From a virus (lineage: Duplodnaviria; Heunggongvirae; Uroviricota; Caudoviricetes): a stretch of DNA of 10,226 bases. Position numbers and translations under genes: made by a program. A model generated the notes under the pieces. That model was not told where the DNA came from. It did no database searches and saw only the letters and a program-made list of their open reading frames with translations. Where the stretch lies: IMG/VR virus record IMGVR_UViG_2681813004_000013, positions 1 to 10,226 of that record; one strand, given 5' to 3'. The first letter of the stretch is position 1; every line of letters begins with the position of its first letter. This document shows, one piece after another, positions 1 to 10,226 of this stretch.

Positions 1-233
1 TTAACCTGGTCGCATTTTTCCTTCGACAGCTTCATTCCCGGTATGACGGGCTTACCATCCACCATTGTGGCACCACGACAGATGGTCCATATACCGGAAC
101 CATCGCGGTATGCCGTAGTGTGGTTACCCTCTTTTTCATCCAGAAACTGGTCAAGTATTTGAGGAGCAGATGCGCCTGCTCCAATCAGCGCCAGAACGAC
201 CGCTGACAGGCCGTATTTGATTTTTGCGTTCAT
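1..233 (-). CDS. SAR endolysin (phage 21 R / P1 Lyz-type lysozyme), N-terminal 77 codons; the CDS continues past the left window edge
   Basis: Minus-strand translation from the ATG at 233..231 gives MNAKIKYGLSAVVLALIGAGASAPQILDQFLDEKEGNHTTAYRDGSGIWTICRGATMVDGKPVIPGMKLSKEKCDQV. It stays open to position 1, so it is absent from the ORF track (no stop). The Gly/Ala-rich, weakly hydrophobic N-terminus looks like a signal-anchor-release domain. The E-x8-D-x5-T catalytic spacing (EGNHTTAYRDGSGIWT) matches phage 21-type lysozymes. It lies downstream of a pinholin gene. No obvious SD precedes the ATG. Confidence 0.85.
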   Translation of the reverse strand, partial: MNAKIKYGLSAVVLALIGAGASAPQILDQFLDEKEGNHTTAYRDGSGIWTICRGATMVDGKPVIPGMKLSKEKCDQV

Positions 234-338
234 GGATATTTATCAGGATTTATCGGTTTCTGAACCCTGGATATGTTTATCTGTCCCGGCCTGTTGAATC
301 AGGCGGGGAAAAGGTAAAGACAATCAAGAGGATTATTT

Positions 339-611
339 ATGGACAATAACACCATTTCTCTACAGGAGTTGCTCGACTGCATTTCCAGGCTTCGGGATGA
401 TGTAAATGCCCTCACTGTTGCATTTTCATATCTGGCTTTCTCAATTCCCAAAGAACAAATGAAACCAACACTGGCATCGCTTCTGCTTGAGTCACGCAAC
501 CCCAAATGGTCCCAGGAACAACAAAATTCTTTCAAGTGGCTGGCGGCATTACTGGAAGAAAAATATGCTGGTAAAATTACCATTTCGGTGGAGTCTTCAG
601 AGAACCAGTAA
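339..611 (+). CDS. Hypothetical 90-aa soluble, probably helical protein; the only plus-strand gene, sitting inside the lysis cassette
   Basis: ATG at 339 is preceded by AAGAGGA (326..332) at good spacing. The translation has protein-like composition, whereas the antisense ORF 299..646 looks like a shadow. I recognise no family. The upstream promoter is only weak (TTGAAT at 294..299, no convincing -10). Confidence 0.5.
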   Translation: MDNNTISLQELLDCISRLRDDVNALTVAFSYLAFSIPKEQMKPTLASLLLESRNPKWSQEQQNSFKWLAALLEEKYAGKITISVESSENQ

Positions 612-921
612 TTCTTCCCGGTAGCTTTCCTTTGTAGGTTATCCACACATTATGCGCCTCTAAAATTACGGGGCGCTTTTCCGGCGACTGCTCACTCCCT
701 TCACATAACCCGGCAGCAACATCCAGGAAGACCTGTCTGATGCTCCTTCTGGCTGCTGCCTCATAAAACTCCAGCGCGGCACCTTCAACACGGTCCAGCG
801 AGATGTCCAGGTCAAAAATTTCACCGTCAAAGCGTTTTTTGTCCCGTAACGCTAAAGTTACCGTAACTTTATTCTCAAAATTGCGGATCCCTTTCACAAT
901 CAGTTCATAGTTTTGAGTCAT
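577..921 (-). CDS. DUF1327 / YdfR-like prophage protein
   Basis: MTQNYELIVKGIRNFENKVTVTLALRDKKRFDGEIFDLDISLDRVEGAALEFYEAAARRS closely resembles my recollection of K-12 Qin prophage YdfR. The position (holin, DUF1327, lysozyme) matches Qin essQ-ydfR-rrrQ. A GGGGAGAG SD lies within the last holin codons. Confidence 0.8.
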   Translation of the reverse strand: MTQNYELIVKGIRNFENKVTVTLALRDKKRFDGEIFDLDISLDRVEGAALEFYEAAARRSIRQVFLDVAAGLCEGSEQSPEKRPVILEAHNVWITYKGKLPGRITGSLKTPPKW

Positions 922-925
922 TGAA

Positions 926-1141
926 TTACTCTCCCCGTGCAGCCTTACGCTTGTCTTCTTTAATCTTGAAATAAAGGTTTGTCAGATACGTCAGCAAGCC
1001 AAATACCAGACTACCCAGCACACCTATTGCCGCCCACTGTGAGGGCGTGACTTTATCGAGCAACTGTAAAAACCAGTACCCGGCACTACCTGCTGAGGTG
1101 CCATAGGCGACACCCGTTGTTAACTTATCCATGGATTTCAT
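926..1141 (-). CDS. Class II pinholin, phage 21 S21-like, with dual-start motif
   Basis: I trimmed ORF-track entry 926..1204 to the start at 1141. This gives [71 protein letters not shown] (71 aa). It is near-identical, as I remember it, to S21, including the Met1-Lys-Ser-Met4 antiholin/holin dual start. GAGGTGGGG lies directly upstream. It is paired with a SAR endolysin. Confidence 0.9.
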
Positions 1142-1176
1142 AACCCCACCTCGCAGATGCGGGTGCTGTGTAATGG

Positions 1177-1202
1177 AAATAAAAAGGCCACCTGACGTGG
1201 CC
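1177..1202 (-). terminator. Rho-independent terminator between the methylase remnant and the holin gene
   Basis: The minus strand reads GGCCAC-gtcag-GTGGCC followed by TTTTTATTT (plus-strand ggccac 1186..1191, gtggcc 1197..1202, A-run 1177..1185). Confidence 0.75.
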
Positions 1203-1208
1203 ACCAGA

Positions 1209-2141
1209 TTATTTCCCCACCAGCTCGTTTATCTCTTTCACTGTCTGGTTAAACCGCTCTGACTCAAGCTCAACACCTAAGGCCCGACGCCCCAGCGCCA
1301 TTGCTGCTTTTATTGTGGAACCGGATCCCATAAAAAAATCAGCAACCAGATCACCTGGTCGACTACTGGCATTGATTATTTGCCTGAGCATATCCGCCGG
1401 TTTCTCACACGGATGTTTCCCCGGGTAGAACTGAACGGGTTTATGCATCCAGACATCGGTATAAGGCACGGAGACTGATACGGAGAAATAGCGCCGGAGA
1501 GATTTAAACTCATCCAGCAATTCAGAATATTTGCGATTCAGTGAATCATAAGATGCCACCAGCTGGTGGTGTGGTTGTTCCAGTTGTTGTTCCTGAAACT
1601 TCTCTGCCGCTATACGGGAAAACAGTGCCTGTAACTTCCGATAGTCAGCCTCATTCGGCAACTGCCACTGACTGGCACCAAACCAGTGGGAAACCATATT
1701 TTTCTTACCTGTGGCTTCGGCAATTTGTTTTGCCGTTATACCCAGTTCGGCACGAGCATCCCTGAAATACGATATCAGCGGTGCCATTATGTGCTGTTTG
1801 AGTTCCCTTTCTTTTGCCGCATAGCCGTCACTTTTGCCGCGATATGGCCCCTGGTAATGTTCAGCAAACAGAACGCGCTCTGTGGCAGGAAAATATGCGC
1901 GCTGACTTTCTTTATTACACCCATTCCAACGTCCGGACGGCTTCGCCCAGATGATATGGTTAAGCACGTTGAAACGTTCACGCATCATGATCTCAATATC
2001 AGATGCCAGGCGATGCCCACAGAACAGGTAAAGGCTTCCGGCAGGTTTTAACACCCGCCAGAACTGGGCCAGACAGTGGTCCAGCCACTTAAGGTAATCT
2101 TCGTCCCCTTTCCACTGATTGTCCCAACCGTTAGGTTTCAC
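1209..2141 (-). pseudogene. 5'-truncated beta-class (N6-adenine/N4-cytosine) DNA methyltransferase
   Basis: The C-terminal part carries HPCEKP and FFMGSGST (AdoMet motif I), as expected for beta-class order. The N-terminal DPPY-type motif IV is absent, and the ORF-track start is a GTG at 2141..2139 with no SD. The reading frame upstream runs straight into tRNA sequence. By analogy with CcrM-like enzymes, roughly the first 50 or more residues are missing (inference). Confidence 0.65.
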
Positions 2142-2144
2142 CTT

Positions 2145-2179
2145 CAGTCTGCTCCCTTTGGCCGCTCGGGAACCCCACC
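2145..2179 (-). pseudogene. 5' half of a tRNA-Tyr gene (positions 1 to G34), truncated in the anticodon
   Basis: The minus strand reads GGTGGGGTTCCCGAGCGGCCAAAGGGAGCAGACTG. As I recall the sequence, this equals the acceptor 5' strand, D arm, anticodon-stem 5' strand and C32-U33-G34 of E. coli tRNA-Tyr (tyrT/U/V). Similarity ends abruptly after G34, and no T arm or 3' acceptor strand follows. Confidence 0.8.
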
Positions 2180-2187
2180 GGACTTGA

Positions 2188-2263
<76 letters not shown>

Positions 2264-2265
2264 AC

Positions 2266-2341
2266 TGGACCGCCACCGGGGACTCGAACCTCGCACACTC
2301 AACTTAAAGGGTTGACGCTCTTTCCTGATGGCTAGTGGCGG
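2266..2341 (-). tRNA. Aberrant tRNA-like gene (76 nt, CCA encoded); anticodon loop CCUUUAA, nominal anticodon UUU with C33
   Basis: The acceptor stem is perfect (CCGCCAC / GTGGCGG, then T-CCA). The anticodon stem TCAAC/GTTGA is intact, and a T loop TTCGAGT is present. The D stem has only 2 clean pairs (GCCA vs GAGC), the T stem has an A.C mismatch, position 33 is C instead of the near-universal U, and position 1 is C. It could be a degenerate argN-like tRNA or a functional non-canonical tRNA. Confidence 0.55.
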
Positions 2342-2342
2342 T

Positions 2343-2418
2343 TGGTGGCCCTTGCTGGATTTGAACCAGCGACCTGGCGATTATGAGTCGCTCGCTCTCA
2401 CCACTGAGCTAAAGGGCC
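2343..2418 (-). tRNA. tRNA-Ile2-like (anticodon CAU, ileX/ileZ type), 76 nt with CCA
   Basis: GGCCCTT / TA / GCTC-AGTGGTGA-GAGC / G / AGCGA-CTCATAA-TCGCC / AGGTC / GCTGG-TTCAAAT-CCAGC / AAGGGCC-A-CCA. It is very similar to my recollection of E. coli ileX, including C4 and C5 in the acceptor stem. Lambdoid and Stx phages carry an ileZ at this position. A tRNA-Met cannot be excluded from sequence alone. Confidence 0.85.
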
Positions 2419-2428
2419 GAGCCAAAAA

Positions 2429-2457
2429 ATAATAATCAGATGAAAATCAATAATCAA
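2429..2457 (-). promoter_or_regulatory. Candidate sigma70 promoter for the tRNA cassette
   Basis: The minus strand has TTGATT (2457..2452), a 17-nt spacer, then TATTAT (2434..2429). The predicted start, near 2422, is a few nt upstream of the tRNA-Ile 5' end (2418). The -35 overlaps the last codons of the AraC-type gene. Confidence 0.45.
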
Positions 2458-3160
2458 GCCCTTGCCTGGATACATATCTGTCTGGCGGGAAGCCATAATA
2501 GCGGTGAAATACAGAAATAAAGTAGGACCTGCTTGAATAACCGCATTTTTCTGCTATAGCCTGTCCATATCCATGCCGGGAACATAACATATTTACAGCA
2601 ACACGCATCCGCTCTTCCAGCAACAAGCGACTGAACATGCCCCCTTCATTTTTCAGTTTTGTCTTTAACAAACTCTCACTCATATGCAACTGTAGAGCAA
2701 TCGCACCAAGCGTCCAGCTTGCTGATATATCTGTCTGAATTATCGCCCTGACTTTGGCACTTATGCTGGATAAACATCCACTTAAAAACAATGACATCCG
2801 TTCATCTGTTTCAAACAGAGACAGGCAGGCCATCATAAGAAACATATCCGTGGCCTCTCCGGAAAATCCCTGGCTGGTAATTAAAGCCGCAGCCAACGCA
2901 GGATTGTTGGGTTCCAGCAACAGGTAAAGCGGAATGTCAGTCAGACGAGTCCTCGTCAGCTTATGCTGACTTTCCAGATATTGACTTACGACGGATTCGC
3001 TTATATCGACAATTTTAACTTTGCCATAATGCATAAGGAAAAGCTCCCTGATGCATTTGGTGGCCAGAACAACTGAGCCTGGCTTAAGTGACAACGTATC
3101 CTTTTCAAGAAAAATATTAATTGGGGAGCAAACCATGATAACTGAACAGACAACAGCCAT
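2447..3160 (-). CDS. AraC/XylS-family transcriptional regulator (GadX/GadW/YdeO/AppY-like subgroup; prophage moron of the PatE/Psr type)
   Basis: The C-terminal ~100 aa carry the twin HTH signature (WTLGAIALQLHMSESLLKTKLKNEGGMFSRLLLEERMRVAVNMLC...IAEKCGYSSRSYFISVFHRYYGFPPDRY). The gene is visibly AT-rich compared with its neighbours. The start is uncertain (ATG at 3160 or 3136; both have weak SDs). Confidence 0.85.
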   Translation of the reverse strand: MAVVCSVIMVCSPINIFLEKDTLSLKPGSVVLATKCIRELFLMHYGKVKIVDISESVVSQYLESQHKLTRTRLTDIPLYLLLEPNNPALAAALITSQGFSGEATDMFLMMACLSLFETDERMSLFLSGCLSSISAKVRAIIQTDISASWTLGAIALQLHMSESLLKTKLKNEGGMFSRLLLEERMRVAVNMLCSRHGYGQAIAEKCGYSSRSYFISVFHRYYGFPPDRYVSRQGLDY

Positions 3161-3195
3161 TATAATTTTACTTTCATTAGCAATTGGTTAGCTCA

Positions 3196-3226
3196 ATTAT
3201 AGCCCCAAAAGGTAAATTATCATCAA
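3196..3226 (-). promoter_or_regulatory. Possible promoter of the AraC-type gene
   Basis: The minus strand has a consensus TATAAT (3201..3196) with TTGATG (3226..3221) 19 nt upstream, which is a suboptimal spacer. It lies just downstream of the terminator at 3281..3307. Confidence 0.3.
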
Positions 3227-3280
3227 CACATAAGCAAAGGACTGACAGGTGTCGCCCCCCACCAGCCGCCCATTCACCAC

Positions 3281-3307
3281 AAATAAAAAGCCTTCAGGAC
3301 TGAAGGC
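3281..3307 (-). terminator. Rho-independent terminator overlapping the stop codon of the small wHTH gene
   Basis: The minus strand reads GCCTTCAG-tc-CTGAAGGC followed by TTTTTATTTG. The stop codon TGA (3296..3294) lies inside the hairpin. Confidence 0.7.
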
Positions 3308-3491
3308 GTCTGTAACAACCGCACTGATAGTCTGCCAGACCCGCCATAACAAGTTGGGTCAGTATTAACTGGCAGCGTTCGCGTGAAAGGTAAGTATTCT
3401 GCGCAATCTCCCCGACTGTCGCCGGTTCGGTAACGCTTAATTCATCAAACACAACTCTGGCGGTTTCTGTCATATCCTGCTGTTTCAGCAT
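3294..3491 (-). CDS. Small (65 aa) winged-helix protein, PapI/FaeA-like by pattern
   Basis: MLKQQDMTETARVVFDELSVTEPATVGEIAQNTYLSRERCQLILTQLVMAGLADYQ has the length and layout of PapI/FaeA-type small wHTH regulators (name-tag helix, then xxEIAxxxxLS, then recognition helix, then LxxxGL). GAAAGGG lies upstream of the ATG. The family assignment is from memory only. Confidence 0.55.
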   Translation of the reverse strand: MLKQQDMTETARVVFDELSVTEPATVGEIAQNTYLSRERCQLILTQLVMAGLADYQCGCYRRLQS

Positions 3492-3613
3492 GTCTTTTTA
3501 CCCTTTCCGGTTAACGTGACATACCAATAACTCTTGTCCAAAAAGCCAGCAAGCAGAAAGACCGGTATTCGCAACCACCAGCGTATTTAACGCCCCGTGC
3601 CGTTTTTCAGTCA

Positions 3614-3637
3614 TAAAAAAACCCGCAAAAAGCGGGC
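3614..3637 (-). terminator. Rho-independent terminator after the ORF6N gene
   Basis: The minus strand reads CCCGC-TTTTT-GCGGG followed by TTTTTTTAT (plus-strand cccgc 3622..3626, gcggg 3632..3636, A-run 3615..3621). Confidence 0.7.
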
Positions 3638-3734
3638 TCTTTCAAATGTCCATGTCTGCTATTCGCCTCGCGGTACAGCTTTGCGAAGCGTACCGGAATT
3701 GAAGCAGTTTATGGCTAAAATTGCAAGAACTTTT

Positions 3735-4346
3735 TTAAAGCTGCATCAGCCTTTCCACCAGTTTATCTCTGCGAACAACAAACCAACCATTGGCTCTCGC
3801 CAGTTCCAGCCATGACTCAAGGGAAATAACAATATCATCATCCCGCAACTGAATTGTGGAAACAGTGACACCGCCTCGCTGATAACAGAGAACTCGCGTG
3901 TCGTAACTTTTCTGGCATGAAGCTGGCGCTGACGGATCCTTTTGTCTGAAATAGCACTCTTCCAGTTTTTCGAACACATCCCACGCCTGATCGGTTTCGA
4001 GCATTTTGGCGTGACGGGCTGCTCCGCGTTCTGTCCAGAGAATGAGGGAGCGGGCTTTCGGGGAAATTTGTAACCCTCTTAAAGATGGTTGCAAATTTTG
4101 TGAGTTACTTAAAGTAACCCGCAAATTTTGTGAGTAGTTTAAAGCTACCCGCAATTCTTTAAGGTCATTACCAACAACTTTGAAAAAGTGTTTCCCTTCA
4201 ACGAAGCGTACTTTGTTCTCATGATGATTCTGGCGAATGCGCACCGGCTCAGTGCCGTAAAGCTGCGCCAAAAGTTCGGTGGTAATAACAGGAATCTGGT
4301 TATGGGTGATCGGGGAGAGAGTTTCAACAGAAATTTGAGTTGTCAT
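3735..4346 (-). CDS. ORF6N/KilA-N-family DNA-binding protein (antirepressor-like), first gene after pR'-tR'
   Basis: The N-terminus IPVITTELLAQLYGTEPVRIRQNHHENKVRFVEGKHFFKVVGNDLKEL and the later SLILWTERGAARHAKML follow the ORF6N pattern (VMLDxDLAELYGVETKxLNQxVKRNxxRFPEDFMFQL...AFTEQGVAMLS). AGAGGG lies upstream of the ATG at 4346. Confidence 0.75.
   Translation of the reverse strand: MTTQISVETLSPITHNQIPVITTELLAQLYGTEPVRIRQNHHENKVRFVEGKHFFKVVGNDLKELRVALNYSQNLRVTLSNSQNLQPSLRGLQISPKARSLILWTERGAARHAKMLETDQAWDVFEKLEECYFRQKDPSAPASCQKSYDTRVLCYQRGGVTVSTIQLRDDDIVISLESWLELARANGWFVVRRDKLVERLMQL
4079..4168. repeat. Imperfect tandem repeat, three copies with an exact 30-bp period, in frame inside the ORF6N CDS
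   Basis: The copies start at 4079, 4109 and 4139: ttaaagatggttgcaaattttgtgagttac / ttaaagtaacccgcaaattttgtgagtagt / ttaaagctacccgcaattctttaaggtcat. They encode the decapeptide series LRVALNYSQN / LRVTLSNSQN / LQPSLRGLQI. Confidence 0.85.
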
Positions 4347-4504
4347 AATGACGCCCTCTGGTGGTTTCTTAATAACTCACCACCGACGACGCCAATCATC
4401 TGGTGGTGAACTGTGCGGGGTTGGCGTAACCGGGAAACCGACCGGCGCGGATCTCTCCGCCCCCACACAGCCCACCATAATTCAGATGTGCGCGTGCATA
4501 CGAC

Positions 4505-4529
4505 AATAAAAAACACGCTCGCGGCGTGT
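4505..4529 (-). terminator. tR'-like rho-independent terminator of the late-promoter leader
   Basis: The minus strand reads ACACGC-cgcga-GCGTGT followed by TTTTTTATT (plus-strand acacgc 4513..4518, gcgtgt 4524..4529). Confidence 0.75.
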
Positions 4530-4585
4530 ATCTGTCGCGGTCTCTATCCAGGACGCCAATCCCGACGCCAGATTTTGCTGGCGCG
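4506..4585 (-). ncRNA. Short (~80 nt) constitutive pR' leader transcript (lambda 6S / StxS-like position)
   Basis: It is bounded by the predicted start about 7 nt after the -10 (near 4584) and by the terminator at 4505..4529. It contains a 5' hairpin CGCCAG-caaaat-CTGGCG (4582..4565). Both ends are inferred, not measured. Confidence 0.45.
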
Positions 4586-4590
4586 TGAGG

Positions 4591-4620
4591 AATATAGCCC
4601 CGGATAACAGATTGAGTCAA
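4591..4620 (-). promoter_or_regulatory. pR'-type late promoter
   Basis: The minus strand has TTGACT (4620..4615), an 18-nt spacer, then TATATT (4596..4591). The -35 contains the stop codon of the Q-like gene. A short terminated leader follows, which is the canonical lambdoid Q / pR' / tR' layout. Confidence 0.7.
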
Positions 4621-5183
4621 CAGACGGTTTTTAGATCCCCGGAAGAGAATGCATCACGCATCGGCAGATAGAGCATAAACTCTGCCATTTTCAACCACGC
4701 ATCTATGCGATTACGGCACGTGGCGTAACACCACTCAGGGTGTGAATCATTCAGCAATTCAGCCATTTTGCGCTTAGTCATCCCCCGCCCCACATAACGC
4801 TGACTCAGAACATTGAGCAGCCCGGGATAACCTGCCAGTACTTCACCAATAACCCTGTCGATTATTAACGCCTCTGAATCGGTACAATGTGCCAGCCAGC
4901 TTTTTTGATTGCCGTTGATCATATCCCGCAAAAAAGCCTCAAGTTCAGGTTTGTCCAGACCCGCTTTTTTCATCCTCCGGAGCGCCTCGTTAATTGCCGT
5001 TTTTGTCAGCTTTTTAGAGGTCAGTAATTGGTTGAACATATTTCCCGTCTTACCGTCGCCAATATACGACCAACGCCCCCACATACGCAGTTTCCCCTGG
5101 ATCCAGACACTTTCCAGCGTTTTCAGGCGTAAATGCTCACCGCTTTTGCCTGTAATTTCCGGGTATATCATATTTATGCTCAC
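4617..5183 (-). CDS. Putative late-gene antiterminator (Q-like; resembles DUF1133-type prophage antitermination proteins)
   Basis: The evidence is mainly positional: the gene is directly after rusA and directly before pR'/tR'. The translation (…LRMWGRWSYIG…EALRRMKKAGLDKPELEAFLRDM…) resembles proteins annotated as antitermination proteins in E. coli prophages, by recollection and with low certainty. The start is either the GTG at 5183 (GTGA overlap with the rusA stop) or the ATG at 5171. Confidence 0.65.
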   Translation of the reverse strand: MSINMIYPEITGKSGEHLRLKTLESVWIQGKLRMWGRWSYIGDGKTGNMFNQLLTSKKLTKTAINEALRRMKKAGLDKPELEAFLRDMINGNQKSWLAHCTDSEALIIDRVIGEVLAGYPGLLNVLSQRYVGRGMTKRKMAELLNDSHPEWCYATCRNRIDAWLKMAEFMLYLPMRDAFSSGDLKTVC

Positions 5184-5545
5184 TCACTTTCAATTTTGTA
5201 AATCTTCACGCCCAGCCGCCCAACAGAAACGAGCTGACCGCGCACAATATTGATTTCATCAAACTGCTCGTCGTCTATGAGAAGTCCGGCATGCGTCAGC
5301 GCATCCAGCGGTGCTTTCAGAATGTTGTCCAGGTCACGGCGGCGCTTATCCGGTGGCTCTGCAATAATTTTTATTGCCAGCCTTCCGGACAGGTTTAATT
5401 TCAACCTCTGCTGGCGAACAATAAGCGCCACATCACGGCGATAACGCTTTCCGGCCTCCGAGATGAAATACGTATTGCCATGACGTCGCCAGTAGGTATT
5501 CACCGTCGGCGGGTAAGGCAAAACAAATTCTATCCGTTCAGTCAT
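5180..5545 (-). CDS. rusA: Crossover junction endodeoxyribonuclease RusA (Holliday junction resolvase)
   Basis: MTERIEFVLPYPPTVNTYWRRHGN...PPDKRRRDLDNILKAPLDALTHAGLLIDDEQ matches the RusA signature (…PDRRRRDLDN…K…DAL…DD.Q…). Its ATG immediately follows the upstream stop (TGAATG). Confidence 0.9.
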   Translation of the reverse strand: MTERIEFVLPYPPTVNTYWRRHGNTYFISEAGKRYRRDVALIVRQQRLKLNLSGRLAIKIIAEPPDKRRRDLDNILKAPLDALTHAGLLIDDEQFDEINIVRGQLVSVGRLGVKIYKIESE

Positions 5546-6604
5546 TCATGCTTTCCACTTCAGGACACCCGAATTTCTCGCGTGCATTAAAAAACGAATC
5601 AGCAACAACAGCTGGCTGCCGTGTTTCTCTTCAAATTCTCTTACCCCGGCATGTAGCTCGTTATGGCAGCGTCTACACAACGGAATAACAAACAAATCGT
5701 CAGCCTTTGTTCCCGTTCCCCCCAGTCCATGACCAATGATGTGATGCGGATCATCTGCCTGATTGCCACACGCCATGCACTTCTGCGTTTTTACCCACCG
5801 CGTGTATATCGGCATCTCTTCACGTTGTGGTTTCTGGCGTCTGAGGTATTGAGCAGGAGACTCCGGATCAACAGTTATGCTGACCACCGCTTTTTCCTGT
5901 TGTGGGTTCTGTTGCTGGTGGGCGTAAGGCAACGGCGCAAGATTTTTTGTGCGCTGCTTCAGTATGCTGGTGGCGCTCTGCTCTCCCGGTACGATGTCGC
6001 TTTCACGGTACATTGAGCGGATTTTTTCCGCACGCAACCCCAGCGAACGACGTAATACCGCTTCCGGTAGCGCGTCCGCCACCTGATTGCGGACCGCCCA
6101 CCAGGATAATTCAGCCAGAGATAATTCCCGTTCCTGTGCACCACTTATTGCGTGACGTATGACGTCAATCATCCAGGCTGTCAGATTTTGTTGAGCAAGC
6201 TGCCCGAGTGATTCGGATGTCTGGTCACGCAGCTGGTTGTCGCAGTGCCAGCACAACACCATTGCGCCGGTACCATAACGGTGAATGACGGTTTCACTGT
6301 GGTGATAATCGCCGTGTGGCCACTGGCAGGATTTAACATGACGCAGTAACCAGTCAGACAATGCGCCAGCGCCACCAGCAGCACGAATCACTCGTTCGTC
6401 GCTGAAAAATGGCAGTAATGATTTATCCTCCGCCAGCGGCTGGCGAACGGCAGGAACGACCCCAGACGGCAGATTACGCATGCTTTTCGGTTCCGGCTCC
6501 ACCAGTACCCGGGTATTGTGGAATACCGGCATGGATTCACGGCCCGGCTTAACGATCACCAGCCCGAGTTCCGGTACCAGAACAGGTCGAAGTAATACCC
6601 GCAC
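5546..6604 (-). CDS. DUF968 / YdfU-like protein with a C-terminal HNH-like zinc motif
   Basis: The C-terminus CMACGNQADDPHHIIGHGLGGTGTKADDLFVIPLCRRCHNELH has a CxxC…HH…CxxCH…H arrangement. The size and the position upstream of rusA match Qin YdfU. The GTG start at 6604 is preceded by GGAGG, which overlaps the upstream stop (GGAGGTAACGTG). Confidence 0.8.
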   Translation of the reverse strand: MRVLLRPVLVPELGLVIVKPGRESMPVFHNTRVLVEPEPKSMRNLPSGVVPAVRQPLAEDKSLLPFFSDERVIRAAGGAGALSDWLLRHVKSCQWPHGDYHHSETVIHRYGTGAMVLCWHCDNQLRDQTSESLGQLAQQNLTAWMIDVIRHAISGAQERELSLAELSWWAVRNQVADALPEAVLRRSLGLRAEKIRSMYRESDIVPGEQSATSILKQRTKNLAPLPYAHQQQNPQQEKAVVSITVDPESPAQYLRRQKPQREEMPIYTRWVKTQKCMACGNQADDPHHIIGHGLGGTGTKADDLFVIPLCRRCHNELHAGVREFEEKHGSQLLLLIRFLMHARNSGVLKWKA

Positions 6605-6605
6605 G

Positions 6606-6890
6606 TTACCTCCAGAGCCGTTGCTGGAATGTGCGGGACGGACGCGGTGGGCGTTCGGAGTAAGGAAGCCTGACGGAGATTATCCAGTGACGATAATCGA
6701 GGCTGAGGGCTTCCCTAAACTCATACCCACGCCTGCGGTAGTTCTGAATCAGCCATTCGGCCTGTTCTTCAGTGCATGGGTCATGCTGATACCAGTCATA
6801 TTTGAATGTGTGAGAACGCCGCCCGTGCCTACTGGCAAAGACGGCTGAATTATCAGAATTGTTAATTTTTTTGTAATGCACCACTACCAT
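6606..6890 (-). CDS. Hypothetical protein (~92-94 aa)
   Basis: The ORF is translationally coupled to the downstream DUF968 gene. GAGGA abuts the ATG at 6890, so one of the GTG codons 2-3 codons later is the better-spaced start. I recognise no family. Confidence 0.55.
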   Translation of the reverse strand: MVVVHYKKINNSDNSAVFASRHGRRSHTFKYDWYQHDPCTEEQAEWLIQNYRRRGYEFREALSLDYRHWIISVRLPYSERPPRPSRTFQQRLWR

Positions 6891-6950
6891 CCTCGTAATG
6901 GTGCGACAGACGCCAGTTGTTCAGGCTGGCTTTAACTATAGCATTATAAT

Positions 6951-7118
6951 CTAGTCTTTCTTAATGCTGAAGTGACTGACCGAATCCGCATGCGATTCTT
7001 TGGTGATCAGAATAACATCGGGTGGCAATGGCATTACGATAAATTCACCATTCTCAAGAACTATTACTTCATAATTACCAGATACAGAAAGCGCAGCAAT
7101 TAATTCCTTATCATTCAT
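6951..7118 (-). CDS. Hypothetical 55-aa protein (below the ORF-track size cut-off)
   Basis: My own translation is MNDKELIAALSVSGNYEVIVLENGEFIVMPLPPDVILITKESHADSVSHFSIKKD, ending at TAG (6953..6951). Its own SD is weak, but an 11-codon uORF with a strong SD ends 9 nt upstream. It fills an otherwise empty gap in the operon. Confidence 0.4.
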   Translation of the reverse strand: MNDKELIAALSVSGNYEVIVLENGEFIVMPLPPDVILITKESHADSVSHFSIKKD

Positions 7119-7248
7119 AACAAAACCCTATGAACTTTTAACATTTCCCCTTAAGGGGTCCATCCCTCTTCTCCCTGCGCGCTACTTAAGTATTTTTGAT
7201 TCTATTCCGGCACCTTCAAAAAGCTCAAACGTCTTGAAAATAAACAAC

Positions 7249-7270
7249 AAAAAACCCGCCGAAGCGGGTT
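7249..7270 (-). terminator. Rho-independent terminator of the hok mRNA
   Basis: The minus strand reads AACCCGC-ttcg-GCGGGTT followed by TTTTGTTGTTT. Confidence 0.8.
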
Positions 7271-7338
7271 AAGTGCGGGTGCGTTGAGGATGCCTGACAC
7301 ATCAGAGGTGGCGAGGGATTTCTCCCCCGCCGGGTCTC

Positions 7339-7494
7339 TTACTCCTCAGGTTCGTAAGCTGTGAAGACAGCGACCTCCGTCTGGCCGGTTCGGATTCGTA
7401 CCTCGCAGAGGTCTTTCCTCGTTACCAGTGCCGTCACTATGACGGTTAAACAGATGACGATCAGGGCGATTAACATCGCCTTTTGCTGCTTCAT
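7339..7494 (-). CDS. hok: Hok-family type I toxin (51 aa), HokD/RelF-like
   Basis: My own translation is MKQQKAMLIALIVICLTVIVTALVTRKDLCEVRIRTGQTEVAVFTAYEPEE. This matches my recollection of E. coli HokD (RelF). An AAGGAG SD lies upstream. The ORF is below the ORF-track size cut-off. Confidence 0.95.
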   Translation of the reverse strand: MKQQKAMLIALIVICLTVIVTALVTRKDLCEVRIRTGQTEVAVFTAYEPEE

Positions 7495-7550
7495 AGCCTG
7501 CTTCTCCTTGACCTTTCGGTCCGTAAGAGGCTAATCTCTATGTGTCGCAT
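7491..7550 (-). CDS. mok: mok-like leader ORF (19 codons) ending in an ATGA overlap with the hok start
   Basis: ATG CGA CAC ATA GAG ATT AGC CTC TTA CGG ACC GAA AGG TCA AGG AGA AGC AGG CTA TGA. GAGG lies 8 nt upstream of its ATG. The region aligns with the R1 mok start (…AGCCUCUUAC…CAAGGAGAAG…). It is much shorter than R1 mok. Confidence 0.45.
   Translation of the reverse strand: MRHIEISLLRTERSRRSRL
7508..7537 (+). promoter_or_regulatory. sok antisense promoter
   Basis: The plus strand has TTGACC (7508..7513), an 18-nt spacer, then TAATCT (7532..7537). The context taagaggcTAATCT parallels the R1 sok promoter region as I recall it. Confidence 0.5.
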
Positions 7551-7610
7551 AGATATGGCCTCAGATTAATGTTAAGCGTCTTGCCGGACGCGTAATGTTA
7601 ACTGGGGCTT
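7544..7610 (+). ncRNA. sok: Sok-like antisense RNA (approximate ends)
   Basis: It would start about 7 nt after the -10 and be antisense to the mok SD and start codon (7550..7548 and upstream). The 3' end is not well defined: the hairpin GCGTC-ttgccg-GACGC at 7576..7591 lacks a clean U tract. Confidence 0.45.
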
Positions 7611-7668
7611 TTCTCTGTCTGCCTTACGGCGGCATGCCCGAGGCAGACAGCCTCAAGCACCCGCAGCA

Positions 7669-7696
7669 ATTCTACTTAACTCTCGCTTTACAGCAA
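7669..7696 (-). promoter_or_regulatory. hok mRNA promoter
   Basis: The minus strand has TTGCTG (7696..7691), a 16-nt spacer, then TAGAAT (7674..7669). The predicted 5' end, GGGUGCUUGAGG (7662..7651), is complementary, with one bulge, to CCUCAACGCACCC near the 3' end (plus-strand 7277..7289). This is the fold-back-inhibition pairing typical of hok mRNAs. Confidence 0.5.
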
Positions 7697-7737
7697 ACCG
7701 TTTTTGCCCGATATGGGAATTCCCATACGGAATGAAT

Positions 7738-7842
7738 TCAGTTCCCCAGGCGATCCATCAAAAACACAACCAGGCAGTAAACACCCACAACAGCAATAAC
7801 AGCCAGAGCGCCTTCCATTACCAGTGAAATATCATCCGACAT
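7738..7842 (-). CDS. 34-aa single-pass hydrophobic peptide (unannotated small ORF)
   Basis: My own translation is MSDDISLVMEGALAVIAVVGVYCLVVFLMDRLGN. A strong SD, AAGGGAGGG, lies 3-4 nt before the ATG. A candidate promoter lies upstream (TTGCTA, 18-nt spacer, TATATG, within about 7870..7905). I recognise no family. Confidence 0.5.
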   Translation of the reverse strand: MSDDISLVMEGALAVIAVVGVYCLVVFLMDRLGN

Positions 7843-7951
7843 ATTCCCTCCCTTGGTGTGAATTCCGGCGAACGTTTTTACCCCCACCGACAAATAACAT
7901 ATACTAGAAAAGCAATAGCTATAGCAACGCCTGCAAATGCATCGGGCCGGC

Positions 7952-8785
7952 TCATTGGTGCGCCCCCTGTATCGCTTCTACTGCGATCTGACTGGCGTAT
8001 TTGTTAATGGTAACGATAAGTTCTTGCTCGGCCTCATCCAGACAACCACCGATACCTCGCCTGTCACCTTCAGAAGCATCGAAATCTGCACGAACCCTGG
8101 CGACCTTCAGGATTGCGGACAACACCTCATCAGGGATTGCCGGAGAGTTGGTTGACGTTTCCGAGGTTATCCGAAAATTATTGGTTGACGAATTCTTATT
8201 TTCCCGAAAGTTTTCGGCATGAAGCATGGCGGTGTTATACCCATCCGCGAAAATCTCTGCTTCTTCGTTATTCAGTTCGGCACCAAGTTTAAGCGCAATA
8301 GCTTTTGCCATTGAGGCGGTAATTTGATGGCATGGCTGACGTCCATGAAGCATGGCGTCGCTCCGCTCTATGCCATCCAGCGCAATTCGAAGCGCATGAA
8401 TTGTAGTAATGCTATCGTTTGGGGTTATTCCGTATCGTTCGAATACAGCGATATGGTTGCGCATAATCGCAGGTGTAAGCTCTTTGTAAGCAAGAGCAAG
8501 AGGTCCAGATACATCGTTCAGCACTACCGTCATCGGTGAGGCGGCGTAGACTTCAATAATCCCAGTATCAATAGGCCATTCCCCATCCTTGATATAGTAA
8601 CTTGTTCCGTCAACTTGCTGTTCTACAATGTGGAAAGCACCTATTGGTTCTGCTTCCAGCGATGCCAGTGCAATTTTGAATAACTCGCCCTCTACCCGTG
8701 CCATCCCTGAATTGGGGTAGCATTTCGCAATCGCTATTTTTAATTTGGCTTCTTCGATTAATTTCTCTTTGGTTAATTCAGTCAC
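7952..8785 (-). CDS. Hypothetical 277-aa protein
   Basis: This is a long ORF with protein-like composition. It has an N-terminal helical segment ending ALASLEAEP, reminiscent of Ead/Ea22-like prophage proteins, and an S/T/N-rich linker (NKNSSTNNFRITSETSTNS). It has a GTG start at 8785. No confident family assignment. Confidence 0.7.
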   Translation of the reverse strand: MTELTKEKLIEEAKLKIAIAKCYPNSGMARVEGELFKIALASLEAEPIGAFHIVEQQVDGTSYYIKDGEWPIDTGIIEVYAASPMTVVLNDVSGPLALAYKELTPAIMRNHIAVFERYGITPNDSITTIHALRIALDGIERSDAMLHGRQPCHQITASMAKAIALKLGAELNNEEAEIFADGYNTAMLHAENFRENKNSSTNNFRITSETSTNSPAIPDEVLSAILKVARVRADFDASEGDRRGIGGCLDEAEQELIVTINKYASQIAVEAIQGAHQ

Positions 8786-8794
8786 TTTTCATTA

Positions 8795-8816
8795 CCGCCC
8801 TTTCGGGCGGCCTCCT
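8795..8816 (-). promoter_or_regulatory. AGGAGG followed by a GAAA-tetraloop hairpin upstream of the 277-aa gene (possible hairpin-bridged ribosome binding site)
   Basis: The minus strand reads AGGAGG (8816..8811), CCGCCC-gaaa-GGGCGG (8810..8795), taatgaaaa, then GTG (8785). No U tract follows the hairpin, so it is not a canonical terminator. Confidence 0.4.
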
Positions 8817-8820
8817 GACA

Positions 8821-9033
8821 TTAATCGTTGTGATAACTCATAGCTTCATTTGCAGCATCAACTGGATCAACATCCCACCAGCAATAATTTGGGTCGACAC
8901 CTTCAGGTGTCCACGGCTCTAATTCATTTTTTGCTACATTCTCGTCACCAGTAATTTTAAAAATCTGCTCAGAGAATTTTTTTACCCACTCGTTATATTT
9001 TTCCGCGTTAATGGTTTTCTGTGTATTTAACAT
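8821..9033 (-). CDS. Hypothetical 70-aa acidic, Trp-rich protein
   Basis: GGAGG lies 7 nt upstream of the ATG at 9033. The gene is markedly AT-rich. The C-terminal segment is EPWTPEGVDPNYCWWDVDPVDAANEAMSY. I recognise no family. Confidence 0.65.
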   Translation of the reverse strand: MLNTQKTINAEKYNEWVKKFSEQIFKITGDENVAKNELEPWTPEGVDPNYCWWDVDPVDAANEAMSYHND

Positions 9034-9078
9034 AGATATACCTCCGGTTAAGGATTAAATTTTATTTACAGTGCTGAT

Positions 9079-9438
9079 TTAATATTCAGTTCTGGCTTTT
9101 GTTGCCCTGCGTATCCGCGCTTTCGCGTTACGCTCAATCTGAATTAGCTTTTCTATATTTTTTCGCCTTTCCTGTTCCTCCTGGCGCAATAGCCTTACAT
9201 CATCTGCCAGTCTGGTTTCTCTTTTAGCCACAGAGAGCATCCAGTCAAACGGCTCCACAACTGCACCACAGATTTTGCAGCGGACCTGACGCTCTTTTTC
9301 GTCAACCCGGACAGAAGCGTGATGGCAGTATGGTCTTTCCGATGGCTCATAAAGAAAATTAACCTGATTACGTGGGTCATCCTCTTTTACCGGAAATAAA
9401 ACGATATTGCTTAACTCATCTTCTGGTTTTATTTCCAT
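9079..9438 (-). CDS. Hypothetical 119-aa protein with a Zn-ribbon-like motif and a basic coiled-coil tail
   Basis: I trimmed ORF-track entry 9079..9489 to the ATG at 9438, which is preceded by AAGGAGAGGAG. It contains YCHH…(13 aa)…CKIC, followed by a heptad-like, charged C-terminus (RLLRQEEQERRKNIEKLIQIERNAKARIRR). Confidence 0.7.
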   Translation of the reverse strand: MEIKPEDELSNIVLFPVKEDDPRNQVNFLYEPSERPYCHHASVRVDEKERQVRCKICGAVVEPFDWMLSVAKRETRLADDVRLLRQEEQERRKNIEKLIQIERNAKARIRRATKARTEY

Positions 9439-9495
9439 GCTCCTCTCCTTTGATGCGAATGCCAGCGATAATTGAAGCCTGATAGCCAATTTTAC

Positions 9496-9915
9496 TCACA
9501 GCCCCCCCTGATAATTTCCCTGATAAAACGCCAGCACTCGCTGCATAACTTCGCTCTTCCGGCACTCGCGACAGATTATATTCAGGCGCCTGTCGTAGCG
9601 ACGTATTTCTCCGTCTGGTAATGACCATATAAGGTCAGGATCAACCACAACCGGTTTCTTCAGCTTTGCCCTCGATAATTTTTTGCGGGCGTTTTGCCAG
9701 TCCTTACGAGCCTGTTCAGAGGGGAATAATCCGTAGCCTGAATTGTAAACATCACCACTGGCGACCAGTTCTCTGGCGAGAGTGCTTATGTAATACCTTG
9801 ATGCACCGGTTTTAGCCTCCAGAGCCCGTAACGTCTCGCGACCGCTCAGACGTACAAGTTCAATAACCTGCCCTTTAATTTTTTCTCGCTCTTCTTGTGT
9901 AAAAACTTTTGCCAC
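9496..9915 (-). CDS. 139-aa winged-helix protein (DUF977/FaeA-like prophage protein)
   Basis: The GTG start at 9915 is preceded by AGGAGG 4 nt upstream. The N-terminus QVIELVRLSGRETLRALEAKTGASRYYISTLARELVASGDV has a wHTH layout. The family name is from memory and has moderate certainty. Confidence 0.7.
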   Translation of the reverse strand: MAKVFTQEEREKIKGQVIELVRLSGRETLRALEAKTGASRYYISTLARELVASGDVYNSGYGLFPSEQARKDWQNARKKLSRAKLKKPVVVDPDLIWSLPDGEIRRYDRRLNIICRECRKSEVMQRVLAFYQGNYQGGL

Positions 9916-9955
9916 AAGTCCTCCTGAAAATTACCTCGTGACCTGAAATAAACAC

Positions 9956-10226
9956 TTACCCCCTGAAGCCCGGTGGAATTTCGGTATCCGGTTCAGAAAT
10001 ATGATTCACACAACGCTGGTTGTTCGTGCCGCTTACCGGGAGCAACCAGGGGTTTTCAAAATTTCGGTCCGGTCCAAAAAACGTCGTCGCTCGCTGAACA
10101 AATTCCGTTCCAGTTTTCCCGGTAACCGCCAGATATCTTGCGTAACGCCTCACGCCATCCAGCATGGCCTCTGGTGGCACCCCCTCGCGTAATCTGGCCT
10201 TCCAGGCACTGAAAGCGGATTTCTTC
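9956..10226 (-). CDS. C-terminal part of a phage replication-initiation-type protein (Phg_2220_C / DnaD-O-like C-terminus); the CDS continues past the right window edge
   Basis: The frame stays open upstream of the ORF-track GTG to the window edge (…KKSAFSAWKARLREGVPPEAMLDGVRRYARYLAVTGKTGTEFVQRATTFFGPDRNFENPW…). The pattern F..WKA…(role/date helix)…F…P..W..RW resembles the conserved phage replication-protein C-terminus. The position upstream of the nin-like genes fits. Confidence 0.6.
   Translation of the reverse strand, partial: KKSAFSAWKARLREGVPPEAMLDGVRRYARYLAVTGKTGTEFVQRATTFFGPDRNFENPWLLPVSGTNNQRCVNHISEPDTEIPPGFRG

Follow-up and report, generated by a model that had tools for sequence, protein, structure and literature searches.

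The middle tRNA-like gene of a lambdoid prophage tRNA cassette is probably (we put this at roughly 0.6) a degenerating allele of a prophage tRNA-Arg gene, a non-decoding hitch-hiker between conserved tRNA genes without special adaptation. The gene lies at 2266–2341 on the minus strand of the window, the whole 10,226-nucleotide stretch analysed here (positions 1 to 10,226 of IMG/VR record IMGVR_UViG_2681813004_000013), spans 76 nt and has the sequence CCGCCACUAGCCAUCAGGAAAGAGCGUCAACCCUUUAAGUUGAGUGUGCGAGGUUCGAGUCCCCGGUGGCGGUCCA. It is more than a chance fold and belongs to a conserved gene family, whose sequence is already in databases with the consensus automatically labelled tRNA-Lys, and whose kind, a prophage cassette tRNA, is likewise known. 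An earlier sequence-only reading had offered two proposals for this gene, a decaying pseudo-tRNA or a functional tRNA that escapes or decoys anticodon nucleases. The former is the better supported of the two, given the broken stems, the loss of U8 and G18, deletions, the complete lack of compensatory changes and a near-neutral diversity across the C33/UUU clade to which the gene belongs.

The surroundings in the window are those of a lambdoid prophage late region, with all features on the minus strand: a hok/sok RNA, DUF968, RusA and a Q-like antiterminator (DUF1133); C4/isrK RNAs, an ORF6N protein, an AraC-type HTH protein and the tRNAs; and a DNA methylase, a P21-type holin and DUF1327. In lambdoid E. 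coli prophages the tRNA cassette is flanked by the Q-type antiterminator region on one side and the lysis genes on the other, and its second (argN) slot normally holds a canonical tRNA-Arg with the anticodon UCU, or UCG in Stx2 phages. The upstream neighbour of the middle gene is a canonical tRNA with the anticodon CAU (Met/Ile2, ileZ type; 2343–2418, minus strand), the counterparts of which in loci L001 and L003 are annotated as tRNA-Ile or ileZ, and the downstream neighbour is a tRNA-Thr(UGU) (2188–2263, minus strand) that is 100% identical to K-12 thrU, as judged by an exact string match to thrU of NC_000913.3. Both are called by ARAGORN and score 72.5 bits (CAU gene) and 73.8 bits (Thr gene) on the Rfam tRNA model RF00005, and the ARAGORN calls give the same gaps of 1 nt and 2 nt to the middle gene that the sequence-only reading had given. 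Damaging variants are found now and then in the flanking tRNAs of these prophages as well. Beyond the Thr gene, an 8-nt spacer (2180–2187) that equals the spacer of the host thrU-tyrU operon precedes a 35-nt 5′ fragment of a host-type tRNA-Tyr gene (tyrU; 2145–2179, minus strand), recognized by comparison with K-12 thrU-tyrU, which ends inside the anticodon loop at a mosaic junction. Locus L077 breaks tyrU at the identical point, and its DNA past the break differs from that of the window. Just upstream of the cassette, a consensus scan yielded a sigma-70-like promoter match (TTGATT-17-TATTAT, 2429–2457, minus strand, 9/12 matches); this is weak evidence, and the scanned region contains four promoter-like sites with 3.1 expected by chance.

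Read directly from the minus strand, the gene possesses a 7-bp acceptor stem that is Watson-Crick throughout and opens with C1-G72, an encoded 3′ CCA and a 5-bp anticodon stem (UCAAC/GUUGA) that is likewise entirely Watson-Crick. The anticodon loop CCUUUAA (2304–2310, minus strand) carries C33 at 2309 and a nominal anticodon UUU at 2306–2308, the D stem has Watson-Crick pairs at G10-C25 and C11-G24 only, and the T arm (2279–2291, minus strand) encloses the T loop UUCGAGU and contains an A51.C63 mismatch (2291/2279). The hand fold of the sequence-only reading agrees with this in all its points, namely C1, the acceptor and anticodon stems, CCUUUAA with C33, the T loop, the CCA and the two-pair D stem. 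The A51.C63 mismatch and the discriminator U73 had both escaped it; the mismatch is common to argN(UCG), while other alleles have A-U or G-C at the same pair. Hence, the main frame of a cloverleaf is present, with a 7-bp acceptor stem, a 5-bp anticodon stem, a UUCRANY-type T loop and a T stem with a single A.C. The D arm is where the window gene departs from a regular tRNA, since a D stem of 3–4 bp with U8, A14 and G18-G19 in register can be assigned to the family consensus but not to the window copy. The second departure is C33 in place of U33. Among 242 distinct ARAGORN tRNAs in the collected loci, 219 have U33 and 23 have C33, and 22 of these 23 are members of the C33/UUU family to which the window gene belongs.

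The D-arm defect comes down to a single base. Alignments show that U12 is missing at 2330–2331 (minus strand), where the consensus GCUCA has become GC-CA and A23 is left unpaired. The nearest relative (L001, E. coli Z1323CEC0019) is a 77-nt gene labeled "tRNA-Lys" by PGAP that aligns to the window copy with one gap, and the sole difference between the two is a T that restores the D stem GCUC/GAGC. The description of the D arm as eroded was therefore right in that only two Watson-Crick pairs are left, but the erosion consists of one base missing from an otherwise perfect consensus stem. A single-base difference from the consensus might arise by a sequencing or assembly error in an ordinary 77-nt gene. 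We regard this explanation as practically negligible, because the same deletion occurs in independent assemblies: apart from the window's own copy it is seen in 16 further C33/UUU copies (17 in all) drawn from viral, metagenome and genome DNA, and the 54-nt stretch that bears it has exact matches in 221 of 5,426 complete E. coli genomes. It also recurs in two cassette contexts, followed either by argO or by Thr, and the U12 site lies outside any homopolymer run; the 221 complete genomes and the two contexts were what led us to discard the error explanation. Among the matches listed, the 54-nt stretch bears no tRNA annotation except that of the adjacent tRNA-Ile. The exact window allele, which combines the U12 deletion with C70, is rare: it was seen in L077 only, and no full-length exact match is found among the 5,426 complete E. 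coli genomes.

The sequence-only reading had recommended scoring the gene with tRNA callers. ARAGORN calls it tRNA-Lys(UUU), whereas the Rfam covariance model leaves it unreported. Even in E-value mode on 331 nt, RF00005 (gathering threshold 29 bits) gave no match to the window gene, the only hit being tRNA-Sec at 17.8 bits. The window copy falls below tRNA-model detection because it is a U12-deletion allele; the 77-nt C33/UUU consensus passes with 44.4 bits, close to the 43.0 bits of argN(UCG), and the Arg(UCU) alleles reach 55.6–57.8 bits. Variant C33/UUU alleles score 40.5, 33.1 and 31.2 bits, and neither the common U8C haplotype nor either of the two U12-deletion alleles nor the window copy is reported at all, so that the score falls in graded steps from Arg(UCU) over the C33/UUU consensus and its variants to unreported. 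The PGAP/RefSeq label "tRNA-Lys" is found on the consensus allele only, and variant alleles are left without annotation. Single-strand minimum free energy folding did not recover the cloverleaf of the window gene (z = −1.9), which is usual for single tRNA sequences and was given no weight.

To which tRNA the family is related can be read from its occupancy of the cassette slot. The middle gene stands 1 nt after an ileZ-type gene, and the stretch of ileZ plus middle gene is 91.8% identical to ileZ-argN of Stx2 phages, which bears out its proposed placing at the argN position of ileZ-argN-argO cassettes. The argN gene of Stx2 phages has the anticodon UCG and the loop CUUCGAA, which corrects the sequence-only reading on this point. 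This tRNA-Arg(UCG) (Stx2a_F349, 933W type) occupies the same slot directly after ileZ, is identical to the C33/UUU consensus at 65 of 77 positions (hand count from the alignment) and shares with it the C1-G72 start, the T arm including A51.C63, U73 and the CCA. It differs from the window gene in having U33, the anticodon UCG and a G30-C40 pair, where the latter has CCUUUAA, A30-U40 and no U12. Closer still in the anticodon arm are canonical alleles in the same slot, which were found by a scan anchored on the flanking genes only and, in larger number, by a stem-loop scan. Both L182 (loop CUUCUAA) and L186 (loop UUUCUAA) are Arg(UCU) genes with an identical anticodon stem, and together with others they confirm that the loop of the window gene is two changes away from the tRNA-Arg(UCU) loop CUUCUAA, as had been suspected. 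The Arg(UCU) alleles (L182, L186, L288, L233 and L299) carry a tRNA-Arg annotation in genomes (RefSeq), have the same anticodon stem, D arm and T loop as C33/UUU and share the cassette ileZ - X - Thr - Gly. They differ in U33, C35, an A51-U63 or G51-C63 pair, mostly A or G at position 73, the presence of covariation and their higher model scores.

Only the 4-69 pair, where the change is compensated, and positions 26, 32, 33, 35 and 63 set L186 apart from the C33/UUU consensus. The comparison of alleles shows that the C33/UUU gene descends from a tRNA-Arg(UCU) by the changes U33C and C35U. The window gene itself no longer has an arginine anticodon (UCU or UCG with C35), since it reads UUU with U in place of C35. 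Conversely, its anticodon is that of tRNA-Lys(UUU), yet its discriminator is U73 instead of A73 and the gene body descends from tRNA-Arg rather than tRNA-Lys. The family defined by the CCUUUAA loop has 853 occurrences spread over 798 of the 5,426 complete E. coli genomes, with 279 exact copies of the consensus allele among the 798 carrier genomes. As argN(UCG)-type relatives occur in 462 and the main Arg(UCU) allele in 16 complete E. coli genomes, C33/UUU is the commonest form of the argN-slot gene in this species. A T-arm pattern scan of species-representative genomes found the family in E. coli and Shigella flexneri only, and a metagenome scan with the exact stem-loop returned only the C33/UUU family and chance matches outside tRNAs. 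The covariation data on the C33 clade go no deeper than this family. The gene is also carried by isolated temperate phages (PhiR47_1 and the PPompW phages).

The diversity of the middle gene differs strongly from that of its neighbours. In 102 loci anchored on the neighbouring genes, the middle gene has a nucleotide diversity (pi) of 0.032 with 31 segregating sites, ileZ one of 0.005 with 9 sites and Thr one of 0.011 with 17. As a neutral yardstick, the DNA outside the cassette was dropped because it is mosaic (pi 0.25–0.45), and 12 loci with the upstream AraC-like gene in common took its place. In these, the middle gene and the spacer both have a pi of 0.055 and third codon positions one of 0.072, compared to 0.011 for ileZ and 0.008 for Thr, so that middle-gene diversity is about that of spacer and third-codon sites and 5–7 times that of the neighbours, in a set of loci that is small, from samples with many related genomes and for a clade that is young. 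The middle gene thus evolves at a roughly neutral rate, while its neighbours are conserved.

The same picture emerges from the constraint on structure. We examined pairing in the cloverleaf separately for 14 distinct Arg-type and 25 distinct C33/UUU alleles. In the Arg-type set 99.7% of cells are paired, four pairs are changed on both sides (3-70, 4-69, 30-40 and 51-63 in standard numbering; 9 cells), and 0 of 500 shuffles reach the score. In the C33/UUU set 93.5% of cells are paired, which equals the shuffles, no pair is changed on both sides and 406 of 500 shuffles reach the score, although within this clade the shuffle control is uninformative as nearly all variants are rare, the power is small and the clade is young. 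The comparison across prophages of compensatory change against random decay, which had been proposed as a check, hence shows clean covariation in the Arg-type alleles and none in C33/UUU. In a hand tally of distinct stem events, the C33 clade has 12 that are disruptive and 10 that keep the pair, while the Arg-type alleles have 1 and 13, respectively (Fisher p = 0.005; p = 0.02 when the anticodon stem, which is fixed by the scan pattern, is left out). The disruptive events in the C33 clade are G72A, G66A, G66C, C25A, G24A, G24U, G42A, C31G, G50U, G52A, the U12 deletion and a 7-nt deletion. Furthermore, U8C is found in 26 of the 102 loci, about a quarter, and G18A in 4 of 102. The CCUUUAA loop is nearly invariant inside the clade. 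Disruptive variants are mostly rare and the commoner changes are G-U wobbles, which leaves room for weak purifying selection. The sequence-only reading had taken the selective retention of the acceptor stem, the anticodon stem and the T loop as an argument against decay. This argument is not supported, since the clade is young, with a mean identity of 97%, and most of its positions have not mutated so far, and since across the population disruptive changes do reach the acceptor, anticodon and T stems.

Retention of these elements could also be explained if the gene were kept for processing rather than decoding: a minihelix of acceptor stem and T arm together with the CCA would supply cut sites for RNase P and 3′ exonucleases that free the 3′ end of ileZ and the 5′ end of Thr, while the D arm and the anticodon loop may drift. 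The helix formed by acceptor stem and T arm is what RNase P recognizes, and in E. coli this enzyme suffices to separate several polycistronic tRNA precursors; such a role would fit this textbook recognition as well as the spacers of only 1 nt and 2 nt. The T loop and the CCA are invariant in 119 flank-anchored loci, and the gene is full length bar the 1-nt and 7-nt deletions in the flank-anchored scan, which finds 70–90 nt between the neighbours only. By hand tally, the acceptor/T-arm part has taken fewer variant events (8 over 35 nt) than the remainder (19 over 42 nt), but this regional difference is not significant (p = 0.12), and the acceptor and T stems, on which the processing signal would depend, do take disruptive changes (G72A, G66A/C, G52A and G50U). 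We consequently judge this explanation quite unlikely.

The favoured scenario of a decaying tRNA-Arg gene starts from the founding changes that the alleles show: in one lineage of the argN-slot tRNA-Arg, the loop CUUCUAA became CCUUUAA through U33C and C35U. Among the anticodon bases, arginyl-tRNA synthetase depends chiefly on C35, and the U-turn of the loop is formed by U33; with both lost, established tRNA biology suggests that the RNA would no longer be a decoder of AGA and would probably decode poorly or not at all. The anticodon UUU would favour LysRS, yet the discriminator would remain U73 and not A73. The host itself has several tRNA-Lys(UUU) genes for the common codon AAA, and a switch away from a reader of the rare codon AGA would therefore forfeit the usual benefit in codon supply. 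Since the switch the gene has evolved at about the neutral rate, 1–2 nt from two conserved tRNAs, and different prophages have acquired U8C, G18A, stem mismatches, the 7-nt deletion or the loss of U12. The RNA is probably still co-transcribed with its neighbours, and excision by RNase P and 3′ trimming probably persist because the acceptor stem, the T arm and the CCA are intact; this continued excision, or the tight spacing to the neighbours, may mildly discourage a clean loss of the gene.

Such a gene resembles known tRNA pseudogenes and relics in its cloverleaf remnant, the damage at universal positions, the sub-threshold scores of many alleles and the near-neutral diversity. Unlike these, it lies 1–2 nt from active-looking tRNAs within a transcription unit and has an intact acceptor stem, T loop and CCA, on account of which it is probably still transcribed and processed. 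The origin of the family also recalls evolution by anticodon switch, in which a UCU tRNA likewise receives a new nominal anticodon through one substitution at position 35; Saks et al. (1998) reportedly converted a tRNA-Arg(UCU) into a tRNA-Thr(UGU) in the laboratory by one anticodon mutation. Unlike in the laboratory switch, U33 is also lost here, signs of decay follow, and the new identity would be a nominal one.

Several observations count against decay as the full account. Three of the five unpaired differences from L186, the nearest canonical allele, fall into the 7-nt anticodon loop (binomial p = 0.007), a concentration that looks more like directed anticodon change than random decay. The high prevalence (798 genomes compared to 462 and 16) and the near-invariant loop count against it as well. 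The concentration and the prevalence speak for a rival reading, in which the 77-nt consensus, and possibly the window allele, would be a working tRNA-Lys(UUU) on a tRNA-Arg body. It would stand in for host tRNA-Lys, or shield it, once PARIS AriB, PrrC or RloC is triggered as an anticodon nuclease during prophage induction or infection, and C33 and the foreign anticodon stem would make it hard for the nuclease to cut. There is precedent for phage tRNAs that restore infection in the face of defences that cut tRNAs (PMC11464382, PMC10264068, PMC11555353), and AriB requires U36-A-A-U39-C40|A41 and U16, with U39A abolishing its cleavage and U16C impairing it (PMC12409363). At these recognition bases the window gene has G39-U40-U41 and C16 by direct reading, and thus differs from the host isoacceptor, although G39 and C16 were inherited with the tRNA-Arg body rather than newly adapted. 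The occurrence in isolated temperate phages and the dominance of the consensus among carrier genomes are in line with a working tRNA, and so is a second, independent shift to UUU in a thrU-like gene of a few cassettes, albeit this thrU(UUU) allele is rare (6 genomes).

[quoted passage not shown] The T5 tRNA is reported to work and to rescue infection, and it is not known to carry C33. The window gene differs from the T5 tRNA in the loss of U33, in its tRNA-Arg body and in its near-neutral population pattern. C33 removes the U-turn base, U73 stands in place of the A73 of tRNA-Lys, the T stem contains the A.C mismatch, and the Rfam model gives the consensus 44 bits and the window copy a score below reporting. 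Maintenance as a working tRNA is not what the population data indicate, with zero compensation, 12 disruptive events, a diversity like that of spacer and third-codon sites and frequent losses of U8, G18, U12 and stem pairs. The Thr(UGU) partner is identical to host thrU including UAAUCA and thereby retains the base motifs reportedly recognized by AriB and P2-Old, so that the cassette as a whole does not consist of escape variants; the idea that its tRNAs serve to evade PARIS or P2-Old was rejected for Thr(UGU) on the same ground. HepS of Gifsy-1 has Thr, Ile and Ser tRNAs as its targets and not Lys.

Taken together, the evidence for the second proposal of the sequence-only reading is circumstantial and runs against the near-neutral population pattern, the inherited G39 and C16 and the thrU-identical Thr(UGU), and we consider a working tRNA-Lys of this kind unlikely. 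Slimmer still are the chances of a re-tooled tRNA-Arg scaffold that Lys-specific anticodon nucleases could not cut and that would serve as a back-up AAA decoder or a non-decoding decoy in prophage induction, in which case the damaged alleles might represent losses in prophages that no longer meet nuclease pressure. Nuclease escape as such is possible but unsupported, at similarly low odds, and the 77-nt consensus is a better candidate for it than the deletion allele of the window. If it were true, this would be the first case known to us of a temperate-phage tRNA-Arg scaffold reassigned to UUU with C33 against Lys-tRNA nucleases, and it would extend the idea of anti-defence tRNAs beyond virulent T5-like phages to the lambdoid/Stx prophage pool.

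We therefore return to the decaying tRNA-Arg gene as our preferred reading. A literature search naming ileZ, argN and argO together found no paper; among the 15 best matches of a search on ileZ/argN/argO with Shiga toxin and tRNA there was nothing on the gene or the C33 loop, and among the papers listed by a search on lambdoid prophage tRNA-Lys, anticodon nuclease and PrrC there was nothing on a C33/UUU gene. The finding bears on annotation, as hundreds of E. coli records call the 77-nt allele "tRNA-Lys" by its anticodon alone, while its sister alleles are left unannotated. If our reading is true, the C33/UUU family would be a natural phage tRNA gene caught in the middle of its decay, in which a two-base change in the anticodon loop took away the arginine identity and constraint then relaxed.

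The gene for tRNA-Thr(UGU) of the cassette is 100% identical to thrU of E. coli K-12, and the comparison with the K-12 locus covers not only this gene but also the spacer and the tyrU fragment next to it (window positions 2145–2263, minus strand). The 8-nt spacer 3′ of Thr(UGU) is the same as that of the host and is followed by the initial 35 nt of tyrU, which end within the anticodon loop. While the window carries this tyrU fragment, most related cassettes harbor a glyT-type tRNA-Gly(UCC) after thrU. Because of the thrU identity, the host spacer with the start of tyrU and the glyT-type gene in related cassettes, the Thr-side half of the prophage cassette looks as if it had been captured from the host thrU-tyrU-glyT-thrT operon. 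The related locus L077 shares the break point in tyrU with the window but differs in the DNA past it, so that the break is a mosaic junction.

The tyrU remnant is immediately followed by the start of an ORF for a predicted N6/N4 DNA methylase (1209–2141, minus strand; Pfam PF01555, E = 1e-36), which separates the tRNA cassette from the holin gene. In contrast, the same position is occupied by stx in Stx2 phages, by a TerB-family gene in the related locus L002 and by an IS element inside the lysis genes in E. coli Z1323CEC0019. A full-length match to the sok antitoxin RNA (7492–7662, minus strand; 105.9 bits) indicates that the prophage has a hok/sok-type toxin-antitoxin locus. Directly downstream of the Q-like gene, the window further contains a C4 antisense RNA (67.8 bits) together with the a1/b1 site that it targets, as well as an isrK RNA (75.5 bits), followed by a gene for an ORF6N-domain protein (4399–4597 and 3735–4346, minus strand). 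This layout is similar to the anti-repressor modules immI of P1/P7 and isrK of Gifsy-1, here set in a lambdoid late region.

The T stem of argN(UCG) in Stx2 phages (e.g. L003, 1582–1658) itself has the A51.C63 mismatch of the C33/UUU alleles, and this gene also begins with C1-G72 and has U73; in related alleles the 51–63 pair is A-U or G-C. The Stx2-phage argN(UCG) scores only 43 bits, with ileZ and argO beside it about 27–30 bits higher. Four loci (L188, 3303–3384; also L012, L178 and L185) carry an 82-nt stand-alone relative of the middle gene about 650 nt past the cassette, flanked on both sides by a terminator-like hairpin. It shares the acceptor stem, T arm and CCA of the middle gene but has a longer and quite different anticodon arm (GCAUAACACGUAUUGUUGUUUUGUG). 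ARAGORN labels it 'Val(aac)', and Rfam returns a faint tmRNA match and nothing else.

In a few cassettes (L182, 5307–5379; L184, 413–485; also L176, L177, L179 and L180), the thrU-like third gene has the anticodon loop CUUUUAA; it carries G35U together with A26G. This gene, which scores 74.2 bits with Rfam and is annotated as tRNA-Lys in six complete E. coli genomes, is a fully canonical tRNA with a thrU body and the anticodon UUU. The cassette family has here reached UUU a second time, independently, via the thrU-like gene.

Follow-up and report, generated by a model that had tools for sequence, protein, structure and literature searches.

A psrB-type regulator gene beside a conserved 65-aa phage gene in the late leader of a lambdoid prophage

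Gene order in the late leader

The window analysed here, that is, the whole 10 kb stretch (10,226 nucleotides) of a Caudoviricetes virus record, carries the marks of a lambdoid prophage (Q, RusA, holin and hok/sok). Two ORFs, of 237 and 65 aa, lie on the minus strand of its late leader, between Q/pR' and the holin gene (Table 1; the coordinates of both ORFs are those of the original prediction, made from the letters of the DNA). Their location between pR' and the lysis genes had been part of that prediction, and both are indeed flanked by the Q gene with its promoter-like site on one side and by the holin gene on the other. The position of the candidate pR' agrees with the 5' end, at 4584, of the isrK-like RNA. 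Inside 2447-3491 the Rfam scan found no RNA family, and a known small RNA was therefore dropped as an explanation of the small ORF.

Table 1. Features of the late leader and its surroundings in the window
Feature	Position	Strand	Basis
Q-type antiterminator gene (DUF1133/Phage_antitermQ)	4617-5183		Pfam
Probable late promoter pR' (TTGACT-18-TATATT), directly after the Q gene	4591..4620	-	Consensus scan; predicted only
Short isrK-family RNA, probable pR'-tR' leader transcript	4508..4584	-	Rfam RF01394, 75.5 bits (gathering score 50)
Terminator-like hairpin closing the isrK-family RNA	4513-4529		Hairpin scan
Intrinsic terminator, strong and bidirectional, that separates the small ORF from the antirepressor gene	3613..3641	.	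RNAfold dG -18.2
Conserved phage backbone gene, 65 aa, phrog_331, winged-helix-like	3294..3491	-	phrog_331, E = 6e-37
Intrinsic terminator that includes the small ORF's stop codon	3281..3307	-	Hairpin scan
Promoter-like site (ATGATA-16-TATAAT) upstream of the AraC-type gene, in a spacer of 40.6% GC	3196..3223	-	Consensus scan
psrB-type AraC/XylS regulator gene, 237 aa	2447..3160	-	Pfam; near-identity to Sakai ECs_2191
Three tRNA genes: CAT anticodon (Met or ileZ-type Ile), Lys-TTT, Thr-TGT	2188..2418	-	ARAGORN, Rfam
5'-truncated PF01555 DNA methyltransferase remnant	1209..2144	-	Pfam match from profile position 20
P21-type holin gene	926-1204		

Upstream of the small ORF, across the bidirectional terminator, lies an antirepressor gene. 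The terminator itself consists of CCCGC-UUUUU-GCGGG extended by A/U flanks and followed by U7 on the minus strand, and the Stx2, Salmonella and Klebsiella loci have an equivalent in front of the small gene. At its other end the small ORF runs, as had been proposed, into its own terminator: the TGA stop is within a 7-bp GC-rich hairpin (3307-3290), followed by TTTTTATTT. This hairpin is preserved by compensatory changes in the Klebsiella loci and by G-U pairs in the Salmonella loci. The idea that each gene is fenced by terminators thus holds for the small gene, which sits between two intrinsic ones, and not for the AraC-type gene, on whose 3' side the scan gave no convincing terminator: a weak 5-bp hairpin falls inside the coding end, and 28 nt past the stop begins the tRNA cluster, with the CAT-anticodon tRNA first. 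The adjacency of AraC-type gene and tRNA genes was seen in all related loci.

The AraC-type gene is AT-richer than the phage backbone, as had been claimed, although modestly so (43.8% GC vs 48.7% elsewhere in the window and 50% in the small ORF). A TATAAT box reported upstream of its start (3196..3201) is present and perfect, but it is to be taken as a consensus match only, the scan having found 4 promoter-like sites vs 3.2 expected in shuffles. Its context is kept in the O157 and Stx2k-phage copies, and the site lies inside a cassette that is absent from methylase-type phages. A moron, as an autonomous transcription unit, would have its own promoter upstream and its own terminator downstream; the AraC-type gene has the promoter-like site and, after its stop, no convincing terminator. 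Of two further properties of a moron, presence or absence at a fixed site of the backbone and a deviant composition, the AraC-type gene shows both; the small gene does not qualify.

The AraC-type gene and its relatives

Proteins of the AraC/XylS family bind DNA through a C-terminal domain of about 100 aa that contains two helix-turn-helix motifs. The 237-aa protein has this C-terminus, in agreement with the original description: Pfam HTH_AraC was matched in two stretches (E = 2.4e-13, above the gathering score), HTH_18 was matched over residues 155-230 (E = 5.8e-10), and a sequence search of the PDB found the DNA-binding domain of GadX (3MKL, E = 7e-19), together with Rns and ToxT. The NCBIfam model of YdeO was matched over residues 1-229 (E = 4e-31; 108.5 bits against a cut-off of 348) and that of GadX in the C-terminal half (E = 1e-24; 87 bits against a cut-off of 500). 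The equivalog cut-offs (NF007407, NF007432) were thus not reached, and the gene is evidently a homologue, not an orthologue, of ydeO and gadX. According to the literature, these core-genome AraC-type activators of acid resistance feed the same regulon; the window gene, unlike them, is prophage-borne.

Near-identity was found with the Psr proteins of EHEC O157:H7 (PsrB/PsrA: z2104 on OI-57 and z1789; ECs_2191 on Sp11 and ECs_1087 on Sp4), which have the same length of 237 aa. The window protein is identical to Sakai ECs_2191 at 234/237 positions (98.7%), that is, with three substitutions, shares 98.7% identity with WP_000301797.1 of Xuzhou21, and is identical to Sakai ECs_1087 at 215/237 positions (90.8%). 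The two Sakai proteins fall into one 90%-identity cluster, whose members carry generic names without the label 'Psr'; O157 genomes have exactly two places matching the AraC-type gene, and the literature gives 90% identity between PsrA and PsrB. ECs_1087 has been named 'psrA (ecs1087, Sp4)' (PMC13502914), and the Psr names are applied here through this designation and the Sakai locus tags, not through EDL933 coordinates. In view of the near-identity and of the location in a lambdoid prophage (all related loci are prophages), the 237-aa protein is, judged by its sequence, a Psr regulator in its own right, beyond a mere likeness to PatE or Psr, and it fits the PsrB allele of the characterised family. 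The labels PsrA and PsrB have one loose end: reviews put psrA (z1789) on OI-50, and no AraC-type gene follows Q in the potC prophage (nleL, espN) of re-assembled EDL933.

PatE (z0321 on OI-8) is also prophage-borne, is a published activator of gadE and hdeA, and shares with the window protein a YdeO-like N-terminal domain and the twin-HTH C-terminus. Its Sakai counterpart on Sp1, ECs_0287, which from its position is probably PatE, shares only 37% identity with the window protein over 235 aa (full-length, E = 5e-54), however, and lies at a degraded prophage end, not in the leader between Q and the lysis genes, and away from the 65-aa gene. The homology to PatE, Psr and GadX that had been suspected is therefore borne out, at very different levels of identity.

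The O157 Psr loci and the window have in common the order Q, (variable gene), 65-aa gene, AraC-type gene, ileZ-type tRNA cluster and late genes. They differ in the tRNA genes (ileZ/argN/argO there; CAT, Lys and Thr in the window), in the genes downstream (TerB/NanS-p genes there; the methylase remnant in the window) and in the c4-ant module upstream in the window. EvrS, a published small RNA flanked by z1789, was considered for the window as well. Homology to Sakai Sp4 ends within the tRNA cluster, and since the spacer past the tRNA genes is not common to the two, EvrS was judged unlikely to be present. Psr orthologues in Sakai are carried by prophages with pchA (Sp4) or with pchB and nleG2-3/6-2/5-2 (Sp11); the window ends before the tail/effector region, and this association was seen in the orthologues.

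Psr proteins activate gadE, yhiF and hdeA and thereby repress LEE type III secretion (PMC10877973, PMC8565820). By analogy with its 99%-identical orthologue, from which the function is carried over to an allele that differs at 3 residues, the window protein would act as an AraC/XylS activator of the YdeO/GadX branch. A promoter of the gene's own, predicted by the consensus scan in the AT-rich spacer, may drive its transcription in the lysogen. The protein would bind the gadE and hdeA promoters and turn on glutamate-dependent acid resistance and, through GadE/YhiF, would indirectly repress LEE type III secretion. The original prediction of a pair controlling a host regulon was right in its AraC half, and the case is stronger than was guessed, the protein itself appearing to be Psr. 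The gene is already known: the Psr link has been in print since 2011-2015, and the allele is found in hundreds of sequenced genomes.

The small gene and the PapI/FaeA question

Homologues of the 65-aa protein numbered 295 across Escherichia, Shigella, Salmonella, Klebsiella, Citrobacter and Buttiauxella. Hundreds of 90%-identity clusters from these six genera contain the ORF intact, at 63-65 aa and with an invariant helix 3, and the pN/pS of the gene, 0.05-0.17 in four comparisons, indicates purifying selection. Conservation, on which the original prediction had made the reality of the small gene depend, thus extends across the Enterobacteriaceae. A plausible Shine-Dalgarno sequence (GGAAAGGG) lies upstream of the ATG, and no promoter of the small gene's own passed the consensus scan. 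An extended -10 element (TGgTATGTC) was seen by eye and is too weak to claim. By these signs the 65-aa ORF is a genuine gene. One could suppose instead that the ORF is incidental and that an RNA or terminator structure of the late leader is the conserved feature, as the compensatory changes in the stop-codon hairpin across genera, the want of a predicted promoter and a frameshifted copy in Sakai Sp4 might suggest. Set against the low pN/pS, the intact reading frame with its invariant helix, the Shine-Dalgarno candidate and a confidently modelled protein core (AF2 pLDDT 87-90), this supposition is hardly credible.

The AF2 model (pLDDT 80) has three core helices and, at the C-terminus, a lower-confidence helix where the wing would be expected, not a β-wing. 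Foldseek searches of PDB and BFVD with this model returned generic winged-helix domains of many families, all at E>0.3. Pfam TrmB (PF01978) reached 17.8 bits in the window protein (E = 0.003) against a gathering threshold of 25.6, which was not attained, and the best homologue gave E = 3.3e-4; DprA_WH is another sub-threshold match and in some homologues beats TrmB (E = 6.8e-6). No NCBIfam model matched, and phmmer found no match in the PDB at E<=10. In phiP27 the counterpart of the small gene is annotated 'TrmB family transcriptional regulator', a name given by NCBI. The models and matches (sub-threshold Pfam hits to TrmB and DprA_WH; AF2 with Foldseek at E>0.3) point to a generic winged-helix-like fold, the three core helices of the model being typical of a wHTH.

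Genes of the PapI/FaeA type lie divergent from, or within, a chaperone-usher fimbrial operon under the control of Lrp and Dam GATC sites. With PapI, FaeA and PefI (PF04703) the window protein has in common a small size (65 aa here vs 77 aa) and, in its model, the three-helix winged-helix-like core; the PapI homologue PefI (2JT1) appeared at rank 38 among the Foldseek matches with a TM score of 0.64. The more specific resemblance to PapI/FaeA that had been proposed, however, was not recovered. FaeA was absent from the Pfam matches (E<=1) of 24/24 members of the small-gene family, and hhalign of the family alignment against PapI (PapI sequence confirmed against PDB 2HTJ) gave a probability of 1.3%. 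None of the sampled contexts had a fimbrial operon, the small gene always being found in a phage late leader, between Q and methylase, AraC-type or lysis genes. Membership in PF04703 was rejected on these grounds. The conserved partner of the small gene is a PF01555 methylase, not GATC sites controlled by Dam and Lrp. The suggestion of a small winged-helix protein beside a methyltransferase was thus correct as to a conserved association, which on present evidence is unrelated to PapI/Dam/Lrp phase variation.

The cassette, the methylase and the pairing of the two genes

In Stx2 phages, a 65-aa hypothetical protein (Stx2a_1447, BAT32402.1; phrog_331) with 94% aa identity to the window's small protein is encoded at the same place after Q and between the same terminators. 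There it is followed by an intact methylase gene and then by tRNA genes and stx, whereas in the window the AraC-tRNA cassette and a truncated methylase follow. Homology to the Stx2a phage covers 3258-3626 (the small gene with both terminators) and 1240-2144 (the methylase), and none was found in 2420-3257, so that a breakpoint at ~3258 separates the small gene from the AraC-type gene. The methylase remnant aligns with residues 39-350 of the 352-aa Stx2a-phage enzyme at 80% identity. It is broken, as had been noticed originally, in that the first 38 codons with the catalytic DPPY are missing, and homology resumes right after ...TDPPY. Loci differ in whether the AraC-tRNA cassette follows the small-gene terminator, ahead of the methylase or late genes. 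As far as a comparison of sequences can show it, the psr gene moves as a cassette with the tRNA genes downstream, and in the window this cassette has taken the place of the methylase gene's 5' UTR and first 38 codons. The methylase gene was the original neighbour of the small gene on its downstream side.

Among 5426 complete E. coli genomes, the small gene is three times as widespread as the AraC-type gene (2396 genomes with 4406 places vs 830 genomes with 1444 places), and it adjoins the PF01555 methylase in 1915 genomes and the AraC-type gene in 725. Seen from the other side, a Psr-type gene of at least 90% identity is directly downstream of the small gene in ~725 of ~726 genomes. Co-occurrence of the two genes, as originally expected, therefore holds from Psr to the small gene and fails in the reverse direction. 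This one-way association reads as linkage to a single insertion site, a functional link being less favoured, and by its distribution the small gene is a backbone gene, not a dedicated partner of the AraC-type gene.

We accordingly weighed the pair as a co-evolved module, in which the 65-aa protein would be a PapI-like co-regulator of Psr or of the psr promoter, perhaps in a methylation-dependent switch. Besides the constant position of Psr-type genes just 3' of the small gene and the PefI match, such a module could invoke the exact small-protein allele of the window, which was followed by the AraC-type gene in 10/10 sampled contexts with varying genes upstream. We consider it highly improbable, given that the small gene mostly accompanies an intact methylase, in Salmonella and Klebsiella as well as in E. 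coli, and given the failed comparisons with FaeA and PapI. The two genes, moreover, are split by a conserved terminator and by the homology breakpoint, the small-gene copy upstream of the experimentally studied psrA (Sakai Sp4) is frameshifted, and a 68%-identical AraC paralogue lies elsewhere in the same late region, away from the small gene. The 'pair' of the original prediction does not survive as a unit.

A different role is suggested by the prophages of Salmonella and Klebsiella, which have the order Q, small gene, methylase and holin with different Q families. The small gene, a gap of ~150 nt and the methylase are kept in this order in Escherichia, Salmonella and Klebsiella prophages with three Q families, and the spacer of the methylase-linked loci contains a second conserved hairpin-forming sequence. 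Together with the 1915 E. coli genomes, these observations would suit a dedicated regulator or accessory of the adjacent PF01555 orphan methyltransferase, for example of its late expression, which in the window would have been orphaned. We regard this as unlikely: even with the methylase missing or disrupted, as in the window, in the O157 Sp11 copy and at Klebsiella locus L023, purifying selection maintains an intact small gene, a terminator stands between the two genes, and the protein has generic winged-helix matches but no homology to known controller proteins. Somewhat more doubtful still is the idea that the small gene and its stop-overlapping terminator form a conserved late-leader element, across the lambdoid phages of Enterobacteriaceae, that controls either the adjacent orphan PF01555 methyltransferase or transcription reading through, in dependence on Q, into the toxin/lysis region, and that this element was co-opted upstream of psr in Psr prophages.

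The reading that we prefer, with a probability of roughly 0.85, is that of an accessory slot in the late leader holding two unrelated items, a psrB-type gene and a backbone gene, which would be neighbours by insertion history and not a functional pair. The small gene would then be expressed mainly late in lytic growth, by Q-modified RNA polymerase that starts at pR' and reads through the terminators.

What the comparison adds to the known Psr link is, first, that the psr-tRNA cassette sits where a DNA methylase is normally encoded and, in the window, cuts the methylase gene just past the catalytic motif, and second, that the small gene beside psr belongs to the phage backbone and is no partner. 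In Shiga-toxin phages the small gene (phrog_331) precedes stx at an equivalent place. The Psr regulators tie the carriage of prophages in EHEC both to type III secretion and to acid resistance.

Organisation of the late region

The genes concerned all lie on the minus strand, in the transcriptional order Q, antirepressor, small ORF, AraC gene, tRNAs, methylase and holin (see table). The original prediction, a regulatory pair formed by a 237-aa AraC/XylS gene and a 65-aa ORF between pR' and the lysis genes, was correct in its layout: both ORFs were recovered by the ORF scan, flanked by Q and a promoter-like site on one side and the holin on the other, the small gene ends inside its own terminator, and the TATAAT box upstream of the AraC gene is a perfect match. 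The small gene is also fenced by terminators on both sides, but the AraC gene has only a weak 5-bp hairpin within its coding end, with tRNA genes right after. Its AT-richness is real but modest (43.8% GC vs 48.7% in the rest of the window; small ORF, 50%).

Features of the late region, in transcriptional order (window coordinates)
Feature	Position	Strand	Basis or remark
Q-type antiterminator	4617-5183	-	Pfam DUF1133 E 7e-104, Phage_antitermQ
Promoter-like site	4620-4591	-	directly after Q; promoter scan
isrK-family RNA	4508-4584	-	ends in terminator; Rfam
c4-a1b1 target	4545-4597	-	Rfam
C4 antisense RNA	4399-4482	-	Rfam
ORF6N antirepressor	3735-4346	-	Pfam
Strong bidirectional terminator	3613-3641		between antirepressor and 65-aa ORF; dG -18.2
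65-aa ORF	3294-3491	-	ORF scan
Hairpin + U-tract terminator	3307-3281	-	contains TGA stop of 65-aa ORF
Spacer, 133 nt, 40.6% GC		-	upstream of AraC ORF; TATAAT at 3201-3196; promoter scan
AraC ORF, 237 aa	2447-3160	-	ORF scan, Pfam
Three tRNA genes (anticodons CAT, TTT, TGT)	2188-2418	-	first one 28 nt past AraC ORF; ARAGORN
DNA-methylase ORF	1209-2141	-	Pfam
P21-type holin	926-1204	-	Pfam; DUF1327 gene next in order

The isrK RNA, c4-a1b1 target, C4 RNA and antirepressor (3735-4597) make up a late-leader antirepressor module like P1 immI or Gifsy-1 isrK/anrP; its isrK RNA is apparently the short transcript from pR' to tR'. The CAT tRNA is called Met by ARAGORN and annotated as tRNA-Ile/ileZ-type in RefSeq relatives; it is followed by Lys-TTT and Thr-TGT, in place of the ileZ-argN-argO set that Stx and Psr prophages usually carry. 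L001, the closest relative, has an extra tRNA-Gly. Elsewhere, a hok/sok-type toxin-antitoxin locus (7339-7662, minus strand) comprises a sok antisense RNA (7492-7662; Rfam, 105.9 bits) and a 51-aa Hok-like ORF (7339-7494).

The AraC gene as a psrB-type allele

The twin-HTH C-terminus of the AraC protein was confirmed by Pfam (HTH_AraC, E 2.4e-13; HTH_18, E 5.8e-10). Of 5426 complete E. coli genomes, 830 carry DNA of the gene (1444 places); most belong to the EHEC/STEC lineages O157, O145, O111, O103 and O121, and each O157:H7 genome has exactly two places. In strain Sakai, the window protein matches ECs_2191 (prophage Sp11, with nleG5-2/6-2/2-3 and pchB) at 234 of 237 residues after re-extension of ECs_2191 to 237 aa, ECs_1087 (prophage Sp4, adjoining pchA) at 215 of 237, and ECs_0287 (end of Sp1) with 37% identity (E 5e-54); identity to Xuzhou21 WP_000301797.1 is 98.7%. 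We take ECs_0287, from its position, to be probably PatE, and Sp11 to be OI-57, from position and nleG locus tags. [quoted passage not shown] Judged by identity and by elimination, the AraC gene of the window is a psrB-type allele.

The location of psrA is given as z1789 on OI-50 in the reviews and as Sakai Sp4 by the Tree laboratory (PMC13502914). No AraC gene follows the antiterminator in the potC-integrated, OI-50-like nleL/espN prophage of re-assembled EDL933 (NZ_CP008957.1, 1625000-1670000). This conflict is probably a discrepancy of assembly or nomenclature, which touches the PsrA/PsrB label and leaves the family assignment unaffected.

The description 'GadX/YdeO-like' holds as homology and fails as orthology: neither the YdeO equivalog model, which spans residues 1-229 (E 4e-31), nor the GadX model, which spans the C-terminal half, comes near its cut-off. 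Among solved structures, the nearest matches are the GadX DNA-binding domain, Rns, CsvR and ToxT. Among the phage records retrieved (H170-H189), more distant homologues over the full length (30-39% identity) come from P1-like phages and, close to the right end, from several lambda-like phages (Lambda_ev series, mEp332, ev099); the one close copy (91.6%), in phiSTEC1575-Stx2k, immediately precedes the tRNAs and stx2k.

The gene thus represents a regulator of virulence and acid resistance that is already characterised and is carried by hundreds of genomes. PsrA and PsrB raise GadE and YhiF and thereby repress LEE type III secretion indirectly; PsrB binds the hdeA (-132 to -45) and gadE promoters, and increases acid resistance and survival in the mouse stomach (PMC10877973, PMC8565820). 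Regulation of psrA runs via the Hha/H-NS axis (PMC13502914), with which the AT-rich promoter region of the window gene is compatible. In the lytic late phase, Q-modified polymerase from pR' would pass all terminators, and this read-through would yield transcripts of the antirepressor, small gene, psrB, tRNAs and lysis genes. Expression in a lysogen would be limited to units with their own promoter, which is plausible and predicted for psrB; for the small gene, between its two terminators, no promoter passed the scan.

The small gene and its terminator

The small ORF is a real, conserved gene: 295 homologues (E ≤ 1e-3) come from Escherichia, Shigella, Salmonella, Klebsiella, Citrobacter and Buttiauxella, and comparison with four diverged E. 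coli copies gave pN/pS of 0.05-0.17. Its family is phrog_331, which carries the annotation 'unknown function'. The family shows no variation in helix 3 (ERCQLILTQL) or at two cysteines: C40, which falls within the recognition helix, and C59, which is part of a conserved Y-Q-x-G-C motif. Residue 57 of the window allele adds a third cysteine. The predicted resemblance to PapI/FaeA failed when tested directly: Pfam FaeA matched none of 24 family members at E ≤ 1, and PapI (100% identical to PDB 2HTJ), compared with the family alignment by hhalign, gave a probability of 1.3%. All Pfam matches were sub-threshold winged-helix models (TrmB, E 0.003, 17.8 bits vs a threshold of 25.6; DprA_WH; MarR_2). 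An AlphaFold2 model from the 24-sequence alignment (pLDDT 80) has helices at 2-18, 26-32 and 37-49 and, at the expected wing position, a lower-confidence helix (53-60). Foldseek against PDB returned winged-helix domains of many families (PcaR/IclR, Zα, IscR, LexA, MarR), all at E > 0.3, with the PapI homologue PefI only at rank 38, and BFVD gave the same generic picture.

Comparison of window 3281-3307 with six prophage loci (L019, L022-L026, just after 3692/3695) showed that the hairpin over the stop codon is kept across genera by compensatory changes (E. coli GCCTTCA/TGAAGGC vs Klebsiella GCCTCCCT/AGGGAGGC). In Salmonella prophages pairing is kept by G-U pairs, and the U-tract is weaker in both Klebsiella and Salmonella (TTTCTGCTG). 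In methylase-linked loci (L003, L019 and L022), the spacer between small gene and methylase holds another conserved sequence, AATGGGCGGCTGGTGGG...CCAGCC, which folds into a hairpin in the 5' UTR of the methylase; the window (3232-3272) keeps its 5' half only, with the homology breakpoint inside it, at about 3258.

Phage backbone and accessory cassette

Co-occurrence of the two genes stands in one direction only. A Psr-type gene lies directly downstream of the small gene in virtually every Psr-bearing genome (in 725 genomes one place matches 80% or more of the two-gene query; ~726 carry a copy at least 90% identical), and each of ten contexts sampled for this exact allele of the small protein included the AraC gene. 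The small gene, however, occurs in 2396 complete E. coli genomes (4406 places), in 1915 of which it adjoins an intact PF01555 DNA methylase. The order in Stx2a phage is Q, ..., small gene, methylase, ileZ/argN/argO, stx2, and Salmonella and Klebsiella prophages have Q, small gene, methylase, holin, with differing Q families. Pairwise DNA homology between window and Stx2a phage covers 3258-3626 (small gene and both terminators) and 1240-2144 (methylase), and is zero across the AraC gene and its promoter. In Sakai Sp4 the small gene upstream of psrA (ECs_1086; L007 13344-13540) has lost 1 nt and is out of frame beyond codon 49. E. coli EH41 carries an AraC paralogue of 68% DNA identity (L027 4975-5700; best match in ~104 genomes) further downstream in the late region, away from the small gene, past methylase, tRNAs and a TolA-like gene; it adjoins a second methylase fragment, a further case of an AraC gene inserted at a methylase. 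The one-way association, together with the Stx2a homology break, the conserved terminator, the frameshifted ECs_1086 and the EH41 paralogue, argues against a functional pair and for the small gene as backbone and the AraC gene with its tRNAs as an accessory cassette, which landed at one and the same site every time.

The methyltransferase, described as 'now broken', is so. At full length the enzyme has 352 aa, with the sequence ...LIVTDPPYFKVKPEGW...; for the window copy, alignment begins only at ...LKVKPNGW and runs over 312 aa with 80% identity, starting exactly past the catalytic DPPY position (break between ...TDPPY and FKVKPEGW; window 2144-2190, minus strand). The breakpoint abuts tRNA-Thr; the AraC-tRNA cassette therefore replaced the 5' end of the methylase up to and including the DPPY motif, and the small gene's ancestral neighbour can still be seen on the far side of the insertion.

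The small gene is thus widespread phage backbone, neither PapI-like nor a dedicated AraC partner. This small late-leader gene also lies upstream of stx in Shiga-toxin phages. The finding as a whole is ordinary.

Follow-up and report, generated by a model that had tools for sequence, protein, structure and literature searches.

The window, by which we mean the whole stretch of 10,226 nucleotides analyzed here, carries on its minus strand, downstream of a gene for a 277-aa protein, two tiny ORFs for hydrophobic peptides of 25 and 34 aa, followed by a hok toxin gene with its mRNA leader and the sok antisense region (Table 1). The frame of 34 codons runs from the ATG at 7842 to a TGA at 7740-7738 and encodes MSDDISLVMEGALAVIAVVGVYCLVVFLMDRLGN, a peptide with a single strongly hydrophobic 19-mer (residues 11-29, Kyte-Doolittle value 2.72). 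Among the 88 ATG-initiated ORFs of at least 25 aa in the six frames of the window, just this one and hok exceed a value of 2.5 over 19 residues. The coordinates, the Shine-Dalgarno (SD) sequence and the hydrophobicity all agree with the original prediction of an ORF with a strong SD and one predicted transmembrane helix. Comparison of the folding of the initiation region with that of shuffled sequences, for both subtypes of the gene described below, revealed no excess structure (z = +0.96, -0.75 and -0.27). The same prediction had assigned to the ORF a plausible promoter of its own, which a sigma-70 consensus scan did not bear out: there was no match on the minus strand between the 277-aa gene and the 34-aa ORF, and inspection by eye yielded at most a weak candidate, TTGCTA-15 nt-TAGTAT. 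For the same ORF in Escherichia coli O157:H7 Sakai, termed XECs145, BPROM predicted a promoter 173 bp upstream of the start used in that study, with a low score (LDF 2.13) (PMC5597208). The only sigma-70-like match within 7200-8100, TTTACC-17-TATACT, lies on the plus strand (7877-7905), is directed towards the antisense of the 277-aa gene and falls within chance expectation. A terminator scan returned a single find, the hok terminator at 7270-7253, and none for the 34-aa ORF.

Table 1. Features of the small-ORF/hok locus. Positions refer to the window, except in the last row.
Feature	Position	Strand	Remarks
Hydrophobic 25-aa ORF, MSRPDAFAGVAIAIAFLVYVICRWG	7878-7955	-	ATGA overlap of its start with the 277-aa gene's stop
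G5 run, end of the 25-aa ORF	7881-7885	-	G6 alleles join both small ORFs as one 74-aa frame
Left 11-bp direct repeat, GGGTAAAAACG	7873-7883		Flanks the cassette of SD, ORF and palindrome
Shine-Dalgarno, AAGGGAGGG (AAAGGAGGG in most alleles)	7846-7854	-	3 nt 5' of the ATG; kept in all sampled copies
Gene for 34-aa small membrane protein (ECs_5710/XECs145 family, type A)	7738-7842	-	Stop codon included; ORF reading, PGAP CDS, dN/dS, RIBOseq
Palindrome region	7708-7730		Perfect 16-mer TATGGGAATTCCCATA at 7712-7727; with its flanks, a one-base-deleted form of the 22-bp CGATATGGGAATTCCCATATCG
Right direct repeat (GGGCAAAAACG in the window)	7699-7709		Homology with cassette-less hok loci begins here
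hok promoter (inferred)	7669-7697	-	-35 TTTGCT 7697-7692, 17-nt spacer, -10 TAGAAT 7674-7669
hok mRNA leader and sok antisense region	7492-7662	-	Rfam RF01794, 105.9 bits, E = 9.6e-25
hok (HokD-type) toxin gene	7339-7494	-	Pfam HOK_GEF, 1.2e-23; PHROG 251; PGAP: hokD
Type-B ORF, examples at other loci	L004 2498-2587; L087 3016-3105		Also at L102 and L104

The hok/sok module is the paradigm of type I toxin-antitoxin systems, and O157:H7 has over a dozen copies of it. Because the Rfam leader model begins at 7662, the hok mRNA is expected to start ~75 nt past the stop codon of the 34-aa ORF; the aligned hok promoter of phage Tritos, TTGGCG-17-TAGAAT, was called by the consensus scan. A mok-like leader ORF of the window (7494-7553, minus strand) is out of frame with hok, and its TGA overlaps the hok ATG (CTATGAAG); in Tritos, HannyBb and 933W, a 70-aa mok frame forms an in-frame N-terminal extension of hok. 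The Rfam family isrK also matched the 3' region of hok and its terminator (7249-7330, minus strand), below threshold (30.5 bits vs a gathering score of 50, E = 2e-4).

The 34-aa gene had been described as unannotated, which turned out to be incorrect. RefSeq/PGAP calls the identical 105-nt CDS, on DNA 99.5% identical to the window, as hypothetical protein WP_001278459.1; other alleles are WP_001278460.1 and WP_001278454.1, and the annotation was present in 60 of the 60 RefSeq records sampled evenly down the ranking. In O157:H7 Sakai, the gene is ECs_5710; it belongs to prophage Sp6 and immediately precedes the mok/hok gene ECs_1520. Translation has been reported as well: the supplements of a 2017 RIBOseq study of uninduced Sakai list the ORF as the novel gene XECs145, with an alternative upstream start (PMC5597208). 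In LB, its transcriptome RPKM is 79.1, its translatome RPKM 346.1, its RCV 4.35 and its coverage 0.99, values to which reads from the several near-identical copies of the ORF in Sakai may contribute in common; the study classes XECs145 as 'real' and predicts an inner-membrane protein with one transmembrane segment (PMC5597208). Literature searches turned up no main-text mention of the peptide, its WP accessions, ECs_5710 or XECs145; the peptide appeared solely in these supplements.

The ORF region was detected at 1,469 places in 674 of the 5,426 complete E. coli genomes, with 90-100% identity, and in 403 IMG/VR contigs; all the fetched or sampled copies of the subtype found in the window (hereafter type A) are intact. 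The original prediction called for a comparison of synonymous and non-synonymous changes across prophages, and this spoke in its favor: for 11 unique alleles, the Nei-Gojobori dN/dS is 0.17 in frame, well under the 0.77 and 1.25 of the shifted frames, and 5, 7 and 17 variable columns fall in codon positions 1, 2 and 3, respectively. Taken together, the intact copies, the frame-specific dN/dS and the published RIBOseq data demonstrate that the ORF is a genuine protein-coding, translated gene under protein-level purifying selection, and the proposal of a small phage membrane protein is upheld to that extent. At one locus (L093 3029-3240, E. coli O55:H7 TB182A), the small ORF lies in a 107-bp tandem duplication in which the second copy has a TTG start and no SD; PGAP annotates both copies.

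Profile searches with the 34-aa peptide against Pfam, NCBIfam, PHROG and PADLOC gave no match, in line with the earlier statement that it does not resemble Hok or other toxins; in particular, it does not score as a member of HOK_GEF (PF01848), a family that the neighboring hok matches at 1.2e-23. When 1.84 billion representatives were searched exhaustively with phmmer, seven matches came up, all of them close relatives in the peptide's own family, so the peptide is not a fragment of a larger protein, and a protein search with the extended frame of 51 aa likewise returned close relatives only. Neither the family scans nor the exhaustive search yielded a homolog of known function. A tblastn search of 50,697 phage genomes failed to detect any copy of the window's subtype; all that it identified, in the phages Tritos, Evi, mEp460_ev081 and HannyBb, was a diverged subtype with 50-57% identity to the window peptide over residues 7-34. 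At the two loci inspected, those of Tritos and HannyBb, the diverged ORF is again located just upstream of hok.

This diverged ORF, which we denote type B (MLVLKCALAIAAVMAIYCLAVVLMDRLSD), encodes 29 aa and has a conserved GTG start preceded by an SD of the form AGGAGG or GGGAGG; an intermediate allele (P0013, L094) bridges the two types. The type-B segment is present in 1,734 of the 5,426 E. coli genomes, with no annotation under it, and 106 of the 107 fetched copies are intact. Its dN/dS is 0.39 vs 0.74 and 0.65 out of frame, and the codon-position variability is 6/7/15. Furthermore, 98 of 108 type-B copies share an upstream footprint, TTGAAT/TTGAAG/TTGCTG-17 nt-CATATT, ~45 nt before the start. 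Given that this TTGnnn-17-CATATT signature is kept across four or five leaders that have otherwise diverged, the sequence pattern points to a promoter of type B's own. The distance from the stop of the small ORF to the start of hok is, in most copies, 243-246 nt for type A and 210-212 nt for type B. Locus L174 has a 27-aa ORF followed by the type-B ORF and then by the hok promoter, which makes types A and B positional equivalents. Collectively, these genes make up a narrow family of two subtypes that occupy the same slot, between a hydrophobic ORF of 25-27 aa and the hok promoter.

The original prediction of a perfect 16-bp palindrome with no U tract after it was accurate on both counts. The perfect 22-mer CGATATGGGAATTCCCATATCG is found in 57 of 91 sampled copies and the one-base deletion seen in the window in 26; in seven copies, the palindrome is degenerate without compensatory changes. 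In 200 shuffles, there was no match to the palindrome even at up to three mismatches. It occurs once in the window, and each locus in 1.7 Mb of related DNA likewise has it once, invariably right behind the ORF. Of the two roles originally offered for it, operator or RNA-stabilizing hairpin, the single copy per locus rules out a dispersed or repeated operator, and an RNA hairpin, with folding energies from -12.8 kcal/mol (window) to -14.5 kcal/mol, is a possible role; an intrinsic terminator was rejected for want of the U tract. Because the palindrome is degenerate in some alleles and absent from type B, an essential role appears doubtful. It may stabilize the 3' end of an RNA, or it may be the mark of a recombination junction. 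In the window, ~165 bp containing the SD, the 34-aa ORF and the palindrome lie between two copies of GGG(T/C)AAAAACG, at 7883-7873 and 7709-7699, and the matches of cassette-less hok loci begin at query positions 391-396, that is, at 7710-7705 of the window. Phage 933W has a single copy of the repeat and no cassette, and its 25-27-aa ORF abuts the hok promoter directly. The palindrome is part of the type-A cassette, and neither hok nor the sister subtype requires it.

Linkage of the small ORF to hok is strong. Type-A ORF and hok are contiguous in about 660 of the 676 E. coli records (~98%), which bears out the adjacency part of the original proposal of a pairing with the hok locus. Type B is linked to hok in 87 of about 99 evaluable copies, and the ORF-hok junction is kept while the upstream contexts are very diverse. 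Functional pairing, the other part of that proposal, is not supported and is in part contradicted. A hok of this type occupies 10,972 places in 4,727 genomes, compared with 674 genomes for the 34-aa ORF; with that many places, about two thirds of the hok copies have neither small ORF. Among 72,556 plasmid records, eight encode the 34-aa peptide. Conversely, the ORF persists without hok. At L022 and L056, hok is broken by an insertion and the small ORF is intact; at L098-L100, the ORF is intact and hok/sok has been swapped for a 214-aa and 408-aa PAPS-reductase/DUF3440 pair; at L087 and L103, which represent about 300 genomes, a DUF1971 gene stands in place of hok, again next to an intact ORF. 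A component of hok/sok would be present wherever hok is and lost along with it, and the 34-aa ORF does not follow this pattern.

Several details of these replacements deserve mention. The break at L022/L056 lies at the hok Shine-Dalgarno (GGCAAGGAGA|TGTATGGG...), ~235 nt past the ORF stop, and the inserted element is probably an IS. The pair at L100 (3392-5247, minus strand), found also at L098 and L099, shows weak BrxP/DndC-like matches and may be a defense module; the pair is described both as convergent and as divergent. Of hok, just a remnant of the -10 region is left at L098-L100. In PPompW phages (L090 1400-1560, Stx2a phage), a gene for the adherence factor paa/adfO has replaced the body of the ORF, sparing its last ~15 nt together with the palindrome and hok.

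The hydrophobic ORF of 25-27 aa is found upstream of every type-A copy and, in addition, in 933W and at L174. Its product follows the pattern M.(W/R/L)P(E/D)AFA...(I/V)CRW, its dN/dS is 0.34 vs 0.71 and 1.48 out of frame, and it is absent from the PGAP tables everywhere we sampled. In two diverged lineages, L098/L099 and L100, the G5 run at its end is G6 (L098 1120-1135; L100 3070-3085), which fuses the two small ORFs. An AlphaFold (AF2) model of the 74-aa fusion, of modest confidence (pLDDT 69.5, pTM 0.41, alignment of two sequences), consists of a helix at 3-35, a break at TKGGN and a second helix at 41-73. The linker between the two ORFs has six alleles, too few variants for a test of selection. 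It is tempting to speculate that G5 alleles could also yield the 74-aa product, by a -1 slip of tRNA-Gly on GGG|UAA, and hence two isoforms per locus.

What, then, could the 34-aa peptide do? Phage morons are accessory genes that have been inserted among the core genes of lambdoid phages and are expressed on their own. The explanation that we favor, and consider fairly probable, is that the gene encodes an accessory inner-membrane peptide of lambdoid prophages that probably works with the upstream peptide of 25-27 aa, and that its tie to hok is physical, not mechanistic. Under this scenario, a single-pass inner-membrane peptide of 34 residues, whose gene lies in the early-right (nin) region of lambda-like E. 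coli prophages, would be made in the manner of a moron product, from its own or from read-through transcripts, with efficient translation presumably driven by the open, strong SD. It would act in the membrane through helix-helix association. The upstream peptide is the likely partner because the pair amounts to a split two-helix protein of 74 aa that is fused in some lineages; the 34-aa peptide may also act on a membrane protein of the host or the phage. The helical moment of conservation is like that of shuffles, with no clustering of the conserved residues on a helix face, and therefore no interaction surface can be claimed for the peptide. The adjacency to hok would reflect tight physical linkage at a hot spot of recombination and insertion rather than participation in the hok/sok mechanism. 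Such a small phage membrane protein may act, for example, in exclusion or in the modulation of lysis.

The principal competing explanation is that the peptide, alone or with its partner of 25-27 aa, is a protein-level modulator of Hok, such as a membrane 'immunity' factor or a co-factor that adjusts pore formation by Hok in lysogeny or upon induction, in what would be a three-part locus. In most copies, both subtypes lie 25-55 nt upstream of the hok promoter; the peptide and Hok are both single-pass membrane peptides with a conserved Cys, and the ORF, like the hok mRNA, is expressed in uninduced lysogens. Moreover, the preservation of the ORF-hok junction next to widely varying upstream contexts means that the very high linkage could reflect function rather than proximity. 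However, the ORF is missing from most hok loci and hardly ever found in plasmid records, it is intact where hok has been replaced or disrupted, and hokW/sokW functions as a two-part system (PMC8621323), so we regard modulation of Hok as rather unlikely. The more specific version, in which each of the two tiny ORFs (25-27 and 29-34 aa) encodes one half of a two-helix membrane protein acting on Hok as an immunity factor or co-factor, strikes us as decidedly unlikely.

A second small membrane toxin, as originally suggested, either of the type I style or a holin-like peptide of lysis timing made upon prophage induction, is very improbable. It is true that in size (34 aa), hydrophobicity (2.72 over 19 residues) and possession of a single helix the peptide is similar to type I toxins, that by its context it belongs to an operon read from the early-right promoter, and that the Tritos-type locus has a weak promoter-like antisense site. 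This site, however, is within chance expectation (four such sites found vs 1.9 expected), and for the window's subtype the consensus scan revealed no antisense promoter across 7738-7842 and Rfam gave no match within the ORF at E <= 1, in addition to the lack of PADLOC, Pfam and PHROG matches. The SD is strong and unstructured, and ribosome occupancy in normally growing cultures is high (RCV 4.35), unlike the translational silence in growing cells, through a sequestered SD or a structured mRNA, of a type I toxin. The open initiation region, the high occupancy and the missing antisense signal are the opposite of type I toxin hallmarks. As for holins and pinholins of the two-helix class, the gene is located outside the lysis cassette, in the nin region upstream of Q, and matches no such PHROG or Pfam family. 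Finally, the frame might be non-functional as a protein, and the DNA or RNA conserved because it serves the hok promoter from upstream, because it forms a hairpin or simply through recent common descent. Indeed, most copies are 90-100% identical, so that much of the conservation is shared ancestry, and the palindrome has its center ~60 bp ahead of the inferred start of hok, a distance at which promoter-upstream elements can exert an effect. But the synonymous excess is frame-specific in two subtypes, the SD and the start codon persist in spite of leader divergence, the ORF is covered by ribosome footprints, and hok promoters of the 933W type function without this DNA, which makes the non-coding explanation extremely improbable.

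The significance of these observations is that a conserved, translated membrane peptide stands at the hok promoter in roughly one out of three prophage hok copies matched among E. coli genomes, and is a well-defined candidate for asking whether additional protein partners exist at prophage hok loci. If the peptide does modulate Hok, a protein component would be added, in prophages, to the textbook RNA-controlled hok/sok system; if it is unrelated to hok, it is one more small membrane protein of prophages. The analysis also exposes gaps in annotation, namely the sister subtype (~1,700 E. coli genomes), the upstream ORF of 25-27 aa and the one-base change in a G-run that turns two peptides into one.

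Among known systems, the type I toxins ZorO, Ldr and Ibs of O157:H7 are likewise short, hydrophobic and multi-copy in that strain, but the 34-aa gene has no evident cognate sRNA and its SD is not sequestered; the peptide is not among the families described in the main text of Fozo et al. (2010; PMC2887945). With Hok/Gef (PF01848), its same-strand neighbor, it shares the short, single-helix membrane peptide with a conserved cysteine, whereas the HOK_GEF match, the mok-like leader ORF, the folded leader, the antisense RNA and the periplasmic tail are all missing and, unlike hok, it is translated in growing cells. Like a moron, the cassette is small, sits between core nin genes and is flanked by 11-bp repeats; it is present or absent in otherwise similar, collinear phages (933W is without it) and is expressed in the lysogen (uninduced Sakai). 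It differs from morons in lacking an intrinsic terminator of its own, given the missing U tract of the hairpin. As for a promoter, type B keeps its footprint in 98 of 108 copies, and the window's subtype has no consensus match. A further comparison is with the small inner-membrane proteins of E. coli (<=50 aa), a class found via comparative genomics and models of ribosome-binding sites (Hemm et al. 2008, as cited in PMC5597208). The searches found no sequence relationship of the 34-aa peptide to any named member of this class, and it differs from them in being prophage-borne, multi-copy and confined to E. coli/Shigella, yet it has one predicted transmembrane helix, a ribosome-binding site, evidence of translation and conservation at the protein level and, like these proteins, it is a short product with one hydrophobic helix, translated from a strong ribosome-binding site, whose annotation was missed or came late.
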